Source: Candidatus Collierbacteria bacterium UBA2277 (GTDB lineage: Bacteria > Patescibacteriota > Microgenomatia > UBA1400 > MFAQ01). From it: a stretch of DNA of 64,000 bases. The stretch covers positions 419,844 through 483,843 of the forward strand of contig DDWV01000001.1 of NCBI GenBank assembly GCA_002347045.1, given 5' to 3'. Below are positions 1-64,000 of the stretch, piece after piece (within the stretch, counting starts at the first letter, position 1; each line of letters opens with the position of its first letter). The notes below the pieces were generated by a model, which was given only the letters and a program-made list of their open reading frames with translations, searched no databases and was not told the origin of the DNA. Made by a program: the position numbers and the translations under genes.

Positions 1-240
1 GCGTGGGCGGGCGCGCGGGCGACTACCACGAAAACGGGCGGGGAATCCCTTTCTGTTGTCTGTTATAACGAAATTCGAACTTATTTTCGGGACCATTACT
101 AATCTATTGGCTCACCGCTCCACACCTCGTGTCTCGCGGTTCGCCACCGACTCTGCCGTAACATCGGTTCGGACGATGGCTACCGCAGTAGCCATGACAG
201 AAAACGCAAAAATTAAAAAATTTCCTATAGTATTTTGATT
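1..240 (+). repeat. GC-rich structured mosaic repeat, copy 1 (modules A+B+C); extends upstream beyond window start
   Basis: Nucleotide identity of ~60-100 nt blocks with 2636-2830 (+) and 8860-8960 (minus strand); GC-rich and hairpin-rich in an AT-rich genome; ends in shared motif TGACAGAAAACGCAAAAAT...CCTATAG; spurious ORF 56..238 shares only nucleotide-level identity with ORF 8733..8954. Confidence 0.6.
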
Positions 241-387
241 TACACAAAAACCCTGAGAAACTAAGTCTATATATTTAACATTATTTAAATAATATCTTCT
301 CTAATATTGATATGTCTGTGGTGTTTTGCAGTACTTTCAAATAGTGTTTCTTTGACTATCTTCATCTTTTAAGTGCAAAAAGACATG

Positions 388-417
388 TTGACATGAGTAT
401 CAAGTTAGCGTTATATT
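388..417 (+). promoter_or_regulatory. sigma70-like promoter (TTGACA-N18-TATATT), probably giving a leaderless transcript for the 426 CDS
   Basis: TTGACA at 388-393, TATATT at 412-417, ATG at 426 only ~8 nt downstream, no SD. Confidence 0.4.
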
Positions 418-425
418 AGAATTAT

Positions 426-1232
426 ATGGAAGACAAAGAAAAACAACCAAAAGTTTCATCTGTAGTAGACGGAGACAAGAAAAAAAGAACGCTAAATACT
501 TTTCCAAGAATACCGATCAGTAAAGTGCTGGATTTGGCTAAAACTATTTACGAACTAGGTGAAGGAGATCCAGTTCCTAGACTAGTGGTGTTTGATAAAC
601 TTGGAAAGTCTCCAGAAAGCGGACCAAGTAGAATGTTGATTACCACATCAAATTCGTACGGACTTACTACTGGTAGTTATGTAGCAGAGAGACTTGGCAT
701 CACTGAATTAGGAAAGTCAATCGTTTCAAAAGATGGTAGTCAACGCCGAGATGAAATAGTTAGGGCACTTCTCACGAACGATTTATTTTCAAGGTTTCAC
801 GAAAAATACTCTGCTAAGGGAATACCAACCGAACCGATTGGAGAAGACTATTTAAAACAAGTGGGGAGTCTAAGCGGAGCTGATGCAAAAGTAGCCTTTT
901 CCGTCTTTATGGAGAACATGAAAGATCATGGTTTCATCCGTGAATTATCTGGTCGACCAACGATTCTACCAATTGGAATGATGGAATTGAAAGATGAAGT
1001 TAAAAAAAATGATGAGCAAACTCCAAAAGTTGAAATGGCATTCATTGCAGAAAACATAAAGAGCGAGAAAACACCAAAACCAGATCAGACAACGCCTCTT
1101 GTCTCACCGGCAATTGTTCCTCAATTTAATTTTAATATCCAAGTTCAAATACCAGACAATTCCACAGCTGAGACTTATGATGCAATTTTTAAAAGCATTG
1201 CAGATAATCTTCTGAAGATTAATAGTAAATAA
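426..1232 (+). CDS. hypothetical protein (268 aa), first gene of a coupled pair
   Basis: Long ORF; stop overlaps start of next ORF (TAATG); no recognisable motifs. Confidence 0.6.
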   Translation: MEDKEKQPKVSSVVDGDKKKRTLNTFPRIPISKVLDLAKTIYELGEGDPVPRLVVFDKLGKSPESGPSRMLITTSNSYGLTTGSYVAERLGITELGKSIVSKDGSQRRDEIVRALLTNDLFSRFHEKYSAKGIPTEPIGEDYLKQVGSLSGADAKVAFSVFMENMKDHGFIRELSGRPTILPIGMMELKDEVKKNDEQTPKVEMAFIAENIKSEKTPKPDQTTPLVSPAIVPQFNFNIQVQIPDNSTAETYDAIFKSIADNLLKINSK

Positions 1233-1819
1233 TGCCTGGTGATATATTAATACAGCTTTTGAGACAGGCTACAGAAAGTAGTCATCTGTCACGTCAAGGA
1301 GTGTCAAACCTGACATTGCAGCCTGAATCATCGAGTGGAAAAGAAAACCTCTCGACTAATTACTATCTCAATCAGCAAATCTATAGTGCATTGTGTGGAC
1401 TGTCTGACACCTTAGCAAATAGCTACAGACAGATCGTTAGAGATTTTGAAGACTCAGAGCGTACTGCATGGACTGGAACCGCCCACGATATTAGAGAACT
1501 TTTACGTCTTATTCTTGAAAAATTAGCACCAACAGATAAAGTCGTGAATATGTCATGGTACAAACAGGAAAAAGATAATACTGGTCCCACCCAGAAACAA
1601 AGGGTCAAATACATACTTTCCGAAATTAATGCTGACTCTAAAGAACAGGAAGTAGTACAAAATATCGACATCATTGAAGATAGGATTGGGAATTTGGTAA
1701 GGAAAGTATATGGAAGAGCTAGTGATTCGGCTCACAGGACAAAGGGCAAGACTGAAGCGTTCAAAATTCTACGATATTTTGAGGCTTTTGCGTATGACCT
1801 TTTAGACCTAAAACAATAG
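1232..1819 (+). CDS. hypothetical protein (195 aa) with C-terminal Rx5H (HEPN-like) motif RASDSAH
   Basis: ORF translationally coupled to upstream gene; Rx4-6H motif near C-terminus is only suggestive. Confidence 0.5.
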   Translation: MPGDILIQLLRQATESSHLSRQGVSNLTLQPESSSGKENLSTNYYLNQQIYSALCGLSDTLANSYRQIVRDFEDSERTAWTGTAHDIRELLRLILEKLAPTDKVVNMSWYKQEKDNTGPTQKQRVKYILSEINADSKEQEVVQNIDIIEDRIGNLVRKVYGRASDSAHRTKGKTEAFKILRYFEAFAYDLLDLKQ

Positions 1820-1834
1820 AGGTAGAATACTTTT

Positions 1835-1969
1835 ATGGCAGCAAATAAAAGACTAACCCAACTTCCTTCAACGTTCTTTTGGCTAACTATCGTCACTGCA
1901 GTTTTAGCTGGAGTTCAAGTACTAACAGCTATACTTCAAATTATTAAACCGATGTTAAGTTCCACTTAA
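1835..1969 (+). CDS. small hydrophobic peptide (44 aa, single predicted TM; holin- or toxin-like)
   Basis: Own translation MAANKRLTQLPSTFFWLTIVTAVLAGVQVLTAILQIIKPMLSST*; AGAGG ~12 nt upstream; fills the gap between flanking genes; below ORF-track cutoff. Confidence 0.3.
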   Translation: MAANKRLTQLPSTFFWLTIVTAVLAGVQVLTAILQIIKPMLSST

Positions 1970-1973
1970 TACT

Positions 1974-2630
1974 ATGAAATGGTCTGAAAATAAAGGGAAA
2001 ATTTCAGAATTGTATTCTTCTGGAGTTTCGATGAGTGAAATAAGGAAACAATTCCCCATGAGATACAGTAGAAAAATGCTGACTTATCTAAAAGACCGAA
2101 ATATTGCAAAAAAACTAAAAAATGGCGATATTGTAAGTGAAAATGAAATAGCTGATGTCAGAAACAAACGTTTAATGGATAGCGTGCTATTTGAACATAT
2201 TGAGAAAATCAAGAGCCTATATTCAGAAGGACTATCCGCAAGTGAAATAAAGGAGATAATTAGGGTGCCGATCTCCGTCCGAAGTATTCAAAGGTATATT
2301 GGATTACTTGGGATGTCGAGAACAGTAGGAGACGCATTTAGACTTGCAAATTCCAGAGGTAGGATTGACAGGAGCCACTTAATAAAGGAAAGGAAAGCTG
2401 GAGAATTTAGAAAATCCATAAGCACAAAAACAAGATATTTTGTGCTTAATAGAGATAACTTTAGCTGTGTTGATTGTGGATTTACAGCTAAGGACGGAAA
2501 ACTGCTAGACATGGATCATATTATTAGGCCTGAGGATGGTGGTGATAATTCTATTGATAATTTAGTTACCCGTTGTCGCGAGTGCAATATTGGCAGATAT
2601 CTGATTGAACAAAAACACAAAAAAGTATAA
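1974..2630 (+). CDS. HNH endonuclease with N-terminal tandem HTH-like (NUMOD-like) DNA-binding repeats; homing-endonuclease-like
   Basis: C-terminal CVDCG...DHIIRPEDGG...NLVTRCRECN HNH motif; two N-terminal repeats (ISELYSSGVSMSEIRK / IKSLYSEGLSASEIKE). Confidence 0.7.
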   Translation: MKWSENKGKISELYSSGVSMSEIRKQFPMRYSRKMLTYLKDRNIAKKLKNGDIVSENEIADVRNKRLMDSVLFEHIEKIKSLYSEGLSASEIKEIIRVPISVRSIQRYIGLLGMSRTVGDAFRLANSRGRIDRSHLIKERKAGEFRKSISTKTRYFVLNRDNFSCVDCGFTAKDGKLLDMDHIIRPEDGGDNSIDNLVTRCRECNIGRYLIEQKHKKV

Positions 2631-2635
2631 TCCTG

Positions 2636-2830
2636 TTGCCTGCGAAGCGAGCACTTTGGCCGGCAGACAGGTCAACACTTCGTGTCTCGCGGTTCGCCAC
2701 CGCCTGCTCCCGCCGCAGTGGGACCGGATCAACATCGGTTCGGACGATGGCTACTCAGTAGCCATGACAGAAAACGCAAAAATTTGTATATACCTATAGT
2801 AACAACTCAATAAGGTTGACTAGGTGTAAA
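2636..2830 (+). repeat. GC-rich structured mosaic repeat, copy 2 (modules D+B+C)
   Basis: Shares CGTGTCTCGCGGTTCGCCACCG and AACATCGGTTCGGACGATGGCTAC..CAGTAGCCATGACAGAAAACGCAAAAAT with copy 1; 5' part (GCCTGCGAAGCGAGCACTTTGGCCGGCAG) matches 8541-8575. Confidence 0.6.
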
Positions 2831-2839
2831 ATATAGATT

Positions 2840-3526
2840 ATGGAAATAATAGGTTGGATTTTATTTTTGGTCTTTGGAGGGTACATTTGGGACCGCTTAA
2901 TGTCAATGGCTTCAGACCAAATAAATATATCCCAACTAGGTAGTATCCGAGTACCTAAACTATTTTTGAAACTAGCGAATATTTCTAAATATGAGAAAGA
3001 GGAAATACTTTACAAAGATTTAGGAAAGTCTGAAATAAAAAAGATCGATGAGATCGTCGAGAAGTTTCATAAAGTATCAAACATAACGCTCACGTATTTA
3101 CGTCATCAGAATCTTATCCATGTTTCTTCAGGAACTAAATCATCCTTTTTTCAAACCGACAAGTGGTACAAAACATTGTATTCCGAAGAGATAATGAGAC
3201 AAGATGAGGACAATTATCTTGCGTTCGGAATTTACAGAAGAAAAGGTGGAATTTCCAAATCTCCTGTATTGGTGGGATACTTGAAAATGGAAAATGAAAT
3301 AGGTGTAAACGAAAAAAATGAATACGAGGTTGTTTTTGAGTTTCCAGAAAAACTAATTAACAAGGGGTTCTTAACAGGGACTTTAGAAAAGAAATTTGAT
3401 CTAAAAAAGGAGGTTATTGCCGATTATTGGGATAAAAATGAATTTGGTGACCCAGATGAAATTTACTACACTATTTATAACCAAGAAGGAAAATATCCTG
3501 TAAATTTCCAGTTTAGATTTATTTAA
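2840..3526 (+). CDS. hypothetical protein (228 aa), N-terminal TM helix
   Basis: ORF only. Confidence 0.5.
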   Translation: MEIIGWILFLVFGGYIWDRLMSMASDQINISQLGSIRVPKLFLKLANISKYEKEEILYKDLGKSEIKKIDEIVEKFHKVSNITLTYLRHQNLIHVSSGTKSSFFQTDKWYKTLYSEEIMRQDEDNYLAFGIYRRKGGISKSPVLVGYLKMENEIGVNEKNEYEVVFEFPEKLINKGFLTGTLEKKFDLKKEVIADYWDKNEFGDPDEIYYTIYNQEGKYPVNFQFRFI

Positions 3527-3539
3527 TCAGAAACCCAGA

Positions 3540-3893
3540 CTACTTTTTTATTAGATGTTTCGTGTTATTTTCGATAGAATCCATCTTCTCTACTAGCTCA
3601 TCAAACCTCTCAGAAAGATCCTCATTTTGGGATCGTAATCCATATATTAGCACCAAGCAAGAGACCATTACTGCGAAGAATACTACGAACAGTGAATCCA
3701 TACCCATCCATTCGGTCAGCACATACCACAGGATTGAAGACCCAATTAGTGGCCAAAATAGCGCATTGATAACCTCAAGCCCTTGATTTAGTGATTCTTT
3801 TATATTCATATTGGTATTATATATCCTCAAAAAAACCGATCTGCTTGTCCACATATTAAGTTTTCTACAGTGATCAAAACATGTTAATCCCAT
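3540..3893 (-). CDS. small membrane protein (117 aa)
   Basis: ORF with two hydrophobic segments; overlaps end of 3874..4719 by 20 nt. Confidence 0.4.
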   Translation of the reverse strand: MGLTCFDHCRKLNMWTSRSVFLRIYNTNMNIKESLNQGLEVINALFWPLIGSSILWYVLTEWMGMDSLFVVFFAVMVSCLVLIYGLRSQNEDLSERFDELVEKMDSIENNTKHLIKK

Positions 3894-4719
3894 ATTTTAA
3901 TATCGATATATTATTGATTCCACCAACGAAAGCTTTATGCAAGTTAAAACATAAAGTGTGGTAATTCAAATAATAAAGATAAAAATCGGATACATTGACT
4001 CCCGACTCTAGAAATTCCATGTCGCGGTAGTTAGCTTTTATTCGATACCAATATAAAAACTCCCACAGGTTTAAATCTGTACTCGTTAGGAAATTAGTAT
4101 TATTAGCTCCTGTGAGGCGTTTTATATTTCTTCTTCTCTTAAAATCGTCTTTTTTGTAATCCAAAATCTTTTTAATTACTTGCCTGTATCTGGTCCTTGG
4201 ATCGGGATTTCCGATTACGATATTACTTCCCGACGGTATCATCCAAGATGAAGTTCTGGTCGCTGGAATAATTGAATTAAAATATGGCTCATTAAAAATG
4301 ATTTCATTGTTTCTTATTAATTCTTTAAGCCTGTGGTTTACAGCTTCATGTGTATTACTTAACCAACTAATATCATCATCGATTAGCCATTCTAGAATAA
4401 GGAGAAGATTGAAGAAGAGGTAATAACTTTTAACAGGAATCCACGAACTACATATTTGTGCGTAGTCCCTAAACTGATTGATTTGATCCATTTCAGAATC
4501 AATATTTTTCATAACTAACTTTGTAAGTCCGACCTTTTTTGTGACTTGAACTGGGACAGTATTTGAAATAGCAGAAAAATGTGCGGGAATGTTAATTGTC
4601 AGACCTCCAGAAATACCACTAATAAAGTTAAGGTAATTGGAGTGTGTGGTAAATTCTGCGTTTACAACTGGGGTAGATCCCACTGTCCTCCAACCAGAAC
4701 CGAGGTATGTTGCCGGCAT
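3874..4719 (-). CDS. hypothetical protein (281 aa)
   Basis: ORF; start codon overlaps the peptidase stop (4719); same operon as the ATP-grasp genes. Confidence 0.55.
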   Translation of the reverse strand: MPATYLGSGWRTVGSTPVVNAEFTTHSNYLNFISGISGGLTINIPAHFSAISNTVPVQVTKKVGLTKLVMKNIDSEMDQINQFRDYAQICSSWIPVKSYYLFFNLLLILEWLIDDDISWLSNTHEAVNHRLKELIRNNEIIFNEPYFNSIIPATRTSSWMIPSGSNIVIGNPDPRTRYRQVIKKILDYKKDDFKRRRNIKRLTGANNTNFLTSTDLNLWEFLYWYRIKANYRDMEFLESGVNVSDFYLYYLNYHTLCFNLHKAFVGGINNISILKYGINMF

Positions 4720-5228
4720 TATTTATAAACCGCGATCATTTGGCGAATGACCATGTCTTCCCATTTTTCGATATGGTCTGAGGTGAAGTCAAACCAAACT
4801 CGGATAAAATCTTCTTTGAGAAGCTTTCTCATTCTGCCAACTTCTGGATCTTGGAGATATATATTTTCCTCGTCCAAACCAACTACCACAGAATAGTGGC
4901 CGTCTGCTAAGTCATCTTCGTCGTAATCAGCCCTGCCTCTCGTCATCCAGTTCACAATTACAGGTGCTTTTTTGCCCAAAGCAACTTGGATGTCCTCAAA
5001 AGATGCAAAATTCTTTATTTCAACTTTTAGTCCTTCTCCTTCTAGTGTCCTTTTTATATCTTCGTCGCCAATTCCCAGATCATCGTCCTTGTTGGAAAGA
5101 ATAGCCACTTCAGCCTCGGTTTTATCGATGCCATAAAAATCCAAGACCATTTTAATGACGGCTGGGCCACAAAAACTACCATGTAGTGTTTCTTGAAAAG
5201 GTTTGACGGGAAGTAAGTTAGTATCCAT
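4719..5228 (-). CDS. papain-like cysteine peptidase, C39-like (Peptidase_C39_2/BtrH-like)
   Basis: N-terminal SFCGPAV catalytic Cys context and later DGHYSVVVG His context, ~170 aa size typical of C39-like domains. Confidence 0.55.
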   Translation of the reverse strand: MDTNLLPVKPFQETLHGSFCGPAVIKMVLDFYGIDKTEAEVAILSNKDDDLGIGDEDIKRTLEGEGLKVEIKNFASFEDIQVALGKKAPVIVNWMTRGRADYDEDDLADGHYSVVVGLDEENIYLQDPEVGRMRKLLKEDFIRVWFDFTSDHIEKWEDMVIRQMIAVYK

Positions 5229-5240
5229 GCGTATATTGTA

Positions 5241-6533
5241 CTATGTTAAGAGATTTTTCAGTTCTTCAGCAATATTTGTGGCTATTCCCAGATCATTCCC
5301 TATTGCCACATAACCCAAGATATGGTCAGTTTCATTAATTAAAGTGATAATGATTCCCTTTTTACTATCTTTTGAGTATATAAGGGTTGATACCCGAGAT
5401 AATAGCTCCCCGATTGATTTAATATCATCAATGTATTCAAAATGGTCGTTTGAGATAAAAGAGTGGTTTTGAAAATCGGCACCAAAAAGTCTTTTAGCGA
5501 GATCGTAAACATGCGTGCCACCTGTTCTGCGCGCATTTGTTTCTACGGCAAATATTTCTCCTGTTTTGGAAATTACATAATCAATATCAAAAATACCTTG
5601 ATAGCCCAGAGACTGGAAATGTTTTCCTATTACCAGAGCGGATTCTTCTAGCTTCTTTGCAATATCAAGAGGAATAGATCCATTGCCGACAACTGTTCCC
5701 TGAAACTCACCATTGATGACAATCTGTCCACAGAGATAGGTGATTTTTACTTCTGATTCCGTAACAAACAATTCAGCTGAAGGTGTTCCACCACCCACTG
5801 TCGCATCAACATCAATAAGTTCCTCAATAATATACGGCCCATTTGACCAAATTGTCTCAATAGTAACTTGGTTAATAAGAGAATCTGTTGTAGTCTGAGG
5901 ATCGTCAACTAAAATTAAACCCCATCCTGATTCTCCTTGATCGGCTTTGAGGGCGAAAGGTCGCTTGTTTGTTTTGAACCAATCGATTTTATTTTCTAGT
6001 TCCTCTATGGTTTGACAAATATAACCTTCAGGACAGCTAACGTTTAACTTTTCAACTTCTTTTCTAAACCCTGACTTTGAGTCCAAATATCTAATGAGAT
6101 CATACCCACCTTTTGATGGTTCGCCATCGACAAAGACATCTATTCCAATTTCTCTGGCTTTCTCGACTAATTCAAGAAAGCTTGATGTGATAGCATAAGG
6201 AGAAATAACAACATCTTTTTCACCAACTAATTCTTTGAAATTATATAAATCTATTGAATTTGAGAGATTTAATCCCCCATTCCTTGGAGAATAATTGCTG
6301 GTGTTTGAAAATTTCAAAATATTTGAATTGAGATCGAGAAGTTCTTCGGGGATTGAGAATGGGGTAACCACAATTTTATTGTCATCCTCCCAAAAGAAGG
6401 CTCTCTGAGAAAGGGCTAGCTCATGCCTGATCCTCTTTTGTCCTTCATCAGAACCACCGCTGGATACCAATATATCCTCAAAAGCTTCTGCTGTATTGGC
6501 GAATACAATGTTTATTGATTTTTCTGTTTCCAT
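5241..6533 (-). CDS. ATP-grasp domain ligase (carboxylate-amine ligase, biotin-carboxylase-like clade)
   Basis: C-terminal half with AVETNARRTGGTH (ExN.R ATP-grasp motif), 430 aa. Confidence 0.55.
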   Translation of the reverse strand: METEKSINIVFANTAEAFEDILVSSGGSDEGQKRIRHELALSQRAFFWEDDNKIVVTPFSIPEELLDLNSNILKFSNTSNYSPRNGGLNLSNSIDLYNFKELVGEKDVVISPYAITSSFLELVEKAREIGIDVFVDGEPSKGGYDLIRYLDSKSGFRKEVEKLNVSCPEGYICQTIEELENKIDWFKTNKRPFALKADQGESGWGLILVDDPQTTTDSLINQVTIETIWSNGPYIIEELIDVDATVGGGTPSAELFVTESEVKITYLCGQIVINGEFQGTVVGNGSIPLDIAKKLEESALVIGKHFQSLGYQGIFDIDYVISKTGEIFAVETNARRTGGTHVYDLAKRLFGADFQNHSFISNDHFEYIDDIKSIGELLSRVSTLIYSKDSKKGIIITLINETDHILGYVAIGNDLGIATNIAEELKNLLT

Positions 6534-6588
6534 TATCTTGATTTTAAATATAAAATACCCCCGACGCTATGTGCATCAGGGGTATATC

Positions 6589-7593
6589 TTAAACTAACTT
6601 TTCGCGACTGGCCGCTATGAGAATAATTCCCTCAATCAGATCTTCAAATCCTCGACCAGTGAAACTTGCCATCTTGGTCAAGGTATTATTTAATCCGTGA
6701 GAGTTTGGACCAATTCCAGGATTGTAATTGACTTCGAGTAGATAAATTTCTCCATCTGGGGTAACTCGGAAGTCCATTCGGGCATAATCACGGCACTCTG
6801 TAGCTCGAAAAGCGGTTTTTGTGAAATCAACCAGTTTTTCAATCACCGAACTTGGAAGATCTGCTCTGACCATCTTTTCCGTTTGCCCTCCCCATTTGTA
6901 CTCAAACGATCTGATTTTCAACAAATCATCTTGAGTATCGGGGAATTGAAACTCGAGCGGAGGAAGAACGATCAAGTTTGTGCCATTCCCAATTACGCCA
7001 ACCGAAATTTCTCGACCAACAATGAAAGACTCGACAATGGCCTGCTGGAAATAGTTAGAAATGATGTGGGCAACTTTGGCTCTCAACTCTGTTTCGTTTT
7101 TCACAACACAGTCTGCGTAAATTCCGATACTGCCTTCTTGCCGGATAGGTTTAACGATCGCCGGAAAGGAAATATTGGATTGGAGAACTTCGTCTGGACT
7201 ATCAAATCTTTGATATGGTGTAACAGGTACTCCATACCCCTGACAAACTAGTTTGCTTTTCTCTTTGTCCAAAGTTAGTTGCATATTCAAAGATGAAGCT
7301 CCTGTGAAAGGAATCCTCAGAGCTTCGAGCATAGCAGGGACAAGGGGTTCGTCTGTGTTTCCACCACCGAATGATTCAGCCATATTTAGAACAAGATCGA
7401 AAGTGCCGATCCGGCGGACAAGATCATTCCAGAGATTTTGAGTGGTTTCGAGGGTTTCGACCTCGTAGCCACGAGCCAGAAGCAATTCTTCGACAAGAGG
7501 GACAATAATTTCGATTTCGTGCTCACAGATGATATCTGAGGCCACTCCGACTCCAAGATCTCTAGCGACATTGTAAAGTACAAGGATTTTCAT
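6589..7593 (-). CDS. ddl: D-alanine--D-alanine ligase family ATP-grasp enzyme
   Basis: FGGGNTDEPLVPAMLEALRIPFTGASSLNMQLTLDK (Ddl N-domain pattern), AIVKPIRQEGSIGI, RMDFRVTPDGEIYLLEVNYNPG. Confidence 0.6.
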   Translation of the reverse strand: MKILVLYNVARDLGVGVASDIICEHEIEIIVPLVEELLLARGYEVETLETTQNLWNDLVRRIGTFDLVLNMAESFGGGNTDEPLVPAMLEALRIPFTGASSLNMQLTLDKEKSKLVCQGYGVPVTPYQRFDSPDEVLQSNISFPAIVKPIRQEGSIGIYADCVVKNETELRAKVAHIISNYFQQAIVESFIVGREISVGVIGNGTNLIVLPPLEFQFPDTQDDLLKIRSFEYKWGGQTEKMVRADLPSSVIEKLVDFTKTAFRATECRDYARMDFRVTPDGEIYLLEVNYNPGIGPNSHGLNNTLTKMASFTGRGFEDLIEGIILIAASREKLV

Positions 7594-7648
7594 AAATCCT
7601 CCTTTTTTATATATAGGATGATGTATTCTACACTATTTCCACCATCTT

Positions 7649-8533
7649 GTGCCTAGAATGTTTTTTGAATTATATTATCCAAGATCTCGATTTTTAGCTA
7701 TAATGCTAGGCATGGAAATGATGCATGGAGTTTTAACCTCTCTTTTTAAAATTGACACGGAAAAAGGTAAGGAAATCGGCTCAGCGTTTACGCCACTGTG
7801 CCATGAATTTAATCAATTTTTAGATCTACCGGCAGACAAAAAAGACATGCTTTTAGATCCGATTCTTTCTGTTATGAAAAAACTTGGAAGGATAGCAGAA
7901 GCAGTAGACCGATACGAAATCCTAGAAGAAGAGAAGATGGAAAATTTGATTAAACGAGCACAAAAAGACCAGAGTAGTGTTATCTTAAAACACGAAGACA
8001 GCTCAACCCAACTCGAAGGTGCGGTTGAAGACGTGATTAACAGTTCAAAGGCGGCTCTTGATGCGGCGGTGAAAATATTGAAACCATTATGGGGAATAAA
8101 TCTAACGACTTACGGTGATGCGGGTGAAAAGGTTGTAAAGGCTTTAAAAAGAAATATTCCTGATAAATTCCAACCTAACATAATCACGCTAGCTGAGGTT
8201 ATTCAGGAATGCTCTCCGTGGATACGGCTAATAAGAAACTTAAGGACAAAAACTGAACACCTGGGTGTAAATATAGTATCTCCTCTATCGGTGAGTATTA
8301 CTGACAAATTAGCTACAAAAGAATACCCTCTTGTTGACAAAAGTATACCTGCCAAAGAATTTGTAAACATTACATACAATAATATTTTCGTTTTTTTACA
8401 AGAATTCATTGTCTTATCTCTAGGATCAAGACTTTTATCAGGAATGATACCAGTCGTCGTAAGTGGTGAGGGGAAAAATCGAAAATTTGGCATAGCAATC
8501 AAAACTGTCGAGGCTCAAGACCCAAAAATCTGA
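7649..8533 (+). CDS. hypothetical protein (294 aa; alternative start at 7712 after a TATAAT at ~7699)
   Basis: ORF only; no recognisable domain. Confidence 0.5.
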   Translation: MPRMFFELYYPRSRFLAIMLGMEMMHGVLTSLFKIDTEKGKEIGSAFTPLCHEFNQFLDLPADKKDMLLDPILSVMKKLGRIAEAVDRYEILEEEKMENLIKRAQKDQSSVILKHEDSSTQLEGAVEDVINSSKAALDAAVKILKPLWGINLTTYGDAGEKVVKALKRNIPDKFQPNIITLAEVIQECSPWIRLIRNLRTKTEHLGVNIVSPLSVSITDKLATKEYPLVDKSIPAKEFVNITYNNIFVFLQEFIVLSLGSRLLSGMIPVVVSGEGKNRKFGIAIKTVEAQDPKI

Positions 8534-8534
8534 C

Positions 8535-8995
8535 TTAGTGCCTGCGAAGCAGGCACTTTGGCCGACAGGCCAATGCTGTCTCAAGGATTTAATACCCACT
8601 GATAAAATTTTCTCTTAATCAGTGGGTATTTATGGCGAGGAGATGCAATCTATATAGATTGCTTCGTCATTTCATTCCTCGCAATGACGATGTTCTTCCG
8701 AGCCATATATTGAGAAAGCTTCGCCACAATCACTAGATGTGATCTTGTGGCGAACATATAAGTGCGACAGCGATAGCTGGCACTTGCTCGCAAGAGCAAT
8801 CATCCCGACCGCAGTCGGGATACAATATTGGTATCGCGCGCAAGGGGTTCCGCCGGCAGGCGGTGGCGAACCGCGAGACACGAAGTGTTGAGCGGTGAGC
8901 CAATAGATTAGTAGTGGTCCCGAAAATAAGTTCGAATTTCGTTATAACAGACAACAGAAAGTGACAGAAAACGTAAAAAATAGGTTATGACCTAT
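8535..8995 (-). repeat. GC-rich structured mosaic repeat, copy 3 (composite: module D on + strand at left, modules B+A on minus strand at right, ~250 nt hairpin-rich unique core)
   Basis: 8541-8575 matches copy-2 5' part; 8860-8955 is the reverse complement of copy-1 5' part; 8960-8995 on + strand carries TGACAGAAAACGTAAAAAAT...CCTATAA end motif; several perfect hairpins (e.g. 8591-8628). Confidence 0.55.
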
Positions 8996-8998
8996 AAC

Positions 8999-9027
8999 TT
9001 GACTTATCGAGTGTGTCGGGGTATAAT
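8999..9027 (+). promoter_or_regulatory. consensus sigma70 promoter TTGACT-N17-TATAAT
   Basis: Exact -35/-10 hexamers with 17-nt spacer; followed by AGGAGG RBS and ATG at 9076. Confidence 0.6.
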
Positions 9028-9075
9028 TTCTGAATTCAACTGTTCTTTTAGCAGCCAAGGAAAATAGGAGGAGTA

Positions 9076-9279
9076 ATGAGAGTAAAAGTACTATATGCAC
9101 TCCCCAGGGAGAGCATATCAGAGTATTGTGATAGGCTTGTTAAACAAGCAATACATCAAAACTCCACTGTATATGGAGTGTTTAATACAATTTCTTTTAT
9201 TGCTTGCCCGGACACAGCCCCAGAGTATCTAGAGGGGTACTATAGTGGTCGAATATATAGCCCGATGAATGAAAGGTAG
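9076..9279 (+). CDS. hypothetical small protein (67 aa)
   Basis: Strong promoter + AGGAGG SD 8 nt upstream of ATG. Confidence 0.5.
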   Translation: MRVKVLYALPRESISEYCDRLVKQAIHQNSTVYGVFNTISFIACPDTAPEYLEGYYSGRIYSPMNER

Positions 9280-9345
9280 TGTATATGTTCCCCATGAAGA
9301 TGGGGAATTTTTTTATGAAATATTTCTTTTGGATGAAGTTTGGCT

Positions 9346-10119
9346 TTATTTTTGAGACAGCTTGAAAACAAGAGACATGGAAAAGATGATAGCCTCTATA
9401 ACAATGATAGTTGGCCCTGCCGGAAGTCCCCAAGCTTGTGAAAAGAGTATTCCCAGAACTGTTCCAACGGCTCCTATTACGACCGCCCAAAATTTGTATT
9501 CAGGAAGTGATCGACTAATATTTCGTGACGCTCCGGCAGGTATCGCAATTAGGGCCACAGTAATCAGACCGCCAACCAGATAGACCCCAAGGGCGACAAC
9601 GACAGCAATTGAAAGAAGATAAACAAGATTGTAAAAAGAAACATTTATTTTCTTGGCGATAGCAATTTCTTCGTTGATATTTATGAGTATCATTTTTTTG
9701 TAAATGCGCTTGACACTGAGATATACAAGGACACTCAAAACCGTAACCATTGCTGTCTCCCATCCAGAGATCTTCATGATATTTCCGACTAGCGCCTCTT
9801 CGGCTTGGTCTATAGGTAAGAATAGTAGCGATGTCCCTACGCCAAAGGCGAATATTACGGCTGTTAGATTTTCCATTGGTAATTTTGTTTTTTTCTCTAG
9901 AAACCAGATTAGAATCGCTCCAAAAATTACAAAGGGGAAGACTCCAAGAGCAAAACTAAAATGATAAACGATTGCAAGTGCTACTCCCGGAAAAGCAAGG
10001 TGAGCTAGAGGCCCAGCGACAACAGACATTTTTTTTGAAAGCATTAAAGTGCCAAGATATGCCGCGGCACTACTTATTAATAGGCCACTAATTAGACTGA
10101 GGATTAGTTGTGTGTTCAT
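9346..10119 (-). CDS. znuB: metal (zinc/manganese) ABC transporter permease, ABC-3 family
   Basis: Polytopic membrane protein; operon context with ATPase and Fur-family regulator. Confidence 0.75.
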   Translation of the reverse strand: MNTQLILSLISGLLISSAAAYLGTLMLSKKMSVVAGPLAHLAFPGVALAIVYHFSFALGVFPFVIFGAILIWFLEKKTKLPMENLTAVIFAFGVGTSLLFLPIDQAEEALVGNIMKISGWETAMVTVLSVLVYLSVKRIYKKMILININEEIAIAKKINVSFYNLVYLLSIAVVVALGVYLVGGLITVALIAIPAGASRNISRSLPEYKFWAVVIGAVGTVLGILFSQAWGLPAGPTIIVIEAIIFSMSLVFKLSQK

Positions 10120-10838
10120 AGGTTTTTTGCTGGGTGATCATAAAGTTTAATTTCCATACCAAACACTTGTTCAAGCATGTTTGGAGTGAGAATTGATTTT
10201 GGCTCTCCAAAACACAGGTGTTTCTTTTGACTAAGACAAAGTACCTTTTTGGAGTATTTGTAAACAATGCTAACGTCATGAGTTACCAAAAAGATTGTTA
10301 GTTTTTGAGTTTGTTGAAGCTTGTGAAGAAGAGAGTAAAGATTTTCTCCTCCACCAATATCAATCCCTGATGTTGGTTCGTCCAAAAAAACTACCTGTGG
10401 ATTGTCGATGAGAACCCAGGCTATCAACATTCTCTGAAACTGACCTCCCGAAAGAGTATATGCGTTTTTAAATAGGAATTTTGCATCGAGACCTACTAGC
10501 TTTAGTGATTTAATAACCTCATCGGTTTTGTGGACAGGCTCTTTGAGATCGAAAATATCTTTAACTGTCAGAGGCATGCCTTTTATGGCTTGTTGGTTAA
10601 GATTTTGAGGTAGATATCCGATTGAGACTTTTTTGTTCCAGATTATTTCCCCATTAAACGGTAGTATTCCTAGAATGGCTTTGAGAAGAACGCTTTTTCC
10701 AGAGCCATTGGGGCCTAATATAGTAATAGTATCTCCTTCGTTTACCGAAAAGGATAAGTTGTTGTGAACAATGTGGCCATCTAAAACAACATTTAGATTT
10801 TTGATTTCAAGTAATTTGCTCATATACATTTTTGGCAC
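10116..10838 (-). CDS. znuC: metal ABC transporter ATP-binding protein
   Basis: Walker A GPNGSGKS, signature LSGGQFQR, Walker B VVFLDEP. Confidence 0.8.
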   Translation of the reverse strand: MPKMYMSKLLEIKNLNVVLDGHIVHNNLSFSVNEGDTITILGPNGSGKSVLLKAILGILPFNGEIIWNKKVSIGYLPQNLNQQAIKGMPLTVKDIFDLKEPVHKTDEVIKSLKLVGLDAKFLFKNAYTLSGGQFQRMLIAWVLIDNPQVVFLDEPTSGIDIGGGENLYSLLHKLQQTQKLTIFLVTHDVSIVYKYSKKVLCLSQKKHLCFGEPKSILTPNMLEQVFGMEIKLYDHPAKNL

Positions 10839-11224
10839 AAGCCAAAGAATTCAAGATCGTGTTTTTGAACATGAAAGTGATATTGGTTAGTAATAAACTT
10901 TTCTGTTTTTGAAAAACTGTGTTTCATTTTTATTGGAATGATCTTTTTGCATTTTGAACAAAACAAGTAATGATGGTGTGTGCTGGTAGATATCTCGAAG
11001 CGCCTTTGGCCATCGCCAAGTATCACCTCCGAAATGAACCCAGAAGATACAAGTTTTTTTGTTTCACGATAGATGGTGGTTTTGTTTGCCCTGACTTTAT
11101 ATATAAGATCTAAGGCTGTTTTTGGACAGCCTGATTCTGATAGTATTGACAATATTTTAAGTCTAATTGGAGTTTCTTTTAGGTTTAGCTCTCTGAGACG
11201 CAACTTTATATCATCGGTTGACAT
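10820..11224 (-). CDS. zur: Fur-family metalloregulator (likely Zur)
   Basis: wHTH N-terminus, HHHY...CSKC...CQKC metal sites; upstream of znuCB. Confidence 0.7.
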   Translation of the reverse strand: MSTDDIKLRLRELNLKETPIRLKILSILSESGCPKTALDLIYKVRANKTTIYRETKKLVSSGFISEVILGDGQRRFEISTSTHHHYLFCSKCKKIIPIKMKHSFSKTEKFITNQYHFHVQKHDLEFFGLCQKCI

Positions 11225-11236
11225 ACTTCAATGTAA

Positions 11237-11251
11237 TGCAACTAAGTTGCA
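11237..11251. promoter_or_regulatory. 7-1-7 palindrome TGCAACT-A-AGTTGCA in the zur promoter spacer (putative Zur/Fur-type operator)
   Basis: Perfect inverted repeat lying between TTGACA and TTACAT hexamers on the minus strand immediately upstream of zur ATG. Confidence 0.4.
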
Positions 11252-11272
11252 CTTGTCAAGAATTTTCTGTGT

Positions 11273-12238
11273 CTATAGACAGAGAGCGTCTTCACCCGTG
11301 ACTTCATCCCCATTTGATTCACCAATTCCAGGAATAGGATCATAGTCTTCCATAGGTTTGGCTGGGATTGGGGTAACGTATTTGACTTCGTTGTTTAAAG
11401 GAATTTTGGCGTTTGGCAGAGTGATTATCTTTTGACTCTTAAGCCAGTTATCAAAACCGACCCAGTAAAGATCTTTTAAACAGAGTACTTTCTCGTACTC
11501 TTGCCACCATTCGAGACGAGTACCCCCAAGATATGCGTGAGAAACAATTATCATGTTGTCTGGCTTCTTGGCGATACTTTCCTCAAGTATCTTGCCGAAC
11601 TCTATTGCGTCAGAACCTCTTGCCCAAAGACTGTAATCACAGAGTGATCCTCTACCCATAGGTTCTCCAACATCGACATTGGTAACAGAGATCACTTTTG
11701 CTTTGTATTCTTGTGGCTGATAAATAACAGCCTCAACGTCCTGAGTTCCGCGACCTAAGATAAATGGAATACCTAGAGCATCTGCTGCTTTGAGTGTTGT
11801 TTCATCGTAGGCGAAGTATCGACTGCCAAAAACTCTCATTTCCTTGCCGGTGATACTCTTTACCGTCTCTTTTGCTTCTTTGAGATATTTGTACTGGTCA
11901 TCGTAAGTCATGTCCCAAAAAGCAGCTTTGTCGTAGCCACCCGCTATTTCGTAACCTTTATCAGCTAGACGTTTGAAAACTTCTTGGTTTTCCTTTAGGA
12001 CATTGTCTTGAACTTTCACCAGAGCAGTAAGATTGCGTGCGTCTAGTTGTTTTTCCCATTGAAGAATACCGTCTATGCTTTCGAACTCAATAAGCATAAG
12101 CATGGTGTTGATTGGGCGATTGGAAATTTTGTTGAGTACTTTGGGGTTTATCAATAGAAGAGAGACTACAAATAGTATTACCAAACTGAGCAAAAACAGA
12201 GTGTATTTTTTATAAGAGCCGACCTTCTTTTTTTTCAT
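11273..12238 (-). CDS. secreted/membrane-anchored protein, possibly polysaccharide deacetylase-like
   Basis: N-terminal TM anchor; weak resemblance only. Confidence 0.3.
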   Translation of the reverse strand: MKKKKVGSYKKYTLFLLSLVILFVVSLLLINPKVLNKISNRPINTMLMLIEFESIDGILQWEKQLDARNLTALVKVQDNVLKENQEVFKRLADKGYEIAGGYDKAAFWDMTYDDQYKYLKEAKETVKSITGKEMRVFGSRYFAYDETTLKAADALGIPFILGRGTQDVEAVIYQPQEYKAKVISVTNVDVGEPMGRGSLCDYSLWARGSDAIEFGKILEESIAKKPDNMIIVSHAYLGGTRLEWWQEYEKVLCLKDLYWVGFDNWLKSQKIITLPNAKIPLNNEVKYVTPIPAKPMEDYDPIPGIGESNGDEVTGEDALCL

Positions 12239-12299
12239 AATTTTTATGTAATTTATATTACTATAAATAATAGTACACTATATGTCATATGACTGCGAC

Positions 12300-13481
12300 T
12301 TAGCCAAAGAGCAGCCACTCTGGTTTAAAGATCAGCAAAAACCCAATAACAATCATTAAGATTCCACCAACTAAGTGTGACGTGCGAGAGTACTTACTTT
12401 GGATACCGGTAAGACGTAGTGTGAACATAGCCGTAAAAAAGATAAAAAGATCGTCGAGCATAAAAACAAAAATGTACAAGAGCAAATAAAGGTAATACTG
12501 TAGTGGAGGAAGATTGTAATTGCTTAGTAATTGAGTGTAGATAGCCGGCAATCCTGCAGAGCACACTAGTTCAACCAAATTAACAGCAAAGGCTAATAGA
12601 ACAATACCGGCTAAAGCTACTATCAGTTGTTTTCTTTGGGTGATGTCTTTTAGTTTTTCAAAAATTCTTTGTCTTTTGGTATCGCCCATGACTTTACAGC
12701 CTCCGTCTTTGTTGATGAAGTAGTCTTTGAGATAGAAGCTTCCAGAAGTTAGGGCAAGAATACCGATGATAAGCCTTATCCAGATGACAAAACCGAGGAA
12801 TAAAAAGAGATTCAACCAAGCAGAGAGGAATAAGAAATAGGCAAAAGCGGAAACCACAATAAAAGTGGTTCCTAAAAGCCACATTCTTTTTTGATCTTTC
12901 ATACCCAGAAGCAGACTTATTAGAAATAGAAGTGTCCACATAGCACAAGGATTGAAACCGTCTATCATGGCTACTGCTACTGTTAAAAGAGGTAGTGAAA
13001 GTTTATTTATATCTAAGTTTCCAAGTAGAGGAATTTTTAGTGCTTCAGGAGTTTCGTTTGGAGTTTTGTCATTGGGTATATTGCTGTCGACCACTTTCGG
13101 AGCAAATATATCTTCATAATTGCCACTTATTGCTTTGACTATGGATTCTTCAATCTTTTTCCCAGTTAATTCATCGTTGTAGTAACCAGAAAAAAAATCT
13201 GTACCTACTACAGTAAAGGGTACTCCGCGGATTTCAGTATTTAACCTTGTTCCGGCTATCTGAAGAAGGTCTCTATTGACCTGACTGTTTGTAATTTCAT
13301 AGTTCTTAACTGTTAAGTCTGGATATTTTGCTTCTAATTTATCGAGAAAAAGTTTTTCTTTAGAGCAGTGAGGACATCCTGATCCCCAGAAAAAATGTAG
13401 AGTAATTTCGCTGGCAAAAACTGGTATAACCGAGAAGAAGAACAGTGATGTGGTCAAGAAGAATAGAAACAGCTTTTTCAT
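12300..13481 (-). CDS. thiol:disulfide oxidoreductase fusion: thioredoxin-fold (WGSGCPHC) + CcdA/DsbD-like membrane domain
   Basis: Signal peptide, CxxC, then polytopic domain with conserved Cys in TM segments (NPCAMW, VCSAGLP). Confidence 0.5.
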   Translation of the reverse strand: MKKLFLFFLTTSLFFFSVIPVFASEITLHFFWGSGCPHCSKEKLFLDKLEAKYPDLTVKNYEITNSQVNRDLLQIAGTRLNTEIRGVPFTVVGTDFFSGYYNDELTGKKIEESIVKAISGNYEDIFAPKVVDSNIPNDKTPNETPEALKIPLLGNLDINKLSLPLLTVAVAMIDGFNPCAMWTLLFLISLLLGMKDQKRMWLLGTTFIVVSAFAYFLFLSAWLNLFLFLGFVIWIRLIIGILALTSGSFYLKDYFINKDGGCKVMGDTKRQRIFEKLKDITQRKQLIVALAGIVLLAFAVNLVELVCSAGLPAIYTQLLSNYNLPPLQYYLYLLLYIFVFMLDDLFIFFTAMFTLRLTGIQSKYSRTSHLVGGILMIVIGFLLIFKPEWLLFG

Positions 13482-13754
13482 TTATCTATCTTTGTACTCT
13501 TTTATTAATTGAATTAGCTTTTCCTTTTCCACTTCCCCCGTGAGCCTTTGTATTTCTTTACCTTGGTTATCTTCAAAGATAAATACCGGTAGTACGCCGG
13601 AATTTACTTTGTATTTCTCAATGGTTTCTTTATCTATATCAAAGTCGTAGTACTCGGTGACTAAGTTTGGATCTTCTTTTTCTATCTCTTGCCATCGAGG
13701 TTTCATAACTAGACAACCATTGCACCAGACGGCTCCGATTTTTATTACTTTCAT
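13482..13754 (-). CDS. thioredoxin-like protein
   Basis: WCNGC active-site motif, 90 aa. Confidence 0.6.
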   Translation of the reverse strand: MKVIKIGAVWCNGCLVMKPRWQEIEKEDPNLVTEYYDFDIDKETIEKYKVNSGVLPVFIFEDNQGKEIQRLTGEVEKEKLIQLIKEYKDR

Positions 13755-14920
13755 ATTTTTTTTGAATAATTACTAATTGAGTATGAGGCAATGAAAGTTG
13801 TTATTGGAACAGCCATAACCAAGCCAATACTGCCTACCAGAGTTCGTACGATTTCATCAGCAATAATTTCGTAGTTTATCAGTTCTGTAAATGGCTTTGG
13901 ATTGTCTACAAATAGTAAAAGTAAAGGGAGAGCGGCTCCTGTATAAACTAGTATCAGAGTGTTTACCATGGAGGCAATGTGATCTTTGCCTACTGACATG
14001 GCTTTAGAATATAACTCTTTGGATTTTAACTGCGGATTTGCTAGTTTTAATTCTTGAACTATGGCTGATTGTGAGATAGTAATGTCATCAAGAACTCCTA
14101 GAACACCAATTATCATTCCTGCAAGGAGCAGTCCTTTGATGTTTATGGTCCCCTCTTTGAATACATTTAAAAAACCGGCCTCTTCGGAAGCGAAACCTGT
14201 AAGTTTTGTCGCCTCAACAAATATGGTTGCAAGAATACCAGTAGCAATAAGAGAGATAAGAGTACCGAGAACGGCAACAAACGTCTTTCTATTTACTCCG
14301 TGAGATAAGAAAAACGTAACAGGTATTATGGCAAGAGAACCAAGGATGGCGACAGTAACAGGATCGCTTCCTTGATAGATACTAGGCAGTATAAATTTTA
14401 TAATCACTACAAAAGAGACACCCATGCCCAAGATTGAGCTTAGTCCTTTCCATTTTCCAATAATGACAGTGATCAAAACGAATATCAGAAATAAAACTAA
14501 GAGCGGTGTGCGTCGAACATAATCTGAGATAAAATATGTTTCACTTCCTGCTGAGTCAACAGCATATGAGATTACTATTTCGTCTCCTACTTTATATAAA
14601 GTATTGCTTCCTTGATAAATATCGCCACTTTCTAAGTTAATTACTTTTCCTTTTTGTGACCCTTTTGTAATTTGGATCTCAAGTTGCTGATATAACTGTT
14701 CCTTTGTCTGGTTTGAAGTAGTGATACGTCTTTGACCTGTTAAGCTGACTATTTTCCCTTCTAATGTTTCTTCTTGGTATCCGGTTGAAGCATACTCTTC
14801 TCCGATAGCCAGGGTTATTTCTTCTGTGCTTGATTGGGCAAGCACTGGAAACTTAACGATAGAAAGACAAAATAACAACGATAAGCAGGCAAAAATTATG
14901 GAGATAAATGTATTTTTCAT
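13751..14920 (-). CDS. YibE/F family membrane protein
   Basis: Signal/anchor, extracellular domain then 6-7 TM with GVLDDITISQ-type motif. Confidence 0.5.
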   Translation of the reverse strand: MKNTFISIIFACLSLLFCLSIVKFPVLAQSSTEEITLAIGEEYASTGYQEETLEGKIVSLTGQRRITTSNQTKEQLYQQLEIQITKGSQKGKVINLESGDIYQGSNTLYKVGDEIVISYAVDSAGSETYFISDYVRRTPLLVLFLIFVLITVIIGKWKGLSSILGMGVSFVVIIKFILPSIYQGSDPVTVAILGSLAIIPVTFFLSHGVNRKTFVAVLGTLISLIATGILATIFVEATKLTGFASEEAGFLNVFKEGTINIKGLLLAGMIIGVLGVLDDITISQSAIVQELKLANPQLKSKELYSKAMSVGKDHIASMVNTLILVYTGAALPLLLLFVDNPKPFTELINYEIIADEIVRTLVGSIGLVMAVPITTFIASYSISNYSKKI

Positions 14921-14994
14921 AAACAGATGACTTCTATAGTTTAATCTTCCACTTATTATAGCGGTGATGAATCTTATGTATTAGCAATCCAACT

Positions 14995-15195
14995 TTATTT
15001 CTTTTTTGTATTTACCGATGATTTGCTGGATATGGATTGCTGGCTTAAACCTAATCCAAGGCCTCTTCTTCCTCGACAACCACTTCTACGACCCCCAACT
15101 GCTCTTGAGGACGAAGATGCTGGATTACACTGACCTAAACCTCTTCCTGTATTTGCCCCTGTCCCCCTTGGACCTGTTTTGTCTAAATTTGGCAT
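14995..15195 (-). CDS. small Gly/Arg-rich protein (DUF5320-like, MPxxDxTGPxGxGxxTGRGxGxC)
   Basis: N-terminal MPNLDKTGPRGTGANTGRGLGQC pattern recalled from small conserved hypothetical proteins; opposite-strand ORF 15006..15203 rejected. Confidence 0.35.
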   Translation of the reverse strand: MPNLDKTGPRGTGANTGRGLGQCNPASSSSRAVGGRRSGCRGRRGLGLGLSQQSISSKSSVNTKKK

Positions 15196-15559
15196 TTTTG
15201 TAATTTATAATGGATAATTATTCATTATAATATAATACTTTTTATTTTTCATTTGCGTAAAATGGACTCAGTGTCTTGTTGACTTGATGAATTCTTGTAC
15301 TTTGTACTATGATTGATATATGAAAAAAGAAGAGAATGATTGTTGTTCGAAGAAAGTATTTATAAAGAGAGGTAATGGTAGCCATGGTAGCTCTGACGCA
15401 ATATACGGCCTGGGGGTAGTAGGAGCACTGTTTTATTTTCTTGAGGGGGCAAGTAGTTTTGGGATGGTACTTATCGGAATTGGAAAATCTATTTTTTGGC
15501 CAGCGATACTGATGTTTAAGTTGCTGAGCTATCTTCAAATCTGATGTAGAATCAGGTGA

Positions 15560-16147
15560 GTGAAAAATGGACGATATTTTTGGATCATCTTGATTTTTGT
15601 GATTGTATTTTGTGTGTCTTTTTTGTACAAAACATTGAGTAGTAGCAAAACACCCCTTGTCTCTCCTGAAATGGAGATCGTAATACCTGATATATCTACA
15701 ATTGAAGAGGCTTCGGAATCAGTAAAATTGATCGCTTCTCCTAGCTCTGTTTTAGCTTATACAGATTCGGTAGATATTTCTTTAACTGGGGTAGAGATTG
15801 CATCGTCTACTCCAACAATGGCTCCAAATAAAATAATTGTTACTCCATCCCCTGCGACATCTGAAGAAGTCAATGGATATATAGAAAGATTTTCATCTCA
15901 GTTTGCGGTGGATCCAGATGTTCTGAGATATGTGGCTATATGTGAGTCTGGTTTTAGGTCAAATGCTGTCAACGGACCTTATGTCGGTTTGTACCAGTTT
16001 GGTTCGGTAACTTGGAAAAATATACGAAAAGAAATCGGCGAAAATTCTGATCCAGACCTACGATTTGAGGCAAAAGACTCTGTTCAAACAGCTGCTTATG
16101 CAATATCTAAAGGGAAGGGTGGAATGTGGCCAAACTGTATGCCCTAA
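15560..16147 (+). CDS. membrane-anchored transglycosylase-like (Rpf/Tgl-like) domain protein
   Basis: C-terminal ...ICESGFRSNAVNGPYVGLYQFGSVTW... resembles CESGG..GLYQF transglycosylase-like domain. Confidence 0.5.
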   Translation: MKNGRYFWIILIFVIVFCVSFLYKTLSSSKTPLVSPEMEIVIPDISTIEEASESVKLIASPSSVLAYTDSVDISLTGVEIASSTPTMAPNKIIVTPSPATSEEVNGYIERFSSQFAVDPDVLRYVAICESGFRSNAVNGPYVGLYQFGSVTWKNIRKEIGENSDPDLRFEAKDSVQTAAYAISKGKGGMWPNCMP

Positions 16148-16294
16148 TGTAAAGATTACTTTCCTTTTGGTGAAGACACTAGAAGTATTCCAGAGGTTGA
16201 TTAATTTCTAATCTGACTTTGCGTTTGTCGATTATTAATGACCAGTATCTTCACAGCGAGCCTGAAAAATACATGAATGGTTGGCATGAAGTAA

Positions 16295-17290
16295 TTATTG
16301 ATCAGTGAAGAGTTTATCAATTTCCCTGACTGCTTTTCTTTGACGTATTTTTGGAGAGCCTGAAACAGTAATGAACTTTAGATTGTGTTTTGTAAGTTCA
16401 TCCTTAAAACGTTGGTGCATTTTATGTCTTATCTTTTCTCCGTCTCTTGTACCATCTTGAACAAAGGGAATCTCATCTTCAGTAAGAATATATAGACTTT
16501 TATTTTCTGTGTTTGCAACCGTATCAAGAGTGGGAAGAAGAAAGCCAATGTATCTTTCGTGCCATAGCCTAGTTGCAAAAGCGTCTGTGTCGCAGACTAG
16601 AAGCTTGTTAGCCTTTCTGGCGAAAAAGTTTTCTAGAGTATTTTGAGTCTTGGCAATATGAACAAATTCATCTGAGGTCCATTTTTCTTGATCTACCAAA
16701 GAAGCTCTTCCTTCGGAGTAGGTTCGGCCATATTCTGGGACCCAGGAAGTGTGATAATAATTCGCTAGCGACTTTGCTAGTGTTGTGGTTCCTGTTGATT
16801 CAGCCCCAAGAATTACCACCCTTTTGGCATAATAGGCCCGGACAGGTTCGCTTATAAACTCCCAGTACTTGAAAGGGTTGGATCGAACTAGTGAGCCTGA
16901 GATTGGAATGATTTTTCTATCGATATCTACCAATACATGTTTACTTCCCATACATTTTGCATATTTAATTCCATATTTTTCTGAAGAAAACACAGCTTCA
17001 GGAACAAACCCAAGCAATCTTTGAGTAATATCAGCCCATTCTTGCGAAATATCAGTTGAGATTGAGTCGAGCCGGTCGTTGTGGATACATATCTTTACGT
17101 CGACCTGTGGGTATAGCTCTTTTATCCAATTTTCACGAACATTTGGATCGAAAGAATTTTTGCTGTTTTGGCAAATAATAACGGATACTTTTTCTGACCT
17201 ATTTATAGCTGTCTCTAGTAAAAACTGATGACCTTTGTGAAAAGGTTGAAACTTTCCAATTATTAAGCCAGTTTTAAATAACTTTTTCAT
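16295..17290 (-). CDS. nadR: NadR-type bifunctional NMN adenylyltransferase / ribosylnicotinamide kinase
   Basis: GKFQPFHKGH (HxGH nucleotidyltransferase), second P-loop ILGAESTGTTTLA; adjacent pnuC; start taken at internal MKKLF (ORF track begins 17335). Confidence 0.7.
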   Translation of the reverse strand: MKKLFKTGLIIGKFQPFHKGHQFLLETAINRSEKVSVIICQNSKNSFDPNVRENWIKELYPQVDVKICIHNDRLDSISTDISQEWADITQRLLGFVPEAVFSSEKYGIKYAKCMGSKHVLVDIDRKIIPISGSLVRSNPFKYWEFISEPVRAYYAKRVVILGAESTGTTTLAKSLANYYHTSWVPEYGRTYSEGRASLVDQEKWTSDEFVHIAKTQNTLENFFARKANKLLVCDTDAFATRLWHERYIGFLLPTLDTVANTENKSLYILTEDEIPFVQDGTRDGEKIRHKMHQRFKDELTKHNLKFITVSGSPKIRQRKAVREIDKLFTDQ

Positions 17291-17945
17291 ATGTTCTATT
17301 GGTCTTATACCAGTCGATGAGGCCTTTGATTGCATTTATTAGGAAGGCAAAATATAGAAGTGAAAGGAAGATAACTCCTTTTTGGTAGTAGAGGAAAACA
17401 CCAATAATGTCGACTATTATCCATAGATACCAGTTTTCAATTTTTCTTTTTGCAAGATAGATATTGGCCACGAAACTCATGGCTGTTGTGAAAGCATCCA
17501 TAAATGGAAAAGAAGCGGCTACAGGAAATAGAACTGGAAATATTAGATGGATATTTGACATAAAGTAACTCAAAAAAATGGTAAGGATAACGATAGAGAG
17601 TATACCAATCAGATTAAATTTCTTGGTACCAAAGCTGACTTTGAGTTCGTTGTTGGAATCCTTTTCATCCTTTTTGGGGTGTGTCCATAACCACCATCCC
17701 CAAAAGCCGGTGAGAAGATAGTATATTTGTTCAAAAAGATCAGAGTAAAGTTGAATTTGATAAAACAAGAAACCAAAAAGGACTACACCGACAAGACCAA
17801 TTGGCCATGATAGTGTCTTGTTTTTTGCAGAAAGATATACTGACCAGCCGGTAAACATTGTTCCGAAAAACTCTAGATAACTCATAGGATAGTTTAATAA
17901 AGTAAAGAAGGTGGTATTTATATCGAACAGTGTTTGTAAGGTCAT
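17274..17945 (-). CDS. pnuC: nicotinamide riboside transporter
   Basis: ~7 TM with Trp-rich segments (TGFWGWWLW); pnuC-nadR synteny. Confidence 0.7.
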   Translation of the reverse strand: MTLQTLFDINTTFFTLLNYPMSYLEFFGTMFTGWSVYLSAKNKTLSWPIGLVGVVLFGFLFYQIQLYSDLFEQIYYLLTGFWGWWLWTHPKKDEKDSNNELKVSFGTKKFNLIGILSIVILTIFLSYFMSNIHLIFPVLFPVAASFPFMDAFTTAMSFVANIYLAKRKIENWYLWIIVDIIGVFLYYQKGVIFLSLLYFAFLINAIKGLIDWYKTNRTYEKVI

Positions 17946-18064
17946 ATTTCTTTTTTTGTAATAACAGAATATTCTATAACGACTCAGCGTGTTGTCAACA
18001 CTATTAGAGCATGTCTTAGAGTGATATAATTTGATATATTCTAGCTCATTAAAAAAGGAGAGAT

Positions 18065-18334
18065 ATGTCTAATATTGATAACTTTGAGATATCGGAAAGA
18101 ATTTTTATAAGAATGACCGTAGATGACTCCTCTATTCCTGCAATTGTAAACGTCCTAAAAGAAGTAAATCCTAACGCAAGCAACGAGGATTTGATTCTTT
18201 TTATGGCAGAGTGTGTGGAAAGATCTCATAAGCCTAAAGATGAATCTTTTATGAATGCTTCCATACAGCCATCAAACCAAAGGCGTATGACTTCAAGTTC
18301 CTGCACTGGAAGTAGCACAAGTTCCTGTTGCTAG
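18065..18334 (+). CDS. candidate RiPP precursor peptide (89 aa) with C-terminal Cys/Ser/Thr-rich tail MTSSSCTGSSTSSCC
   Basis: Strong SD AAAGGAGAG; stops 10 nt before radical-SAM gene; Cys-rich C-terminus. Confidence 0.45.
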   Translation: MSNIDNFEISERIFIRMTVDDSSIPAIVNVLKEVNPNASNEDLILFMAECVERSHKPKDESFMNASIQPSNQRRMTSSSCTGSSTSSCC

Positions 18335-18344
18335 AGGAAACAAT

Positions 18345-19274
18345 ATGAATACTGTTTCTGTGGAGTTGCTTGGAACAAGGGTAAATTGTAGGGGCTATTG
18401 GTGTAGTCATAGCTTAGAAAATGGGGGTGATCCTTTGAGTAACCCTCAGTTTATCTTTTACCTGATGGCTACAGATCAATGCAATGGTCTTTGTAGTTTT
18501 TGTGATATTCAGCGGAAATTTTTCAATAAACACGAACTCGATCCAGATACGGAAAAACTTCGGATAATTCTGACTGACCTTTTTGGACGAAATTTGATAA
18601 GCAAAATTTCCATTACTGGCGGAGAGCCGCTTCTTGATCCAAATAAAACTAACAAGCTAATAAATGTTATTTTTGAAGCCAATCCAGAAGCAATAGTGGA
18701 CATAACAACTAATGGCAGCTTGCTAAAAAACCTGCTGCTTTTGGAACAGGTAGACAAGATATCTACTATTCATATAAGTAGGCATCACTTTGAAACAGTG
18801 AGAAATAATGAGATCTTTAGCCTTAGAACGGCGAGTTTTGAAAAGATCCAACAGTATGCAGACAGATTTTTTGGAAAAATAAGCTTAAATTGTTGTTTGG
18901 TTCCTGGCTATGTTGATTCGCCTCAAATGGTGGAGCAGTATTTGGACTGGGCCGCAACTATTAGGGGATTGAAAAGCGCTGGATTGATAAGTTTAATCAA
19001 AAAAAATGTGTTTTGTGAAAACAGCCAAGTAAATGAAAAAATTATTTTAGAGTGGATAGATAACGATCCAAATAATATTGCTCATAACTACAACTATGAC
19101 ACTGATATCTGTGAGTGTAGATCTTGGCAAAGGATACCGAGTACCTATCTACCAATTACTTGCTTTTGGTGGAAAGTAAAAAGACTGAGTATTCCTTACT
19201 GTAGACAAATGGTATTTACAGCAGACAATAGGCTTACAGTGAACTTCAAAGAGATCGGTGAAATTCAAGTATAG
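18345..19274 (+). CDS. radical SAM enzyme, putative peptide-modifying maturase with C-terminal extra-Cys (SPASM/twitch-like) region
   Basis: CNGLCSFC (Cx3Cx2C), ITGGEPLL SAM motif, later CC/CxC/C residues (NCCLVPG, DICECRSW, ITCFWW, PYCRQ). Confidence 0.6.
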   Translation: MNTVSVELLGTRVNCRGYWCSHSLENGGDPLSNPQFIFYLMATDQCNGLCSFCDIQRKFFNKHELDPDTEKLRIILTDLFGRNLISKISITGGEPLLDPNKTNKLINVIFEANPEAIVDITTNGSLLKNLLLLEQVDKISTIHISRHHFETVRNNEIFSLRTASFEKIQQYADRFFGKISLNCCLVPGYVDSPQMVEQYLDWAATIRGLKSAGLISLIKKNVFCENSQVNEKIILEWIDNDPNNIAHNYNYDTDICECRSWQRIPSTYLPITCFWWKVKRLSIPYCRQMVFTADNRLTVNFKEIGEIQV

Positions 19275-19280
19275 TTAATA

Positions 19281-19308
19281 GCCAACGAGAAATCGTTGGC
19301 CTTTTTTT
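19281..19308 (+). terminator. rho-independent terminator (GCCAACGAgaaaTCGTTGGC + T8)
   Basis: Perfect 8-bp stem then TTTTTTT. Confidence 0.7.
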
Positions 19309-19310
19309 GA

Positions 19311-19838
19311 TCAAAAAATGTCTTCAGGCGGCAGAAACTCTTCTCCGTTTGGAGCACTTTTGTACTCGACTTTTAACCACTCTATGTAGTCGCAGCCGGT
19401 AGCTTGTTTGGCCTCTCTATCCCAACCTGAGGTGGAGCACTTTTTCATTTTTTTACCATTTGCCGTGGTATAGAGAACTAGAGGTTCTCCACACTTGGGG
19501 CACTTTTCGTCGAGTTTTTCTGTTGTGCCGTTTATCCATTCAACATAGTCGCAACCTGTAGCTTTTTTCTCTTCCTTATCCCAGCCTCCGGCACTACATT
19601 TTTTCATCTTTTTGCCAAAGCGGGTGACTTGAAGAACTAGAGGTTCTCCACACTTTGGGCACTTTTCGTCGAGCACCTCAGGCTCTATTTCTAGCCATTT
19701 TACGTAATCACAGCCCTCTGTTTTGTGGGTTTCGGTGTTCCATACGCCCTTTGAACAGCGTTGGAGCTTACGACCAGTAGGTGTTTCAATTACTTCTGAT
19801 AAAGTTGATCCGCATTTGGGACATTTTTCTTCTTCCAT
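19311..19838 (-). CDS. protein composed of three tandem topoisomerase-type C4 zinc-ribbon modules
   Basis: Three repeats of CPKCGxxL(x11)GKKMKKCSxxGWDxExKxATGCDYxxW, similar to Topo I C-terminal Zn fingers; ~174-bp DNA repeats. Confidence 0.55.
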   Translation of the reverse strand: MEEEKCPKCGSTLSEVIETPTGRKLQRCSKGVWNTETHKTEGCDYVKWLEIEPEVLDEKCPKCGEPLVLQVTRFGKKMKKCSAGGWDKEEKKATGCDYVEWINGTTEKLDEKCPKCGEPLVLYTTANGKKMKKCSTSGWDREAKQATGCDYIEWLKVEYKSAPNGEEFLPPEDIF

Positions 19839-19856
19839 ATACTAAAGGTTATCACA

Positions 19857-20174
19857 CTAACTAAGATCTTTTAAGACCTTCTTTATCATTTTTTCTGCAG
19901 CAAGGCGTATTTCGTTCTCAATATCTGGACCAATGTTTTCTTTTAGATAAGAAAGCAACTCTGGGTCATAAGGTCTATCGTGAACTTGAGATAGAAAATT
20001 ATCATGATGTCTAGGATTTAGTTTTTGAAGGATGTGTTCGATAATTCCTTCATAAATAATGTCATCTACCAACTGAAGAGCCTTGCCCTTTTGGTTTTCC
20101 TCCTCTGACTTCCTAGTAATAATCTCGATTATTTGAGTTTTGATTACTAGGTGATCGAAAAATAATGGTGCCAT
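19857..20174 (-). CDS. hypothetical protein (105 aa)
   Basis: ORF only. Confidence 0.4.
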   Translation of the reverse strand: MAPLFFDHLVIKTQIIEIITRKSEEENQKGKALQLVDDIIYEGIIEHILQKLNPRHHDNFLSQVHDRPYDPELLSYLKENIGPDIENEIRLAAEKMIKKVLKDLS

Positions 20175-20180
20175 AAGTTT

Positions 20181-21050
20181 TTAATAATTAACGGGTCCTA
20201 AAGGTACTTTGTTTTCTGGGTCATCAATAAATAACATTAGTATCAAGCCTTTTCTTGGACCTCTGTTTAGATCGAGATACTGCATCGTTTCAGGAGATCC
20301 GCCAAATTGTTTACCCGTCCATTCTGCCGGACCAGCGTCTCCTATAGCACAAACGATGGCCTGACCATTGACCGGGTTAACTACTAACATCTTTCGAAAT
20401 GAGTACCAGTCCTTTAATTGACGATAATCTGTATTCCAATTTTCTAAATAAAGAGTTTGAACAACGCAGTAGTATTTTTCTCTTTGATAGTCTCTTGTAG
20501 TAAAGTCTTTGGAGTCTGAAGCAAAATAGCCAAAAGCGCCAAGCCCAGGAGCCATTCCCGCTTCTTGAATCTCGTCATGATTGGCCAGGGTATCTCCCGG
20601 GTAACGCTTGAGATGCTGTTCAAAACCAATGTATCCTAGATGGTGATTTAGAGACTGACCTTCATAGTAAGCTTTGACTGGAATGTTTGTGTTTTCGGTA
20701 ATTATTTCTTCAATCTTTACAGCTTCTTCTGGAGTGAGCTTTGTGGGAGAGTGCGGAAGAAGTTCTTGAAGATTCCCAAGTAGTTTTTGGTGATTTGTTA
20801 AAGTTGCTCTGACAGGCTGTGAGACCTCAGTAGAAAAAGTCGCTGTCTCGGGCATGGGCATTACTAAAAGGCTACCTACAAGGCCAGCTCCTGCTAACAG
20901 CCGGCTCGAGCGCTGACGGAGATCGTAGGCTATAAGTGTTGACTTCGAGAAGAACTTTTTTGCGGCTGGGTTTTTTAGAATTTGTTTACGTAAAGAGTTT
21001 GACCTTTTTTCAAGTCTGGCAATGGAATTTTGTAGATTGCTTTCCGACAT
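20181..21050 (-). CDS. hypothetical membrane-anchored/secreted protein, possible 3D/double-psi-barrel-like C-terminus
   Basis: N-terminal anchor; ...VCAIGDAGPAEWTGKQFGG... motif; weak. Confidence 0.35.
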   Translation of the reverse strand: MSESNLQNSIARLEKRSNSLRKQILKNPAAKKFFSKSTLIAYDLRQRSSRLLAGAGLVGSLLVMPMPETATFSTEVSQPVRATLTNHQKLLGNLQELLPHSPTKLTPEEAVKIEEIITENTNIPVKAYYEGQSLNHHLGYIGFEQHLKRYPGDTLANHDEIQEAGMAPGLGAFGYFASDSKDFTTRDYQREKYYCVVQTLYLENWNTDYRQLKDWYSFRKMLVVNPVNGQAIVCAIGDAGPAEWTGKQFGGSPETMQYLDLNRGPRKGLILMLFIDDPENKVPLGPVNY

Positions 21051-21054
21051 GTTT

Positions 21055-22482
21055 TTAGGAGAAAACTGAACTTAAGCGCTTTAGCGTTTCCTCTTTTCCT
21101 AAGATAACGAAGCAGTCAAAAAGCGGTGGAGTGATAGTGCGGCCTGATACAGCTACCCTGAGTGACATAAAGGCCTCTTTAGGAGACAAACCCGAGTCTT
21201 TTTGAGCTTTGGCAAACTCTTGATGAAGAATCTCAGAGGAATAGTCTTTGTTGTTCTGGATTAAATCAATAGACTTTTGAAACCAAGTCTTTGTGTCGTC
21301 TTCGGAGTGAGCTGATTGTTCTAGAACTAGTTGCTTGTCTACATTTGGAGTTGTGAAAAAATACTCGGCAGCTGGGGCAAAATCTTTGAGTGTATACATT
21401 CTTTCTTTGGCGAGATTGATGATGGAAATTACTTTATCTTTTTCTCCGAGCCATTCTTTGGGAATAAAGCAATTTAGTTTGGTAAAGAGTTCTTCTGAGG
21501 AAAAATTTTTGATCCATTGGCTGTTGAGATAATCGAGTTTTTGAATGTCAAATATGGCATTTTGTCTTTGAATTTTTGTTTCGTCAAAGATGTCTACCAT
21601 TTCGCTTAGTGTGAGAAGAGCGGAGTTGTCTTTGTAGGAAAAACCTAGATAGAAAAGGAAGTTGTTGATGGCTTCGGGAAGATAACCATCTTCGAGATAC
21701 TCGAGAACTGATTTTGCACCATGACGTTTGGAGAGTTTACTTTTGTCGGGACCTAATAAAAGTGGAACATGAGCAAGAGTGGGTGGTTCCCAACCTAGTG
21801 ATTCGTAAAGGAAAAGATGTACCGGAGTGGACATCATCCATTCAACGCCACGAAGAACATGGCTTATCTTCATAAGATGATCATCAACAACTGAAGCGAG
21901 GTGATATGTTGGAATGCCGTTTGATTTCATTAGAACTTTGTCATCGCACTCTGTATTTGGAAGACTTAGCTTTCCTTGAACGAGATCGTGCCAGACACTG
22001 AAACCCGTTTCCGGAAGCTTGACTCTAATGACGTAAGGTGATCCCGAGTCCAGTTTATCTTGAACTTCTTCGGGGGATAAGTTGCGGCAGTGACGATCGT
22101 ATTTGGCAAATTGGTTGTCTTTGTGAAGATCTTTGAGTCTCTCCTCATTACAAAAGCAGTAGTATGCCGCCCCGGTATTGACAAGTTCTTGGGCATATTT
22201 TTGATATAAATCTAAACGCTGAGTTTGGATATATGGACCATAATCTCCGCCGATGATGGGATCTTCGTCTCGTTTTAAACCTAGAAGGTCGTGAATTTTG
22301 TATATTTTTTCGGTAGCTCCTTCAACTAAGCGTTCTTGATCGGTGTCTTCGATGCGCAAAATAAACTCACCGTGATATTTTTTGGCGAGTAAATAATCAA
22401 ATAGGGATGTTCGGGTATTGCCGATGTGTGGAATACCAGTAGGTGAGGGAGCAATTCGAGTTCTTACGTGCGTATCGGCCAT
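21055..22482 (-). CDS. gltX: glutamyl-tRNA synthetase
   Basis: PSPTGIPHIGN (HIGH), KLSKR (KMSKS), 475 aa. Confidence 0.85.
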   Translation of the reverse strand: MADTHVRTRIAPSPTGIPHIGNTRTSLFDYLLAKKYHGEFILRIEDTDQERLVEGATEKIYKIHDLLGLKRDEDPIIGGDYGPYIQTQRLDLYQKYAQELVNTGAAYYCFCNEERLKDLHKDNQFAKYDRHCRNLSPEEVQDKLDSGSPYVIRVKLPETGFSVWHDLVQGKLSLPNTECDDKVLMKSNGIPTYHLASVVDDHLMKISHVLRGVEWMMSTPVHLFLYESLGWEPPTLAHVPLLLGPDKSKLSKRHGAKSVLEYLEDGYLPEAINNFLFYLGFSYKDNSALLTLSEMVDIFDETKIQRQNAIFDIQKLDYLNSQWIKNFSSEELFTKLNCFIPKEWLGEKDKVISIINLAKERMYTLKDFAPAAEYFFTTPNVDKQLVLEQSAHSEDDTKTWFQKSIDLIQNNKDYSSEILHQEFAKAQKDSGLSPKEAFMSLRVAVSGRTITPPLFDCFVILGKEETLKRLSSVFS

Positions 22483-22507
22483 AGTGATAGTATACTTTAT
22501 TTAGTCT

Positions 22508-23587
22508 ATGGCAACACTAACTGAGGCATCGGTAACGGCAAGAAAAGCAATTAAGTATGGAGCAATTGGCTTCGTAGCTATTACTATTTTGTGGTATCTA
22601 GGCGTTGCTCTTGTTAAGTACTATCAGGCGCTAAATCCACCCCCGCTCCCAAACCCAACGGTAGATTTTGGTGTCTTACCAAAGGTAAATTTTCCTGAAA
22701 GTGCAGACCGACCAAAAATGGTGTTGGAACTACCAACTGGTGGAATTCAATCTTTTGTTGACCGCATGACAGTGTACTCAGAACCAGTAAAAAAGAGTTC
22801 CTTTACTGACGCAGAGAAAGGGATAGAAACTGCTGCAGCTCTTGGATTTTTGTTTAAACCTGAGATCCGAAATGAGTCTAATTATATTTGGACAGTACAA
22901 GACCAACTAAACTCAAAACTTGAAATGAATATTGTGACTGGTCACTTTGTGCTTACTCGCCAGTGGCAAAATAATCCAGCTTTAGCTGCGATGGCCAGTT
23001 TTTCTTCGGACAAGACCGTAATTACTGAAACTGAAAACTACCTAAGTAAAGTGGGACTTCTGAACTCAGATATTGTCGGAGTAGAGAAACTGACATATCT
23101 TAAGGATGATGGCGGAAAATTTGGAACAGCTTTGTCTTTGTCTGACTCTGATTTTGTGCAGATAGATTTGTTTAGAAAAAATATTGATGAGATCGATCCT
23201 GAAAGTAAAGCAAAAGAAATTAAAGCTAGTTATCCATTTTATCGACCTAATCCAAACAAAGGTTTGGTTCGTGTGGTGGTTTCAGGTTCAAAAAATGTAA
23301 ACGATAAAGTTATAAGTATGGATTATGAGTACAACACAATTAATTACAAAAAGAATGGAACTTATCCTATCAAAACTGGAGAAGAAGCTTGGGCTGAGCT
23401 TGAAAGTGGTGGAGGATTTGTTTTCCGAGGTGACTCCATCGCAAATGAAATGAAAATAAGGAGAGTGTTTTTAGGCTACTATGATCCAGAGATTAGTCTG
23501 GGATACACAATGCCAATTTACATTTTCCTCGGGGACCAAAACTTTACAGCTTATGTATCAGCAGTGGCTGATAAGTGGGTTGAGTAG
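22508..23587 (+). CDS. hypothetical membrane-anchored protein (359 aa)
   Basis: ORF with N-terminal TM; no motif. Confidence 0.5.
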   Translation: MATLTEASVTARKAIKYGAIGFVAITILWYLGVALVKYYQALNPPPLPNPTVDFGVLPKVNFPESADRPKMVLELPTGGIQSFVDRMTVYSEPVKKSSFTDAEKGIETAAALGFLFKPEIRNESNYIWTVQDQLNSKLEMNIVTGHFVLTRQWQNNPALAAMASFSSDKTVITETENYLSKVGLLNSDIVGVEKLTYLKDDGGKFGTALSLSDSDFVQIDLFRKNIDEIDPESKAKEIKASYPFYRPNPNKGLVRVVVSGSKNVNDKVISMDYEYNTINYKKNGTYPIKTGEEAWAELESGGGFVFRGDSIANEMKIRRVFLGYYDPEISLGYTMPIYIFLGDQNFTAYVSAVADKWVE

Positions 23588-23588
23588 A

Positions 23589-24500
23589 TTATTCCCAGGA
23601 GAAATTTTTGTAGACCCAGTTAAACAACTTTTGAGCTTCACCAAATCTATCTTTACTGTTTAAGATACTTATCAAAACTGGGTGATTGTCTTTTTCTGCC
23701 AAGATAACCAGACACTCTCCCGCCTCCGGTGTCCAGCCTGTTTTTACTCCAAATATGCCAGGATTACCAAGAAGGATGTTTGTTGTTTCTAAAGGATAGA
23801 TATTACCTTTGAGACTTTTTAATGTAATCTTTTGAGTAGAAACAATTTGAGCGAACTTTGGTCTTTTTAGAGCAGACTTGGCCAGCATAGCTATGTCGTA
23901 GGCAGAAGTATAATGATTTTGGCTTTCAACACCCGATACATTTACAAAGTGAGTGTCCTGTAACCCCATATCAAGTACTTTGGAGTTCATTTTATCGACA
24001 AAGGCGGAATATCCTCCCGGATAGTTTTCAGCTAGAGTAACGGCGGCATCATTTCCGGAAGGAACAAGGAGGGCAAATAACATGTCGTCTGCTATGATTT
24101 GATCTCCTTTTCTAAGGTTTATAGTGTTACCCGTTGAGTTTTGACCATTTTTAACTGAGAGAATTGAGTCGTCGTTGTAGTAATCAAGGGCAACGAGAGA
24201 AGTGACAATCTTTGTGAGGGAGGCAGGTTTGTGTCTTTGGTGAGGATTTTTATCATAGAGAACAACTCCACTTTCCATATCAGTAATATATATCCCGGTA
24301 GCAGTAAGGCTCGGTGCTGGTATTTCTCGGGAAACTGGTAGGGGGGGCTCAACAGTAAAAGCAGCTTTGACAAGAGGCTTGTTGGAAGAAGAGATGCCTA
24401 TTGCTGGTGAAAAAATTAAAAATCCAGATAGGCCAGTAAGTGAGGCAATGTTTAGTGCTTGTCGAAAAAAGGAGGGGGTGGACTTTGTGGTCTTTTTCAT
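23589..24500 (-). CDS. dacA: D-alanyl-D-alanine carboxypeptidase (serine-type, PBP5 family)
   Basis: ASLTK (SxxK), PSGN (SxN), KTGWT (KTG). Confidence 0.75.
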   Translation of the reverse strand: MKKTTKSTPSFFRQALNIASLTGLSGFLIFSPAIGISSSNKPLVKAAFTVEPPLPVSREIPAPSLTATGIYITDMESGVVLYDKNPHQRHKPASLTKIVTSLVALDYYNDDSILSVKNGQNSTGNTINLRKGDQIIADDMLFALLVPSGNDAAVTLAENYPGGYSAFVDKMNSKVLDMGLQDTHFVNVSGVESQNHYTSAYDIAMLAKSALKRPKFAQIVSTQKITLKSLKGNIYPLETTNILLGNPGIFGVKTGWTPEAGECLVILAEKDNHPVLISILNSKDRFGEAQKLFNWVYKNFSWE

Positions 24501-24518
24501 ATTGATAGAATCATTATA

Positions 24519-26006
24519 CTAATGAGAGCTCAATTGTAGTTCTTTGCGAATCCCTTCTTTGGCCTTGTGTGTCTTTATGAATCTAAGCCAATCTCTGTTT
24601 GGTTTTTTGGGGTTTTTTGATTTTTGAATCTCAACGATGTCGCCACTTTTTAGTTCGTGGTCGAGGGATACAATGTGTCCGTTTACAATGGCCGTTTGGA
24701 TGTATGAACCCAAGCCAGAGTGAACTTCAAAAGCAAAGTCTACTGGTGTAGAGTTTTCTGGCAGATCGTATACATCACCCAAAGGTGAAAATACATAGAT
24801 ACGGTGAGATAGGGCGTCTATCTTGAACTCTTCATAAGAATCTGACGGAGAACTTACTTGTTGTTGCCAACTAGCAAGCTGTTTGACCCAAGACATTTTT
24901 TCTGTAATTATGAAGGCGGTACCCCCTTTAAGATCAGAGTCAGAGGCTCCGTGACTCTTAGCATTAGAGTAGGCAAAGTGAGCGGCAGCCCCATACTCTG
25001 CCTGAGCGTGCATCTCTTCTGATCTAATTTGTATCTCAACGATATTTCCTTTACTGTCGAATACTTTTGTGTGAATAGACTGATATCCATTTGGTTTTGG
25101 CTGAGCAATAAAATCGGAAAGGCCATATTGAGGAACTGGCTTCCAGTATTGATGTATTACGCCTAGAGCAGAGTAGCAACTTGATGTGTCTGGGGCAATT
25201 ACTCGAACTGCCATGAGATCATATATTTTTGTGATATCTCTACCCATTTCCGGACGCAGTAGTTTTTTATAAAGGCTATATTTTCTTTTGGGACGACCTT
25301 CAACTTTGGCTTTAACCTTGTGTTTTACTAACTGTTGACGAATTTTGTTCATGATTCCTGAGACGTTATTTTCGGAGTACTTAAAGTGTGGCTTGGCTAT
25401 GTCAAGCAACCAGGCGTATTCTTCAGGGTATATAAAGGGGAAGGCCATGTCTTCGAGGTCACCTTTTAACTTACCCATACCAAGTCTTTCGGCCAAAGGG
25501 GCATATATCTCAAGCGTTTCCATAGCAATTCTTTTTTGTTTTGAAAAGGGAACGGCGTCAAGTGTTTCCATGTTGTGAAATCTATCTGTAAGACGAATCA
25601 AGACGACTCGGATATCTTGAGCCATAGCAACAAACATTCTTCTTAAGTTTTCAAGAAACTCTGTGTTTTGACTCCCGCGAAGTTGTACTTTTCCGACGCG
25701 ATCTACTCCTTCGACAAGTGAAGAAACTTCATCTCCAAAGAGTTCTTTTATTTCGTCAATTGAGACACCGGACATCTCTGGCAAGTCGTGAAGAAGAGCA
25801 GCTTCAATGGTTGTTTGATCAAGACCCCAACTGGCTAGGGTTGTTGCAACGGCTAGAGGATGAGTGATGTACTCGTCTCCTGTTTGACGATCTTGACCTC
25901 GATGTTTTTCAGACGCAAAATCATAGACTTTTACAAGCCTGTCTTTATCAAGATCGTTTCTTTTTGCCTCAACTTGCTCAATAAGATCAGCAAGGCGTTT
26001 TTCCAT
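24519..26006 (-). CDS. rel: (p)ppGpp synthetase/hydrolase RelA/SpoT family
   Basis: HD domain (HPLAV...LHDLPE), synthetase domain, TGS-like C-terminus. Confidence 0.8.
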   Translation of the reverse strand: MEKRLADLIEQVEAKRNDLDKDRLVKVYDFASEKHRGQDRQTGDEYITHPLAVATTLASWGLDQTTIEAALLHDLPEMSGVSIDEIKELFGDEVSSLVEGVDRVGKVQLRGSQNTEFLENLRRMFVAMAQDIRVVLIRLTDRFHNMETLDAVPFSKQKRIAMETLEIYAPLAERLGMGKLKGDLEDMAFPFIYPEEYAWLLDIAKPHFKYSENNVSGIMNKIRQQLVKHKVKAKVEGRPKRKYSLYKKLLRPEMGRDITKIYDLMAVRVIAPDTSSCYSALGVIHQYWKPVPQYGLSDFIAQPKPNGYQSIHTKVFDSKGNIVEIQIRSEEMHAQAEYGAAAHFAYSNAKSHGASDSDLKGGTAFIITEKMSWVKQLASWQQQVSSPSDSYEEFKIDALSHRIYVFSPLGDVYDLPENSTPVDFAFEVHSGLGSYIQTAIVNGHIVSLDHELKSGDIVEIQKSKNPKKPNRDWLRFIKTHKAKEGIRKELQLSSH

Positions 26007-26045
26007 ACTTGTATTCTACATTGTTATGCGTGATAAAATTTATGC

Positions 26046-27506
26046 GTGTATAGAAGGTTTTTGTTACCAGATGAGGTGGCTTTGATTCCAAAAGAGTTAA
26101 AAGAGGTGATGTCTCTATTTATGGAATTCGGTTTTGATATCTATTTGGTAGGAGGAGGTGTTCGAAATATTCTATTGGAAAAAGCTCCTGTGAATTGTGA
26201 CCTGGCGACGAATGCAACCCCTGAACAGAGTTTGGAAGTGTTGAAAGAGTACGAGCCTTTTTATAACAATGACTTCGGAACCGTGTCGTATGACATTGAA
26301 GTAAATGGAAATAAAGAACTTTATGAAGTAACTACTTATCGGTCTGAAAAAGAATACTCTGACTTCCGAAGACCTGACAATGTATCGTGGGGGAAAACTT
26401 TAGAAGAGGATGTAACCAGGAGAGACTTTACGATTAATGCAATGGTGGTTGGAGAAAAAGAGGGAAAGTTTGAGCTTATTGATTTAGTTGGTGGAATTGA
26501 AGACTTCGAAAAGGGGTTAATCAGGGCTGTAGGAGACCCCGAGAGGAGGTTTGGAGAGGATCCTTTACGAATGATGAGAGCTATAAGGATTGCAGCGATT
26601 TTGGGTTTTTCTGTCGAAGAAGAAACAATGAAAGCTATAAGCGTAAAATCTCCATTGCTGGAGAAAATAAGCAAAGAAAGAGTACGTGACGAGCTGATGA
26701 AAATAATTGGGTCATCTTACCCTGCTGATGGAGTCCAGTTGCTAATATCGACCGGACTAATGAAGCATATAATGCCGGAAGTGCTTGAAGGAAAAGGGGT
26801 TATTCAGAGTGGTCACCACAAACTAACGGTGCTTGATCATATGCTTGAGGGTTTACGATATAGTTCTTCACCAGATCCAGTGGTTCGGTTTGCAACATTT
26901 ATTCACGATGTCGGAAAGCCAAGATCTCAGAGGTTTAAATGTAGAAAATGCGGCAAGATGTTCCGAGACATTTCTGACGAGATTACGATGTGTGCAAACT
27001 GTGGATTCTCGCAACCCACAAAGGGGATGGTTACTTTTTATGGTCATGAAGTGATTGGGGCCAGAATGGCAAAAGAAATTTGCGAAAGACTTAGATTCAC
27101 AAACAAAGATACAGAAAAAATAGTTACCTTAGTTCGCATGCATATGTTTGCATATCAACCAGAAATGACTGACTCCGCTATTCGAAGACTAATTAGAAAA
27201 GTAGGAAAAGAAAATATTGCAGACATGATTCTTTTACGCATTGCCGACAGAAAAGGCAGTGGAAGCAATACTACCAGCTGGAGATTTATGGAACTCCAAA
27301 AGCGCATTGGTGAACAGCTATTTGAACCTATGGAGATCAATGATATGGTAGTAAATGGACGAGACGTAATTGAAGTACTCAAAGTAGAGCCAGGACCAGT
27401 GGTTGGTCGTGTTTTGAGAGAACTGTTTGATGAAGTTCTAGAGGATACAAGTAAAAATATTAAAGAGTATTTACTTGCAAGAATTGCAGAGATTGGATCT
27501 AAATAA
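26046..27506 (+). CDS. cca: CCA-adding tRNA nucleotidyltransferase with HD domain and an inserted CxxC...CxxC zinc ribbon
   Basis: LVGGGVRN head motif, HD motif FIHDVGKP...YGHEV, insertion CRKCGKMF...CANCGF. Confidence 0.7.
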   Translation: MYRRFLLPDEVALIPKELKEVMSLFMEFGFDIYLVGGGVRNILLEKAPVNCDLATNATPEQSLEVLKEYEPFYNNDFGTVSYDIEVNGNKELYEVTTYRSEKEYSDFRRPDNVSWGKTLEEDVTRRDFTINAMVVGEKEGKFELIDLVGGIEDFEKGLIRAVGDPERRFGEDPLRMMRAIRIAAILGFSVEEETMKAISVKSPLLEKISKERVRDELMKIIGSSYPADGVQLLISTGLMKHIMPEVLEGKGVIQSGHHKLTVLDHMLEGLRYSSSPDPVVRFATFIHDVGKPRSQRFKCRKCGKMFRDISDEITMCANCGFSQPTKGMVTFYGHEVIGARMAKEICERLRFTNKDTEKIVTLVRMHMFAYQPEMTDSAIRRLIRKVGKENIADMILLRIADRKGSGSNTTSWRFMELQKRIGEQLFEPMEINDMVVNGRDVIEVLKVEPGPVVGRVLRELFDEVLEDTSKNIKEYLLARIAEIGSK

Positions 27507-28932
27507 GATCTTTTTCAAGCTGTAGATTATTGTATCTTGCCGTGAAAGACTCTTGTGTCTCTTGAAGAGTGTTTAATACTCCTATGTGTCCATCCTTAAC
27601 ACGGACTGAATACGATTTCGAAGGGAGCGGATTTCCATTTTTGTCGGCTTTTAGTGTTGAGTCTAGAAAATGAAGAGTAATTGGATTACCATTTTTATTT
27701 TTCAATGGTGTCTCAATGTGGTCCTCGTGGTGTGTGTGCCCACCAACTACACAAACAACGTTGCTTCTCTGAAAAATATCGTTTTCTACTCCGAATGAGT
27801 TGATGATTCTAGATGGATGATGACCAATAACAACAATCTCTCCAGGGAAATCTATCATCCTTTTAAGTACTATATCTTGATATTTTCTTTTCAATTCAAG
27901 CATTGTTTTGCCGTTTTCATCAGCTCTTTTCAGAAAATCACTCACCCATACAGGATTCTCTATGTTGGTGTCAACGGCTATAACTAAAGCATCGCCTATC
28001 TCTTGATAAAATATTTTCTGCCCTAGTAGTTCTGATAGCATACTTATAGATTCGGGAATACGAGAGTCTTGATCGTGATTCCCATAGACAGAGAACATTT
28101 TGGCGTCAATCTCATGTTTGTCAGTTAGTTCAGTTAACATCCGAAGATAATCACCCTCAACTCCGAGTTGATCTATGAAGGTAGCACCGTCGGTAACTTG
28201 ATCACCTGTTCTTACAATAATTGATGTTGAGCTATCATTAGACTCTTTGTCTTGCTGACTTTTCTTTACAAGATATTTACTCAACCAACTATTGAATAAA
28301 AACCTCGCCTCTGTTCTTACGATGTGTTTATAGGTTACAGAGGAAGAAGGGATTTTTTCATCAGAGTTATATTCAGGAGTTTGAAAATCAGGCTGGTATT
28401 TGTTCTGAGGTGTTTTAAGATTTTTTATGGTCTCAACTACTGAACCGACGATGCGTTCTGGAGCATAACGTTTAAAAGCTAATGAGCGTGTTCCTGCTGA
28501 GATATCGCTTGGAGTTTCGTGTTCGTCTGATATAAAAAATAATGTTACATCTGAAATCTCACCCAAAGGATTGATCACGTCTTCAACGTTCCTGACAACT
28601 ACTATTTTTGCTTCTTTCTTTAATGAAGATATCATGTCAGAAATTTCTTGAAGCTTTTCTTGTTCTTGATTTTTTGACTGAATCTCTTTTGATGATTCTT
28701 CCGAATCTGATATTGCCTTTTTGATGTCATCAGTTCTTAAGCTTGAGTATTCTATTGGAAGACTTCCGCCTCTCTCTGGACCCTCAATGTGTGTTATGCA
28801 TATTTTAAGAAATTTTTCTTCGATTGAAAGTAGTCTTCTGACTGGAGTTAGCGATGACTTCCTAAGTGGTTTAACGGTTTCTGTGGTGTCATTAGTATAT
28901 CTATCTGCCTCATTACTTCTTATCTGTTCCAT
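27499..28932 (-). CDS. calcineurin-like metallophosphoesterase with long N-terminal extension
   Basis: TGDQVTDG, VYGNHDQ, VVGGHTHHED motifs. Confidence 0.6.
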   Translation of the reverse strand: MEQIRSNEADRYTNDTTETVKPLRKSSLTPVRRLLSIEEKFLKICITHIEGPERGGSLPIEYSSLRTDDIKKAISDSEESSKEIQSKNQEQEKLQEISDMISSLKKEAKIVVVRNVEDVINPLGEISDVTLFFISDEHETPSDISAGTRSLAFKRYAPERIVGSVVETIKNLKTPQNKYQPDFQTPEYNSDEKIPSSSVTYKHIVRTEARFLFNSWLSKYLVKKSQQDKESNDSSTSIIVRTGDQVTDGATFIDQLGVEGDYLRMLTELTDKHEIDAKMFSVYGNHDQDSRIPESISMLSELLGQKIFYQEIGDALVIAVDTNIENPVWVSDFLKRADENGKTMLELKRKYQDIVLKRMIDFPGEIVVIGHHPSRIINSFGVENDIFQRSNVVCVVGGHTHHEDHIETPLKNKNGNPITLHFLDSTLKADKNGNPLPSKSYSVRVKDGHIGVLNTLQETQESFTARYNNLQLEKDLI

Positions 28933-28955
28933 ATAGTGATTTTTTTAATAGTATT

Positions 28956-29804
28956 TTATTTCTCAAATGTTTTATTCCAAACCAGAAGTAGAGGGGCTGC
29001 CGTGAAAGTGGATGAGTAAGTGCCGGTGATTGTTCCTATTAGTAGTGCCAGAGAAAAATATCTGGTGGTTTCTCCTCCAATTAAAAAGAGCGCAACTAAC
29101 ATAAAGATTATTGTTAGTGAGTTGTTGAGAGATCTAACCATAGTCTCGGTGACTGCTTGATTGATAAGACTGAGAGAGTCAGTTTTTTTATTTTTGTGAG
29201 ATAGTTCTCGAATACGATCATAAACAACAATAGTGTCGTGAACTGAAAATGAAAGTATTGTGAGAACAGCAGTTACAAAAAGAAGATCAATTTCGACACC
29301 GTAAAAATGCCCAATAATTGAAAAACTGCCTAGTAAGACAACTGTGTCATGAAATGTAGCGAGCAGCGCACAGACTCCATACTTTAGCTGCTTGAAAACA
29401 AAGCTTATATACGCAAGAAGCATAGCGCTGGCTATGACTAAAGCTGAGATCGTTTTTTTTATTGTCTCCTGACCAAGAGCTGGACCAATACTTTCAAAAC
29501 TAGTTATTTTTATTTCAGGACTGTCTTCTTTGAGTGGATCGAGCGCTGCCTGAGCTGTTTCTTGAGATATGTTTTTTAGTTTTAAAGTAATGGAGATAGA
29601 GTCTTGGTCTTCCAAAATGGGAGAGTACTCCTGAAAAGATTGAGTGACCATGTCTGAAGAACTGAAATCTACTACAGTAAGTCTGGTTCCACCCGTAAAC
29701 TCTATTGAGGGTTTTAGCCCGAAGCGAACAAGAGAAAAAATCCCTGGCACGATGACGAGCGCTGAAATCAAAAAGTAAACCCAAACATGTTTCATCCAGT
29801 TCAT
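28956..29804 (-). CDS. secF: protein translocase subunit SecF
   Basis: Membrane protein, IEFTGGT motif, follows secD. Confidence 0.75.
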   Translation of the reverse strand: MNWMKHVWVYFLISALVIVPGIFSLVRFGLKPSIEFTGGTRLTVVDFSSSDMVTQSFQEYSPILEDQDSISITLKLKNISQETAQAALDPLKEDSPEIKITSFESIGPALGQETIKKTISALVIASAMLLAYISFVFKQLKYGVCALLATFHDTVVLLGSFSIIGHFYGVEIDLLFVTAVLTILSFSVHDTIVVYDRIRELSHKNKKTDSLSLINQAVTETMVRSLNNSLTIIFMLVALFLIGGETTRYFSLALLIGTITGTYSSTFTAAPLLLVWNKTFEK

Positions 29805-31153
29805 ATTATTTTTGATTTTTTGATTTCTAATGTTTTGCTTTTGTAGAAAAGACGGAGAAGATTTCGTGTGACAATGATGCCAGTGAATAGAGATATGAAA
29901 ATTCCAAGAATTAATGTGAGGGCAAATCCCCTAACAGCACCTGATGTGTTTAGAAAATCCCAGTCTAAAGGATTAAAAAGGATAAAACCCGTGATAATTG
30001 TGGCGGTGTTAGCGTCTTTAATGCTGTCCCAAGCTCTACCAAAAGCTAGCTCTAGAGCAACTGTCCAAGTGCGACCTGATCTGATCTCCTCTTTGTATCG
30101 TTCAAAAATTAATATGTTTGAGTCGACGGCCATTCCGACAGATAACAAAAACCCTGCAATTCCAGGAAGACTTAAGACAACCGGAATTAATTTGTATAGA
30201 GTTAAAGTAAATAAGCCATAGAGAACAAGACCTATTGAAGCAATGAATCCCATTTTACCGTAGTTACCAATCATAAAAAATATAACCATGACCAGACCGA
30301 CAGCCCCGGCAGTAACACTTTTGTGGATTGAGTCGGCCCCGAGTGTGGCCGGAATATTTTTTTGACTCAGGACTTTTACTGGGGCAGGTAGAGCCCCAGC
30401 ATTGAGCTGAACTGCCAACTCTTTTGCTTCGAGAGTGGAAAAGCTACCGGTGATCTGAGCGTTACCATCAGTAATTTCCACCTGAACAGTAGGCATTGTA
30501 ACTGGATATCCATCGAGTAAAATGGCTATTGGTTTCCCGATATTTTCTCTGGTTAGCTTTGAAAATTTTTCTCTTCCGGAGTCTTTGAAGGTAATTGCGA
30601 CAGCTGGCTGACGATCTTGTGTTTCAAAAGTAACCTGAGCTCTTTTTAGGTCTGCTCCAGTAAGATCCGTGGGAGTAAATCCAGTTAGCGAAGCAGACTC
30701 TGTAGCTGTCTCTGCTGGAGTAAATTCCGGTAGAGCAAATTCCATTTTGGCTGTTTGACCAATGAGATCAAGTGCTTGTTGAGGGTCTGTGACTCCAGGT
30801 AGTTCTAGGATTAAACGATATTCATTACCTGATACTGCGGTTTTTATACCTGATTCCGATACACCAAACATGTCTATGCGGCGACCAATGATTGTTTTGG
30901 ATGACTCTAAGGCAGTAATCCTGTCTTCTTGAGCAATGTCTTTCATGTCGGCAACTAAGGTTACTTGAAGGCCTCCTTTGATGTCTAGACCTTGCTTGAG
31001 CTCAACTTCTTTTGAAAGGTCAAGGTTTCCAATTTTGAGATTTATCCTTGGAATTTCCCAATTTAATATTTTTGTGGGAAGAACCACATACAAAGATAAA
31101 AGGGTTATTATGCATATAAAAATAAAGACTTTATGTTGTTTTGAAAGATTCAT
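29801..31153 (-). CDS. secD: protein translocase subunit SecD
   Basis: GLDIKGGLQV motif, 12-TM RND-like; secDF pair. Confidence 0.75.
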   Translation of the reverse strand: MNLSKQHKVFIFICIITLLSLYVVLPTKILNWEIPRINLKIGNLDLSKEVELKQGLDIKGGLQVTLVADMKDIAQEDRITALESSKTIIGRRIDMFGVSESGIKTAVSGNEYRLILELPGVTDPQQALDLIGQTAKMEFALPEFTPAETATESASLTGFTPTDLTGADLKRAQVTFETQDRQPAVAITFKDSGREKFSKLTRENIGKPIAILLDGYPVTMPTVQVEITDGNAQITGSFSTLEAKELAVQLNAGALPAPVKVLSQKNIPATLGADSIHKSVTAGAVGLVMVIFFMIGNYGKMGFIASIGLVLYGLFTLTLYKLIPVVLSLPGIAGFLLSVGMAVDSNILIFERYKEEIRSGRTWTVALELAFGRAWDSIKDANTATIITGFILFNPLDWDFLNTSGAVRGFALTLILGIFISLFTGIIVTRNLLRLFYKSKTLEIKKSKII

Positions 31154-31174
31154 GAATATGAATTATATATGCTT

Positions 31175-31366
31175 TTACTGCCTTCTTTTGGGAGTAAGTC
31201 CAAGGCTGAGCTGATGGCTGTCAACAAAGCTAACTGTAAGCGAACTGTTGAGTTCTCTTTGTACTTGTACATTGTCGCCAGGTTTTAAAGAAAGATCTTT
31301 TACTAGATTTGAAGGCAGTGTAATTCCAAGAGAGTTGCCGACTTTGAGAATTTTTTGAGTAGACAT
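31175..31366 (-). CDS. AbrB/MazE/SpoVT family swapped-hairpin DNA-binding protein (antitoxin-like)
   Basis: ILKVGNSLGITLP...LKPGDNV typical of AbrB/MazE fold. Confidence 0.5.
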   Translation of the reverse strand: MSTQKILKVGNSLGITLPSNLVKDLSLKPGDNVQVQRELNSSLTVSFVDSHQLSLGLTPKRRQ

Positions 31367-31977
31367 TAACTTAGAAGCTGTACCTCATCTCCTAGTAAGG
31401 TTACCCGAGGCTGGAGAAGAACCTTGATAATAAAAGGATCCTGGTGATTTTTTCGATAGTTAAACTCATCTTCTGTCATGCAAGAGTAGTTAATCTCTGT
31501 GCCAAGCATTTTTTCGGCTGACTTAACGAGAATTGCCACTTGAGGCATGATTATTCTACCTATTAACATTAGGTCTACTTCTTCAGGATCTCTATCTAGT
31601 CCACGAGTAAGCTTTTGAGAAACAAAGGCAAATTTTACAAAACCAAGTTTACTTTTATTTTTTAGAACCAGTTTTCCAAGACCAGATGACTTGGAGATTA
31701 GATTTGAAAGCTCAGAGTATAAAGTGTAAGAAGTTTTCACCGAGTAGTACAGGCGATTGCCTCTTTTTTCACTTTTTAGAAGACCAGCTTTTTTAAGATG
31801 TTCCAGCTCTCTACGAACAGCATTAATCTCTTCCTTGGTAATTCGTGTCAGCTCACGAACATAGAACATGTTTTTTGAGTCTGAAAGAAAAATCCTAAGT
31901 AGCTTTACTCTTACTTTTGATATTATTAAGTCTGATAGTTTGGCCATATTTTTGGGGCCGCGTCGCAAGCTATGCAT
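31366..31977 (-). CDS. putative winged-helix transcriptional regulator (203 aa; alternative start MAKLSD at 31947)
   Basis: N-terminal HTH-like (FYVRELTRITKEEINAVRRELEHLKKAGLL). Confidence 0.45.
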   Translation of the reverse strand: MHSLRRGPKNMAKLSDLIISKVRVKLLRIFLSDSKNMFYVRELTRITKEEINAVRRELEHLKKAGLLKSEKRGNRLYYSVKTSYTLYSELSNLISKSSGLGKLVLKNKSKLGFVKFAFVSQKLTRGLDRDPEEVDLMLIGRIIMPQVAILVKSAEKMLGTEINYSCMTEDEFNYRKNHQDPFIIKVLLQPRVTLLGDEVQLLS

Positions 31978-32010
31978 GCAGGCGGACAGGCAGGCCTAAC
32001 TGATAATAGC

Positions 32011-33228
32011 TTAATTGTACTCGACTTTGTTCCCAATGGGTAATATTTCTACCCAGATCTTTCCAGGAGTGAATATAAATTCTTTACCTGATTTGTCAGA
32101 GAAAATAGTGCGAGATTTCTGAGTGGCTTTTTTCCAAGTTACTTCTTGAGCTGTGCCATTTTGAAAAACGTACCCTGTACCGGAACCTATGACATCATAA
32201 TAAAGATGTTTACCGTAATCATTGAGGCTAGTCTCTTTGGCAAACTGAACGACAATATTGGATGCTGCCAGCTGTTGTTTTGTGTCAAAGTCCATGTGAG
32301 GTTTTCCGCCATTAAAACGAAGGTATGTTTTACTTGCTTGGTCGTATTTCCACTCGACAGTAAAGTCAGCATAATTTTTCCAAAAATCGAATTTTATGTC
32401 TGTGGCAGGAATGCTTGAGGCAACTGTGTCTTTGCTTGTTTTCCATGTGGTAAAACCAGAAAGCCAAGTTGTGTTGTCTGGCATTTTTGAGGTGTAGCCA
32501 CGTTTTTCAGCTTGCTTCCAGGCTGCCGGTAGAGATCCAATCATGGTATGTTCTGTGACGTCTGGAGTAGGGTTACCCCGTCGATTAGCGTCTCTAAATA
32601 GCACTGGAACACCTGTGTCTCCAGTAGTATCAAAGTCATTACCACCTGGTTTTCTCCAGCCGAGCTTAGCTAACTCTTCTATGGCAAAAGACTTGGGGTG
32701 AGACACACATTGTCCAGTAGCTTCGTCACGTCCACAGTTGGCGCCTCCGACGTGCATATAGACTGGTGTGTTGTATTCGGCGGCAATATTTACATAGTAA
32801 ATACGAGCAGACCTAACTGGTGCTACTCTGGCGACATCTGACTGAGCTCCACAGTAGAATACACCCATAAAACGAGTGATCCCACCCTCGGCGACAGCTT
32901 CGTATACAACGTCAGCAAGCGATAAACCAGATTGAGGTCTGGTTGAAACATCGTTTTCTATCATAGCGAGAATTGGACGACGAGTTTCCCAAAGATCCTT
33001 TTCTGATTTGCTGTAGAGCATGCCATTTATGGGACAGGCTTCTGTCTTAGGTTCGTTCGCAAATTGACCAAAACCTGAAGACTTGACTTCTTCGGTTTCA
33101 ACTACTTTTGGAGAAATAAGAATACCTCCGGATGGGGGAACAACTGCGTAGGCAATACCGCCAGAAACAAAAAAGGTAAGAATTAAGGCTAGTATTGTTT
33201 TAATTGAAAAGAATTTGAAAGAAGACAT
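32011..33228 (-). CDS. DUF3048 (YerB-like) secreted lipoprotein-type protein
   Basis: Signal peptide; RPILAMIEN...AEGGITRFMGVF motif recalled for DUF3048. Confidence 0.45.
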   Translation of the reverse strand: MSSFKFFSIKTILALILTFFVSGGIAYAVVPPSGGILISPKVVETEEVKSSGFGQFANEPKTEACPINGMLYSKSEKDLWETRRPILAMIENDVSTRPQSGLSLADVVYEAVAEGGITRFMGVFYCGAQSDVARVAPVRSARIYYVNIAAEYNTPVYMHVGGANCGRDEATGQCVSHPKSFAIEELAKLGWRKPGGNDFDTTGDTGVPVLFRDANRRGNPTPDVTEHTMIGSLPAAWKQAEKRGYTSKMPDNTTWLSGFTTWKTSKDTVASSIPATDIKFDFWKNYADFTVEWKYDQASKTYLRFNGGKPHMDFDTKQQLAASNIVVQFAKETSLNDYGKHLYYDVIGSGTGYVFQNGTAQEVTWKKATQKSRTIFSDKSGKEFIFTPGKIWVEILPIGNKVEYN

Positions 33229-33231
33229 AAA

Positions 33232-33684
33232 TTATTTTTGTGCTTGTTTGATAACTTCTTGTTCTTCGCTACTTAAGGCCTGACCAACAACTTTGCCGCC
33301 GTCAATTTTTTTGGCATAAAGGCGTGTGTTTTCGCGACTATGTAATGAGCTTATCATAATTCCATCCCCAAAATCATCTATCAAAACAACGGAAAAACTC
33401 TGATCACCACCAGTATCAGTAAAGGGGTTGTATCTTTTGAAGCCTAGGTGTTGAAAATGTCTTTTGTTTTCCTCTGTCTCCTTGTTCAGTTTTTCACTTA
33501 GATTTTTTAGGTCTTCAGAGTTTCTTTCAGAAACTGAGATGAGTTGATTAAGTGAAGAGATTAAGTCTTTTTTGGAAACATCAGCGGTAAGTCGACGGTA
33601 GTGAAGCAACATCCGCACGAGAAGAATAGTAATAATCACTAACCATAGAGCAAAAATGCCGTATATGTAAATTGTTGGTATCAT
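33232..33684 (-). CDS. small membrane-anchored protein (DUF4446-like)
   Basis: N-terminal TM, C-terminal YNPFTDTGGDQSF...; weak recall. Confidence 0.35.
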   Translation of the reverse strand: MIPTIYIYGIFALWLVIITILLVRMLLHYRRLTADVSKKDLISSLNQLISVSERNSEDLKNLSEKLNKETEENKRHFQHLGFKRYNPFTDTGGDQSFSVVLIDDFGDGIMISSLHSRENTRLYAKKIDGGKVVGQALSSEEQEVIKQAQK

Positions 33685-33686
33685 AG

Positions 33687-33956
33687 ATGATAATTAGTTT
33701 ACTATACCCAAAGATGCAAAAAAAGAAAAAGACTCGAAAAGATAAAGTTAGGAGTCAAGCTCGAAGGAGGCAAAACGAATTGTTCCAGGTTAGCCCTGAA
33801 TGGCTGAAAACAGGCACAAAATCAACCGTAACAGCTAATAATTTGGATGAGTCAGGCTTGAAATATCTACGACTAGACTTGACAAAGACTTTTCTACTAT
33901 CTATGCTTGTCCTAGCCTTGGAGTTGGGTTTGTGGCAATATTTATCAAGGCGTTAA
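33687..33956 (+). CDS. hypothetical small basic protein (89 aa)
   Basis: ORF only, Lys/Arg-rich N-terminus. Confidence 0.25.
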   Translation: MIISLLYPKMQKKKKTRKDKVRSQARRRQNELFQVSPEWLKTGTKSTVTANNLDESGLKYLRLDLTKTFLLSMLVLALELGLWQYLSRR

Positions 33957-33983
33957 CAACAAGAAAGGGGGTGAACCAATTAA

Positions 33984-34124
33984 ATGCAGATCTATTGTGT
34001 AAAATGTAGAGCCAAAAAAGAAGTCGCGGAATTCGAAAGAGTTACCATGAAGAATGGTAAACCAGCCGTTAAAGCTGTTTGTCCAGACTGTGGCACAAAA
34101 ATGTTCAAAATCGGAGCTAAATAA
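33984..34124 (+). CDS. small zinc-ribbon protein (46 aa; CxxC...CxxC)
   Basis: Own translation MQIYCVKCRAKKEVAEFERVTMKNGKPAVKAVCPDCGTKMFKIGAK*; SD AGAAAGGGGGTGA; followed by terminator; not in ORF track. Confidence 0.5.
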   Translation: MQIYCVKCRAKKEVAEFERVTMKNGKPAVKAVCPDCGTKMFKIGAK

Positions 34125-34133
34125 AGTCCGTCA

Positions 34134-34172
34134 AAAAAACCCAAGTGAGAGTAATCTACCTTGGGTTTTTTG
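34134..34172. terminator. bidirectional rho-independent terminator (A6-CCCAAG...CTTGGG-T6)
   Basis: Hairpin flanked by A-run and T-run between convergent genes. Confidence 0.65.
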
Positions 34173-34182
34173 TGAATAGAAA

Positions 34183-34875
34183 CTAGTTCTTTTTTAGATT
34201 TTTGTACCAGCCTTCAAGTAGGGTCTTGACTAGGTCTTTTGATCCAAGACCAAGGCTAATACCAATACCAATTGAGAGAGCGGCAATAAAGCCAGTGAAA
34301 GTGGTTTCGATAAAGTATCTGGCGATGCCAAGCTGTGATATGGCCGCGAGAATAAAGAGAGTCATTGTGGCATAACTGACAATTTTCCCGACCAGGCGAG
34401 AAAAAGCAGGATCTTTTGAGCCGAGAGACCCCTTGACCATCTTCTCTAGAAAACCGGATACTACAATACCAACAACTAGGATAATTACCGAGGCTATTAA
34501 CGTAGGTACTCCGAGAATGATGTTGTTCAAAAATTCACTAACTGAAGAAAGACCAAGAATGTTCACACTAGCAATAAAGAACATAGCAACCGTAAGCCAA
34601 CGAACTACTTCTCCAATAATAATCTCTATTTTGCCGGTAATTTGGGCATTCTTAAGGAACTCTTTTATAGCGGCGTTTTTTACTAGTCCACCCAATTTTG
34701 TAAGATTAACGAGTTTTATGGTTAAAGTTTTAAGCCATCCTGCAATTATCAGGCCAAGTAGAAATAAGACGATTGCACCAAGAAGACTGGGCAAAAAGTT
34801 GATTATCCCAAATAGGATTTGATTAAAAGCGAGAGAAAGAGAGTTTTCGAATGAATAAACTAGATTTGTTTGCAT
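34183..34875 (-). CDS. membrane protein with conserved TM-helix repeats (MscS-associated type)
   Basis: Multiple TM segments, repetitive architecture. Confidence 0.35.
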   Translation of the reverse strand: MQTNLVYSFENSLSLAFNQILFGIINFLPSLLGAIVLFLLGLIIAGWLKTLTIKLVNLTKLGGLVKNAAIKEFLKNAQITGKIEIIIGEVVRWLTVAMFFIASVNILGLSSVSEFLNNIILGVPTLIASVIILVVGIVVSGFLEKMVKGSLGSKDPAFSRLVGKIVSYATMTLFILAAISQLGIARYFIETTFTGFIAALSIGIGISLGLGSKDLVKTLLEGWYKNLKKN

Positions 34876-34947
34876 ACCCCTATCTTATAGAGAAGTATTG
34901 TTTTAGTCAATAAATAGCCATGCAGTATTATGGGGTTTGAGATATAA

Positions 34948-35290
34948 TAGGGGTACTCCCGGGTGCTGGTGAGGAACGCTCCTTCGAGTAATCGAAGGGG
35001 AGGAAAGTCCGGACAGCTAAAAGATAAGGTGACCAGGGAAACCTGGTTTTCCGCCAAGTGATTGGTGGAACGCGATAGGGCCACAGAGACGAATAAAGGT
35101 GAAACGCTCTTGGATACAAGAGATTTCTTAAGAGTAATTTTAAGAAAGTGGTAACCCGCCCTGCTGCAATCGACGAATTGGGATTAAGGTATCTTTTCCG
35201 CCCCAAAAGTCTCGAGCATTAGACAGATGTTCCTCCTTGACAGAATCCGGCTTACTATGACCTGGGAGTCCCGAAAGGGTTTCCGCCAAA
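34948..35290 (+). ncRNA. rnpB: RNase P RNA (bacterial type)
   Basis: GAGGAAAGTCCGGAC, GGTGAAACG, ACAGAATCCGGCTTA conserved blocks; P1 pairing GGTACTCCCGGG / CCTGGGAGTCC; TATAAT just upstream; ORFs 34860..35084 and 34928..35206 are spurious. Confidence 0.8.
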
Positions 35291-35300
35291 GGCGGACTAG

Positions 35301-36296
35301 CTAGTGTATTTCAGGGATGTTGGTTGTCTTGTTCAACTTGACGTGTGCCAATATAACCCTGGCTGAAAGAACAACAGGCAATGAGAGAACAGCTAGTAGA
35401 GGTCCGCCGAGTTTTAGCCCAATCATGATTGCAAGAAGGGTGACAATTGGATTTAATCCGGTAGTTTTTTGCATTACTTTGGGAACAATAACGTTGTTTT
35501 CGAGCTGTTGGACAATGATTGATACAGCAAGGGCTCCAAATCCATGAGCAGTGGAGATTGAAAAGCCTACAAGAACGGCTGGAATGGTAGCTATGGTAGG
35601 CCCGACGTTGGGTACCAGTTCAAGCAGACCAGCAATAACACCAAGAGCAATCGAGTAAGGAAGTCCGACGATTACGTAACCTAGATAACTCAAAACACCA
35701 ACTATCAACATCAAAAAGACTTGTCCTCGGATCCAGTGACCGACCTCGATTTCAAGCTTTTCGGTAATTTGGTAGTATCTGTCCCCTTTTTCACCCCACC
35801 AAAAAGTGAAGTAGTCTTTTAGGTGATGCATCTCTTGGATCATGTAGTAACTAAGAACGATTACAGCAAATACGGTTATAAATCCTGAGAAAGTGCCAAT
35901 AGCTAGTTTGAAAACTTGATTTGGGACTTGAGATATCTGAGGAGTAAAGGAGTTGACATCAATCTTGATTGGGCTTACTGTCTCGATAAGAACAGGTAGT
36001 TTCTGAATAAACTGCTGAGTCTGAGAGAATAATGGGGAGGCAACTGATACAGCAAGGGTAATGATTAGTCCAAAAAAAGTAAGGAGAATTAGAATTGCTG
36101 AGATGCCCCTTTTTATCTTGAACTTTTCTAGCCAGTCGACAAGAGGAACTGTTGCCAGAGTAATAAGAATTGAACAAAAAATTAGGGCAAGAATGTCTAA
36201 AAGCTGAATAATGCTAAAAACAATAGCGAGAGAAAACAATACCCAGAAGATGCTTCCAATGGAGATGTCAAGAGTAATACGTTTTTTATTTAACAT
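35301..36296 (-). CDS. AI-2E family transporter (PerM/YhhT-like)
   Basis: 8-TM architecture and size typical. Confidence 0.55.
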   Translation of the reverse strand: MLNKKRITLDISIGSIFWVLFSLAIVFSIIQLLDILALIFCSILITLATVPLVDWLEKFKIKRGISAILILLTFFGLIITLAVSVASPLFSQTQQFIQKLPVLIETVSPIKIDVNSFTPQISQVPNQVFKLAIGTFSGFITVFAVIVLSYYMIQEMHHLKDYFTFWWGEKGDRYYQITEKLEIEVGHWIRGQVFLMLIVGVLSYLGYVIVGLPYSIALGVIAGLLELVPNVGPTIATIPAVLVGFSISTAHGFGALAVSIIVQQLENNVIVPKVMQKTTGLNPIVTLLAIMIGLKLGGPLLAVLSLPVVLSARVILAHVKLNKTTNIPEIH

Positions 36297-37209
36297 TTAT
36301 GTAATATTTTTTCAATTCTTCGACAAGTTTTTTCTTATCGGTATCTTTATCATACCAAATAATGCCTGGTTGTTTTTTGAACCAGACTACCTGACGACGA
36401 GCATAATCAACTTCGTCGCCGGTCCAGAGAGATATAAGCTCTGGCAAGGAGATTTTCTTATTGAGAAACTCGATTATGCGCGATAAGCCAAGGCTCGACA
36501 GGAGAGGAGAGTTATGGTTGCTTATTTTTTTTGTCAACGCTTTTACTTCTTCAAGAGCCCCTTGATCTATTCGAGAAATAACTCTGTCTCTGATGTTTTT
36601 GCGAAGCGTGTCTTTATCGGGCATTAGTCCTATCCATATGTACTCAACATCTTGCTTTTTTAAACCACCTTCAGGCCTGACATCTTTAGATTGTGAAACT
36701 TCAATTGCCCGAATGAGTCGTCTTGGATTCATAAAGTCTGATCTGTTAAGGGACGAGAATTTTTCTGGATTAACTTGCTTTAGTTTTTCTTGAAGCTTAG
36801 AGAGAGGTAATTTATCCAGTGTTTTTCTTAGTTTTTGATTTGGCGGAATTATTATGTCTGATAAATTCTCTGTAATAGCTTTTAGATATAAACCAGTTCC
36901 TCCTACGACGATTAGTGGAGTGTTTGAGTTTATCGAGCTATCGATAACTTCATTTGCATATCTTTCAAATTCTGCCAGATTTGTTACCTTGTCTGGAGAA
37001 ATAATTCCTTGTCCAAAAATTTTTATATTTTTGGGAAGATTTTTGGGGGTGTCTTTTCCTGTTACGATATCTAGTCCTTGATATACCTGCCTTGAGTCAA
37101 CGGATAATACATTTGCTTCATTTAGCTCTTTGGCAAGTTGAAGTGCTACGCCAGTTTTCCCGGATGATGTTGGACCACAGATGATAACTACCTTTCGTTT
37201 GTTTGACAC
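36286..37209 (-). CDS. miaA: tRNA dimethylallyltransferase
   Basis: GPTSSGKT P-loop, SVDSRQVY, 307 aa. Confidence 0.8.
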   Translation of the reverse strand: MSNKRKVVIICGPTSSGKTGVALQLAKELNEANVLSVDSRQVYQGLDIVTGKDTPKNLPKNIKIFGQGIISPDKVTNLAEFERYANEVIDSSINSNTPLIVVGGTGLYLKAITENLSDIIIPPNQKLRKTLDKLPLSKLQEKLKQVNPEKFSSLNRSDFMNPRRLIRAIEVSQSKDVRPEGGLKKQDVEYIWIGLMPDKDTLRKNIRDRVISRIDQGALEEVKALTKKISNHNSPLLSSLGLSRIIEFLNKKISLPELISLWTGDEVDYARRQVVWFKKQPGIIWYDKDTDKKKLVEELKKYYINVK

Positions 37210-37213
37210 TTTT

Positions 37214-38371
37214 TTAAGGAATCAATGGTCGATTTGAGAGATTGTCTTTGTTAGCGATCTTATCAAGTATCTCCCATCTCTCTTTTTTAACTTTGGCTGA
37301 AATGTCATCTGGATATAACCTAAAAGAGGCTGTACCTGGACGAGGAGAGTAGCGAGCGACAAATGCAACCTTAAAACCAACTTCCTTAACTAGCTCTAGA
37401 GTGTCATTGAAGTCTTTGTCTGTTTCTCCAGGAAATCCAACTATAATGTCTGTTCCAAAAATTACGTCTGGGACCTTTGCTCTAATTTTGTTTATTACTG
37501 ACAAATAAGATTCGCGAGTATAGCCACGATTCATTCTTTTAAGGATGTCATTGCTTCCAGACTGAACGGGAAGATGTATGAATCTATCTATTTTTTTGTT
37601 AGTGGAGATTTCGTCTATTAGTTCGTCCCAAAAATCCCATGGATTGCTGGTAAAAAAAGTAATTTTTTCTATTTCTGGAATATCACTGATTTTTTTTAGT
37701 AGTGTCACGAATGGTGGAGTGTCTTGAGGTTTTTGATACTGTGATTGATTTGAAGGAATTACCGATGGGTTAAAGTTGTCTTTGTCCATGTATAACTTTC
37801 GAAGAGCTATACCAGACTTCTCTAAGCCAAAAGAGTTTACGTTTTGCCCTAATAGAGTAACGCTTTTATAACCCTCTCTGGCAAGGCTATGTACTTCTGA
37901 AACAATCTCCTCAAGGGGCCTTGATCTCTCTCTTCCTCTTGAAAATGGAACTATGCAGTAGGTGCAAAAAGAGTTACAACCGGTTGATATGGGAACAAGT
38001 GCGTTTTTCTTGTCTTTTCTAATTGCCACTTGATTGAAGCCAACTTCCGAGATAGGAAGGATCTCATCTATTTCGGGAAGTAAGGTTCTTAACTCGTTTT
38101 CGTTAAAGTGAAGCATGCAACCAGTTAGAATTACTTTTGGTTTTTTCTTACCTGTCTCTTTGACGTATTTATCTAAGTTTATAAGAAAACCGCGAACTCT
38201 ATCTTCTGCTGATTGTCTTACAGAACAAGTGTTTAGCACTATTTCGTCGGCCTCTCTCCAGTTTTGAGTTTCGAAAAATCCTCTAGCTAAGTAATCACCA
38301 AGTAATCTTTCGGAGTCTGATTTGTTTGCCTGACAACCGAATGTCTTGATAAATACTGCAGGCATTACCAA
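37214..38371 (-). CDS. miaB: tRNA methylthiotransferase (MiaB/RimO family radical SAM)
   Basis: N-terminal KTFGCQAN...TCSVR, radical SAM CNSFCTYC, adjacency to miaA. Confidence 0.7.
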   Translation of the reverse strand: MVMPAVFIKTFGCQANKSDSERLLGDYLARGFFETQNWREADEIVLNTCSVRQSAEDRVRGFLINLDKYVKETGKKKPKVILTGCMLHFNENELRTLLPEIDEILPISEVGFNQVAIRKDKKNALVPISTGCNSFCTYCIVPFSRGRERSRPLEEIVSEVHSLAREGYKSVTLLGQNVNSFGLEKSGIALRKLYMDKDNFNPSVIPSNQSQYQKPQDTPPFVTLLKKISDIPEIEKITFFTSNPWDFWDELIDEISTNKKIDRFIHLPVQSGSNDILKRMNRGYTRESYLSVINKIRAKVPDVIFGTDIIVGFPGETDKDFNDTLELVKEVGFKVAFVARYSPRPGTASFRLYPDDISAKVKKERWEILDKIANKDNLSNRPLIP

Positions 38372-38640
38372 ACCTTCTTTTTTAATGGTTTTCCTACATG
38401 AAAGTTGATGACTTTATGTCCCTTGACCACTTGCCTCTTTCCTTCGTTTCCAAAGGGGACTACTTGCTTGTCGTCAACTTTACCCACGTAGAATGTTCCA
38501 AATCCTGAGATAACAACTTTCTCTCCCTTTGCGAGTGCTGTGACAGACTCCTCAAAAAATGCGTCTACGGTTTCTTTGACTGCTTTTTTTGTTAGGTGTA
38601 CCTTTTTGGACACTATGCCAATAAGTGTTTGTTTTGTCAT
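38365..38640 (-). CDS. hup: DNA-binding protein HU
   Basis: 91 aa, GFGTF arm motif. Confidence 0.8.
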   Translation of the reverse strand: MTKQTLIGIVSKKVHLTKKAVKETVDAFFEESVTALAKGEKVVISGFGTFYVGKVDDKQVVPFGNEGKRQVVKGHKVINFHVGKPLKKKVW

Positions 38641-38727
38641 ATTTTCACCGCCTTTACGGTGTTTGGGCAGAGTAAGTAGTAATTAATTTAGCTGATGTTA
38701 CCATCAAAAGATATTTTTTTGCAAGTG

Positions 38728-40293
38728 TTAACTGGCAATTTCGGCTGCGCGTGTTTCTCTGATGACGTTTACCTTGACCGTGCCAGGGAATGTCATAGTA
38801 GAGCGGATTTCGTCTCGAATGGCTTGAGCTAGTATTGGTAATTGGTCATCACCAGCCTTACCAGGATTAACAATTACTCGAATTTCTCTTCCTGCGGAGA
38901 TTGCAAATGCATCCTCGACTTCAGGGTGTTTTCTTGCGATTTCTTCTAGCTGTCTAATTCTCTTGCCATACTCTTCTGTGTTTTCATGGCGAGCTCCTGG
39001 ACGAGACCCAGAGATTGCGTCTGCTATGTATACAAGCATTGATTCTACAGAACTAAACTCTTCGTCCTCGTGATGTTGTGCTACACAGTCAAGGGCTGCT
39101 TGTGGAATATTAAATTTTTTCAAGAAAGTTACACCAAGCTCGACATGGTTTGAGTCCCCTTCAAGAACTTTGCCAATGTCGTGGAGGAGACAGCCTAGAC
39201 GAACAATGTCTACATTTGCACCTACTTCGTTTGCAAGCTTGATACCAATTCTAGTTTCTTCTAAAGTGTGACTAATCATGTTTTGACCGTACGAAGTTCT
39301 AAACTTAAACCTACCTAGAACGGCAATTACCTCTCGAGGCATGTTGTAAACACCTACGGCGTGACAAAGCTTGGTACCTTCTTGGAACATGACTTGTTCT
39401 ACGTCTTTTTTGGCTCTATCAAAGTACTCTTCAATTCTTGCGGGATGAATACGACCGTCTTTAATTAATCGAATTAGTGTTACTCTAGCTATTTCCCGAC
39501 GAACTGAGTCAAAACTACTTAGTTTTACTTCATCCGGGGCGTCATCCATGGAAACGTCACAGCCAGAAACTTTTTCAAATATTCGAATGTTTCGGCCGTC
39601 TTTTCCAATAATTCTTCCTTTTGTCTCTTCGTCAGGGATTGGGACAGTAGAAACAGTGTATTCAGCGACATAGTCTGTGGCCCCAGCGCGCATAGAATCA
39701 ACAAGGATTTCTCTTGCTAAGTCATCTGCTTCAATCCTGGCTTTTTCTTCTGTTTCTTTGATAATTCTGGCAATTTCTTGAGAGGATCCTTTTTCAACTT
39801 GAGCTAAAAGTTCTTTTTTGGCTTGTTCTGTGGTGAGTGAAGCAATCTTTTCAAGCTTTTTGGCCATAGCTGTTTCTTGATCGGTAATCTTGAGCTTGAT
39901 AGCTTCAATCTTTTTTTCTTCTTGGTCAAGAGAAAGTTTCTGTTTTTTTACCTTGTCTTCTTCGGCTATTAGATTGCGTTGCTTTTCAGCTACATTTTTT
40001 GAGCGTACCTCGATCTCTTCAAGCTGGATGCGGGCATCTTTTATTGCCTGATCTTTTAATTTAAAGGCTTCGTCTTTGGCTGTGAGGATAATTTCACGAG
40101 CCTGAGACTGGGCTTGAGTCTTTGCCTCGGCGATAATTGCATCAGTGTCAACGGTAGAAACAACCGGAGTGGCTACTGTTTTTTCTTCTTTTGGGGCTAC
40201 AGATGGCTTCAGCGAACTGATCTTTTTGGCTGAACTAGCTGTTGAAGAGCCAGATTTGAAGATATTGGTTTTGAAAATTGAGAGTAATGACAT
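38728..40293 (-). CDS. rny: ribonuclease Y
   Basis: N-terminal anchor/coiled coil, KH (IGKDGRNIR), HD domain (LLHDIGK). Confidence 0.85.
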   Translation of the reverse strand: MSLLSIFKTNIFKSGSSTASSAKKISSLKPSVAPKEEKTVATPVVSTVDTDAIIAEAKTQAQSQAREIILTAKDEAFKLKDQAIKDARIQLEEIEVRSKNVAEKQRNLIAEEDKVKKQKLSLDQEEKKIEAIKLKITDQETAMAKKLEKIASLTTEQAKKELLAQVEKGSSQEIARIIKETEEKARIEADDLAREILVDSMRAGATDYVAEYTVSTVPIPDEETKGRIIGKDGRNIRIFEKVSGCDVSMDDAPDEVKLSSFDSVRREIARVTLIRLIKDGRIHPARIEEYFDRAKKDVEQVMFQEGTKLCHAVGVYNMPREVIAVLGRFKFRTSYGQNMISHTLEETRIGIKLANEVGANVDIVRLGCLLHDIGKVLEGDSNHVELGVTFLKKFNIPQAALDCVAQHHEDEEFSSVESMLVYIADAISGSRPGARHENTEEYGKRIRQLEEIARKHPEVEDAFAISAGREIRVIVNPGKAGDDQLPILAQAIRDEIRSTMTFPGTVKVNVIRETRAAEIAS

Positions 40294-40441
40294 GGTTTAA
40301 GTAACTATTAAACCTAGTCTAAAAAAGCCAGAAAGTACGCAAAAATCAGCCGCGAGGCGGTTGAATTAAAAAAATGTTTGTGTTATTAAGTTCCAACATT
40401 GCGTATTTTAAGAATGACTATCTTAGATTAGTAAGCATATT

Positions 40442-40918
40442 TTAGTCTTCAAAAGCTCCCACGTCAAATGCTTTGTTGATTATGGAAGAGCTGAAACCAC
40501 GACCATAGAGCTTTGCTGTCAGTTTGTATCTGTCGTATTTCGAGTATTTTGCTTTTAATTTGGAAATTGTTTCTAGCTGTGCTTCTGGAGTAGCTTCTTC
40601 TTCTATGGCTAGAGAAATCTTGTCTTTTTCGAGGTTAAGTCTAAGAAGTTTGAGGAATATGATTTTGGGTCCATAGCCTTTGGAAAGCTGCCTTCTTACA
40701 TAGCCATTTGCAAGGACTTGATCATTTAGATAGCCACTTTTTGACAGGTCAAACAATATCTCATCGATAGTATCGTAAGCGTCACAAAAACTAAGCTTTT
40801 TAGCCCTTTGGATAAGCTTGTCTCGGAGTCTGTTTCTAAAGTAAGGCTGACGATTTAAACAAACAGTTGCATACTTTAGAAGACTTGAGCGAGTGTCATT
40901 TAGTGGGGATTGGCCCAT
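40442..40918 (-). CDS. recX: RecA regulator RecX
   Basis: Follows recA, helical repeat protein ~158 aa. Confidence 0.6.
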
Positions 40919-41951
40919 CGTTGACTTTTTTGATGACTTGTCTCTTTATTTTTTCGAGTAGCTCAGGCTTTTCTGCAAGAATGGCTTTGGCTGACTCACG
41001 ACCTTGAGCAATAGTTTCTCCCTCGTACTTTAGGAAGGAACCTGATTTTTCGACGATTTCATAAAGAATGGCTGTGTCCAAGATGTCTCCGATTTTACTT
41101 ATACCGCCAATATTTAACACATCGAACTCTGCTGACCTAAAAGGTGAGGCTACTTTGTTTTTTACTATTTTGGCTCTGTGTCTGGAGCCAACAATCTCAT
41201 CCCCTTCTTGGATATTTCCAATCTTGCGCATGTCGATGCGGATAGAAGAGTAGAATTTTAGAGCTTTTCCTCCTGTGGTAACTTCCGGATTTCCAAACAT
41301 AACGCCGATTTTTTCACGGAGCTGGTTTGTAAAAATTACAATGCACTTACTCTTTGAGATGGAACCGGTGATCTTTCTAAGAGCCTGGCTCATAAGTCGG
41401 GCCTGCATACCCATAGCAGCGTCTCCCATCTCCCCCTCTATTTCAGCTTTGGGAACTAGAGCGGCGACCGAGTCTATGACGACCACGTCAACTCCTCCAG
41501 AGCGAATTAATGTTTCTGCTATTTCTAGAGCTTGCTCTCCATTGTCTGGCTGAGATAGTAGTAGACTTTCAAGATCGACTCCAATTGATTTTGCTCTGGA
41601 TGGGTCAACTGCGTGCTCTGCATCGATAAAAGCTGCAACACCTCCTGTTTTTTGAGCTTCGGCGATCACATGGAGAGCAAGTGTAGTTTTTCCTGAAGCC
41701 TCTGGACCATAGATCTCAACAATTCGACCTCGGGGGAAGCCACCGATACCAAGGGCTAGATCTAAGCTAATGGATCCGGTAGAGATAACTGGAATTTTTT
41801 CACCAATTTTGTCTGAACCCATGCGCATAATTGCACCTTCTCCAAACTGTTTGGTAATTTGTTGCATGGCAATCTTGACGGCAGTTAGACGAGCTTCATT
41901 GTCTTTTGCTTGAACTACTTTAGGGGTTTCTACTTTTGGTTTTCTGGCCAT
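40896..41951 (-). CDS. recA: recombinase RecA (start at MARKPK; ORF-track N-terminal extension to 42158 is spurious and overlaps tRNA)
   Basis: Walker [11 protein letters not shown]1/L2 loops, 351 aa from ATG at 41951. Confidence 0.9.
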
Positions 41952-42084
41952 ATTATTTAGTGTTTTTATAACTCTGAAAATCATTATATGCTTTCGGGTT
42001 ATTTTTGCAATATTTAGCTGAGATTGTTTTTTGATATCTTTAGAAGAGACGCCTTGATACATGATAAAATAGGCATGTTTGATT

Positions 42085-42155
42085 CGGGGTGTAGTATAAC
42101 GGTAGTATTTGCGCATGGGGTGCGCAAGGCTGGAGTTCAATTCTCCACACCCCGA
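42085..42155 (+). tRNA. tRNA-Pro (anticodon GGG), no encoded CCA
   Basis: Acceptor CGGGGTG/CACCCCG, D-arm GTAT/GTAT (two G-U wobble pairs) with GG loop, anticodon stem TGCGC/GCGCA loop ATGGGGT, T-arm TGGAG-TTCAATT-CTCCA. Confidence 0.6.
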
Positions 42156-42222
42156 CAATATAAATAGGCTAGTTTCAGGGATGTGCCCTTCGCTTGTGAT
42201 ATTTGTTGTGATAAGTTCTCCA

Positions 42223-42230
42223 CCCCCCCC
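42223..42230. repeat. homopolymeric C8 (G8) tract upstream of LPXTG surface-protein gene
   Basis: CACCCCCCCC ~50 nt upstream of ATG 42278. Confidence 0.8.
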
Positions 42231-42277
42231 AAATAGGAAAATTGGTTACTTAGATTGAGATTAGTGTTACAATTATT

Positions 42278-43561
42278 TTGTTATATTTATTACATATATT
42301 AATGACGGGAAAAGAATATATTAATTTTTATCACGCTCAAAACCGAAATGTACTATTATCTTATATTCTGATATTGTTCTTAGTTTTTTTTCCTCTTGTG
42401 GTTTTAACTCCAAATACTTTTTTATCTCCAACAAATGTATATGCAGCAACCTCTCCAAGCTTGGGAATGGCTGACACTTTTGGTATCTTGTCTAGCACGT
42501 ACACGAACACTGTCTCCGGAACATCGATTACGGGAGATCTTGGTTATACTACTGGACCAACCGTTGCACCAACGGTAAGTGGTACTACTTATGTTGCAGA
42601 TGGAACATACAATACCGCCGGAGCAGATCAGAGCAGTGCTTTGGCAAATCTAAATGGCCAAACATGTACACATACCTTTCCTGATGGAGCGATTGATCTT
42701 GCTACTGACACTACACATGGAACGGTAGGAGTGTATCTACCGGGCGTGTACTGCACAGGTGCCGCAAGCGCAGCATCTATCGGAGTTGGAGGTATTACTT
42801 TATCCGGAAGCGGAACATATATTTTTAAAATAACGGGGGCACTAACAACCGTCGATAACTCAGCGGTTTCATTAGATAATGGTGCGTCATCTTGTGATGT
42901 GTTTTGGGCTCCTGTAGGAGCAACTACATTGGGGGCGAACTCGACGTTTGTGGGAACAAATATTGATGATGCTGGAATAACAATTGGAAGTACTGTGACC
43001 TGGAATGGAAGAGCTTTGGCTTTTGGAGGAACAGTGACGACAGATGTCGATACAATTTCAACTACATGTGTAGTGGCACCAACCCCGACACCCACTCCGA
43101 CTACAACACCTACTCCTACTGTAGCCCCAACAGCCTCAACGACGACGACTACTTCCTCGACAGAGAGCAAAACAAGTAGCACACCCTGTCCGCCTCTGGA
43201 TGAAGGGATAGTAACACCTGACATTATTGAGTCAAGAAGAGTCGATGAAAACAGTATTTACATAAGCTGGGGACCATATTCCGGAACGGATGAATATATT
43301 GTATCTTTTGGTCCGACAGATGGAGACTGGCTTTATAGTACTGATGTTACAGGATTTTCAACAACTCTTAGTTCACTTCCTACTAATCAGTCAATGTGGG
43401 TTAGGGTGGCAGCCAGAAATTATTGCCAGATCGGTGAATATGGACCTTCAAAGCAAATTGGTGTGGTTGCGAGACAGAGTTCTCCTGGTTTACCAGATAC
43501 TGGAAGTCCGCGCTTGCCGGATACTGGATTTGGGACACGACCAAGACTAAATATTTTGTAA
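42278..43561 (+). CDS. surface protein: signal peptide, ice-binding-like (DUF3494) domain, Thr/Pro-rich linker, FN3-like domain, tandem LPDTG motifs, truncated C-terminal tail
   Basis: Paralog of next gene; PTPTPTPTTTPTPT linker; ...GLPDTGSPRLPDTGFGTRPRLNIL* lacks hydrophobic/charged anchor. Confidence 0.7.
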   Translation: MLYLLHILMTGKEYINFYHAQNRNVLLSYILILFLVFFPLVVLTPNTFLSPTNVYAATSPSLGMADTFGILSSTYTNTVSGTSITGDLGYTTGPTVAPTVSGTTYVADGTYNTAGADQSSALANLNGQTCTHTFPDGAIDLATDTTHGTVGVYLPGVYCTGAASAASIGVGGITLSGSGTYIFKITGALTTVDNSAVSLDNGASSCDVFWAPVGATTLGANSTFVGTNIDDAGITIGSTVTWNGRALAFGGTVTTDVDTISTTCVVAPTPTPTPTTTPTPTVAPTASTTTTTSSTESKTSSTPCPPLDEGIVTPDIIESRRVDENSIYISWGPYSGTDEYIVSFGPTDGDWLYSTDVTGFSTTLSSLPTNQSMWVRVAARNYCQIGEYGPSKQIGVVARQSSPGLPDTGSPRLPDTGFGTRPRLNIL

Positions 43562-43576
43562 TTTATTTTACTGCCT

Positions 43577-43610
43577 AGGTTTGACATTTGGAATTTTGTT
43601 GTATAAATTG
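43577..43610 (+). promoter_or_regulatory. sigma70-like promoter TTGACA-N15/16-TATAAAT for second LPXTG gene
   Basis: Hexamers in intergenic gap. Confidence 0.35.
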
Positions 43611-43634
43611 GATGTAGTTAGTAAGAAAAATATT

Positions 43635-44891
43635 ATGAACATCAGAAATATTGCTTTTCTATTGGTCGCACCATTACTTACTTTTTTTTCTGTTACTTTT
43701 TGGATGACGACACCGGTGTATGCAGCAACAGCAGTTGACCTTTTGTCGACTAAGAACTTTGCTGTGTTTGCAAAAACGGCAGTTACTGATGTTCCAACTT
43801 CAGAAATAACAGGAGATGTTGGTTTGTCGGACGGTGCCAGTATCACTGGACTTACTTGTTCAGAGGTAACGGGCACGATTTACGATGGAGATGGTGGTTA
43901 TACGGGCGGAGGAACTTGTTATGTCACTGATGCAGCTAAACTTACCACGGCAGAAACAGACTTGGTAACCGCATCAAATGATGCTTCAGGAAGAACGCCA
44001 ACAACCACCTTTGTTGCAGCGGATAACCAGCTTGGTGGAAAAACATTAACTCCTGGAGTGTATGCGTTTGGAGGCGCTACAACTGCACACCTAACCGGAA
44101 CTTTGGTGCTTGATGGGCAAGGAGACCCGAATGCGGTTTGGATTTTCCAGGCCTCATCGGATTTGATTACTGCTTCAAACAGTGTGATGTCTCTCATTAA
44201 CGCCGCACAGGCATGTAATGTTTTTTGGGTGGTATCAACACAGACAACTCTTGGTTCGGATTCAACATTTATTGGAACAATAATGAGCGGATCTTCTGTG
44301 GTACTGGAAACTGATGCAGTCTTGTATGGAGCTGCAATGTCAAGAACAGCGGCGGTAACTTTGGATAGTAACACAATTTCAGTACAGTACTGTGCGGCAG
44401 TCACAACAACAGCAACAACGACTTCGGTTGGATCATCAATTGGTGATAACAGTACTCCGGTTTCGTATTGTCCCCCCATAGAACCGGGAGTTGTTGCTCC
44501 AAGCATAATTGATTCAGAAAGAATTGATGCCGATAGTATATATATAAGTTGGGGACCTTACTCAGGAACGAATGATTTTATAGTCGAGTATGGAACAACC
44601 AAAGATAATTTAATTTACAACGTAAATGTTACTGGGTTTTCTACGACACTAAATGGATTACCGGCAAACCAACCAATCTGGGTAAGAGTAGCTGCTAGAA
44701 ATGAGTGTATGGTTGGGACTTTTGAAGCAGCAGTACTAGTTGGGAGAATAACTCTTGTGGGTGCACCTAGACTACCAGATACAGGATTTGGAGGAGACAG
44801 TAGTAGACTTTGGATGATATTTACAGGCTTGCTCTCAGGTTATGGAGTGTTTCAGTTCATCTTGAGAATACGTAAAAACAGTTCGGAGTAA
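43635..44891 (+). CDS. LPXTG cell-wall-anchored surface protein with ice-binding-like (DUF3494) and FN3-like domains
   Basis: Signal peptide ...TTPVYA, DUF3494-like body, LPDTG + hydrophobic stretch + RIRK tail; start moved to MNIRN (ORF track 43581). Confidence 0.75.
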   Translation: MNIRNIAFLLVAPLLTFFSVTFWMTTPVYAATAVDLLSTKNFAVFAKTAVTDVPTSEITGDVGLSDGASITGLTCSEVTGTIYDGDGGYTGGGTCYVTDAAKLTTAETDLVTASNDASGRTPTTTFVAADNQLGGKTLTPGVYAFGGATTAHLTGTLVLDGQGDPNAVWIFQASSDLITASNSVMSLINAAQACNVFWVVSTQTTLGSDSTFIGTIMSGSSVVLETDAVLYGAAMSRTAAVTLDSNTISVQYCAAVTTTATTTSVGSSIGDNSTPVSYCPPIEPGVVAPSIIDSERIDADSIYISWGPYSGTNDFIVEYGTTKDNLIYNVNVTGFSTTLNGLPANQPIWVRVAARNECMVGTFEAAVLVGRITLVGAPRLPDTGFGGDSSRLWMIFTGLLSGYGVFQFILRIRKNSSE

Positions 44892-45724
44892 TGAATCCTA
44901 AAATATATTTAATTTCGCTATTTGTTGTAATGTTTTTGGTGGGTGGTGTGATAATGACTAGAAATCAGTTGTTTTTACCCAGAAGAAACCTAACAAATGA
45001 CACCTTAGGCGATAGTTCTTTTGGCTGGAAATTTCCAATTGAAAAATTTCCTTCTGGACAAGTAACGGAGTCTGGAGCTTATTCTGAGCTTAGAAAAACT
45101 GGAGGTTCTCCACGAGGACTTCCAGTCCGTTTACTGATACCTATCATCGGAGTGGACTCAGTAATTGAAGATGCATATATTACTCCAGATGGAAGAATGG
45201 ATGTTCCTGCAGGTTCCAAAAATGTTGCTTGGTTTGCAATTGGTACTATTCCCGGACAGAAGGGCAGTGCAGTGATTGGAGGGCATTTTGGCATTGATAA
45301 CGGAGAGCCGAAGGTTTTCTATGATTTAAATAAGCTTGTAGCGGGAGATAAAATTTTTATTATTGATGACTTTGATAACACTTTGGCATTTATCGTACGA
45401 TCAATCAGGTTATTTGACAGAAATGCTGATGCAACTTCTGTTTTTTATTCAAATGATGGTCTAGCTCATTTGAACGTTATTACTTGTGAAGGAGAGTGGA
45501 ACAGGGTTGAAGATAGTTATCCTGATAGAAGAGTTGTGTTTACTGATTCTATACCTTGGGAAGAGCCTGTAAGAGATGTAAAAACTAAGCCTATTGAAAC
45601 TAAAATAAATCCATCATTGCCTCAAACAGATGACACTATTGACCCAAAGACGCAAGAAGAACAAACATTTTTTCAAAAAATTGTATTCATGCTAATAAAT
45701 TCTATTAAGAACCTCAGAAAATAA
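44891..45724 (+). CDS. sortase (transpeptidase)
   Basis: N-terminal TM, GGHFG His, LNVITCEG (TLxTC), RRVVFTD Arg. Confidence 0.7.
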   Translation: MNPKIYLISLFVVMFLVGGVIMTRNQLFLPRRNLTNDTLGDSSFGWKFPIEKFPSGQVTESGAYSELRKTGGSPRGLPVRLLIPIIGVDSVIEDAYITPDGRMDVPAGSKNVAWFAIGTIPGQKGSAVIGGHFGIDNGEPKVFYDLNKLVAGDKIFIIDDFDNTLAFIVRSIRLFDRNADATSVFYSNDGLAHLNVITCEGEWNRVEDSYPDRRVVFTDSIPWEEPVRDVKTKPIETKINPSLPQTDDTIDPKTQEEQTFFQKIVFMLINSIKNLRK

Positions 45725-46335
45725 TGTTTATTCACTGGAATGGATCAAGAAAAAAGTCTGTGTTATTGGTGTCTTCTGTTATCTTATATTCGGTCTCTTC
45801 GTTTGGCCTTTACAAGTTTCAAGTCGAGGAAAAAGAAGCCCCCTTTAGTAGTAATATTCAAACAGAGGCATCTGAAAATGAGACTGTATATCCAGGTATT
45901 CCTGTAAGTTTATTGATACCTGAAATTGATGTTAGAGCTGACATCCAACTATTAGGTGTAGATGCAAATGGAAAAATGGAAGTCCCAACAAATGCTTATG
46001 ATGTTGGATGGTTTGAACTTGGGTCTCGCCCTGGGGAAGTTGGCAGTGCAGTTATTGCTGGACACATGGACTCCAGAAGTGGAACGATGGGAGTATTTGC
46101 AAATTTACATAAGCTAAAAGAAAAAAACATCTTGTATGTTCAAGATAATCTGGGAACAATGCATATCTTTATTGTTCGTGAAATCCGCATTCTTGGTTCA
46201 GGATTTGCTAATGAAGTCTTTAGTAATAACGATGGCTCTCATCTAAACTTGGTTACTTGTGACGGAGTATGGGATAACAAGAATAAAAGTTATGATAAGC
46301 GATTGGTAGTATTCACCGACAAACTAAATATATAA
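45724..46335 (+). CDS. sortase (transpeptidase), second paralog
   Basis: AGHMD His, LNLVTCDG (TLxTC), KRLVVFTD. Confidence 0.7.
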   Translation: MFIHWNGSRKKSVLLVSSVILYSVSSFGLYKFQVEEKEAPFSSNIQTEASENETVYPGIPVSLLIPEIDVRADIQLLGVDANGKMEVPTNAYDVGWFELGSRPGEVGSAVIAGHMDSRSGTMGVFANLHKLKEKNILYVQDNLGTMHIFIVREIRILGSGFANEVFSNNDGSHLNLVTCDGVWDNKNKSYDKRLVVFTDKLNI

Positions 46336-46637
46336 TTCTTAAATACTAGCTGCTTATCTTTTAGTAATGATAGGTCGGCAAAATCTTTACCTATCCCCGT
46401 AGCTTACTTTTTATCACAAAGAGTATTTATTGAATTCATATTTACGCCATTGTTCCACAATATCTTTTTTATACTGATTTAAATTCTAGTGAACCTGGTG
46501 AAAATAATATTTTTCCAAAGACGAAACATATTTTTTGGTTACTTTAATGTTTTAAAGAAAGTAAGAAAGAACATGCCTGACAAAAAAAGCGTTTATGCCC
46601 TGGTAATTTATATTATTGAGTGATATATTTCACCTAA

Positions 46638-47042
46638 ATGACAAAATCAAAGAAAGAGGAGTTCTTCCCCCCTTGTGAAGCTCCGATTCATTGTGATGAG
46701 TGTGACGGCGTTGGCAGAACCAAAGATCACTTTACGCCAAAGTGCATTGCAAAACTTTGGGGGTGGAGCGGAAAACAAATAGGTGCTGAGGAAAATCTTC
46801 AGTATTTGTCAGAACCGTGCCATATCGCAAAGGATATAAGTACTCCTGCAAGATATGAGCTGGCAAAAGAACAGATGGACGGTGCTTATATTGCTTTTGG
46901 AGAACACCAAATGGTAGATGACCCGGAAAAGTACAGAGAACACTTAAGAAAAATTAAGCTTGAACCAAAGGAAATCAGAAGAGTTGCCCTAAGAAAGTAC
47001 AAAAGGGGAAAGCATCATAAAACAAAATTTAAGGCGCTTTAG
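46638..47042 (+). CDS. small HNH nuclease (134 aa)
   Basis: CDECDG...DHFTPK...ENLQYLSEPCHIAKD His-Me finger pattern. Confidence 0.5.
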   Translation: MTKSKKEEFFPPCEAPIHCDECDGVGRTKDHFTPKCIAKLWGWSGKQIGAEENLQYLSEPCHIAKDISTPARYELAKEQMDGAYIAFGEHQMVDDPEKYREHLRKIKLEPKEIRRVALRKYKRGKHHKTKFKAL

Positions 47043-48193
47043 TTTGATTTGGGTACCATAGTAATTAGAGAAGCTCCAAGGCCTACACAAAAAGAGAAAA
47101 AGGCGATTGTCCAGCCAATTACGGGAATTGAAGAGACTAGTCCGAGGAGAGTAATTCCTAATGCGATTTGAGTATTGAGCGTTCCTTTTTTGTGGAATAG
47201 TTTTGTCATAACAACTTTTCCGAAGACAACGGACGTGTAAAGAGACGAAGTGATAAGAGTTAAGATGTAGAACAAGATAAAAACGAAAGCTACCGGAACT
47301 CCAACAATGGTAAACATTAAGATGAAGAAAACAATTGGGGCAATAATTAAAGCGGTAAGGCCAATAAGCCCTGAGACAAAAGGCCTGGACATTATTTGCT
47401 CTACTCTTTTCTTAGTTCCTTTTGAGTCAAAGTAAACAATTGTTAACCCTAAAATTATTGACGAGATAATTCCAAAAACTATTTTTGCAGCCAAACCTAC
47501 TTTAGAAACGTCAGCTATTTTCTTTTCGGAGACTGGCTTTGTTTTTGGTTCTATGTCGTACTTCGTAATTGATCCTTTGACATTTTTTTGAGCTATTGAA
47601 GCCGTACTTTCTTTAGCAATGTAGTAATCAATATTTCCACCAATTTTTCCTGTGTCTGCTAAAGATATATTTGTCCCAGTGATAGTAGCATTTCGAAGAA
47701 GAGAGCCAGAGATCGTGATAGAGTCCCCTGCTCCGGTGAGATCTCTGCCTATCTGACCATTAAAATCTACGTTTTGGACACCGAATATTACATCTCCGCC
47801 AACTGATGACTTGGGACCTAGAACTAGCTTTTGGGAAGCTGTCATGAGATTTCGAGTAACTTTTCCAAACACTTCAATGGTTTGTGCAACTGACCTAACG
47901 TTGCCATCGACTGAACCGTTAATTTTTATATTTTGAGCAACGCAGAGAATATCACCCTTGATATTTCCATTGATTACAACACTTTGACCAGCACACAATA
48001 AATCTCCGTCTATGTCGGAGTTAATAGTGATAGACGATCCCGAAATAAAAGCCGTTTCTGAGATTTTTTCATCTTCTTGAAAAACTAGGTTGGTTCCCGA
48101 CTTCATAAATACAGCGTTTACGGGAGCAGCTGAGGCAAGCAACAGTATAAATGCGGGGATAAATACGGCAAAAAGTTTAGTTAGTTTTCTCAT
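47039..48193 (-). CDS. membrane-anchored beta-helix repeat protein (bactofilin/polymer-forming-like repeats + C-terminal TM domain)
   Basis: Signal peptide, repeated GxxxxxG(D/N)xxxxAQ units, 4-5 C-terminal TM helices. Confidence 0.35.
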   Translation of the reverse strand: MRKLTKLFAVFIPAFILLLASAAPVNAVFMKSGTNLVFQEDEKISETAFISGSSITINSDIDGDLLCAGQSVVINGNIKGDILCVAQNIKINGSVDGNVRSVAQTIEVFGKVTRNLMTASQKLVLGPKSSVGGDVIFGVQNVDFNGQIGRDLTGAGDSITISGSLLRNATITGTNISLADTGKIGGNIDYYIAKESTASIAQKNVKGSITKYDIEPKTKPVSEKKIADVSKVGLAAKIVFGIISSIILGLTIVYFDSKGTKKRVEQIMSRPFVSGLIGLTALIIAPIVFFILMFTIVGVPVAFVFILFYILTLITSSLYTSVVFGKVVMTKLFHKKGTLNTQIALGITLLGLVSSIPVIGWTIAFFSFCVGLGASLITMVPKSN

Positions 48194-48246
48194 ATATTAA
48201 TCTATAACTCGTTATATAAAAAAATGCAAATGGGATAAGATAATAT

Positions 48247-49188
48247 ATGAAAATTTTAGTAACTGGAGGTGCAGGTTTTTTGGGGTCGAATCTATGTAAC
48301 AAGCTATTGAAAGAAGGGAATGATGTTATTTGTGTTGATAATTTTTATACAGGAAGAAAAAAAAATATCGAAAACTTGAAAGGTAGTAATTTTAAGGTGA
48401 TTAGACATGACATTACAAAACCGCTAACCATTCAAGGTATAGATAAGATCTATAACCTAGCCTGCCCTGCTTCACCCCCGGCTTATCAAAAAGACCCAAT
48501 ATTTACATGGAAGACTTCAGTGTTGGGAGTGCTTAACGTGCTTGAGCTGTCGCGAATGAACAGAAACTGCCCTGTTCTTCAGTCGTCTACCTCAGAAGTG
48601 TATGGCGACCCATTAGAACACCCTCAAAAAGAAAGTTATTGGGGGAACGTAAACCCTATCGGAATACGATCATGTTATGACGAAGGAAAAAGAGCTGCCG
48701 AGACAGTTCTGATGGACTATCATCGTCAGTATGAGATACCTGTCCGAGTAATAAGGATATTTAATACCTATGGACCAAATATGGATCCAAAGGACGGAAG
48801 AGTTGTGTCTAACTTTATAGTTCAAGCACTTACAGACAAAGATATTACGATATACGGAGACGGCTCCCAAACAAGAAGTTTCCAGTATGTCGACGATCTT
48901 GTAGAAGGAATGAGTCTTATGATGGACAACGAAGTTGATTTTGTTGGACCAGTGAACATTGGTAATCCGATAGAGTTTACGATTAAGGATCTAGCGGATA
49001 TGATTTTGAAAATGATTCCCCTATCAAAATCAATAATTATCTACAAAGATATTCCAAAAGATGACCCAAAGATTCGAAAGCCAGATATATCATTGGCGAA
49101 GAAAAATCTTGCCTGGGAACCAAAAATTCCACTGAAAAAGGGCCTCGTCGCAACAATAGATTATTTTAGATCTGAGATACTTGGTTGA
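48247..49188 (+). CDS. uxs: UDP-glucuronate decarboxylase (UDP-xylose synthase), SDR family
   Basis: [10 protein letters not shown], YxxxK region, near colinear similarity to UXS1 ([31 protein letters not shown]). Confidence 0.8.
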
Positions 49189-50096
49189 CCATAGTCGTAA
49201 ATCTTAGTGAAAATAATTTCTTTCCCTACAAGCAGGCTTCCTTGATAGGTAAATTTTACTACCTGCCCAAGGCGAGTTTCCTCTGACCACATCTGGTCAA
49301 AGACTAAGTTTCCTAATGAGTAGAAGATTGGCTTTCCTCGATACATTTCTTCTGGTTGAATCCAGTGAGGATGATGACCTACAACTAAGTCTGAACCGTT
49401 GTCTATTGCCAAATGAGCCAAATATTTTTGACGAGAACTTGGTGTGCTTTGATACTCGTTCCCCCAGTGAAAGGTGGTGATAACAAGTTCAGCTGACTCA
49501 GTGGCATCTAAGATTTGTCTAACCATTTCTTTTTCATCCATCTGAGGAAGATCAGAGAACGAAAGAATTGCTAATTTGGTATTGTTTACTGTATTAAAGT
49601 ATTGATTTTTTAAACCAACTGGAGCTATGTTGTTGTTTTTAAGAATTGAGATCGTCTCAGAAATCCCTTTTTGACCCTGATTGTTGATGTGGTTATTGTC
49701 AATAGAGGCGATATCGACGCCTGCCTCAACTAGACCCAAAACGTTTCTAGGGTCAGCGCAGAAAACCATACCAGTGTCTGTTGGCTCACAACCGGTGATG
49801 AAAGGTGACTCAAGATTTATAACTGTGAGATCTGCATTTTTTAGAAAAGAACTAACATTTTTGAATGGCCAGGCTGGGTCGTCATATTTTATAATCCTGG
49901 AGTTTACTGATCGACCGAGCATTACATCGCCGGTAAAAATCAAGGTGAGAGTGGAGATACTTTCTCGGTAAGTCGATAGATCGGGAAGGTGACTAGATAC
50001 TGGAAGTACTTTTGAGTATTTTTTTGGTGTGACGAGAAATATTCCAGCCAAAAGGCCTATCTCAAAAAGAAGAAGAGTCTTTACAGTACGATTCAT
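49161..50096 (-). CDS. capA: CapA/PgsA family metallophosphoesterase (poly-gamma-glutamate synthesis-like)
   Basis: GDVMLGR motif, N-terminal anchor, metallophosphatase His/Asp blocks. Confidence 0.6.
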
Positions 50097-50126
50097 TTAT
50101 TTTTATCTTACTCTAGATAAAAACAA

Positions 50127-50155
50127 AGACCCCGGAACACCGAGGTCTTTGCTAT
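50127..50155 (-). terminator. rho-independent terminator after rpsI
   Basis: AAAGACCTCGG-tgtt-CCGGGGTCTTT hairpin followed by TTTTT on minus strand. Confidence 0.65.
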
Positions 50156-50169
50156 TATCAATAATAATA

Positions 50170-50649
50170 TTAACGTTTTGGACTTTGTTTCTTTGATCTT
50201 GCACGACCACCCTGTCCAGCTTTTCTAGTTTCTTTCATTCTAGAGTCACGAGTAAGGAATCCATTGTCTCGCATAAGTTTCTTGAACTTATCTGAGTCTA
50301 CTTTGACCAGAGCTCTGGCTATACCGTGAACTATAGCTCCTGCTTGACTCATAGTACCGGAACCAAGAACTTTTATACTACCAGTGAACTGGTTAACAGA
50401 GTCTGAGACAACAAAAGGTTCAAGAATTATTTTTTTGTAAATGTCCCCTTTGAAATAGTCTGACATCGATTTGCCATTAACAGTAAGCTCCTGTTTTCCT
50501 GGCCAAATACGAACTCGAGCAACGGCAGTTTTTCGACGACCTACAGATGAAAAATACTCTTTAGGCATAGCCAAGGCGCCTTTTTTGACGGGTGTGGTCT
50601 TGACGGGCTTAATTGCAATCTTTGATTTTTTGGTGAGTTTTTGTGCCAT
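50170..50649 (-). CDS. rpsI: 30S ribosomal protein S9 (N-terminal extension)
   Basis: C-terminal GGGRARSKKQSPKR and S9 core. Confidence 0.85.
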   Translation of the reverse strand: MAQKLTKKSKIAIKPVKTTPVKKGALAMPKEYFSSVGRRKTAVARVRIWPGKQELTVNGKSMSDYFKGDIYKKIILEPFVVSDSVNQFTGSIKVLGSGTMSQAGAIVHGIARALVKVDSDKFKKLMRDNGFLTRDSRMKETRKAGQGGRARSKKQSPKR

Positions 50650-50652
50650 ATT

Positions 50653-51087
50653 CTATTTTTCTGTTTTTTTATTAAGACCTAGTTCAGTTGCGTATGGGTG
50701 TTTGTCGTCAACAAAAATCTTTAATCGTCTTTGTCTTGGCTGCTGGTGTTTGTTTTTTGGGAGCATGCCTTTTACAGCTTTCTCAATAACTTTTCTTGAG
50801 TCTCTTTCCATCAAACGTTCGAGCGATATTTCTTTTAAGCCACCTGGGAATCCAGAGTGTGAGTAATAAATTTTGTCTGAAAGTTTATTGCCTGTAACTT
50901 TTATTTTGTCTGAGTTTATAGCAACGACATAGTCTCCGTTGTCTAGGTGGGTTCCGGTTAGGGCTTTACCTTTGCCCATGAGGTAGACAGCAATCTGTGA
51001 GGCTGCTCGTCCTAGAATCATGCCATCTAGATCAACTAGGTACCAGTTTCTTTTTATGTCTGTTGGTTTGAGAGTAGTAGTTTTCAT
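50653..51087 (-). CDS. rplM: 50S ribosomal protein L13
   Basis: WYLVDLDGMILGR start typical of L13. Confidence 0.9.
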   Translation of the reverse strand: MKTTTLKPTDIKRNWYLVDLDGMILGRAASQIAVYLMGKGKALTGTHLDNGDYVVAINSDKIKVTGNKLSDKIYYSHSGFPGGLKEISLERLMERDSRKVIEKAVKGMLPKNKHQQPRQRRLKIFVDDKHPYATELGLNKKTEK

Positions 51088-51092
51088 AGAAA

Positions 51093-51542
51093 TTATTTAG
51101 TTTTTTTGACTTTGGAAACTTCCTTTTTAGGCACCTTTAGCTTTTTGTCTTTTTTGGCTGGTACTACCTCAGGAACAACGGGAAGAGCTATTAAACTGAG
51201 TGTGGCGAGAGTAGTTGCGTCTCCTTTTCTTACAGACACTTTTTGAATAGTAGTAAAACCACTTTTTCTACCTCCCATAACTGGAATGATCGCATCGACT
51301 AGTCTGTTGGCTGTTTTTGGAGAACTAAGTGTAGCGGCGACATTGCGTCTAGAAGCAAGAGTCCCTTGAGAAGCTTTGGCGGCAAGTTTGTCGAATAGAC
51401 GTTTTATAACCTTAGCCTTTGTAACCGTAGTAGTTATTTTCCCATTCTCAATCAATGCCCTAAGTTGAATCTTGAACAATGACTTTCGTGAGTTTGAGTC
51501 ACGATTGAGTTTTGGAAGTTTTGATTGATGACGACGTCCCAT
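51093..51542 (-). CDS. rplQ: 50S ribosomal protein L17
   Basis: MGRRHQSKLPKLNRDSNSRKSLF ~ L17 N-terminus; follows rpoA. Confidence 0.85.
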   Translation of the reverse strand: MGRRHQSKLPKLNRDSNSRKSLFKIQLRALIENGKITTTVTKAKVIKRLFDKLAAKASQGTLASRRNVAATLSSPKTANRLVDAIIPVMGGRKSGFTTIQKVSVRKGDATTLATLSLIALPVVPEVVPAKKDKKLKVPKKEVSKVKKTK

Positions 51543-51544
51543 AT

Positions 51545-52447
51545 TTATTCGATTGTTATACCTTTCTCTTGAGCCTTTTCGATGACCTGCGTGGCAGATT
51601 TTTCACCGAGATTTTTGACTTTTTTAAGGTCAGAAGAAGAGAGAGATTTTAGGTCTGATAACTTAACAATTCCAGCCTTTTTGAGAGCATTTAGGACACG
51701 AGTTGGGATATCAAGGTCATCTACAAAACCGGCTGTCTCGATGACAGACTTTGGTTTTTCGTCTTGAATATATGCTTCAGCAGAGTTTATATAATCGAAA
51801 AATCCTGTAAGGATTCTGGCTGCATTTTTGACTGCATCCTCAGGAGCGATGGTTCCGTTTGTAACTAGAGCAAGGCGAACCTTATCAAAGTTTGAAGAAC
51901 GACCAACACGGGCTGCTTCTATCGTGTAGTTTGCTTTTACTACTGGAGAAAATGAAGCATCTAGAGGGATTACTCCAATCTCACCGACTGCATTTTCTTC
52001 GGCAGGAACATAACCTGTGCCGTTGGCGACAGTGATAGTGGCTGAGAGTTTTGCTTTGGCTGAGGTTAGGTTACAGAGAACAGTCTCTGGATTTGAAAGA
52101 GTAACGTTTGCAGGAAGATCTAGATCAGAAGCTTTGACTACAGTTTTTCCGGAGACTTTTAGTTTTATGTCTACTGGCTCGTCGGAGTCAACTGAAAAAT
52201 TTAGAGTTTTTAAGTTTAGTATCAACTCAAGAACGTCTTCTTTCATTCCGGCGAGTGTGGAGAACTGATGAGATACGCCATCTATTTTGACACGAATGGC
52301 TGCTCCGCCTTCTAGAGAAGAAAGCAGGACACGACGAAGGGCGTTTCCAATGGTGTGACCAAAGTTTTGTGGAAGAGGCTCAATAATAACTTCGGAAGTG
52401 TTTACGGAGATATTCTTAACTGAAACTTTGAAATTTGGTTCTAACAT
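51545..52447 (-). CDS. rpoA: DNA-directed RNA polymerase alpha subunit
   Basis: GHTIGNALRRVLLSS motif, 300 aa, position after rpsD. Confidence 0.9.
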   Translation of the reverse strand: MLEPNFKVSVKNISVNTSEVIIEPLPQNFGHTIGNALRRVLLSSLEGGAAIRVKIDGVSHQFSTLAGMKEDVLELILNLKTLNFSVDSDEPVDIKLKVSGKTVVKASDLDLPANVTLSNPETVLCNLTSAKAKLSATITVANGTGYVPAEENAVGEIGVIPLDASFSPVVKANYTIEAARVGRSSNFDKVRLALVTNGTIAPEDAVKNAARILTGFFDYINSAEAYIQDEKPKSVIETAGFVDDLDIPTRVLNALKKAGIVKLSDLKSLSSSDLKKVKNLGEKSATQVIEKAQEKGITIE

Positions 52448-52473
52448 TTTCTTTTGTTTAATTGCTAAATAAT

Positions 52474-53097
52474 TTACCTTGAGTAATACTCGATAATGAG
52501 ATTTTCTTTGATGTCACTACCTATCTCTTCGCGAGTTGGGAGACGATCGATTGTGCCCTCAGAACCTTTTCGAGAAAGCCATTTTGCTGGGACACTTTTT
52601 TCAGTGAGGTTTGGAGCGACAAAAACAAATTTTGTTGCTTTTTCAAAGATTGAGATTTTCTGACCAGGTTTGGTGATGTATGAAGCAATGTCGACTCTTT
52701 TTCCGTCAACTTTTATGTTACCGTGAGTGACCAGCTGTCTGGCGAGGGAACGAGAGATGACAAAACCGAGTCTGAAAACTATATTGTCAAGTCTGGACTC
52801 GAGAAGCTGCATCAGTACTTCACCTGTATTTTGAGATGATTTGATAGCTGTTTCGTAGTATCCATGGAACTGACCTTCAAGAACTCCGTAAGTTCGCTTT
52901 GCCTTCTGCTTTTCGCGAAGCTGAGTTCCGTAACCAGAAATACGACCGTGAGTTCTTTTTTTACCGTGTTGGCCAGGAATCTGGGCACCTTTTTTCTCGA
53001 TAGAACATTTTGGAGAGAAACAACGCTCACCTTTGAGGTAAAGTTTTACGCCTTCTCGACGACATAGTCTGCATTTTGGATCGATGTATTTTGCCAT
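52474..53097 (-). CDS. rpsD: 30S ribosomal protein S4
   Basis: N-terminal CRLCRREG...C Zn motif, S4 domain. Confidence 0.9.
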   Translation of the reverse strand: MAKYIDPKCRLCRREGVKLYLKGERCFSPKCSIEKKGAQIPGQHGKKRTHGRISGYGTQLREKQKAKRTYGVLEGQFHGYYETAIKSSQNTGEVLMQLLESRLDNIVFRLGFVISRSLARQLVTHGNIKVDGKRVDIASYITKPGQKISIFEKATKFVFVAPNLTEKSVPAKWLSRKGSEGTIDRLPTREEIGSDIKENLIIEYYSR

Positions 53098-53117
53098 AGT
53101 TTATTTTTTGTTTGTTA

Positions 53118-53525
53118 TTAGACTCTTCTAGTTTTTTTTGGTCGACATCCGTTGTGGGGAATTGGTGTTGTGTCGGCAAGTAGATTTATTTCTATACTTG
53201 ATGTTTTTAGAATACGAAGGGCAGCATCTTTTCCAGGGCCAGGTCCTTTTAAGAAAACGTCTACTGTTGTAAGTCCGAGTGACTTTGCCTTCCTAGTACC
53301 CTCTTCAATGATAGTGGTTGCGGCAAAGGGAGTGGATCTCTTGGCGCCTTTAAAACCACAAGTACCAGCTGAACTCCAACAAACAACATCTCCATTCATG
53401 TTTGTAAAGGAGACATGAGTGGTGTTGAAGGTAGATTTAACGTACATACATCCATGGCCGCTTTTGAAATGAACGGATCGAGCCTTTTTGGATTTTGTAG
53501 TGACTTTGTTTTTTGTTTCTGACAT
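53118..53525 (-). CDS. rpsK: 30S ribosomal protein S11
   Basis: S11 core ...GFKGAKRSTPFAA... Confidence 0.9.
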   Translation of the reverse strand: MSETKNKVTTKSKKARSVHFKSGHGCMYVKSTFNTTHVSFTNMNGDVVCWSSAGTCGFKGAKRSTPFAATTIIEEGTRKAKSLGLTTVDVFLKGPGPGKDAALRILKTSSIEINLLADTTPIPHNGCRPKKTRRV

Positions 53526-53534
53526 GGTATTAGT

Positions 53535-53936
53535 TTATTTCTTTGTGGATGCGGCAGCCTTTGTAGCAGCTTCCTTTGATATAGCACCGATTGTTTTTCT
53601 CTTTCCTTTTCGAGTTCGAGAGTTAGTTTTGGTTCTCTGACCACGAACAGGGAGACCCATTGAGTGACGAAGACCACGATACGCCTGAATTCTTTTTAGA
53701 GTTTCGATGTTGTCACGAACGTTTTTTCTTAGCTCTCCTTCTGTCTGGATAGACTCGATCATGGTCTGAATGCTTTTGATTTCTTCAGGATTTAAGTTTT
53801 TGGTACGGGTACTTGGTTCGATTTTGGCTTGTTTGAGGATATCTAAGGCCACTTTATCACCTATTCCGTAGATATACGTTAGAGCTACGTCTATTCTTTT
53901 TTCGTTGGGGATATCAATACCTGCTATTCTTGGCAT
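53535..53936 (-). CDS. rpsM: 30S ribosomal protein S13
   Basis: MPRIAGIDIP... start. Confidence 0.9.
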   Translation of the reverse strand: MPRIAGIDIPNEKRIDVALTYIYGIGDKVALDILKQAKIEPSTRTKNLNPEEIKSIQTMIESIQTEGELRKNVRDNIETLKRIQAYRGLRHSMGLPVRGQRTKTNSRTRKGKRKTIGAISKEAATKAAASTKK

Positions 53937-53951
53937 ATTTTTTATTTTTTA

Positions 53952-54065
53952 TTATCCTTGACGCTGCTTATGGCGTGGGTTGGTACAAATAATTAACACC
54001 TTCCCATGGCGTTTTATAATTTTGCAATTTTTGCATCTGGGTCTGACGGACGATTGAACGCGCAT
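53952..54065 (-). CDS. rpmJ: 50S ribosomal protein L36 (Zn-ribbon form)
   Basis: Own translation [37 protein letters not shown]; canonical position infA-rpmJ-rpsM; missing from ORF track (37 aa). Confidence 0.85.
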
Positions 54066-54123
54066 GCGTGTTTATATTTAGATTAATAAATGTTTTGTTA
54101 TTATAAAGCAAACGGAGAAAAGG

Positions 54124-54342
54124 TCAACCTTGCCTGTAGGTGATTCTGCCTTTGTCGGTGTCGTAAGGGCTCATTTCGAGCTTTACTTTGTCGCCGGGCA
54201 TAACACGGATGCGATATAGTCGCATCTTACCTGCAAGATGAGCCAAGATTTCTCTGCCGTCTTCGAGAGTCACCCGAAATTGTGTGTTGGGTAAGGCCTC
54301 GGAAACGACTCCGTTTACCTCAGTCATCTGGTTTTTAGCCAT
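54124..54342 (-). CDS. infA: translation initiation factor IF-1
   Basis: 72 aa S1-like; GVV.E.LPN..F.V.L..G pattern. Confidence 0.9.
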
Positions 54343-54487
54343 ATTTAAGTTGTACGAGCGTTATTGTATCAAATTTAGGCATATTTTGCTAGTGTCTTTT
54401 TGATACCACTCAATAAGTTTGATTTTACAGTAAAAAGTATGCAAACGAAAGTTTTCGGGTAATGAATTACAGTCCTGACAGCTCCCA

Positions 54488-54512
54488 AGAAGAAATCTCC
54501 TCGCAAAGGGGA
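54488..54512 (-). terminator. rho-independent terminator after map
   Basis: CTCCCCTTTGCGAGGAG hairpin then T-rich run on minus strand. Confidence 0.45.
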
Positions 54513-54518
54513 GCTTTT

Positions 54519-55253
54519 CTAATTTATGGCCGTAAGAATGATGGGGCCACGGGATGCCACATATACTGTCTCCTCAAAATAACCAGCGGTAGAGCCGTCT
54601 TGAGTGGAAAGGGTCCAGCCATCGGAATCCTCAACTAAACGACTATCGCCCATGGCGTACATTGCTTCAATAGCTATCGTCTGATCTTCTGAGAGAATGT
54701 CTTTTTTGTTGTGCTTGTCTGCAAAACAAGGAATGAATGGGTCCATGTGGAGTTTGCGGCCAATTCCATGCCCCGTGAGGTCACGAATTACACTGTAACC
54801 GTCTCCTTCAATGACTTGTTGCATAGCGAAGCTGATATCAAAAACAGAGTTACCTGGAAGGGCCACAGAGATTGCCGCAGTAAGTGCCTTTTGACCTGTT
54901 CTGAGAAATGAGGTGATCTTGTCGTCGTGGGGTGGAATTTGAACAGTAATAGCGGTGTCGAGGTGATACCCATGATTAAACAAGCCCATGTCGACTTTAA
55001 CGACGTCTCCAGGATAAAAGGGAGTGTTATTGGGAATACCGTGAACCATGCCAGAGTTAACGTTTATGCAGGTTGCGTGATCATACCCAGGCTCCATTTT
55101 GAATGAAGCTTTGTTGCCTCCTTCTGTAATTAACTTATTTGCAAGAAACTCAATATCAAGGGGAGTAACTCCAGCTTTAATTGCTTTTACGAGCTGTCCC
55201 TTGATCCAACCCAACCTTTTGCCTCCCTCTGTCATTGCTTGAAGTTTAGTCAT
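54519..55253 (-). CDS. map: methionine aminopeptidase type I
   Basis: Metal ligands D..D..H..E..E pattern, GHGIG. Confidence 0.85.
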   Translation of the reverse strand: MTKLQAMTEGGKRLGWIKGQLVKAIKAGVTPLDIEFLANKLITEGGNKASFKMEPGYDHATCINVNSGMVHGIPNNTPFYPGDVVKVDMGLFNHGYHLDTAITVQIPPHDDKITSFLRTGQKALTAAISVALPGNSVFDISFAMQQVIEGDGYSVIRDLTGHGIGRKLHMDPFIPCFADKHNKKDILSEDQTIAIEAMYAMGDSRLVEDSDGWTLSTQDGSTAGYFEETVYVASRGPIILTAIN

Positions 55254-55812
55254 TTTTTAGTGATAGTTTCTTTATTATGTCTTGGTGGATCGTATCTATA
55301 TCAGGAGTGCCATCAACCACAATTAATTTGCCTTGGTTTTGATATTTTTCGATGATTTGAGGAGTGTGTTCGTTATAGAGAGCCAGCCTTTCTTCTATAG
55401 CTTTTCTGTTGTCATCTGTTCTATGCTCCACCTCAAATCTCTTTCTTAGTCTCTCTATACTCGTAGCTTTAGGGATATCAATAAGGATGACGTAATCTAT
55501 GACTATATTATTTTCATCAAAGAATAAGTCTAGGTAATCTGCCTGTCTTGCGTTTCGTGGAGTACCATCAAGGATAAAGCCAGACTCCGAGTTTTTTAAC
55601 TCTGGCTCAAGCACTTCAACTATGGTCTCAAAAGGCATTAATACACCAGTTTTTAGGATTCTTGCGATAATATTTCCTTTTTTACTACCACTTTGAGCTA
55701 CGTCTCGAAGAAGCTGTCCTGTTGAGATATGTTTTAAACCTAATTTTTTAGCCAAAAGCTTTGCCTGGGTACCTTTTCCTGAGCCTTGTGGACCTAAAAT
55801 TATAATGTTCAT
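55246..55812 (-). CDS. adk: adenylate kinase (short-LID form, no Zn)
   Basis: GPQGSGKGTQA P-loop, 188 aa. Confidence 0.9.
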   Translation of the reverse strand: MNIIILGPQGSGKGTQAKLLAKKLGLKHISTGQLLRDVAQSGSKKGNIIARILKTGVLMPFETIVEVLEPELKNSESGFILDGTPRNARQADYLDLFFDENNIVIDYVILIDIPKATSIERLRKRFEVEHRTDDNRKAIEERLALYNEHTPQIIEKYQNQGKLIVVDGTPDIDTIHQDIIKKLSLKND

Positions 55813-57095
55813 TAATCTAAAAACTTGTCGTAACTATGCATGTATAACTGAGAGTTGATAGTTTTAAGAATTTCTAAAACAACCGAAACAACGATTAAAA
55901 CACTTGTGCCGCCGATAGCTAATGAAGAAACTCCTGTAAACCCTGAGATTATTGAAGGTAAAACTGCAACCAAACCGAGGAAACTGGCGCCGGCGAGAGT
56001 AATACGATTCAAAACAAGATTCAGATAATCCACGGTGTTTGGACCGGGACGAATTCCTGGAATAAACGACCCTGATGATCGAAGGTCCTTAGCTATTTTC
56101 TCGGGATTAAATACAACGGCAGTGTAAAAATATGTAAAAGCAACCACTAAAATAAAATAGAAAACATTATAAAAAATGGTACTTGGGGTGAAGTAATTAC
56201 TAATCTTTGTGGCAAAACTGGCAAGAGCAGGCTGGTTAACCCCAGAGAGAACACGGCTTAGCATGTTTGGGACTAACATAAAAGAAACTGCGAAAATGAT
56301 AGGGATAACACCAGCTTGGTTTAGCCTGAGAGGAAGATGACTGCTAGATACCGCTCCGTAAGATGAAGTTCCTCGACGCGCAGACTGGATAGGAATTTCT
56401 CGAACGGCTTCGCCAACTCGAACAATGGCATACACAGAAGCGAGAGCGAAAGCGAGAAAAAATATATAGGTAAATATCTTTGTCTGATCTAGAGTAGAGA
56501 TAGTCTGCAAAACATTTATTGGAATTCGTGTAACGATACCGACAAAAATAATCATACTAATACCATTTCCTAGACCATAGTCGTTGAGTTGTTCACCGAT
56601 CCAGATAAGAAGAGATGTGCCAGCGGCTAAGGTGAAAATGATTGAAGCTAGCTGGAGCGGATCAGCTGTAGTAGTAAGGCCTTGACGTTGAAGTAGAAGT
56701 ATTAGAGCAATACCTTGGAGAAAACAGAGAGGTATAGTGAGGAGTCTTGTGTACTGATTAATTTTTTGTCGACCGTAGTCTCCTTCTTTCTGCAATGCTT
56801 CAAGTTTGGGAATGGCCATGCCGAGCATTTGAAAAATAATCGAGGCGTTGATGTAAGGGTTTAGGCCTAGGGCCATGATAGAAAAATTTCCGAGCGTGCC
56901 ACCCGAAAAGACGTCTAATAGAGACAAGAAAGCAGAGGAGTTGAACATATCTCTTAGGGCAGAAAGATTTATACCTGGTGCGGGAACGTGGGCTACAAAA
57001 CGGAAAATAGCTATCACAATAGCTGTAAAGACAAAGCGACGACGGAGGTCTTTTATCTTGACGAGTGCGCGTAGAGGAGCTAACAGATTGTTCAT
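55812..57095 (-). CDS. secY: preprotein translocase subunit SecY
   Basis: 10-TM, 427 aa, position upstream of adk. Confidence 0.9.
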   Translation of the reverse strand: MNNLLAPLRALVKIKDLRRRFVFTAIVIAIFRFVAHVPAPGINLSALRDMFNSSAFLSLLDVFSGGTLGNFSIMALGLNPYINASIIFQMLGMAIPKLEALQKEGDYGRQKINQYTRLLTIPLCFLQGIALILLLQRQGLTTTADPLQLASIIFTLAAGTSLLIWIGEQLNDYGLGNGISMIIFVGIVTRIPINVLQTISTLDQTKIFTYIFFLAFALASVYAIVRVGEAVREIPIQSARRGTSSYGAVSSSHLPLRLNQAGVIPIIFAVSFMLVPNMLSRVLSGVNQPALASFATKISNYFTPSTIFYNVFYFILVVAFTYFYTAVVFNPEKIAKDLRSSGSFIPGIRPGPNTVDYLNLVLNRITLAGASFLGLVAVLPSIISGFTGVSSLAIGGTSVLIVVSVVLEILKTINSQLYMHSYDKFLD

Positions 57096-57113
57096 TGGTT
57101 TTATTTTATCAGG

Positions 57114-57632
57114 TTAAGGGTTGATTTCGGCCAACCTGTTTGCGATTAACACTACTTGATAGACAAATTTTTGAGGAGTTTGTTCGAGCTGTATTCCTAC
57201 CTTCTTGCAGGTGGCAAATAGATTTACACCTAAAGCTTCAGGATTGGTTAGGATTTCTCCATTTATCTCAGGGTGATTGGATAAATAATCAAAAAGGAAC
57301 TGTCGCATCTCACTTCTGACGTGACCTTGCCAGTGACGAGGATTTCTTATGGCTCTTTCGGTCCAGTCCGGGTGAGTTTGACGACGAGAAAATAAGTATT
57401 CTTCAAAGTTAAATTTTACTGCCCCGATATACACATCTTTGGAGTAAACATCTGAGAAAAAAGGAGCTTCTGGAGGACAACCTATTTTAACCCCCCAGTT
57501 TGGACAGCCTTTTGGATGCTTGTAGTAAGGGTCAAGACAGTGAGCTTTGATTCGGTGGTCACAGACAGCATCAACTGGACCTAAAAAAAATTGTTCACGT
57601 TCAATTCTACTGATTTCTTTTTCGACGGTCAT
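57114..57632 (-). CDS. hypothetical Cys/His-rich protein (172 aa) inserted between rplO and secY
   Basis: CDHRIKAHC...GCPNWGVKIGCPP possible metal site; no family recognised. Confidence 0.45.
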   Translation of the reverse strand: MTVEKEISRIEREQFFLGPVDAVCDHRIKAHCLDPYYKHPKGCPNWGVKIGCPPEAPFFSDVYSKDVYIGAVKFNFEEYLFSRRQTHPDWTERAIRNPRHWQGHVRSEMRQFLFDYLSNHPEINGEILTNPEALGVNLFATCKKVGIQLEQTPQKFVYQVVLIANRLAEINP

Positions 57633-57770
57633 AATTTATGACGTATTTTACACCTTACCTCTCTATACTTACTTTTCATCCTCTTGTTCTATCCGAACGC
57701 AACTCAAAGAGCTTTATTCGGGGGGTTGATGAATACATTAAAAACCACCTCTTCCGAGGTGGTATCAAAA

Positions 57771-58133
57771 CTAAGCTAAAATGTTTATTGCCATTAGAAG
57801 CTCTCTGGCAGCGGTGGAGTCCATAACAACAGGACTGTTATCATAGCCTGTATCTTTTGCTCTTATTGGAAAGATACAAAGGAAACCTGCTTGTTGAACG
57901 ACTTTTATCAATTTATCCTCGAAAATGATACTGTGGTTTACGTTTACATCACGTTTTTTTAGGTTGAGGAGTTCTTGATACAAAGAACCTGCGCTTCTTG
58001 ACAGGACTGTAAACAAAAATTCACCGGACCTATCAAAAAAAGAGATTAATGGAAACCAACTGGAACAAGTCTCGTCTTTTTCTGAAACAATTGCATAACC
58101 TTCAGTCAGTTTTACCTTGAGGTATTTATTCAC
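57771..58133 (-). CDS. hypothetical protein (120 aa) inserted between rplO and secY
   Basis: ORF only. Confidence 0.4.
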   Translation of the reverse strand: MNKYLKVKLTEGYAIVSEKDETCSSWFPLISFFDRSGEFLFTVLSRSAGSLYQELLNLKKRDVNVNHSIIFEDKLIKVVQQAGFLCIFPIRAKDTGYDNSPVVMDSTAARELLMAINILA

Positions 58134-58226
58134 TTTTCCTCCGAAATTCCAGATTTTAAACTGCTTGGCCTGTATTATATATGATTATGTTTGCCTAGAC
58201 ATAAAAAAATATATTTAAGAAAATAC

Positions 58227-58252
58227 CAAAAAAGCCCTTATAGGGCTTTTTT
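58227..58252. terminator. bidirectional rho-independent terminator immediately after rplO (A6-AGCCCTtataGGGCT-T6)
   Basis: Perfect hairpin with flanking A and T runs. Confidence 0.65.
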
Positions 58253-58272
58253 GAAGAAAATTAAAATTTAAG

Positions 58273-58722
58273 TTACTTAGAAAAAATGTATTTCCCTCCA
58301 GCTTTTTCGATAGCCTTAATAGCTCCAGCTGAAGCTGGAACATTGATATCTAGAGCTTTTTCGAGTTTTCCGGTAGAGATAACTTTGAAACCACGCTTGG
58401 CTTCCTTATCACTTATCTTTAGAGTTTTGATCAGAGTAGCACTGTCTATAGTGTCCTTATCAGTAAAATGCTTGGTAAGGATGTCAAAGTTAACAGTGAT
58501 TGGTTGTAGTTTTATCACTTGGAAGCGGTGCTTACCTTTGACGAAAGGAGTGCGACGAATGATAGGAAGCTGACCACCTTCAAACCATAAAGGGATTTTG
58601 TTTCGAGTCTTTTGACCTTTTTGTCCACGACCAACTGTGTGACCGCCAACTCCTGAGCCATAGCCTCGGCCTAAACGCTTTTTACGAGTAAGGACTGTTT
58701 TTGGAAGAGTAGATAAAATCAT
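58273..58722 (-). CDS. rplO: 50S ribosomal protein L15
   Basis: GRGxGSGxGxTxGRGxKGQ N-terminal motif. Confidence 0.9.
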   Translation of the reverse strand: MILSTLPKTVLTRKKRLGRGYGSGVGGHTVGRGQKGQKTRNKIPLWFEGGQLPIIRRTPFVKGKHRFQVIKLQPITVNFDILTKHFTDKDTIDSATLIKTLKISDKEAKRGFKVISTGKLEKALDINVPASAGAIKAIEKAGGKYIFSK

Positions 58723-58727
58723 AGTTG

Positions 58728-59246
58728 TTAGGATTTAAGGGCCTTGAGGAGCTGATATTTTTTAGATAGGGTTTCAACTTGTTTTAAAGCTTTGAAAGTG
58801 GCTCTGGCATTACTGGTTTTATTGTTTGAACCAAGAGCTTTACAAACGATGTCTGTGATTCCTGCGGCTTCAACAACTGCACGAATTGAGGACCCGGCAA
58901 TAATACCTGTTCCTTTTGGTGCTGGGCGGAAAAGTACTTTTGAGGCACCATATTTGGAAATTGTTTCATAAGGAATAGAACCATTTACTAGAGGTACCTG
59001 AACAAGGTCTCTGTTACTAAGGCGGATAGCTTTTTTAATTGCATCAGCAACGTTTGGTGCTTTTGCAAGACCTAGCCCTACCTTGCCTTTCTTGTCACCA
59101 GTGACTACTAAAGCAGAAAAGGACACGTTTGTGCCACCTTTGGTCTTTTTACTAACACGGCGGATTTGAAGTACTTGCTCAAAGCCATCTGGCTGCTGGT
59201 GGTCTCCTCTACCTCGATTGCTGTTTGATTTGTTTGAAGGATTCAT
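58728..59246 (-). CDS. rpsE: 30S ribosomal protein S5
   Basis: S5 dsRBD + C-domain, 172 aa. Confidence 0.9.
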   Translation of the reverse strand: MNPSNKSNSNRGRGDHQQPDGFEQVLQIRRVSKKTKGGTNVSFSALVVTGDKKGKVGLGLAKAPNVADAIKKAIRLSNRDLVQVPLVNGSIPYETISKYGASKVLFRPAPKGTGIIAGSSIRAVVEAAGITDIVCKALGSNNKTSNARATFKALKQVETLSKKYQLLKALKS

Positions 59247-59251
59247 ATGAT

Positions 59252-59599
59252 TTAGAATTTAATTCCTGATTGCCTAACTGCCTCGGCCAAAGCTTTTACT
59301 CGGCCATGAAAACGATAACCTCCGCGATCAAAGACGATGGCTTCAATTTTATTGGTTATTGCGTTTTTCCCAAGGATTGTGCCAACTTCAGAAGCTTGGT
59401 CAAGTTTTGTTCCTTTAAACTTCTTTAGTGACTTGGAAGAGGCAATTGCAAGAACTTTGCCCGTTTTATCAATAATCTGAGCTGAGATGTGCTGGTTTGA
59501 GCGCAAGACAGTCAGTCTTGGAAGTGTGTTTCCGGCTAAAAGCTTGGCACGAACTCTGTGCTGTCTCTTGGCCTTGGGAGTTGAGATGTTTTGAATCAT
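59252..59599 (-). CDS. rplR: 50S ribosomal protein L18
   Basis: 115 aa, ...RPRLSVFRSN-like RLTVLRSNQHI. Confidence 0.9.
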   Translation of the reverse strand: MIQNISTPKAKRQHRVRAKLLAGNTLPRLTVLRSNQHISAQIIDKTGKVLAIASSKSLKKFKGTKLDQASEVGTILGKNAITNKIEAIVFDRGGYRFHGRVKALAEAVRQSGIKF

Positions 59600-59627
59600 T
59601 TTTGTTAATTATTTAATGACAGATAAA

Positions 59628-60176
59628 TTAAGCAGCGGTTTTAGTAGCGGTCTTACCTTGTTTTCTAATAACGACTTCGTCTGAGTAACGGACACCTTTA
59701 CCTTTGTAGGGTTCTGGTTTTCTAAGCTCACGAATGTTTGCGGCAACCTGACCAACAAGTTGTTTGTCAATTCCGGTAATGTGGATTTTGTCTTGACCTT
59801 CGACAACAATGTCTACACCAGAAACTTTCTTGAAAAGAATAGGGTGAGAGTATCCCAAAGAGAGAGTGAGCCCATCTGGGGTGCTTGCTACGCGGTATCC
59901 TGTACCTACAAGCTGAAGATGTTTTTCGAAACCTTCGGTAACACCAGCAACGCAGTTTTGGGCTAAGCGTCTTGAAAGACCGTGAAGAGCTCTAACTGAA
60001 GGAATATCACTTTCTCTGGTAAAGTTTAAGATGTTATCTTTTTGTTCGACGGTGATGCCTTTAGGAACAACTGATTCCAAAGTGCCTTTGGGGCCAGTGA
60101 ATCTGAGAAATCCGTCTAGTTTTTCGACTTTTACGTTCTCAGGGACATATAGTGGTTTGCGGCCAATGCGACTCAT
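59628..60176 (-). CDS. rplF: 50S ribosomal protein L6
   Basis: MSRIGRKP start, two-domain 182 aa. Confidence 0.9.
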   Translation of the reverse strand: MSRIGRKPLYVPENVKVEKLDGFLRFTGPKGTLESVVPKGITVEQKDNILNFTRESDIPSVRALHGLSRRLAQNCVAGVTEGFEKHLQLVGTGYRVASTPDGLTLSLGYSHPILFKKVSGVDIVVEGQDKIHITGIDKQLVGQVAANIRELRKPEPYKGKGVRYSDEVVIRKQGKTATKTAA

Positions 60177-60182
60177 ATTTTT

Positions 60183-60572
60183 TTACCAAACTTGACAGAT
60201 AACTTCACCACCAAGATGTTTTTCTCGGGCGGCTTTTCCAGTCAGTAGACCAGATGATGTAGAAACGATAGTAGTACCAGCACCTGAAAGGGCTGTGGGG
60301 ATTTTGTTGTGACTGGCGTAGATTCGAACGCTGCCTTTGCTGATTCTTTTGATTCCTGTGACAGCGGCGAGATCTTTATCAAAATAACGAAGAGACATAG
60401 TAATTTTTTTGGAAGGCTTACCTTCTATTACAGAGTAGTCTACAAGAAAACCTTCGGCTTTTAGAATCTTTGCGATAGCCTCACAGATCTTGGTGTGTTT
60501 AGCTTCGACTGTTTCTTTTTTTGCAAGATAGCCGTTTCGAATAATTGTGATGAAGTCTGCGATTGTATCCAT
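60183..60572 (-). CDS. rpsH: 30S ribosomal protein S8
   Basis: DxIADxxTxIRN N-terminus, C-terminal GGEIICxVW. Confidence 0.9.
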   Translation of the reverse strand: MDTIADFITIIRNGYLAKKETVEAKHTKICEAIAKILKAEGFLVDYSVIEGKPSKKITMSLRYFDKDLAAVTGIKRISKGSVRIYASHNKIPTALSGAGTTIVSTSSGLLTGKAAREKHLGGEVICQVW

Positions 60573-60573
60573 A

Positions 60574-60759
60574 TTATTTTGACATTTTGTAGACGCCTGG
60601 TAACTCGCCTTTGTGAGCTAGTTCTCTAAAACAGAGACGGCAAAGTCCGAAGATACGGATAACGCCACGAGGTCTGCCACAAAGCTGACATCGACGGTGA
60701 TCACGTGTGTTGTGACCTGCGAGTTTTTTTGTTTTAGCGATTTTACTTTTTTTGGCCAT
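60574..60759 (-). CDS. rpsZ: 30S ribosomal protein S14 type Z (zinc-binding)
   Basis: 61 aa, CQLCGRP...CRLCFRE. Confidence 0.9.
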
Positions 60760-60771
60760 GTTTTAACTGTT

Positions 60772-61320
60772 TTATGCTTCTTTGGTAAAAGGCATGCCAA
60801 GAGCGGTAAGAAGCATAAGCGATGTCTCTGCGTCTTTGGCACTTGTGGATATTGTAATCTCTAAGCCTTGAATCCTGCCTATTTTATCATACTCAACCTC
60901 AGGAAACACGATTTGTTCTGAGAAGCCTAGAGTATAGTTTCCTCTTTTATCAATGGTTTTCTGAGAAACACCCTGAAAATCTTTGATTCGAGGGAGAACA
61001 ATTGAGGTTAGTTTTTGAAAAAAGTCGTACATTCTGTCGCCTCTTAGAGTAACCTTCAAGCCAACCACTTCACCCTCACGAAGATTGAAGGCGGCGATAC
61101 TAAGCTTGGCTTTTGTTTCAAGAGGTGTCTGGCCTGTGATTAGACCCATCCAAGTTTTTGTCTTTTCTAGGAACTCTTTGTCTGTTTTAAAGTCACGTGA
61201 TGATGTATTAACAGTGATTTTTTCTAGCTTTGGAACGGCCTCAATAGAAGGAAGACCCAACTCCTTTTGAAGAGAAGGACGAATTTTTTTTAGATAGTTT
61301 TCTTTCAGTGTTTGTGTCAT
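60772..61320 (-). CDS. rplE: 50S ribosomal protein L5 (start at MTQTLKENY; ORF-track extension spurious)
   Basis: L5 core VTLRGDRMYDF, PRIKDFQG. Confidence 0.9.
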   Translation of the reverse strand: MTQTLKENYLKKIRPSLQKELGLPSIEAVPKLEKITVNTSSRDFKTDKEFLEKTKTWMGLITGQTPLETKAKLSIAAFNLREGEVVGLKVTLRGDRMYDFFQKLTSIVLPRIKDFQGVSQKTIDKRGNYTLGFSEQIVFPEVEYDKIGRIQGLEITISTSAKDAETSLMLLTALGMPFTKEA

Positions 61321-61640
61321 TTTTTCTTTTCGCTTGTGATAACTTGTCGACAGAGATGGCAAACACGAACCTTGGGAGTCTGAGATGCGTCAAAACCGAC
61401 TCTGGTTGCTTTTCCACAACTTGGACAAACTAGCGCAACTGAGGCGGTAGAGATGGCTCGAGGAAGGATAGCGATTGATCCAGGTTCGTTGCCTTTTGGC
61501 TTAATGTGTTTTTTGTAAACATTTAAACCTTCAATAAGGACTTTTTGATCTTGAGGGAAGACTTTTAGAATCTTTCCTGTTCGACCTTTGTCTTTACCAG
61601 CGGTTATTTTTAGTGTGTCTCCGATTTTGAATTTAAACAT
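61317..61640 (-). CDS. rplX: 50S ribosomal protein L24 with C-terminal Cys4 zinc ribbon
   Basis: KOW motif TGKDKGRTGKI; CPSC...CHLC replaces non-Cys residues of E. coli L24. Confidence 0.85.
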   Translation of the reverse strand: MFKFKIGDTLKITAGKDKGRTGKILKVFPQDQKVLIEGLNVYKKHIKPKGNEPGSIAILPRAISTASVALVCPSCGKATRVGFDASQTPKVRVCHLCRQVITSEKKK

Positions 61641-61645
61641 ATGCT

Positions 61646-62020
61646 TTATACAACTTCTGGTGCTAATGAAGCAATCTTTGCAAAGCCAGCATCTTTGACT
61701 TCTCTGGCGATAGGTCCGAATACGCGAGTACCTAAAGGCTGCTTACCGGCGATTGAGTCAATTATTACTACGGCATTATCATCAAAGCGAACGTAAGTAC
61801 CATCGTCTCGACGGGTCTCTTTTCGACAACGAACAACTACGGCTTTAACAACTTGCTTATTTTTAACTGCACCGTTGGCGTCAGCTCCTTCAACCGCGGC
61901 AGTAACAACATCGCCAATGTAGCCAAAGCGACGGCGAGAACCACCATGGACAAGGATAACTTTTACTAGTTTTGCGCCGGAGTTATCGGCAACATTAAGA
62001 ACAGATCTTAGTTGAATCAT
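61646..62020 (-). CDS. rplN: 50S ribosomal protein L14
   Basis: [17 protein letters not shown] start. Confidence 0.95.
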
Positions 62021-62244
62021 AGAACTTTAGTTATTAGCCAGTGCTTATTTTTACTAATGGGACGAGTCTCTTCAATGCGAACCCTATCTCCTTCTTTGGC
62101 TCCAATCTCGTTGTGAACATTGTAGGATTTACTAACCTTGATACGCTTAAGGTATTTTGGGTGAACTTTAAAGTGCACGACACTAACAATGGCACTTTTA
62201 ACCATTTTGGCGCTCTTGACGGTTCCTGTTAGATGTTTGGTCAT
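62017..62244 (-). CDS. rpsQ: 30S ribosomal protein S17 (start at MTKHLTG)
   Basis: S17 OB-fold, 75 aa. Confidence 0.85.
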
Positions 62245-62245
62245 A

Positions 62246-62437
62246 TTATTTTGTATTTTCCTTTGAAACAACCTGGTTGTTTTTTGCGGTTAGTAACTGA
62301 GCAATTTGGACTTTAATTTTTTTGTGAGCATTGGTGTTTTTTTCCTGTCCAGCTTTAATTTTTAGCCGAGTATCGGCAAGCTTGATTTTTAGCTCATCTA
62401 AGGTATCTAGTGGTGTTTCTATCTTTGTTTTAGGCAT
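62246..62437 (-). CDS. rpmC: 50S ribosomal protein L29
   Basis: 63 aa helical, operon position. Confidence 0.8.
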   Translation of the reverse strand: MPKTKIETPLDTLDELKIKLADTRLKIKAGQEKNTNAHKKIKVQIAQLLTAKNNQVVSKENTK

Positions 62438-62843
62438 TTTCTTTTTCTACAAATTTTGTTTTAACTGAAAGTTTGTGACCGGCGAGACGAATAGCTTCAG
62501 CTGCAACTTCACGACTTACTCCCGAGAGCTCCATGAGAACTTGACCGGGCTTAACGACAGAAACATAGGCAGAAACATCGGATTTTCCTGAACCCATACG
62601 GGCGCCAGGGGTTTTCCATCCGATTGGTTTGTGAGGGAAAACTCTCAAGAAAAATTTACCGACACGTTTTGTGTGATGAGTAATTGTACGACGTGCAGAC
62701 TCAATTTCGGCAGCTGAAACCCAACCACACTCAAGAGCTTTTATACCGTACTCTCCAAAAGCAATAAAATTACTTCTAGTGGCAACTCCACCCATTGAGC
62801 CTCGGAATTCTTTTCTATATTTTCGTCTTGATGGTTGTAGCAT
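62430..62843 (-). CDS. rplP: 50S ribosomal protein L16
   Basis: MLQPSRRKYRK start. Confidence 0.95.
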   Translation of the reverse strand: MLQPSRRKYRKEFRGSMGGVATRSNFIAFGEYGIKALECGWVSAAEIESARRTITHHTKRVGKFFLRVFPHKPIGWKTPGARMGSGKSDVSAYVSVVKPGQVLMELSGVSREVAAEAIRLAGHKLSVKTKFVEKENA

Positions 62844-62855
62844 AGTCTTTGTTTT

Positions 62856-63509
62856 TTAGATGTTGATATCTCCTGTATAAATCCAGACCTTAATTCCGAC
62901 GTATCCAGAACGAGTAAGTGCTGGTTTTTCGACGTAATCAATGTTGGCACGTAGAGTTTGAGTTGGGACACGACCTTGCTTGAACTTTTCTGTTCTAGCA
63001 ATTTCGGCTCCGTTTATACGACCAGCAAAAACAATTTTTATACCTTTGGCACCGGCAGCCATCACTTTTTCGATAGCTTGATTGGCGGCACGACGGAAAG
63101 GATAACGGTGTTCAAGTTGATTTACAAGTCGGTCGACAATTATACCAGCTGAGAGCTCAGGATTCTTAATTTCCATTGGATGAAGATTAACTTTTAGAGA
63201 ATTTTTGGCTTTTGGATTGATTTTTAGAAGTTTTTCGACATCTTTTTTAAGAAGTTCGAGGGAAGATCCGCCGCGCCCGATAACGACACCAGGACGAGAA
63301 ACGTACATAAAGATATCGATGGTATTAATGCTTCGTTTTATCTCGATAGTAGTGATTCCGGCAAGCTTGAGCTTTTCTTCAAGATATCGACGAATAGAGT
63401 TGTCTTCTAAAACATACTTTGAGTAGTTTTTGAAGTTACTGAACCATACTGACTTAGTAGGAAAGATATAGCCGGTTCTAAAGATAGTTGGATTGACTTT
63501 TTTTCCCAT
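62856..63509 (-). CDS. rpsC: 30S ribosomal protein S3
   Basis: MGKKVNP start, KH domain GRGGSSLE. Confidence 0.95.
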   Translation of the reverse strand: MGKKVNPTIFRTGYIFPTKSVWFSNFKNYSKYVLEDNSIRRYLEEKLKLAGITTIEIKRSINTIDIFMYVSRPGVVIGRGGSSLELLKKDVEKLLKINPKAKNSLKVNLHPMEIKNPELSAGIIVDRLVNQLEHRYPFRRAANQAIEKVMAAGAKGIKIVFAGRINGAEIARTEKFKQGRVPTQTLRANIDYVEKPALTRSGYVGIKVWIYTGDINI

Positions 63510-63511
63510 AG

Positions 63512-63955
63512 TTATTTAGTTTTTTTTGTTGTGACAACTTTTGTTTTTTTAACCTCTTCCTTTTGAACTTTAGCCTTTGGAGGAGTGTTTTTTGGAGGGG
63601 CTACTCTTAAGTTTAAGGTTAGATGAGAAGAGATGCGCTCGTAAGGTTTTGTACGACCACGGCCACCGATATGGGCACGCTTGATGGTTCTTCCTTTTGT
63701 AGCAAAAGCCGAGTCTATGACAAGTGAGTCTGGAGATAACTGTTTTTGAGAAACTGCATTTCCAATTGCCTGTTTTATAAGTTTGGAGATTGGATCTGAA
63801 GCTCTTTTTTGAATTACGGCTAGCTGTTTTATAGCGAGCAACGCGGGACGACCAACCAAAGCCTTGAGAACAAGATTGGTTTTGCGTGGCGAAGAAAGTA
63901 CGTGACTTGCCCTGGCGGTAATAATAGTAGAGTTTTCTTTGTTTACAGTAGCCAT
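63512..63955 (-). CDS. rplV: 50S ribosomal protein L22 (Lys-rich C-terminal extension)
   Basis: ARASHVLSSPRKTNLV ~ L22 N-terminus. Confidence 0.9.
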   Translation of the reverse strand: MATVNKENSTIITARASHVLSSPRKTNLVLKALVGRPALLAIKQLAVIQKRASDPISKLIKQAIGNAVSQKQLSPDSLVIDSAFATKGRTIKRAHIGGRGRTKPYERISSHLTLNLRVAPPKNTPPKAKVQKEEVKKTKVVTTKKTK

Positions 63956-63960
63956 ATATT

Positions 63961-64000
63961 TTATGTTTTAGCTAAGATTCTCTTAACGATACGTCCATGA
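63961..64000 (-). CDS. rpsS: 3' end of upstream ribosomal protein gene, probably S19 (partial, runs off window)
   Basis: ...HGRIVKRILAKT* then L22; canonical order S19-L22. Confidence 0.35.
   Translation of the reverse strand, partial: HGRIVKRILAKT

What the first reader, a model, noticed from the sequence alone, without database searches (positions are those of the whole stretch)
1..9030. Three copies of a mosaic, GC-rich, hairpin-dense repeat bracket accessory DNA
Copies lie at 1-240 (+), 2636-2830 (+) and 8535-8995 (composite, mostly minus). They share 20-100-nt modules in different combinations: A = CTTTCTGTTGTCTGTTATAACGAAATTCGAACTTATTTTCGGGACC...GGCTCACCGCTC (copies 1 and 3), B = CGTGTCTCGCGGTTCGCCACCG (all three), C = AACATCGGTTCGGACGATGGCTAC..CAGTAGCCATGACAGAAAACGCAAAAAT (copies 1 and 2), and D = GCCTGCGAAGC.AGCACTTTGGCCG (copies 2 and 3). 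All three end in TGACAGAAAACGYAAAAAT followed ~10 nt later by CCTATA(G/A) and, in copy 3, a perfect outward TTGACT-17-TATAAT promoter. Identity is at nucleotide level and not protein level, because ORFs 56..238 and 8733..8954 diverge once the shared DNA ends. The copies bound two putative islands (240-2636 and 2830-8535). They could be att-core duplications from serial integration into a structured ncRNA gene, a new ncRNA/riboregulator family, or a MITE/intron-like element.
Basis: seen in the sequence. Interest (0 to 1): 0.7.

Follow-up and report, generated by a model that had tools for sequence, protein, structure and literature searches.

The report
Recombinase island arms at tRNA-Gln
The three GC-rich repeats are the conserved, hairpin-rich end pieces of a mobile DNA island that a large serine recombinase, encoded just upstream of the window, inserted next to a tRNA-Gln gene. 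The same end pieces recur in many related groundwater bacteria and match no described RNA or repeat family.

Summary
In detail: all modules, coordinates and the promoter check out, and the modules occur nowhere else in the 64 kb.

Ten kb of upstream sequence explains them. A tRNA-Gln gene is followed by a large serine recombinase (LSR) gene, whose 3' end and attachment core are repeated, inverted, as copy 1.
- Copy 3 (8538-8961, minus strand) is the full-length ~424-nt distal arm, ending in the same 10-nt core (CAACAGAAAG) as the tRNA 3' end.
- Copy 1 is the short arm next to the LSR.
- Copy 2 is a degenerate chimera at the joint between two cargo modules.

Together they define a ~10.6-kb composite island: attL lies upstream of the window and attR at 8952-8961.

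The same layout recurs in about 50 metagenome contigs with different cargo. Related loci supply attB-, attP-, attL- and attR-type junctions. More distant Patescibacteria LSR genes are also flanked by long inverted repeats containing their own 3' end.

The long arm has conserved hairpins with compensatory changes and a segment complementary to LSR codons, and it has no Rfam match. Whether it acts as RNA, and on which strand, is unresolved.

Verdict: a new variant of a known kind (a tRNA-targeting LSR island).

The parts
1..48 (+). Module Z: the inner part of the inverted-repeat arm. It is a duplicate of the GC-rich last codons of the LSR gene (...RAWAGARATTTKTGGES). The arm really starts 22 nt before the window, and its partner arm lies next to the tRNA-Gln at L001 7958-8037.
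   Evidence: 80-nt, 98% inverted repeat L001 7958-8037 / 9554-9633. The tail is conserved at protein level across the LSR family.
49..58 (+). Core c' (CTTTCTGTTG) of the internal attP-like site. It is the reverse complement of the tRNA-Gln 3'-end core CAACAGAAAG.
   Evidence: Read directly from the sequence; four-way att alignment.
55..152 (+). Modules A-B of the short arm. The first ~25 nt are the putative P' half-site, with TCGAAC 17-22 nt after GTTG. A three-tier hairpin containing CGTGTCTCGCGGTTCGCCACCG follows.
   Evidence: the fold is.
160..230 (+). Module C is two hairpins. The first, CATCG-GTTCGGA-CGATG, starts with a copy of the LSR codons NIGSN. Motif M (195-213) and CCTATAG (224-230) follow, and this is the outer end of the conserved LSR module. 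Cargo begins after it.
   Evidence: The alignment of 21 short arms diverges right after CCTATAG. The LSR-codon copy is shown.
240..2635 (+). Cargo module 1: 426-1232 (PDC-M34A-like), 1232-1819 (pPIWI/Aga-associated nuclease) and 1974-2630 (HNH endonuclease). Promoter-like site at 388-417.
2636..2799 (+). Copy 2, a degenerate chimeric junction. In order: antisense 3'-terminal hairpin D (2637-2666), a B hairpin with a broken outer stem (2662-2707), an extra hairpin CCCGC-CGCA-GTGGG (2709-2722), C (2731-2764), M (2765-2783) and CCTATAG (2793-2799).
   Evidence: The same B-hairpin-C-M variant follows the tRNA-Gln in the LSR-less island L055.
2840..8533 (.). Cargo module 2: unknown proteins, C39-like peptidase (4719-5228, minus), ATP-grasp protein (5241-6533, minus), Ddl-like ligase (6589-7593, minus) and an unknown protein at 7649-8533.
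   Evidence: The same gene set is bounded by arm fragments in L057, L045 and L056.
8538..8961 (-). Full-length long arm, the candidate structured RNA (~424 nt). In order: core, A, B, the hairpin CCGCC-UGCC-GGCGG, the LSR-complementary segment GGAACCCCUUGCGCGCGAU, several variable hairpins, a long hairpin with a UUAGGAG-type loop (UUAAGAG in this copy), P1 closure, and the 3' hairpins GGCC-N4-GGCC and GUGCCUGC-UUC-GCAGGCAC (module D).
   Evidence: Alignment A1 and RNAalifold; pair counts; fold z-scores of -10.7 and -9.2 for the two strands.
8952..8961 (+). attR core CAACAGAAAG, a direct repeat of the core at the tRNA-Gln 3' end (L001 7958-7967, which is window -1617 to -1608).
8962..9027 (+). 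Right flank: motif M and CCTATAA (8962-8997), which resemble the outer end of a short arm and are probably a relic of an earlier element. The TTGACT-17-TATAAT promoter (8999-9027) of gene 9076-9279 follows.

Best explanation
What the repeats are. The three repeats are the arms of a large-serine-recombinase (LSR) integrative island sitting at the 3' end of a tRNA-Gln gene just upstream of the window.

The element. In this element family the LSR gene is flanked by long inverted repeats. Each arm holds a copy of the LSR 3' coding end, an attachment core, a nearly invariant ~100-nt segment (A-B) and GC-rich hairpins.

How the layout arises. If the circular element recombines through the core of the downstream (long) arm with the tRNA-Gln 3' end (crossover within CAACA), the result is exactly the layout seen:
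- tRNA | core | LSR (minus strand)
- short arm = copy 1
- cargo
- long arm in antisense = copy 3 | core | flank

Copy 2. Copy 2 is a decayed joint between two cargo modules. It was probably made by homologous or illegitimate recombination between arms of two elements. The near-identical A-B segment offers a ready homology patch for such cargo shuffling.

Shown:
- The LSR domains.
- The tRNA adjacency.
- The repeated core.
- The four junction types in relatives.
- Variable cargo.
- Conserved hairpins.
- The complementarity between the long arm and LSR codons.

Inferred:
- The first ~25 nt of A is the attP P' half-site.
- In the excised circle the long arm is the structured 3' extension of the LSR transcript, pairing with LSR codons ~200 nt upstream, so that integration uncouples it from the gene.
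- The upstream short arm is an attP-like operator or insulator.
For: LSR and tRNA.
- The upstream ORF has Resolvase, Recombinase and Zn_ribbon_recom domains.
- It lies next to tRNA-Gln(CUG).

Repeats around the island.
- An 80-nt, 98% inverted repeat surrounds the LSR gene.
- The 10-nt core is a direct repeat at L001 7958 and window 8952.

Recurrence.
- The module map of about 60 loci shows the same order repeatedly, with unrelated cargo.
- The only gene family shared by many loci is the LSR.

Junction types.
- attB-like: tRNA-Gln plus native trailer in L048.
- attR: the same trailer after A'-CAACA in L035, L018, L020 and L027.
- attP: L049.
- attL: L001.

Wider family.
- LSR relatives at 55-60% identity (L180-L182) also have 55- to 131-nt inverted repeats of their own 3' end, and L013 has ~320 nt.
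- They also carry the AAAACGCAAAAATT motif upstream of the start codon.
- More than 7,900 homologues exist. Their called ORFs run from a conserved tail (...PFAxLxAxxGAxxA...S-L-S-V) into antisense tRNA or into the A module.

Half-site spacing.
- TCGAAC lies 13-18 nt after GTTG in the tRNA antisense strand and 17-22 nt after it in A.
- This resembles the 5-bp zinc-ribbon-domain (ZD) motif shift between attB and attP reported in PMC3783163.

Structure.
- 97% of cells are paired.
- 19 pairs show double changes, against 7.7 in shuffles (0 of 500 shuffles reach 19).
- The slid controls give 5 or fewer.

Long-range complement.
- In the Collierbacteria-type loci, 12+6 bp (14+5 in the window copy) pair with the QKIARKGS codons.
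- In L181 a different, perfect 23-mer sits at the homologous position.
Against: - No empty attB was found for this particular genome. Contigs from other samples break inside A'.
- The window's attR flank is not the native tRNA trailer but another M-CCTATAA unit, so the history here is more complex than a single integration.
- The role of the second (upstream) attP-like arm is unexplained, because LSRs are not known to recombine attP with attP or attL.
- No promoter or terminator for an arm RNA was found.
- Both strands fold equally well.
- Apart from two conserved G-U pairs, wobble statistics do not favour a strand: 18 G-U cells against 26 A-C cells.
- The A-B domain is invariant and so gives no covariation information.
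- No recombination-directionality-factor (RDF), replication or transfer gene was recognised in the island.
Confidence: 0.75

Rival explanations
1. The arms encode a functional structured RNA coupled to the recombinase. It could be a 3'-UTR or antisense riboregulator that senses whether the element is excised or integrated, or an RNA cofactor of recombination. On this reading the repeats are RNA genes first and att flanks second. This reading is compatible with the island model.
For: - Hairpins are conserved, with compensatory changes and variable-length insertions.
- Folding energy is very low (z = -10.7).
- Both the long and the short form close a P1 helix between the core-proximal 5' end and a downstream GACAG motif.
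- The long arm has a segment complementary to LSR codons, and that segment changes in step in a distant lineage.
- The GCG-CGC codons there and the GC-rich tail are unusual for a 39% GC genome.
- An SD-like UUAGGAR motif is conserved in the loop of the long hairpin of the long arm (UUAAGAG in the window copy and one other).
- There is no Rfam match.
Against: - There are no expression data and no promoter or terminator.
- In the integrated state the long arm's 5' end abuts host DNA.
- The strand is not resolved.
- The most conserved part (A-B) may be conserved for DNA binding or recombination.
- LSRs are known to need no cofactors (PMC3783163).
Confidence: 0.3
2. An integron-like cassette platform. 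The short arm next to the divergently oriented recombinase acts like attI. Full or partial long arms (solo D, copy 2) act like attC sites that delimit cargo cassettes captured one after another by the LSR.
For: - The layout is recombinase, then short arm, then cargo, then arm fragment, then cargo, then long arm, in the window and in L027, L035, L016, L008 and L038.
- The same C39/ATP-grasp cassette is bounded by arm fragments in different contexts.
- The arm fragments are hairpin-forming.
Against: - The recombinase is a serine, not a tyrosine, enzyme.
- Cassettes are multi-gene, of mixed orientation, and have their own promoters.
- Internal fragments such as copy 2 are degenerate (broken B stem) and lack a core, so they look like relics rather than sites.
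- LSRs need distinct attP and attB partners.
Confidence: 0.1
3. A MITE-like or IS-like non-autonomous repeat: the ~280-nt short form bounded by the inverted motif M' ... M, spreading on its own and only by chance next to the recombinase.
For: 21-nt inverted repeats (TTCATTTTTGCGTTTTCTGTC / GACAGAAAACGCAAAAATTAA) bracket the short form (I6). Many near-identical copies exist across contigs.
Against: - There are no copies elsewhere in the 64-kb window.
- There are no target-site duplications.
- The short form always sits at the same place upstream of an LSR gene and contains that gene's own 3' end, identical within each locus but different between loci.
- The inner M motif is also present upstream of distant LSR genes.
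Confidence: 0.05
4. A host housekeeping ncRNA gene that serves as the integration target, or a single-strand DNA structure such as a replication or transfer origin of the element.
For: The module is long, conserved and hairpin-rich. Both strands fold well, as expected for a DNA-level structure.
Against: - The target is tRNA-Gln.
- Several copies occur per locus, in both orientations, with unrelated flanks.
- The module is directly fused to the LSR 3' end in attP-type junctions (L049).
- No Rep, relaxase or other conserved partner gene is present.
- There is no match in the phage, plasmid or viral collections.
Confidence: 0.05

Closest known systems
tRNA-gene-targeting genomic islands and prophages integrated by large serine recombinases (phage serine integrases such as A118/LI, phiC31 and Bxb1; the SCCmec Ccr recombinases)
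   Same: - Three-domain LSR (Resolvase, Recombinase, Zn ribbon).
- Recombinase gene next to one island end.
- A short shared core at both ends.
- Variable accessory cargo.
- A motif placed 4 nt closer to the core in the bacterial half-site than in the element half-site, resembling the 5-bp ZD-motif shift (PMC3783163).
- Best NCBIfam similarities are to CcrB/XisF, far below their cut-offs.
   Different: - The core lies inside the called 3' end of the recombinase ORF, so integration swaps the sequence downstream of the last conserved codons.
- The LSR gene is flanked by 55- to 320-nt inverted repeats containing a second attP-like site.
- The element end carries a ~400-nt conserved hairpin module.
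- No phage, RDF or transfer genes were recognised.
- The host is a Patescibacteria (Collierbacteria-like) genome.
Integration-dependent regulation in mycobacteriophages (BPs/Brujita type, attP inside a gene); recalled from memory, not tested here
   Same: The attachment site sits within or at the end of a coding region. The gene product or transcript therefore differs between the excised and the integrated state.
   Different: There the enzyme is a tyrosine integrase and the split gene is the repressor. Here the recombinase gene's own 3' end and downstream structured arm are separated. No functional consequence has been shown.
Integrons (intI-attI-cassette-attC arrays)
   Same: A divergently oriented recombinase gene, an adjacent special site, and cargo blocks delimited by hairpin-forming repeats.
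   Different: A serine rather than a tyrosine recombinase. Cassettes are multi-gene with their own promoters. The internal repeats are decayed fragments without a recognisable core.
Hin/Gin-type invertible segments
   Same: A serine recombinase gene lies inside a segment bounded by inverted repeats that contain its recombination core.
   Different: - Those are small serine invertases with 26- to 34-bp sites and an enhancer.
- Here the enzyme is an LSR and the repeats are 55-320 nt.
- No alternative orientation was seen in about 10 assembled tRNA-proximal loci. L048 shows a tRNA|core|Z'|M junction.
Promoter-early stem-loop (PeSL) cassettes of T4-type phages and other repeat-mediated modular shuffling; recalled from memory
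   Same: Short conserved structured repeats bracket accessory genes. They are followed by promoters and appear in mosaic combinations.
   Different: Here the repeats derive from the attachment arms of a recombinase element, not from phage regulatory cassettes.
Element-end non-coding RNAs (IS110 bridge RNA, IS605/IS607 TnpB omega RNA) and large ornate RNAs near tRNAs or prophages (ROOL, GOLLD)
   Same: A structured, conserved sequence sits at the very end of a mobile element and starts at the recombination site. Its size range is 150-450 nt.
   Different: - No Rfam match at E<=1.
- No TnpB, IscB or DEDD transposase is present.
- There is no evidence that variable loops match target or donor DNA.
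- LSRs recognise DNA through protein domains.

Membership tests
Large serine recombinase (serine integrase) element | Recombinase with an N-terminal resolvase catalytic domain, a recombinase domain and a zinc-ribbon domain | tested here: met
   PF00239 (2.5e-20), PF07508 (3.2e-15) and PF13408 (2.1e-9) on L001 7809-9485, minus strand.
Large serine recombinase (serine integrase) element | Distinct attP/attB sites giving hybrid attL/attR with a short common core | tested here: met
   Four junction types are aligned in A2. The common core is CAACA. The 10-nt repeat CAACAGAAAG occurs at both island ends here.
Large serine recombinase (serine integrase) element | Catalytic activity and directionality (requirement for an RDF) | not testable with these tools
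   This needs biochemistry. No RDF candidate was recognised among the cargo.
tRNA-associated genomic island | Insertion at the 3' end of an intact tRNA gene, with the integrase gene adjacent | tested here: met
   tRNA-Gln(CUG) at L001 7889-7961 scores 63.9 bits. The LSR stop region abuts it. The same holds in L010, L012, L050, L053, L054, L062 and L009.
tRNA-associated genomic island | Presence/absence polymorphism: an empty site in relatives | tested here: inconclusive
   No empty site was found for this genome. An attB-like tRNA-Gln plus native trailer exists in L048, and the same trailer follows attR in four other loci.
tRNA-associated genomic island | Variable accessory cargo between conserved ends | tested here: met
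   The gene-family map of about 60 loci shows only the LSR as widely shared, with different cargo.
Structured non-coding RNA family | Conserved secondary structure supported by compensatory changes | tested here: met
   There are 81 pairs, 97.3% paired. 19 pairs show double changes against 7.7+-1.5 in shuffles (0 of 500 reach 19). Slid controls give 5 or fewer. The support comes from the 3' two-thirds only.
Structured non-coding RNA family | Defined transcript (promoter, terminator, strand, expression) | tested here: inconclusive
   No promoter or terminator was found. Both strands fold. G-U versus A-C counts are ambiguous once two conserved G-U pairs are set aside. No expression data are available.
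Known Rfam families (group I/II introns, tmRNA, ROOL, GOLLD, HEARO and others) | Covariance-model match | tested here: not met
   cmscan at gathering thresholds on the window and at E<=1 on 1-9200 gives only a chance mir-95 hit. ARAGORN finds no tmRNA.
MITE / IS-derived repeat | Terminal inverted repeats plus target-site duplications, with dispersed copies independent of one locus | tested here: not met
   An M'/M inverted repeat is present. There are no target-site duplications and no copy elsewhere in the 64 kb. The position relative to LSR genes is fixed.
Integron | Tyrosine integrase IntI with attI and attC sites | tested here: not met
   The recombinase is a serine enzyme. The internal repeats are degenerate fragments.

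The most novel reading that the evidence does not exclude
The arms are a previously undescribed class of recombinase-coupled structured RNA. In the excised circle the long arm would be the 3' extension of the LSR mRNA, base-pairing with LSR codons across attP. Integration at tRNA-Gln cuts the RNA away from the gene, so that recombinase expression or stability reports the element's state. The upstream short arm, a truncated copy carrying a second attP, would provide feedback. More radically, the RNA could take part in site choice or synapsis of a serine integrase.
Probability: 0.2. Interest if true: 0.8.

Novelty: new variant of a known kind. Interest (0 to 1): 0.58.

Why it matters
Large serine recombinases are the preferred tools for inserting large DNA into genomes. 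They are thought to need nothing but two short sites.

This finding points to a very large, uncharacterised Patescibacteria branch (more than 7,900 homologues) with these features:
- The attachment core lies at the end of the recombinase reading frame.
- In the six lineages examined, the gene is bracketed by long inverted repeats holding a second attP-like site.
- In at least two LSR subfamilies about 52% identical to each other, the element end carries a conserved ~400-nt hairpin module complementary to the recombinase codons; a more distant relative (L181) has a shorter hairpin region with its own perfect complement.

If these features are functional, they would show a new way of regulating or assisting serine integrases. 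They would also explain how tiny CPR genomes exchange defence and peptide-modification genes at a tRNA hotspot.

If they are only recombination scars, the result still gives a clean annotation rule. GC-rich mosaic repeats near tRNA-Gln in these genomes mark LSR island ends. The 'long' recombinase ORFs in databases run into antisense tRNA.

Tried and rejected
- **Rfam.** Gathering thresholds on the whole window and E<=1 on 1-9200 gave nothing relevant.
- **Genome-collection scan.** The 18-nt M motif returned almost only chance hits. One useful locus came out of it: L062, Candidatus Collierbacteria RIFOXYD2_FULL_45_13.
- **Other collections.** Viral contigs, phage records and plasmid records gave no match to the arms.
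- **Literature.** Searches for serine recombinases in CPR/Patescibacteria found nothing relevant.
- **RNAduplex.** Running it on whole LSR 3' regions against the arms gave meaningless global duplexes, and the result was discarded. The complementarity claim rests on exact-match inspection instead.
- **Empty site.** Exact-protein look-ups of the right-flank genes found only contigs that carry the island or that break inside module A.
- **Native trailer.** The native tRNA-Gln trailer is not present in the window.
- **Coding potential.** The arms' ORFs have no family matches, and frame-breaking indels occur among copies.
- **tRNA-like or tmRNA identity.** ARAGORN finds nothing in the arms.
- **History of the upstream arm.** I tried to derive the short arm's circularly permuted LSR pieces (X', Y) from a single inversion, deletion or minicircle event. 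I found no scheme that fits all junctions.

Full report
**1.

The repeat finder and blastn of the three copies against the whole window reproduce every module:
- A+B of copy 1 (46-152) is a 107-nt, 95% inverted repeat of 8858-8964.
- B occurs in all three copies.
- C+M (160-214) is 96% identical to 2731-2784.
- D (2637-2666) matches 8539-8568.
- All copies end in TGACAGAAAACGYAAAAAT, about 10 nt, then CCTATA.

The TTGACT-17-TATAAT site at 8999-9027 is one of only two 11/12 promoter matches in 9.3 kb. The modules occur nowhere else in the 64-kb window.

The window is chromosomal and about 39% GC, with RNase P class A and a tRNA-Pro. Rfam finds nothing in 1-9200, even at E<=1.

**2. The key lies upstream of the window**

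An exact-protein look-up placed the window in a 646.8-kb JGI contig and returned 10 kb of upstream DNA (L001; window position 1 = L001 9576).

That DNA holds a tRNA-Gln(CUG) at L001 7889-7961. It is followed at once by a minus-strand ORF with Resolvase, Recombinase and Zn_ribbon_recom domains, which makes it a large serine recombinase, or LSR.

The LSR gene is bracketed by an 80-nt, 98% inverted repeat: L001 7958-8037 and 9554-9633. The right arm runs into window bases 1-58. So the first 48 bases of copy 1 (module Z) duplicate the last LSR codons.

The 10-nt string CAACAGAAAG occurs in three places:
- at the tRNA 3' end (L001 7958-7967);
- in reverse complement in copy 1 (window 49-58);
- in direct orientation at the outer edge of copy 3 (window 8952-8961).

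**3. The same architecture recurs widely**

Module B alone (22 nt, exact) hits 56 metagenome stretches. Two conserved forms appear, with unrelated flanks:
- a short form, Z-core-A-B-C-M-CCTATAG, which is copy 1;
- a long form of 370-500 nt, core-A-B-E-T-D, which is copy 3 on the minus strand.

A module, LSR and tRNA map of about 60 loci gives this recurrent order:
- tRNA-Gln | core | Z' | LSR (minus strand) | M'
- short form
- cargo
- optionally a solo D, with or without B-C-M, and more cargo
- long form in antisense | core | flank

The LSR is the only gene family shared by many loci, and cargo differs between them. One genome hit names the lineage: Candidatus Collierbacteria (L062).

**4. Junctions of all four kinds exist in relatives (alignment A2)**

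- L048 has an intact tRNA-Gln followed by CAACA and a native trailer (a hairpin, then GGACTCGAAAGGCGGAGACAAGCTCGTAACG...). This is attB-like.
- L035, L018, L020 and L027 have the long form's A' end, CAACA and the same trailer. This is attR.
- L049 has an intact LSR 3' end, Z, the core and the A-long form. This is attP.
- L001 and at least seven other loci have tRNA | core | Z'. This is attL.

The crossover must lie in CAAC(A), which covers the last bases of the tRNA.

L055 comes from a host with the same upstream synteny as L001. It carries an LSR-less, decayed island at the same tRNA.

For the window's own genome no empty site was found; other contigs break inside A'. Its attR flank is another M-N13-CCTATAA unit rather than the native trailer. 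That points to a relic of an earlier element.

**5. A family-wide design explains copy 1 without any special event**

The LSR belongs to a very large Patescibacteria family, with more than 7,900 hits at E<1e-30 and a typical length of about 510 aa. Its members share these features:
- A conserved C-terminal tail (...GSNFFLKD.QL...KPFA.L.A..GA..A... ~10 variable residues ...S-L-S-V) is encoded by Z and the core. Called ORFs then run into antisense tRNA (..GIEP../LGLEPR..) or, in a few cases, into the translation of module A (...CYNEIRTYFRDHY*).
- In every lineage examined the LSR gene is flanked by inverted repeats containing its own 3' end. The lengths are about 320 nt in L013, 131 nt in L180, at least 68 nt at 100% in L181, at least 55 nt at 100% in L182, and 80 nt in L001.
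- An AAAACGCAAAAATT motif (M) lies 20-70 nt upstream of the start codon and again at the outer end of the arms.
- The roughly 35-nt variable part of Z differs greatly between loci. It is identical in both arms within L001, L009, L012, L050, L052 and L054.

Take a circle of the form [arm']-LSR-[arm]-cargo. Recombining it through the core of the downstream arm with the tRNA 3' end produces exactly the window layout. Copy 1 is the untouched upstream arm. Copy 3 is the split-off downstream arm.

**6. Copy 2 is a relic**

It joins four pieces:
- about 30 nt of the antisense 3'-terminal hairpin D;
- a B hairpin whose outer stem is broken (ACCGC replaced by ACAGG);
- an extra CCCGC-CGCA-GTGGG hairpin;
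- C-M-CCTATAG.

The same B-hairpin-C-M variant follows the tRNA in L055. Solo D fragments, or whole long forms, separate cargo blocks in L027, L035, L016, L008, L038 and others.

The C39-peptidase / ATP-grasp / Ddl-like block of cargo 2 recurs in L057, L045 and L056, bounded by arm fragments.

The A-B segment is about 97-100% identical even between elements whose LSRs are only 52% identical. It is therefore a ready substrate for homologous exchange. I infer that the mosaic pattern reflects recombination and decay between arms of successive or tandem elements.

**7. What the arms might do**

*Half-site.* After the shared GTTG, TCGAAC lies at +13..18 in the tRNA antisense strand (the T-loop) and at +17..22 in A. 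Serine integrases read the same ZD motif 5 bp closer to the centre in attB than in attP (PMC3783163). The first ~25 nt of A is therefore a plausible P' half-site. This is inference.

*Structure.* An alignment of 28 long forms (A1) gives an RNAalifold model of 81 pairs.
- On that model 97.3% of cells pair.
- 19 pairs carry double substitutions, against 7.7+-1.5 in column shuffles (0 of 500 reach 19) and 5 or fewer in the slid controls.
- Several hairpins also carry lineage-specific insertions.
- The support comes from the 3' two-thirds; A-B never varies.
- The window copy folds at -171 kcal/mol (z = -10.7). The opposite strand folds almost as well (z = -9.2).
- Apart from two conserved G-U pairs, wobble counts do not pick a strand.
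- No promoter or terminator was found.
- Both the long and the short form close a helix between the core-proximal 5' end (CUGUUGUCU) and a downstream GACAG motif. In the short form this motif is M.

*Complementarity with the LSR gene.* The long arm contains GGAACC(N)CTTGCGCGCGAT. This is complementary (12+6 bp with one bulge in most copies, 14+5 in the window copy) to the LSR codons for QKIARKGS, about 200 nt upstream of the core.
- In the distant L181, a different and perfect 23-mer (AAAATCGCGCGCGCAAAAAATAA, codons QKIARAKNN) is complementary to a segment 56 nt downstream of the stop.
- The inverted repeat therefore spans attP and changes in step between lineages.
- The short arm instead carries a direct copy of the NIGSN codons, again in lineage-specific versions in L182 and L183.

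I cannot explain these co-varying repeats. They are the main reason to keep a functional-RNA (or DNA-structure) reading alive.

**8. Mechanism proposed**

*Shown.* This is a tRNA-Gln-integrated, LSR-driven island of about 10.6 kb, running from L001 7968 to window 8951.

*Inferred.*
- The LSR recombines attP (Z variable part-core-A) with the tRNA-Gln 3' end.
- In the circle the long arm follows the LSR as a structured 3' extension, pairing back to the coding region.
- Integration moves the long arm 10 kb away and replaces it with antisense tRNA. This changes the mRNA 3' end and, possibly, the C-terminal tail.
- The upstream short arm keeps an intact attP-like site near the LSR promoter and may act as an operator or insulator.
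- Cargo is exchanged through the invariant A-B homology.

Confidence is high for the island and att assignment (about 0.75). It is low (about 0.2-0.3) for any specific RNA function.

**9. Comparison and novelty**

This is a member of the LSR integrative-element world and of the class of tRNA-associated islands. The unusual parts are:
- an attachment core inside the called 3' end of the recombinase ORF;
- inverted repeats with a second attP-like site around the gene;
- a conserved ~400-nt hairpin module at the element end.

I found none of these features in Rfam, in the phage, plasmid or viral collections, or in the searchable literature.

It fails the integron, MITE, intron and tmRNA tests. 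I rate it a new variant of a known kind, of moderate interest.

Noticed in passing
window 34959-35269 and 42085-42156: A bacterial RNase P class A RNA (a short 311-nt match, 112.9 bits) and a tRNA-Pro(GGG). They confirm that the window is chromosomal DNA of a small-genome bacterium.
   Followed up: no
L001 7809-9485 (minus strand, upstream of the window); proteins P0001-P0120: Public gene calls for this LSR family run through the att core into antisense tRNA genes, giving tails such as ...AGLGLEPRIFASRGRRPT. Either this is a systematic annotation artefact, or integration really changes the recombinase C-terminus.
   Followed up: partly
window 426-2630: Cargo module 1 looks like a three-gene defence candidate: a PDC-M34A-like protein, a pPIWI/Aga-associated nuclease domain protein, and an HNH endonuclease with an N-terminal HTH-like region.
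   Followed up: partly
window 3874-7593 (minus strand); also L057, L045, L056: A block of an unknown 281-aa protein, a C39-like peptidase, an ATP-grasp protein and a D-Ala-D-Ala-ligase-like protein travels as a unit between islands. It is always bounded by arm fragments and may be a peptide-ligation or peptide-modification cassette.
   Followed up: partly
L048 3740-3900; L035 12715-12985; L018 5930-6085; L020 1230-1395: The native trailer of tRNA-Gln is itself conserved (a hairpin plus GGACTCGAAAGGCGGAGACAAGCTCGTAACGATCTTG). About 150 nt later it is followed by a 17-nt copy of the tRNA 3' end joined to core and Z', which looks like an older attL relic. The tRNA-Gln site has therefore been used repeatedly.
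   Followed up: partly
L046 600-1910: The LSR 3' end-Z-core is joined to sequence W'. The long arm, 1.1 kb away, is preceded by W-core, with W and W' inverted. This is the footprint expected from an intramolecular inversion between attP and a nearby pseudo-site.
   Followed up: no
window 160-175 versus L001 8066-8080 (LSR codons NIGSN); window 8838-8856 versus L001 8122-8139 (LSR codons IARKGS): Two short pieces of LSR coding sequence are repeated in the arms: a direct copy in the short arm and an inverted copy in the long arm. Both change in step with the LSR gene in distant lineages (L181-L183). No mechanism I tried explains both.
   Followed up: partly
L005 394-753; L057 11710-12072; L041 117-479: A ~120-aa gene starting MTEQ(S/T)KYL sits divergently next to the long arm's 5' end in some loci. 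The M motif (ATGACAGAAAACGCAAAAAT, reading MTENAKI) looks like a truncated copy of its start.
   Followed up: partly
window 9076-9279: A 67-aa ORF with no family match sits behind the near-consensus promoter at 8999-9027. It is convergent with a FUR/ABC-transporter (metal-uptake-like) operon on the minus strand (9346-11224).
   Followed up: no

Follow-up and report, generated by a model that had tools for sequence, protein, structure and literature searches.

A coupled winged-helix-like/pP_pnuc_1 gene pair that looks like a mobile conflict module, carried on a serine-recombinase island of a Microgenomates bacterium

HEPN RNases are metal-independent enzymes whose products carry 2',3'-cyclic phosphate and 5'-OH ends. 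An Rx4-6H-type motif is shared by the HEPN toxins HepT-MntA, RnlA/LsoA and AbiD/F and by the HEPN domains of Cas13 and Csm6. PDC-M34, as listed in PADLOC, has only the status of a candidate phage-defence system. The pP_pnuc_1 family (Pfam PF18165; PADLOC model Aga_Nuclease, PDLC02413, 'predicted pPIWI-associating nuclease') has so far been a bioinformatic 'Argonaute-associated nuclease' only, and a full-text literature search on pP_pnuc_1/PF18165, DUF5343, PF17278 and PDC-M34 found no papers. Two Argonaute-linked enzymes serve as reference points. Agap-HEPN is a HEPN RNase (R262/H267) that works in defence (PMC11162769), and bAgaN (EcBPAN) is a nuclease under the control of a helical regulatory domain, in concept a tethered and auto-inhibited effector (PMC10620215, PMC13535254). 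In the long-B Argonaute nuclease EcbAgaN, the PD-(D/E)XK domain is catalytic, the helical domain at the N-terminus serving only as a switch (PMC13535254).

The window analysed here is a 64,000-nt stretch of the genome of Candidatus Collierbacteria bacterium UBA2277. Four open reading frames predicted near its start, all on the + strand, were borne out: 426-1232 (268 aa), 1232-1819 (195 aa), 1835-1969 (44 aa) and 1974-2630 (218 aa). The first two share one base in a TAATG overlap, as expected for the translational coupling originally proposed. A sigma-70-like promoter (388-417, + strand; TTGACA, 18 nt, TATATT) matches 11 of 12 positions, was the top-scoring site within positions 1-3000 in a promoter-motif scan and ends 8 nt before the ATG at 426. 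Because of this short distance the mRNA of the pair would be leaderless or near-leaderless, in agreement with the original prediction, and a near-leaderless transcript is the likely product for gene 426-1232.

These two genes form a self-contained pair. In all nine independent loci with gene calls the partner gene lies directly upstream of the pP_pnuc_1 gene, separated from it or overlapping it by no more than 11 nt, and the nine have unrelated genes around the pair. An ORF scan of all fetched loci found a tail-bearing partner upstream of a RASD.AHR protein in 12 of 15 cases. The distribution is patchy and covers at least five bacterial lineages (Saccharibacteria, Microgenomates, Chloroflexota, Gemmatimonadales and Methylococcaceae). 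In contrast to the context that gave PF18165 its name, no PIWI/Argonaute gene was present in the neighbourhoods examined: precomputed Pfam calls for the window's own locus and the nine other loci contain no Piwi-family match, and a tblastn search of plasmids gave weak matches only (E 0.06-0.3), to hypothetical proteins whose surroundings contain no Argonaute. Relatives of the pair were not found in the viral contigs of IMG/VR.

By sequence comparison the 195-aa protein clearly belongs to pP_pnuc_1: residues 61-169 match PF18165 at E 2.7e-15, with 56.6 bits where the cut-off is 26.3, the PADLOC Aga_Nuclease model matches at E 1.9e-13, and each of the two profiles is also matched by 52/52 relatives (40-63% identity). 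The family shares with these models an A-H-x-x-R-E helix and the motif R-A-S-D-x-A-H-R. The RASDSAH sequence, which had been likened to the Rx5H motif of HEPN RNases, corresponds to R162-x5-H168; both residues are invariant in the 52 homologues, and so are H85 and R88. The AlphaFold2 (AF2) model (pLDDT 83.8) is all-alpha and places Rx5H where the last two long helices meet, the RASDSAH loop being the least confident part of the conserved core. While the motif itself is real, its proposed connection to HEPN families was not recovered by sequence profiles: HEPN-type Pfam families are absent from the weak matches of the 52 relatives up to E 10, and the family profile matched no PDB sequence. Foldseek comparison of the model with the PDB returned nothing at E<=0.001 (top match E 0.38), and the HEPN structures 1ylm, 3o10, 7aex and 6m6u appear only among insignificant matches (E 1.3-2.8, TM <=0.40; TMq 0.40 for 7aex). 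Like the HEPN toxins, the 195-aa protein is small and all-helical and is encoded by the second gene of a two-gene conflict-type operon; unlike them, it has no significant profile or fold match, and its partner is not an MNT nucleotidyltransferase. We propose that the 195-aa protein is the effector of the pair, a putative HEPN-like nuclease.

The same protein could be a helical adaptor or regulatory subunit rather than a nuclease, the pair then being a transcription-factor complex or another non-toxic regulator and the name of PF18165 misleading. The all-helical model fits such a role, as does the fact that neither structure nor profile searches tied the protein to a nuclease fold, and EcbAgaN is a case in which such a domain, helical and Argonaute-associated, is non-catalytic (PMC13535254); this analogy is conceptual only, however, as hhalign found no similarity between EcbAgaN and the 195-aa family (probability 0.07%). 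The invariance of the H..R and Rx5H residues among 52 sequences this divergent suggests an active site instead, and the exchange of the effector for a TIR-like domain described below points to a toxic effector at this position. We consider a non-nuclease role distinctly unlikely. The Aga_Nuclease match was also considered as a sign of homology to bAgaN and rejected, as a comparison of profiles with EcbAgaN (WP_250844864), whose sequence is given in the supplement of PMC10620215, found nothing: the likeness to this Argonaute-associated nuclease is conceptual, and bAgaN cuts DNA by its PD-(D/E)XK domain, whereas the 195-aa protein has no such domain.

The 268-aa partner belongs to a large family (61 homologues collected; 3338 representatives at E<=1e-3). 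It consists of two winged-helix-like domains (residues about 26-182; AF2 pLDDT 82.5), followed by a disordered linker (about 185-230); the C-terminal tail, about 40 aa long, is conserved and has a strand and a helix (232-262: PQFNFNIQV..P.N.T.ETYDAIFKS.A..LL). The top Foldseek matches of the N-terminal region are the FokI DNA-recognition domain (probability 0.97), SelB WH2-4 and BrxA of BREX (7zge; TM 0.40/0.51, probability 0.96); although the probabilities are 0.96-0.97, the E values are only about 0.06-0.1 and the identity to BrxA and FokI is 10-15%, so that the likeness is one of fold class and not of family membership. Unlike BrxA and FokI, the pair is not linked to BREX or restriction genes. 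The structure search gave a tandem winged-helix resemblance for the 268-aa protein and nothing significant for the 195-aa protein. Sequence-profile searches of the PDB with both families and with the TIR-like fusions described below returned nothing meaningful; their sole matches, two HypA chains at E 0.006, were judged to be due to chance.

The tail provides a connection to PADLOC. Positions 151-207 of the PDC-M34A model (57/208) align to it at E 1.8e-7, and 51 of 60 relatives of the 268-aa protein match this model, whose N-terminal part has no match in the 268-aa protein. PDC-M34B did not match any of the 52 relatives of the 195-aa protein, and for this reason the pair is not PDC-M34 as defined. 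A scan with defence models, suggested with the original prediction, was thus positive for Aga_Nuclease and for the PDC-M34A tail and negative for PDC-M34B. The same tail is found on DUF5343 partner proteins, in which the N-terminal domain is replaced and the tail kept (hhalign E 3e-9 and 5e-16); PF18165 occurs here as a stand-alone chain of about 190-200 aa that is always paired with a tail-bearing winged-helix/DUF5343 protein. Conversely, the N-terminal domain (residues 1-192, 36% identity) recurs in proteins of about 390-490 aa, fused to a region that a single PADLOC model assigns as 'TIR effector' and for which Pfam and PDB searches gave no support for TIR. One such TIR-like fusion stands alone in a defence island, amid a PycTM gene, an N6_N4 methyltransferase and ResIII pair and a helicase. 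As to the expected proximity to defence genes, then, this sensor-domain fusion shows it, while the pair itself, in many of the neighbourhoods examined, is an isolated single copy amid housekeeping genes rather than part of a defence island. Because domains are swapped around both the tail and the N-terminal domain, we infer that the pair is a sensor/effector defence or toxin-antitoxin-like module. We propose the 268-aa protein as a nucleic-acid sensor or regulator that would also act as adaptor for the downstream protein.

These features also bear on a type II toxin-antitoxin system, in which a winged-helix antitoxin would repress its own promoter and neutralise a pP_pnuc_1 toxin through the disordered tail, stabilising the recombinase island with no phage sensing. 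The gene layout is that of such systems, with coupled genes and a protein of DNA-binding fold encoded upstream of a toxin-like protein; the own promoter, the N-terminal position of the DNA-binding fold and the disordered C-terminal binding motif also correspond to an antitoxin, and the pair occurs as isolated single copies amid housekeeping genes and, here, on a mobile island. However, the upstream protein is large for an antitoxin (about 230-270 aa, two domains), and 18 related islands persist without the pair, which argues against addiction. Moreover, the same N-terminal domain also occurs in a direct fusion to a TIR-like effector, where a separate toxin gene is lacking, and it is therefore better explained as a sensor than as an antitoxin. 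A pure toxin-antitoxin function is, in our view, rather unlikely.

The non-syntenic contexts across phyla and the modular domain swapping give the coupled pair the look of a mobile conflict module. The original suggestion of a mobile defence, abortive-infection or toxin module can be kept for the pair, given in addition its location on a mobile island, the invariant Rx5H, the partial matches to PADLOC candidate models and the TIR-like fusion of the sensor domain in a defence island, but not for the four genes together. We see an even chance that the pair is a self-contained, horizontally transferred two-gene conflict module that works as follows. Expressed from its own near-leaderless promoter and translationally coupled, it would produce a tandem winged-helix protein that binds nucleic acid and an all-helical predicted nuclease with a HEPN-type Rx5H motif. 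The tail, at the end of the disordered linker, would dock onto the pP_pnuc_1 protein and restrain it. Detection of a trigger, presumably foreign nucleic acid, by the winged-helix domains would free or switch on the effector, which would then damage RNA or DNA and may thereby cause growth arrest or abortive infection.

The two genes that follow behave differently. The 44-aa ORF (1835-1969, + strand) is preceded by GAGGT at 9 nt and encodes one hydrophobic segment (residues about 14-36); it was gene-called only in contigs of the same organism. Its stop codon lies 4 nt before the start of the 218-aa gene (1974-2630, + strand), whose product has two HTH-like repeats in its N-terminal part and, at the C-terminus, a zinc-finger HNH nuclease domain (CxxC...DH...N...CxxC). 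Residues 165-205 match PF01844 at E 2.9e-9 and HNH_5 (PF14279) at E 1.8e-6; PHROG HNH families match down to E 1.5e-14, and an IscB-type HNH region matches at E 2e-11, which is below the cut-off. The prediction of an HNH homing-endonuclease-like gene was therefore correct for the HNH domain, and the features expected of a homing enzyme did not follow: the repeats thought to be NUMOD-like gave no NUMOD family at E<=1 in Pfam, residues 74-97 having sub-threshold GcrA, HTH_7 and Clr5 matches only, no relatives were found in IMG/VR, and a search of 5.8 billion proteins found only four homologues, each on a Microgenomates-type contig. A phage origin was rejected for the pair and the HNH protein alike, since IMG/VR holds relatives of neither. 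As the HNH homologues elsewhere are also preceded by a small protein with a hydrophobic segment (gap 3-7 nt), the 44-aa peptide belongs with the HNH gene and not with the pair at 426-1819; peptide and HNH gene make up a second pair of their own, confined to Microgenomates.

All four genes might nonetheless work together, the pair sensing, the 44-aa peptide acting as a membrane toxin and the HNH protein degrading DNA or homing the cassette between the repeats. They are co-linear and tightly spaced on a single strand between two direct repeat copies, one of which (copy B, below) is a chimera seen only here, compatible with capture as a single block. Yet the HNH gene and the peptide are absent beside the pair in all other loci examined, and the HNH homologues have different surroundings, in each case with a small hydrophobic-segment protein of their own encoded upstream. 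The lack of NUMOD domains and of viral relatives speaks against homing, and an empty-site or excised form was not recovered. We therefore regard the four-gene unit of the original prediction as very improbable; the four genes are two independent pairs.

The structured repeats thought to bracket the four genes do flank them (46-229 and 2637-2799), yet they belong to a larger element, a large-serine-recombinase island of about 10.6 kb inserted at the tRNA-Gln 3' end, and are its conserved end modules rather than brackets of this unit alone. The tRNA-Gln gene and the recombinase gene (locus L001, 7003-8652, - strand; Resolvase E 2.4e-20, Recombinase 3.1e-15, Zn-ribbon 2.1e-9) lie just upstream of the window. 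All three repeat copies are GC-rich. Copy A (46-229, + strand), the recombinase-proximal 'S-type' module, consists of a 107-nt arm (46-152) and two hairpins (160-194), followed by TGACAGAAAACGCAAAAATT, then CCTATAG and then the start of the cargo; 17 other loci have this module as well, about 245 nt upstream of a serine recombinase of 79-95% identity. Copy B (2637-2799, + strand) is in direct orientation relative to A and is an extra, chimeric internal copy: the reverse complement of the L-type 3' hairpin (2637-2666), a 23-mer block (2680-2702) and an S-type tail (2731-2784) that is 100% identical to 160-214 in two blocks. Copy C (8539-8996, - strand), the distal 'L-type' end module, is inverted and runs from 8956 down to 8539; its arm (8858-8964) is 95% complementary to 46-152, and outside the module come the CAGAAAG junction and the flank TGACAGAAAACGTAAAAAAT. 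Both gene pairs are strain-specific cargo directly behind the recombinase-proximal module, and none of the four genes occurs in islands whose recombinases are 79-95% identical. Two short contigs, L002 (2636 nt) and L003, were considered as a circular form of the cassette and rejected: both end inside repeats, and they are for this reason taken as assembly breaks.

The L-type end module is an element of 360-500 nt with a covariation-supported structure: among 24 distinct relatives, 17 of 86 predicted pairs show compensatory changes, compared to 9.3+-1.3 in shuffles. The repeats matched nothing in Rfam, either at the gathering cut-offs or at E<=5, and ARAGORN found no tRNA or tmRNA in them. Integron attC sites were also rejected, as the GTTRRRY core is missing from the repeats and the recombinase belongs to the serine, not the tyrosine, type. 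The island shares with known large-serine-recombinase islands a Resolvase+Recombinase+Zn-ribbon protein beside a tRNA gene, variable cargo and a short core at the junctions (here CAGAAAG). Unlike them, (i) its cargo is bounded by 107-nt inverted arms, (ii) a second inverted repeat flanks the recombinase gene and (iii) its distal end carries the conserved, covarying structured element. We know of no described equivalent of this island type.

A broader reading, which we offer tentatively and hold to be somewhat unlikely as a whole, is that the pair represents an uncharacterised family of immune modules in which a winged-helix sensor is combined with interchangeable effectors, either a TIR-like fusion or a tail-recruited pP_pnuc_1 protein. 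The pP_pnuc_1 proteins would then be a very divergent, Argonaute-free clade of HEPN-like RNases, and the modules would be carried on undescribed CPR serine-recombinase islands whose distal end would encode a structured RNA of about 400 nt absent from Rfam.

For pP_pnuc_1, the locus presents the family as an effector that stands alone, has an obligate partner and occurs without Argonaute in thousands of genomes; with only two genes, the pair is a simple system for testing its activity. To our knowledge, few defence systems have been described in Saccharibacteria and Microgenomates, which are episymbionts with small genomes, and the presence of the pair in both makes it relevant to defence in the CPR. 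The scaffold of the island, a recombinase with structured end modules, makes mobile elements of the CPR and their cargo easier to find in metagenomes. Finally, the tail may be a portable docking motif that joins different sensor domains to one effector; if so, it would be a design principle useful for dissecting or engineering defence systems.

Four open reading frames are present on the + strand at the positions originally predicted, encoding a 268-aa protein (426-1232), a 195-aa protein (1232-1819), a 44-aa peptide (1835-1969, with GAGGT 9 nt upstream) and a 218-aa HNH protein (1974-2630, starting 4 nt past the stop of the 44-aa ORF). The 268-aa ORF, the upstream member of the first pair, overlaps the downstream 195-aa ORF by one base, in agreement with the proposed TAATG coupling. 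Among promoter-like sites within the first 3 kb, the best is TTGACA-18-TATATT at 388-417 (11 of 12 positions matched). As 8 nt separate it from the start codon of the 268-aa ORF, a leaderless or near-leaderless mRNA, as had been suggested, is plausible.

The 195-aa protein is a clear member of PF18165 (pP_pnuc_1, 'predicted pPIWI-associating nuclease'; Pfam, E 2.7e-15, 56.6 bits for a cut-off of 26.3), and the PADLOC model Aga_Nuclease also matches it (E 1.9e-13). Searching 5.8 billion proteins yielded 53 relatives of 138-215 aa, all with PF18165, in whose alignment H85, R88, R162 and H168 are invariant. As R162 and H168 do not vary, the RASDSAH string noticed originally is a conserved R-x5-H motif rather than a chance occurrence; the AlphaFold model (all-helical, pLDDT 83.8) places it in the loop between the last two long helices. 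Membership of the HEPN superfamily, suggested by this motif, could not be confirmed: comparison of the model with the PDB using Foldseek gave no match below E 0.38, the HEPN structures YutE 1ylm, sacsin 3o10, RnlA 7aex and HepT 6m6u being insignificant matches only, the BFVD structure search and a profile search of PDB sequences returned nothing, and HEPN Pfam families were absent even from the weak matches of 52 relatives. The Argonaute-associated HEPN RNase Agap (PMC11162769) is an attractive candidate relative. Equating Aga_Nuclease with bAgaN, the long-B Argonaute nuclease in which a helical switch at the N-terminus precedes a PD-(D/E)XK DNase at the C-terminus (PMC13535254, PMC10620215), was rejected, since the EcbAgaN sequence from the paper's supplement has no similarity to the 195-aa family. 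No Argonaute or PIWI gene was found near the pair in any locus examined.

The 268-aa protein has no Pfam family. It has 61 close relatives, and its profile retrieved 3338 cluster representatives at E<=1e-3 and 282 at E<=1e-30 from 1.84 billion proteins. Its model (pLDDT 82.5) comprises two winged-helix-like domains (residues ~26-182), a disordered linker (~185-230) and a C-terminal strand-plus-helix (232-262). The best structural matches, the FokI DNA-recognition domain, SelB WH2-4 and BrxA of BREX (probabilities 0.96-0.97; TM 0.40/0.51 for BrxA; E only ~0.06-0.1), suggest a fold class and not family membership. The PADLOC candidate PDC-M34A matches the family solely at the C-terminal tail (51 of 60 relatives); PDC-M34B does not match the downstream protein.

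All independent loci that were examined, from MAGs of Saccharibacteria, Chloroflexia and Anaerolineae and from several metagenome contigs, have a same-strand partner gene directly upstream of the pP_pnuc_1 gene, the two being separated or overlapping by no more than 11 nt; the surrounding genes are unrelated from locus to locus. When all retrieved loci were scanned by script, 12 of the 15 RASD.AHR proteins had upstream of them a partner with the tail motif PQFNFNIQV.LPENA.PETYDAIF.S...HLL at its end. Ten loci were found when one genome per species was scanned, in Saccharibacteria, Methylococcaceae, Chloroflexota and Gemmatimonadales, and patchiness of this sort is typical of horizontally transferred genes. 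Some loci have a DUF5343 (PF17278) protein as the partner instead of the winged-helix type, and the same C-terminal tail is kept (hhalign E 2.9e-9 and 5.5e-16). What accompanies pP_pnuc_1 is the tail, not the N-terminal domain. In three of nine independent loci (L004 3794-4456, L006 6972-7490 and L010 10993-11727), a gene for a small Zeta_toxin/AAA_33-like kinase lies no more than a few kb from the pair, perhaps by chance, perhaps through a loose association.

The N-terminal domain, the proposed sensor, also occurs with another C-terminus. In 6 of 60 relatives of the 268-aa protein, and in six of ten longer family representatives tested, the linker and tail are replaced by a region matching PDLC00733 (PADLOC, 'Effector, TIR'); the N-terminal domain shares 36% identity over residues 1-192. 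These fusions of ~380-490 aa (L011 6001-7173; L012; P0108-P0113, P0178, P0209, P0245, P0255, P0256, P0259) carry the same tandem winged-helix domain, and their C-terminal domain matches only the PADLOC TIR model; as Pfam and PDB sequence searches gave no confirmation, we call it TIR-like. Its invariant residues include D293, S295, N298, N300 and E304, in ...ADLSFHNPNVFYELA... One fusion stands alone, without a pP_pnuc_1 gene, among a PycTM gene, an N6_N4 methyltransferase and ResIII pair and a helicase, which is a defence-island setting.

The 218-aa protein contains a zinc-finger HNH domain (PF01844, PF14279) resembling IscB/Cas9-type and phage HNH families, preceded by two N-terminal HTH-like repeats; these gave GcrA/HTH_7 matches below threshold only and no NUMOD family in Pfam, so that the predicted HNH domain is confirmed and the NUMOD-like character of the repeats is not. 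A role as a homing endonuclease is conceivable but gained no support. Only four homologues were found among 5.8 billion proteins, all on Microgenomates-type contigs, which place the organism within this group, and none in IMG/VR. At the two other HNH loci examined, whose neighbourhoods differ widely, a small protein with hydrophobic segments (95 aa, 184 aa) is encoded upstream at a gap of 3-7 nt. Since such a protein precedes the HNH gene in different contexts, the peptide and HNH genes form a second, independent coupled pair; elsewhere the first pair is found without them, and one functional unit of all four genes is not supported. A 58%-identical HNH homologue lies among unannotated genes of another Microgenomates genome (L023), adjoined by a 780-aa AAA_13/SMC_N ATPase (3215-5557), possibly another variable or defence region.

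The window begins inside a mobile island. Just upstream, on the organism's own locus L001, tRNA-Gln (7083-7155) is directly followed by CAGAAAG and a minus-strand gene whose product, a large serine recombinase, combines Resolvase, Recombinase and Zn-ribbon domains; its ORF runs over the junction into the antisense tRNA (stretch L001 7003-8679 plus window 1-45). A ~60-nt inverted repeat flanks this gene (L001 7155-7215 and, equivalent to window 1-45, L001 8760-8815), and the JGI annotation calls no gene in the 2.2-kb stretch. CAGAAAG recurs at window ~50 (inverted) and ~8955, and the arms 46-152 and 8858-8964 are 95% complementary; the island spans ~10.6 kb from the tRNA to ~8964.

The four genes and one copy of the repeats thought to bracket them make up a directly repeated unit of 2570 bp, no excised or empty form of which was recovered. 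The repeats are conserved modules of the island. A 23-mer common to the three copies is exact in 53 metagenome contigs, which fall into two forms sharing their first ~107 nt. In 17 other loci the S-type form (like 46-229) stands ~245 nt upstream of a divergently oriented, 79-95% identical recombinase and is followed by unrelated AT-rich cargo. The S module and the ~245-nt stretch, which holds an inverted copy of GACAGAAAACGCAAAAA, are highly identical in many groundwater-type metagenome contigs (e.g. L035, L074, L072, L077). As the sequence past CCTATAG differs in each contig, this edge looks like a cargo entry point. The copy at 2637-2799 is a chimera in which the terminal hairpin of the L-type, in reverse complement, is joined to the 23-mer block and an S-type tail. 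The 268-aa, 195-aa, HNH and adjacent 228-aa genes are all absent from the 18 other loci with a recombinase (16 at 78-95% identity, three at 53-56%), so that the four genes are strain-specific cargo directly behind the S module.

The L-type form (minus strand, from 8956 to 8539, with relatives in L027-L079) marks the opposite island end. Its ends are sharp (TGTTGTCTGTTATAACG ... GCCTGCTTCGCAGGCA) and its hairpin insertions variable. An alignment of 24 distinct copies (359-497 nt) gives 86 predicted pairs with 96.9% paired cells; compensatory changes occur in 17 of the 86, against 9.3+-1.3 in shuffles (0/500) and 0-3 in slid controls, and several G-U pairs favour the strand reading inward from the island end. 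Rfam has no match for the element. At this distal end of the serine-recombinase islands it may represent a structured RNA, or else a recombination site made of folded DNA. This structured end module may merit separate follow-up.

Between these modules, a minus-strand cluster (3874-7593) encodes a 281-aa unknown protein, a C39-like peptidase (169 aa), a 430-aa ATP-grasp-like protein and a D-Ala-D-Ala-ligase-like ATP-grasp (334 aa). The same cluster is found beside the L-type element of other, related islands (L077, L065 and L076), and its peptidase also occurs alone in ~10 loci. The cluster may be semi-conserved island cargo that serves peptide modification (graspetide-like). Just outside the right end, a perfect TTGACT-17-TATAAT promoter-like site (8999-9027) precedes the ORF from 9078, and integration may leave this chromosomal promoter intact. 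Elsewhere, the 159-nt direct repeat at 19474/19633 is explained by a 175-aa protein (19311-19838, minus strand) with three ~53-aa repeats bearing CPKCG...C...GC zinc-ribbon-like motifs, and the class A bacterial RNase P RNA (34959-35269, 112.9 bits) and tRNA-Pro(GGG) (42085-42156) are ordinary housekeeping RNAs that confirm a bacterial chromosome.

Of the proposed defence, abortive-infection or toxin module, the four-gene unit is not supported and the pair remains, for which membership of its family, an obligate and coupled pairing, a modular exchange of domains and a position on a mobile island are shown. Many abortive-infection systems combine one sensor with different toxic effectors, and one effector with different sensors, and it is mainly this resemblance that suggests a function. 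The winged-helix protein would bind nucleic acid and hold the pP_pnuc_1 protein via its tail, under control of a trigger; pP_pnuc_1 would be a nuclease using its H/R and Rx5H residues, whose activation would be toxic and result in abortive infection or toxin-antitoxin-type addiction. We consider the case for a conflict module overall evenly balanced, and each specific step of this mechanism less probable than that. The components are catalogued (Pfam, PADLOC candidates) yet uncharacterised, and full-text literature searches on the family names returned no paper; as far as we could find, a pairing that does without Argonaute, the portable tail and the alternation between this tail and TIR-like fusions had not been described before.

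Follow-up and report, generated by a model that had tools for sequence, protein, structure and literature searches.

The window analysed here is a 64-kb stretch of DNA that forms part of a 646,801-bp contig. An earlier note had described a tightly packed operon of five minus-strand ORFs in it, namely a Ddl-family ligase (ddlL), a second ATP-grasp ligase (grasp2), a C39-like cysteine peptidase and two proteins of 281 and 117 aa, and all five ORFs were found where it had placed them (Table 1). Tens to hundreds of homologues were obtained for each of the four long ORFs, which are real genes. The tight packing held only in part. The peptidase gene and the 281-aa gene overlap by one base (TAATG), whereas spacers of 55 and 12 nt follow ddlL and grasp2, respectively, and the 20-nt overlap between the last two ORFs exists only with the longest start of the 117-aa ORF; a public gene call starts 28 codons later, which gives 89 aa and a gap of 65 nt. 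Within the 55-nt spacer, a strong hairpin precedes a T-run (13-bp stem in a terminator scan; MFE -22.4 kcal/mol, z = -5.1), and a comparable hairpin (z <= -2.4) was present at this position in 14 of 21 cassettes, with differing stem sequences.

Table 1 Features of the ligase-peptidase cassette and the surrounding island (positions in the window)
Feature	Position	Strand	Remarks
Structured repeat, left-hand copy	46-229	plus	predicted RNA fold, -52.4 kcal/mol, z = -3.05
Structured repeat, third, partial copy	2637-2799		between the outer copies
117-aa small hydrophobic ORF	3540-3893	minus	unsupported passenger; 89 aa with start at 3809 more likely
281-aa orphan protein	3874-4719	minus	passenger gene; abuts the triad translationally here, not a triad member
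C39-like papain-fold Cys-His-Asp cysteine peptidase, 169 aa	4719-5228	minus	triad gene 3
grasp2, PGM1/BesA-like ATP-grasp amino-acid/peptide ligase, 430 aa	5241-6533	minus	triad gene 2
Intercistronic GC-rich hairpin and T-run	6555-6585	minus	terminator/attenuator-like; between ddlL and grasp2
ddlL, Ddl-family ATP-grasp ligase, 334 aa	6589-7593	minus	triad gene 1
ddlL 5' leader	7594-7654	minus	strong Shine-Dalgarno AGGAGG at 7603-7598, 4 nt before ATG
Structured repeat, right-hand copy	8539-8996	minus	inverted relative to the left-hand copy

The first three genes form a conserved, previously undescribed cassette of CPR/Patescibacteria. Among 24 loci with a grasp2 orthologue, 22 had ddlL and 22 had a C39 gene, in direct adjacency, and two of the four gaps were contig ends. 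The triad recurred in at least 24 Patescibacteria loci, and a one-genome-per-species scan found it in approximately 25 of the 80 loci kept from 206 relatives. Gene order was permuted in some loci (L024 and L031), and more distant triads, in the order ddlL-C39-grasp2, were identified as well (L041, L043 and L046). The ATP-, Mg- and catalytic residues of both ligases were invariant, and by inspection all three proteins seem to be cytoplasmic.

The other two ORFs do not belong to this cassette, and the proposed operon of five proved to be composite. A homology block common to the window, L007 and L110 has its boundary at position 7654, the edge of the ddlL leader, and the homology of L110 to the window ends exactly at the stop codon of the peptidase gene (4719). 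Linkage of the 281-aa gene to the triad was confined to the window and L007/L008 (L120 has the same arrangement); in L001-L006 and L009 the gene occurred alone beside restriction-modification systems. Its product shared 65% identity with the L007 copy, compared with 84-96% for the triad genes. As the earlier note had held, the 281-aa protein is of no recognizable kind (no Pfam, PDB or PADLOC match), and its AF2 model (pLDDT 91) had no fold match; the family is an orphan, an island passenger unrelated to the triad. The 117-aa ORF had no homologue in 93 loci and only sub-threshold Pfam matches (the best, to DUF2304, reached 18.1 bits, with the cut-off at 25.5), and the kilobase that contains it has the lowest GC content in the window (0.331).

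The description of the segment as accessory and bounded by repeats was borne out. The outer copies of the structured repeat are inverted over 107 nt at 95% identity (46-152 against the right-hand copy), the core 25-mer occurs three times in the window versus zero expected, and the repeat had no Rfam match. The same repeat flanked the equivalent segment in L007/L120, L009 and L110, and the L009 version lacked the cassette. Thus, in this lineage the cassette is carried in a variable, repeat-bounded island, with the 281-aa and 117-aa ORFs as its passengers. This island context raised the possibility that the five genes together serve in anti-phage defence or as a toxin system, and the nuclease, HNH, SNase and restriction-modification genes around the cassettes of the window and L007, as well as the consistent position of the 281-aa gene beside restriction-modification systems, fit such a role. 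However, no co-occurrence of the five genes was seen beyond two close relatives, PADLOC yielded for the five genes nothing but a chance-level match between the peptidase and PtuA (E = 0.012, 12.6 bits), neither family was present in the viral contigs searched, and in other CPR classes the triad lay among housekeeping genes such as those for S2, EF-Ts and a class-II aminoacyl-tRNA synthetase. A defence or toxin function is therefore highly improbable.

The assignment of ddlL to the Ddl family was upheld by the Pfam domain Dala_Dala_lig_C (E = 1.3e-29), which it shares with D-alanine-D-alanine ligase and VanA together with the catalytic residues of DdlB (E15, K97, K144, E180, K215, R255, D257, E270 and N272). 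It differs from these enzymes in several respects. All NCBIfam Ddl/Van cut-offs were missed (best Ddl model 137 bits versus 243), insertions of 11 residues (N-terminal) and 5 residues (C-terminal substrate loop) are present, and four substrate-pocket residues are replaced relative to DdlB, three by smaller residues (H63G, S150A/G and S281G) and one by Trp (Y216W), invariantly in 23 sequences. Identity within the family was 54-96% across 23 CPR loci. The 54-61% between CPR classes is more housekeeping-like than secondary-metabolite-like, which counts against a peptide metabolite. In public annotation ddlL is a D-alanine-D-alanine ligase, and the 64-kb window contained no second Ddl homologue; it could thus be the housekeeping enzyme, with functionally unrelated neighbours. 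We regard this as exceedingly improbable in view of the sub-threshold scores, the changed pocket and the variable-island location, and also of the adjacency to grasp2 and C39 genes, which persists across CPR classes despite permuted gene order.

The second ligase had been placed in the biotin-carboxylase clade, but this could not be sustained: its only 'biotin carboxylase' match reached 15.9 bits, and therefore grasp2 lies outside the biotin-carboxylase/PurK clade. Its relatives were PGM1, the 'ATP-grasp peptide ligase' 8ynd, BesA and LdmS, all of which are enzymes that couple amino acids with one another or with peptides. The single sequence matched PGM1 in the PDB (3wvq, E = 7e-8), and the family profile matched 8ynd (4e-15), PGM1 (5e-12) and BesA (3e-10). 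Invariant residues included K196 and the ExNxR motif (E331, N333 and R335).

For the third gene, the proposed papain-like C39 peptidase was verified by matches above the Pfam cut-offs (C39_2, 6.8e-12; C39, 2.5e-8) and by a catalytic Cys20/His111/Asp127 triad that, like the oxyanion Gln12, was invariant across the family. No signal peptide was evident by inspection of the 169-aa protein. The AF2 model (pLDDT 86) had as fold neighbours the C39 domain of PCAT1, PeiR, Alr0975 (TM 0.70) and CtaG; a pseudomurein endoisopeptidase was the second-best match, with the highest TM-score (0.72). Because the model is equally close to leader peptidases, PeiR (a cell-wall isopeptidase) and small-peptide enzymes, the predicted fold does not discriminate among these roles.

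Double-glycine leader removal is a typical activity of C39 peptidases, and graspetide clusters are known in CPR. PGM1, a relative of grasp2 that couples amino acids with one another or with peptides, acylates ribosomal peptides (PMC8939145). It could be imagined, then, that the ATP-grasp enzymes modify a ribosomal precursor, either by PGM1-type N-terminal acylation or by macrocyclization, and that the peptidase removes the leader. Nevertheless, no conserved small ORF was found within 1.5 kb of 25 cassettes, and the small ORFs that recurred there were all shadow frames of accessory genes; the precursor gene of such a system may lie far away or vary too strongly to be recognized. The peptidase is a free-standing, apparently cytoplasmic enzyme with no PCAT/ABC transporter, and the neighbouring genes encode amino-acid-forming enzymes, not RiPP tailoring ones. 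The graspetide suggestion of the earlier note also found no match to grasp2 among MvdC/MvdD-type NCBIfam models (E <= 0.1) or among RimK-type ligases in NCBIfam, Pfam and PDB scans. Such a hybrid RiPP pathway appears very unlikely.

In 13 of the 24 loci accessory genes adjoined the triad, in most cases on its strand. They are genes for basic non-proteinogenic amino acids: SbnA and SbnB for L-2,3-diaminopropionate, a diaminobutyrate-type transaminase and, as the commonest neighbour, a lysine-type KamA/EpmB-like aminomutase. The assignments were checked on L028, with SbnA at 403 bits versus a cut-off of 350, SbnB at 330 versus 327, the diaminobutyrate-transaminase-family enzyme at 457 versus 402 and the KamA-family aminomutase, which keeps Asp293 and Asp330 of lysine 2,3-aminomutase (2A5H), at 244 versus 199. 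An arginase-family gene lay beside one variant triad. The frequent aminomutase would also suit protein tagging, in which the two ligases would attach amino acids to a target protein, at its terminus or on a side chain, and the peptidase would take the tag off again, by analogy with RimK, tubulin-tyrosine-ligase-like enzymes and EF-P beta-lysylation. ATP-grasp enzymes add amino acids to proteins in other systems, and pairing ligases with a peptidase suits a reversible modification. On the other hand, no conserved candidate target gene adjoined the cassettes, the nearest characterized relatives have small molecules or short peptides as substrates, and SbnA/SbnB and the transaminase are better explained by metabolite supply, which makes tagging quite improbable.

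Diamino acids (Dap, DABA, ornithine and lysine) are classically found at position 3 and in the bridge of peptidoglycan, and it is compounds of this kind that the accessory genes supply. Hence ddlL, a strongly conserved Ddl-family enzyme with all catalytic residues, might make an alternative dipeptide or add a stem residue, grasp2 might add a cross-bridge or side-chain residue, and the peptidase, given its match to the pseudomurein endoisopeptidase, might trim or recycle. Under this scheme grasp2 is likened to the enterococcal ATP-grasp D-aspartate ligase. Such a role in the cell wall is unlikely, however, considering that no mur, fts, fem or vanH/X gene was linked to the cassette in any locus, that the three proteins seem cytoplasmic, that ddlL scores far under the Ddl cut-offs with its D-Ala pocket altered, and that the cassette occurs in only a minority of the loci scanned and, in this lineage, in a variable island whose version in L009 is without it.

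On balance, the triad probably, though by no means certainly, makes a short peptide out of free amino acids, without ribosome or NRPS, with the peptidase acting on the product; of the earlier suggestions, a dipeptide-type secondary metabolite is the one that the comparative data favour. In favour of this reading, the compared loci showed no conserved precursor ORF, carrier protein or ABC exporter beside the triad; against it, the want of a conserved exporter or resistance gene is atypical of secreted bioactive peptides. Tentatively, the reaction sequence, the kind of product and the part played by the peptidase can be pictured as follows. Judging from the chemistry of their families, ddlL and grasp2 would each convert a carboxylate into an acyl-phosphate and make a single amide bond, so that a di- or tripeptide results. 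Judging from the accessory genes that accompany half of the cassettes, the building blocks probably include one or more basic amino acids of the diamino or beta-amino type. The product is probably cationic. The window locus and 10 others had no accessory genes within 6 kb, and the 64-kb window had none at all; therefore, the link to basic amino acids may not hold here. The apparently cytoplasmic peptidase may then hydrolyse the product for maturation, removal of a protecting residue or turnover, or alternatively act on it as a transpeptidase.

Several known systems resemble this putative peptide pathway. Like PGM1 of the pheganomycin pathway (3wvq), 8ynd and BesA, grasp2 has an ATP-grasp core and the ExNxR(T/S)GG motif region, in a protein of similar length (~430-450 aa), and its family profile aligns with 8ynd across residues 41-374, although the E-values are just 1e-10 to 1e-15. 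In the cassette, grasp2 is accompanied by a Ddl-like ligase and a C39-like peptidase, and the cassette lacks the PGM2-like ribosomal peptide gene and the polyketide and amidinotransferase genes of the PGM1 pathway. In closthioamide (CtaD and CtaG) and butirosin (BtrJ and BtrH) biosynthesis, an ATP-grasp ligase is likewise paired with a C39/BtrH-like Cys-His-Asp enzyme for NRPS-independent amide assembly (PMC7183216). The papain-like transacylase CtaG, a fold neighbour of our peptidase, is ~300 aa long compared with 169 aa, and both pathways are thiotemplated and need PCP/ACP carriers, whereas no PP-binding protein was found in the Pfam-annotated cassette loci. Glutathionylspermidine synthetase/amidase belongs to glutathione/phytochelatin-type small-peptide metabolism, and here the common theme is a papain-fold enzyme acting on a small ATP-grasp-made peptide, and Alr0975 is a fold neighbour of the peptidase; neither ligase is related in sequence to GshA, GshB or Gsp, and a thiol product has no support. 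Finally, L-amino-acid-ligase clusters with SbnA/SbnB-type Dap synthesis exist, for example that of dapdiamide. Both they and the cassette loci place a Dap-forming enzyme pair beside an ATP-grasp ligase, following the logic of a short non-ribosomal peptide, but the cassette, which is found in CPR bacteria, has ligases of other clades, lacks genes for fumaramoyl or epoxysuccinamoyl tailoring, and includes a further ligase as well as a peptidase.

All five minus-strand ORFs listed in the earlier note could be found at their positions, with ddlL, the Ddl-like ATP-grasp ligase gene, preceded by a strong AGGAGG ribosome-binding site (see table below). What did not hold was the view of them as a single operon of five: the conserved unit is a triad consisting only of ddlL, grasp2 (a second ATP-grasp ligase gene) and C39 (a cysteine peptidase-like gene). 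A search for the grasp2 family using one genome per species yielded 206 relatives, 80 loci of which were kept and supplemented by protein-context look-ups. Among the 24 loci with grasp2 orthologues (33-84% identity), ddlL was directly adjoining in 22 and C39 also in 22; two of the four gaps are contig ends. The triad was found in Microgenomates and Parcubacteria lineages, with a permuted order (grasp2-C39-ddlL) in two loci, L024 and L031, and more divergent versions in L041, L043 and L046. The best conserved of the three genes is ddlL (54-61% identity between classes). A complete triad was also observed beside a DDE transposase on L121, a 4.1-kb contig labelled Nanoarchaeota. Because this contig is short and carries a transposase, it says nothing reliable about archaea, and reflects either mis-binning or a hint of cassette mobility. 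No description of the cassette could be found in the searchable literature, and its public annotation reads 'D-Ala-D-Ala ligase', 'hypothetical protein' and 'double-glycine peptidase'.

Features of the window and of compared loci (L numbers denote other genomic loci or contigs; positions refer to the window unless a locus is named)
Feature	Location	Strand	Remark
Structured repeat copies	46-229, 2637-2799, 8539-8996		
268-aa protein	426-1232	+	weak PDC-M34A match
195-aa pP_pnuc_1 protein	1232-1819	+	pPIWI-associated nuclease-like
HNH endonuclease-domain protein	1974-2630	+	
117-aa ORF	3540-3893	-	
281-aa gene/117-aa ORF junction		-	20-nt overlap, only with the longest possible 117-aa start
281-aa gene	3874-4719	-	
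C39/281-aa gene junction		-	one-base overlap, TAATG
C39	4719-5228	-	169 aa
grasp2/C39 junction		-	12-nt spacer
grasp2	5241-6533	-	430 aa
ddlL-grasp2 hairpin	6555-6585	-	
ddlL/grasp2 junction		-	55-nt spacer
ddlL	6589-7593	-	334 aa
294-aa gene	7649-8533	+	no family match; RNLRTKTEH (Rx4-6H-like) stretch
RNase P RNA, bacterial class A	34959-35269	+	112.9 bits
tRNA-Pro GGG	42085-42156	+	only tRNA of the window
Repeat copies elsewhere	L007 1579-1968, 12659-12878; L094-L120		
Seven-gene form of the cassette	L019, L026-L028, L030, L032-L037; e.g. L028 3814-11225		KamA-like aminomutase, SbnA, SbnB, ddlL, grasp2, C39, diaminobutyrate-type transaminase

The spacer between ddlL and grasp2 holds a strong hairpin, which is present in 14 of 21 cassettes and is usually followed by a T-run. 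Its stem sequences are unrelated across cassettes, that is, the structure is kept and the sequence is not; in the remaining seven cassettes the two genes overlap or abut. This hairpin may act as a terminator or attenuator inside the cassette and so set the ddlL:grasp2 expression ratio.

Judged from sequence comparison, the five-gene operon is a composite, in which the 281-aa gene and the 117-aa ORF are passengers. Only the window and its close relatives L007/L008 have the 281-aa gene attached to the triad; L120 is arranged in the same way. Nucleotide homology between the window and L110 ends exactly at the C39 stop codon (4719), and in L110 the bounding repeat directly follows the triad. Moreover, the window and L007 copies share 84-96% identity for the triad proteins, versus 65% for the 281-aa protein, and the kilobase containing the 281-aa gene has the lowest GC content in the window. 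The 117-aa ORF had no homologue in any fetched locus, and its public gene call begins 28 codons later, giving 89 aa. The 281-aa family is a small orphan family (72 database matches); a profile search of 1.84 billion representatives recovered 193 relatives, essentially all of at most 290 aa and showing no sign of fusion to another domain. All named homologues come from CPR or unclassified bacterial MAGs, and the family appears to be restricted to CPR. Its AF2 model is all-alpha (pLDDT 91) and had no significant Foldseek match in PDB or BFVD, weak HEPN Pfam matches occurred in only 4 of 54 members, and no relatives were detected in the viral contigs searched. Invariant residues are H26, K62, E76, W93, K97, Y99, Y100, N104, H124, Y188, R226, K228, N230 and Y231. 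The gene lies nearly always beside restriction-modification or other defence genes, and solitary copies (L001-L006 and L009) are embedded in, or adjoin, restriction-modification genes of types I, III and IIG and GmrSD; the gene is a candidate for a new defence-island gene.

The earlier note had placed the operon inside a repeat-bounded segment, which is borne out by three copies of a GC-rich structured repeat that consists of a conserved core of ∼95 nt and, after it, a hairpin module of at least two alternative types (predicted fold z = -3.05). No Rfam match could be observed for this repeat. In L007/L120, L009 and L110 it likewise borders the equivalent segment, whose cargo varies among related Collierbacteria-like genomes. 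An exact copy of its 25-mer core was found in 27 metagenome contigs, several of which carry it 100-170 nt downstream of C39. In L007, a large serine recombinase gene lies just beyond the right-hand repeat copy. Compared with L007, the window has an insertion of ∼880 bp, the 294-aa gene, which separates the ddlL leader from the bounding repeat. The 268-aa, pP_pnuc_1 and HNH genes are further defence-type cargo of the island, and the first two, with overlapping stop and start, are likely a two-gene pair. In other CPR classes the triad sits among housekeeping genes; thus, the island context is a property of this lineage and not of the cassette. That the five genes form a defence system, as this cargo might suggest, is highly improbable, given that none of the five proteins had a PADLOC match, except for one at chance level (E = 0.012). 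Elsewhere in the window, an RNase P RNA and a tRNA gene were identified, and the 3' third is occupied by short minus-strand ORFs packed closely one after another.

Assignment of ddlL to the Ddl family was upheld by the Ddl C-terminal ATP-grasp domain (PF07478, 1.3e-29, 103.6 bits against a cut-off of 24). On the other hand, ddlL scores only about half the values required by the curated Ddl models (TIGR01205/NF002378; 131.9 versus 245.65 bits and 137.1 versus 243 bits). We aligned 23 family members to Escherichia coli DdlB, using a reference sequence that is consistent with the PDB match 1iov. The family retains E15, K97, K144, E180, K215, R255, D257, E270 and N272. The D-Ala pocket of DdlB, which according to the Ddl literature comprises the E15-S150-Y216 triad, H63 and S281/L282, is not preserved: E15 and L282 are kept, whereas H63G, S150A/G, Y216W and S281G were found in all 23 sequences. 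In addition, insertions relative to DdlB are present in the N-terminal and C-terminal substrate loops. In short, ddlL has the catalytic scaffold of a Ddl and a pocket that is remodelled, with smaller residues at three of the four changed positions, and is probably larger than that of DdlB. No second Ddl homologue occurs elsewhere within the 64-kb window, which is part of a 646,801-bp contig, as would be expected if ddlL were a plain housekeeping Ddl; with the pocket changed throughout the family, such a role is scarcely credible, even less so than a defence function. A role of the cassette in the cell wall, to which a Ddl scaffold might also point, appears unlikely; no mur or fts neighbours of ddlL could be found in any locus examined. 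It should be noted that, when genomes are annotated, a member of this Ddl-like clade is not to be taken as evidence for a complete peptidoglycan pathway.

The second ligase had been assigned to the biotin-carboxylase clade, which could not be sustained. The only solved relatives of grasp2 are PGM1, the 'ATP-grasp peptide ligase' 8ynd and BesA, with profile E-values of 4.2e-15 (8ynd) and 4.7e-12 (3wvq) indicating PGM1-type homology; LdmS was among its NCBIfam matches, and the catalytic motif E331, N333 and R335 is invariant. Both ligases were placed by their nearest characterised matches. Enzymes of the PGM1, 8ynd, BesA and LdmS type couple an amino acid to an amino acid or peptide. No conserved small ORF that might encode a PGM1-type ribosomal acceptor peptide could be identified within 1.5 kb of 25 cassettes. 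Attachment to proteins would be a related use of such chemistry, and we regard protein tagging by the cassette as quite unlikely. Second-tier grasp2 paralogues (26-31% identity; L038-L093) occur in Gottesmanbacteria, Collierbacteria, Chloroflexi and TM6 and lack ddlL and C39 neighbours, apart from the divergent triads reported in L041, L043 and L046. Their neighbourhoods are kept within lineages and are lineage-specific, with no functional clue except an arginase-family neighbour in L043 and L068, where a methyltransferase also adjoins the paralogue. No grasp2 relatives were found in the viral contigs searched.

The proposed C39-like peptidase was recovered by both PF13529 (46.6 bits, cut-off 24) and PF03412 (34.3 bits, cut-off 22), with Gln12, Cys20, His111 and Asp127 invariant and a weak BtrH_N match on the orthologue in L012. 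By inspection, a signal peptide is absent. The family has 585 matches in a large protein database; among the 120 matches listed, homologues are free-standing proteins of 115-177 aa, a few short ones being apparently partial calls. The top fold match of the model (pLDDT 86) was the PCAT1 peptidase domain, and the model is about equally near (TM 0.57-0.72) to the PCAT/ComA leader peptidase domains, PeiR, staphopain, Alr0975 and CtaG. PeiR is a pseudomurein endoisopeptidase, Alr0975 cleaves glutathione and CtaG is an amide-forming transacylase. Since the fold is about equidistant from these enzymes, it does not choose between a protease, an isopeptidase and a transacylase. A PHROGs search gave weak endolysin-type matches only. 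Neither an ABC exporter (neighbours in 24 loci) nor a GG-leader precursor (small ORFs of 25 cassettes) was conserved with C39.

ATP-grasp ligases together with a leader-peptidase-like fold could also indicate a RiPP system, and the earlier note had raised a graspetide. This reading is very unlikely, as no conserved small ORF (12-90 aa), and no conserved precursor with a leader and a Ser/Thr/Asp/Glu-rich core, was found up to 1.5 kb from the 25 cassettes searched; nor did ddlL or grasp2 match an MdnB/MdnC-type (RimK-like) macrocyclase in NCBIfam, Pfam or PDB. Small ORFs that recurred near cassettes were, every one, alternative-frame shadows of the transaminase, KamA or SbnA gene.

More information came from additional genes beside the triad, present in 13 of 24 loci, one to four in each. 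A check of one such locus, L028, revealed SbnA-family and SbnB-family proteins, both over equivalog cut-offs, a KamA-family radical-SAM aminomutase and a diaminobutyrate-2-oxoglutarate-transaminase-family enzyme. According to the literature, an SbnA/SbnB pair produces L-2,3-diaminopropionate. The KamA-like enzyme retains equivalents of Asp293 and Asp330 of lysine 2,3-aminomutase 2A5H, which, according to the literature, bind the epsilon-ammonium of lysine and are replaced in glutamate 2,3-aminomutase; it therefore probably forms beta-lysine. A variant triad has an arginase-family neighbour; this enzyme included, the accessory proteins all produce basic diamino or beta-amino acids or convert them into one another. 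In its seven-gene form, the cassette has the appearance of a compact cluster for the biosynthesis, in CPR bacteria, of a peptide built from basic, non-proteinogenic amino acids. None of the accessory genes occurs anywhere in the 64-kb window, so that the link to basic amino acids is made there by orthology. Beside the triad, neither a small-protein cluster nor an ABC exporter, mur, fts or van gene is conserved.

Following the chemistry of the ATP-grasp family, ddlL and grasp2 would each form one amide bond via an acyl-phosphate, linking free amino acids, probably including a basic non-proteinogenic one, into a di- or tripeptide, and the papain-fold C39 enzyme would then process this product. 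This general explanation, a ligase-made small peptide with subsequent C39 processing, is the one we lean to, with a little more than even confidence. BesA and BtrJ attach a removable glutamyl residue, and by analogy one concrete possibility is that grasp2 and C39 act as a protect-and-deprotect pair. More tentatively, as a possibility that we would not yet call probable, the triad with its optional supply of beta-lysine, diaminopropionate and diaminobutyrate might be a CPR-specific route free of ribosome and NRPS, making a small, cationic peptide of a new kind or modifying the envelope or a protein with a peptide, and kept by genome-reduced episymbionts for envelope chemistry or host interaction.

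With genomes of 0.6-1 Mb, CPR/Patescibacteria are capable of very little biosynthesis. Many of them nonetheless retain this well-conserved cassette of three to seven genes, with its predicted amide-bond chemistry on unusual basic amino acids, and the product, once identified, would be one of the first specialised metabolites, or envelope modifications, to be defined in the large uncultured CPR radiation. An ATP-grasp ligase is likewise paired with a C39/BtrH-like enzyme in the closthioamide (CtaD/CtaG) and butirosin (BtrJ/BtrH) pathways (PMC7183216), which serve as precedents. The triad resembles both in this pairing, and CtaG is itself among the C39 fold matches. The two known systems need carrier proteins, whereas the triad loci are without them (no PP-binding family in the Pfam-annotated L007, L010, L011 and L012). 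Thus, the cassette would add to NRPS-independent peptide synthesis a carrier-free logic of two ATP-grasp ligases plus a papain-fold enzyme.
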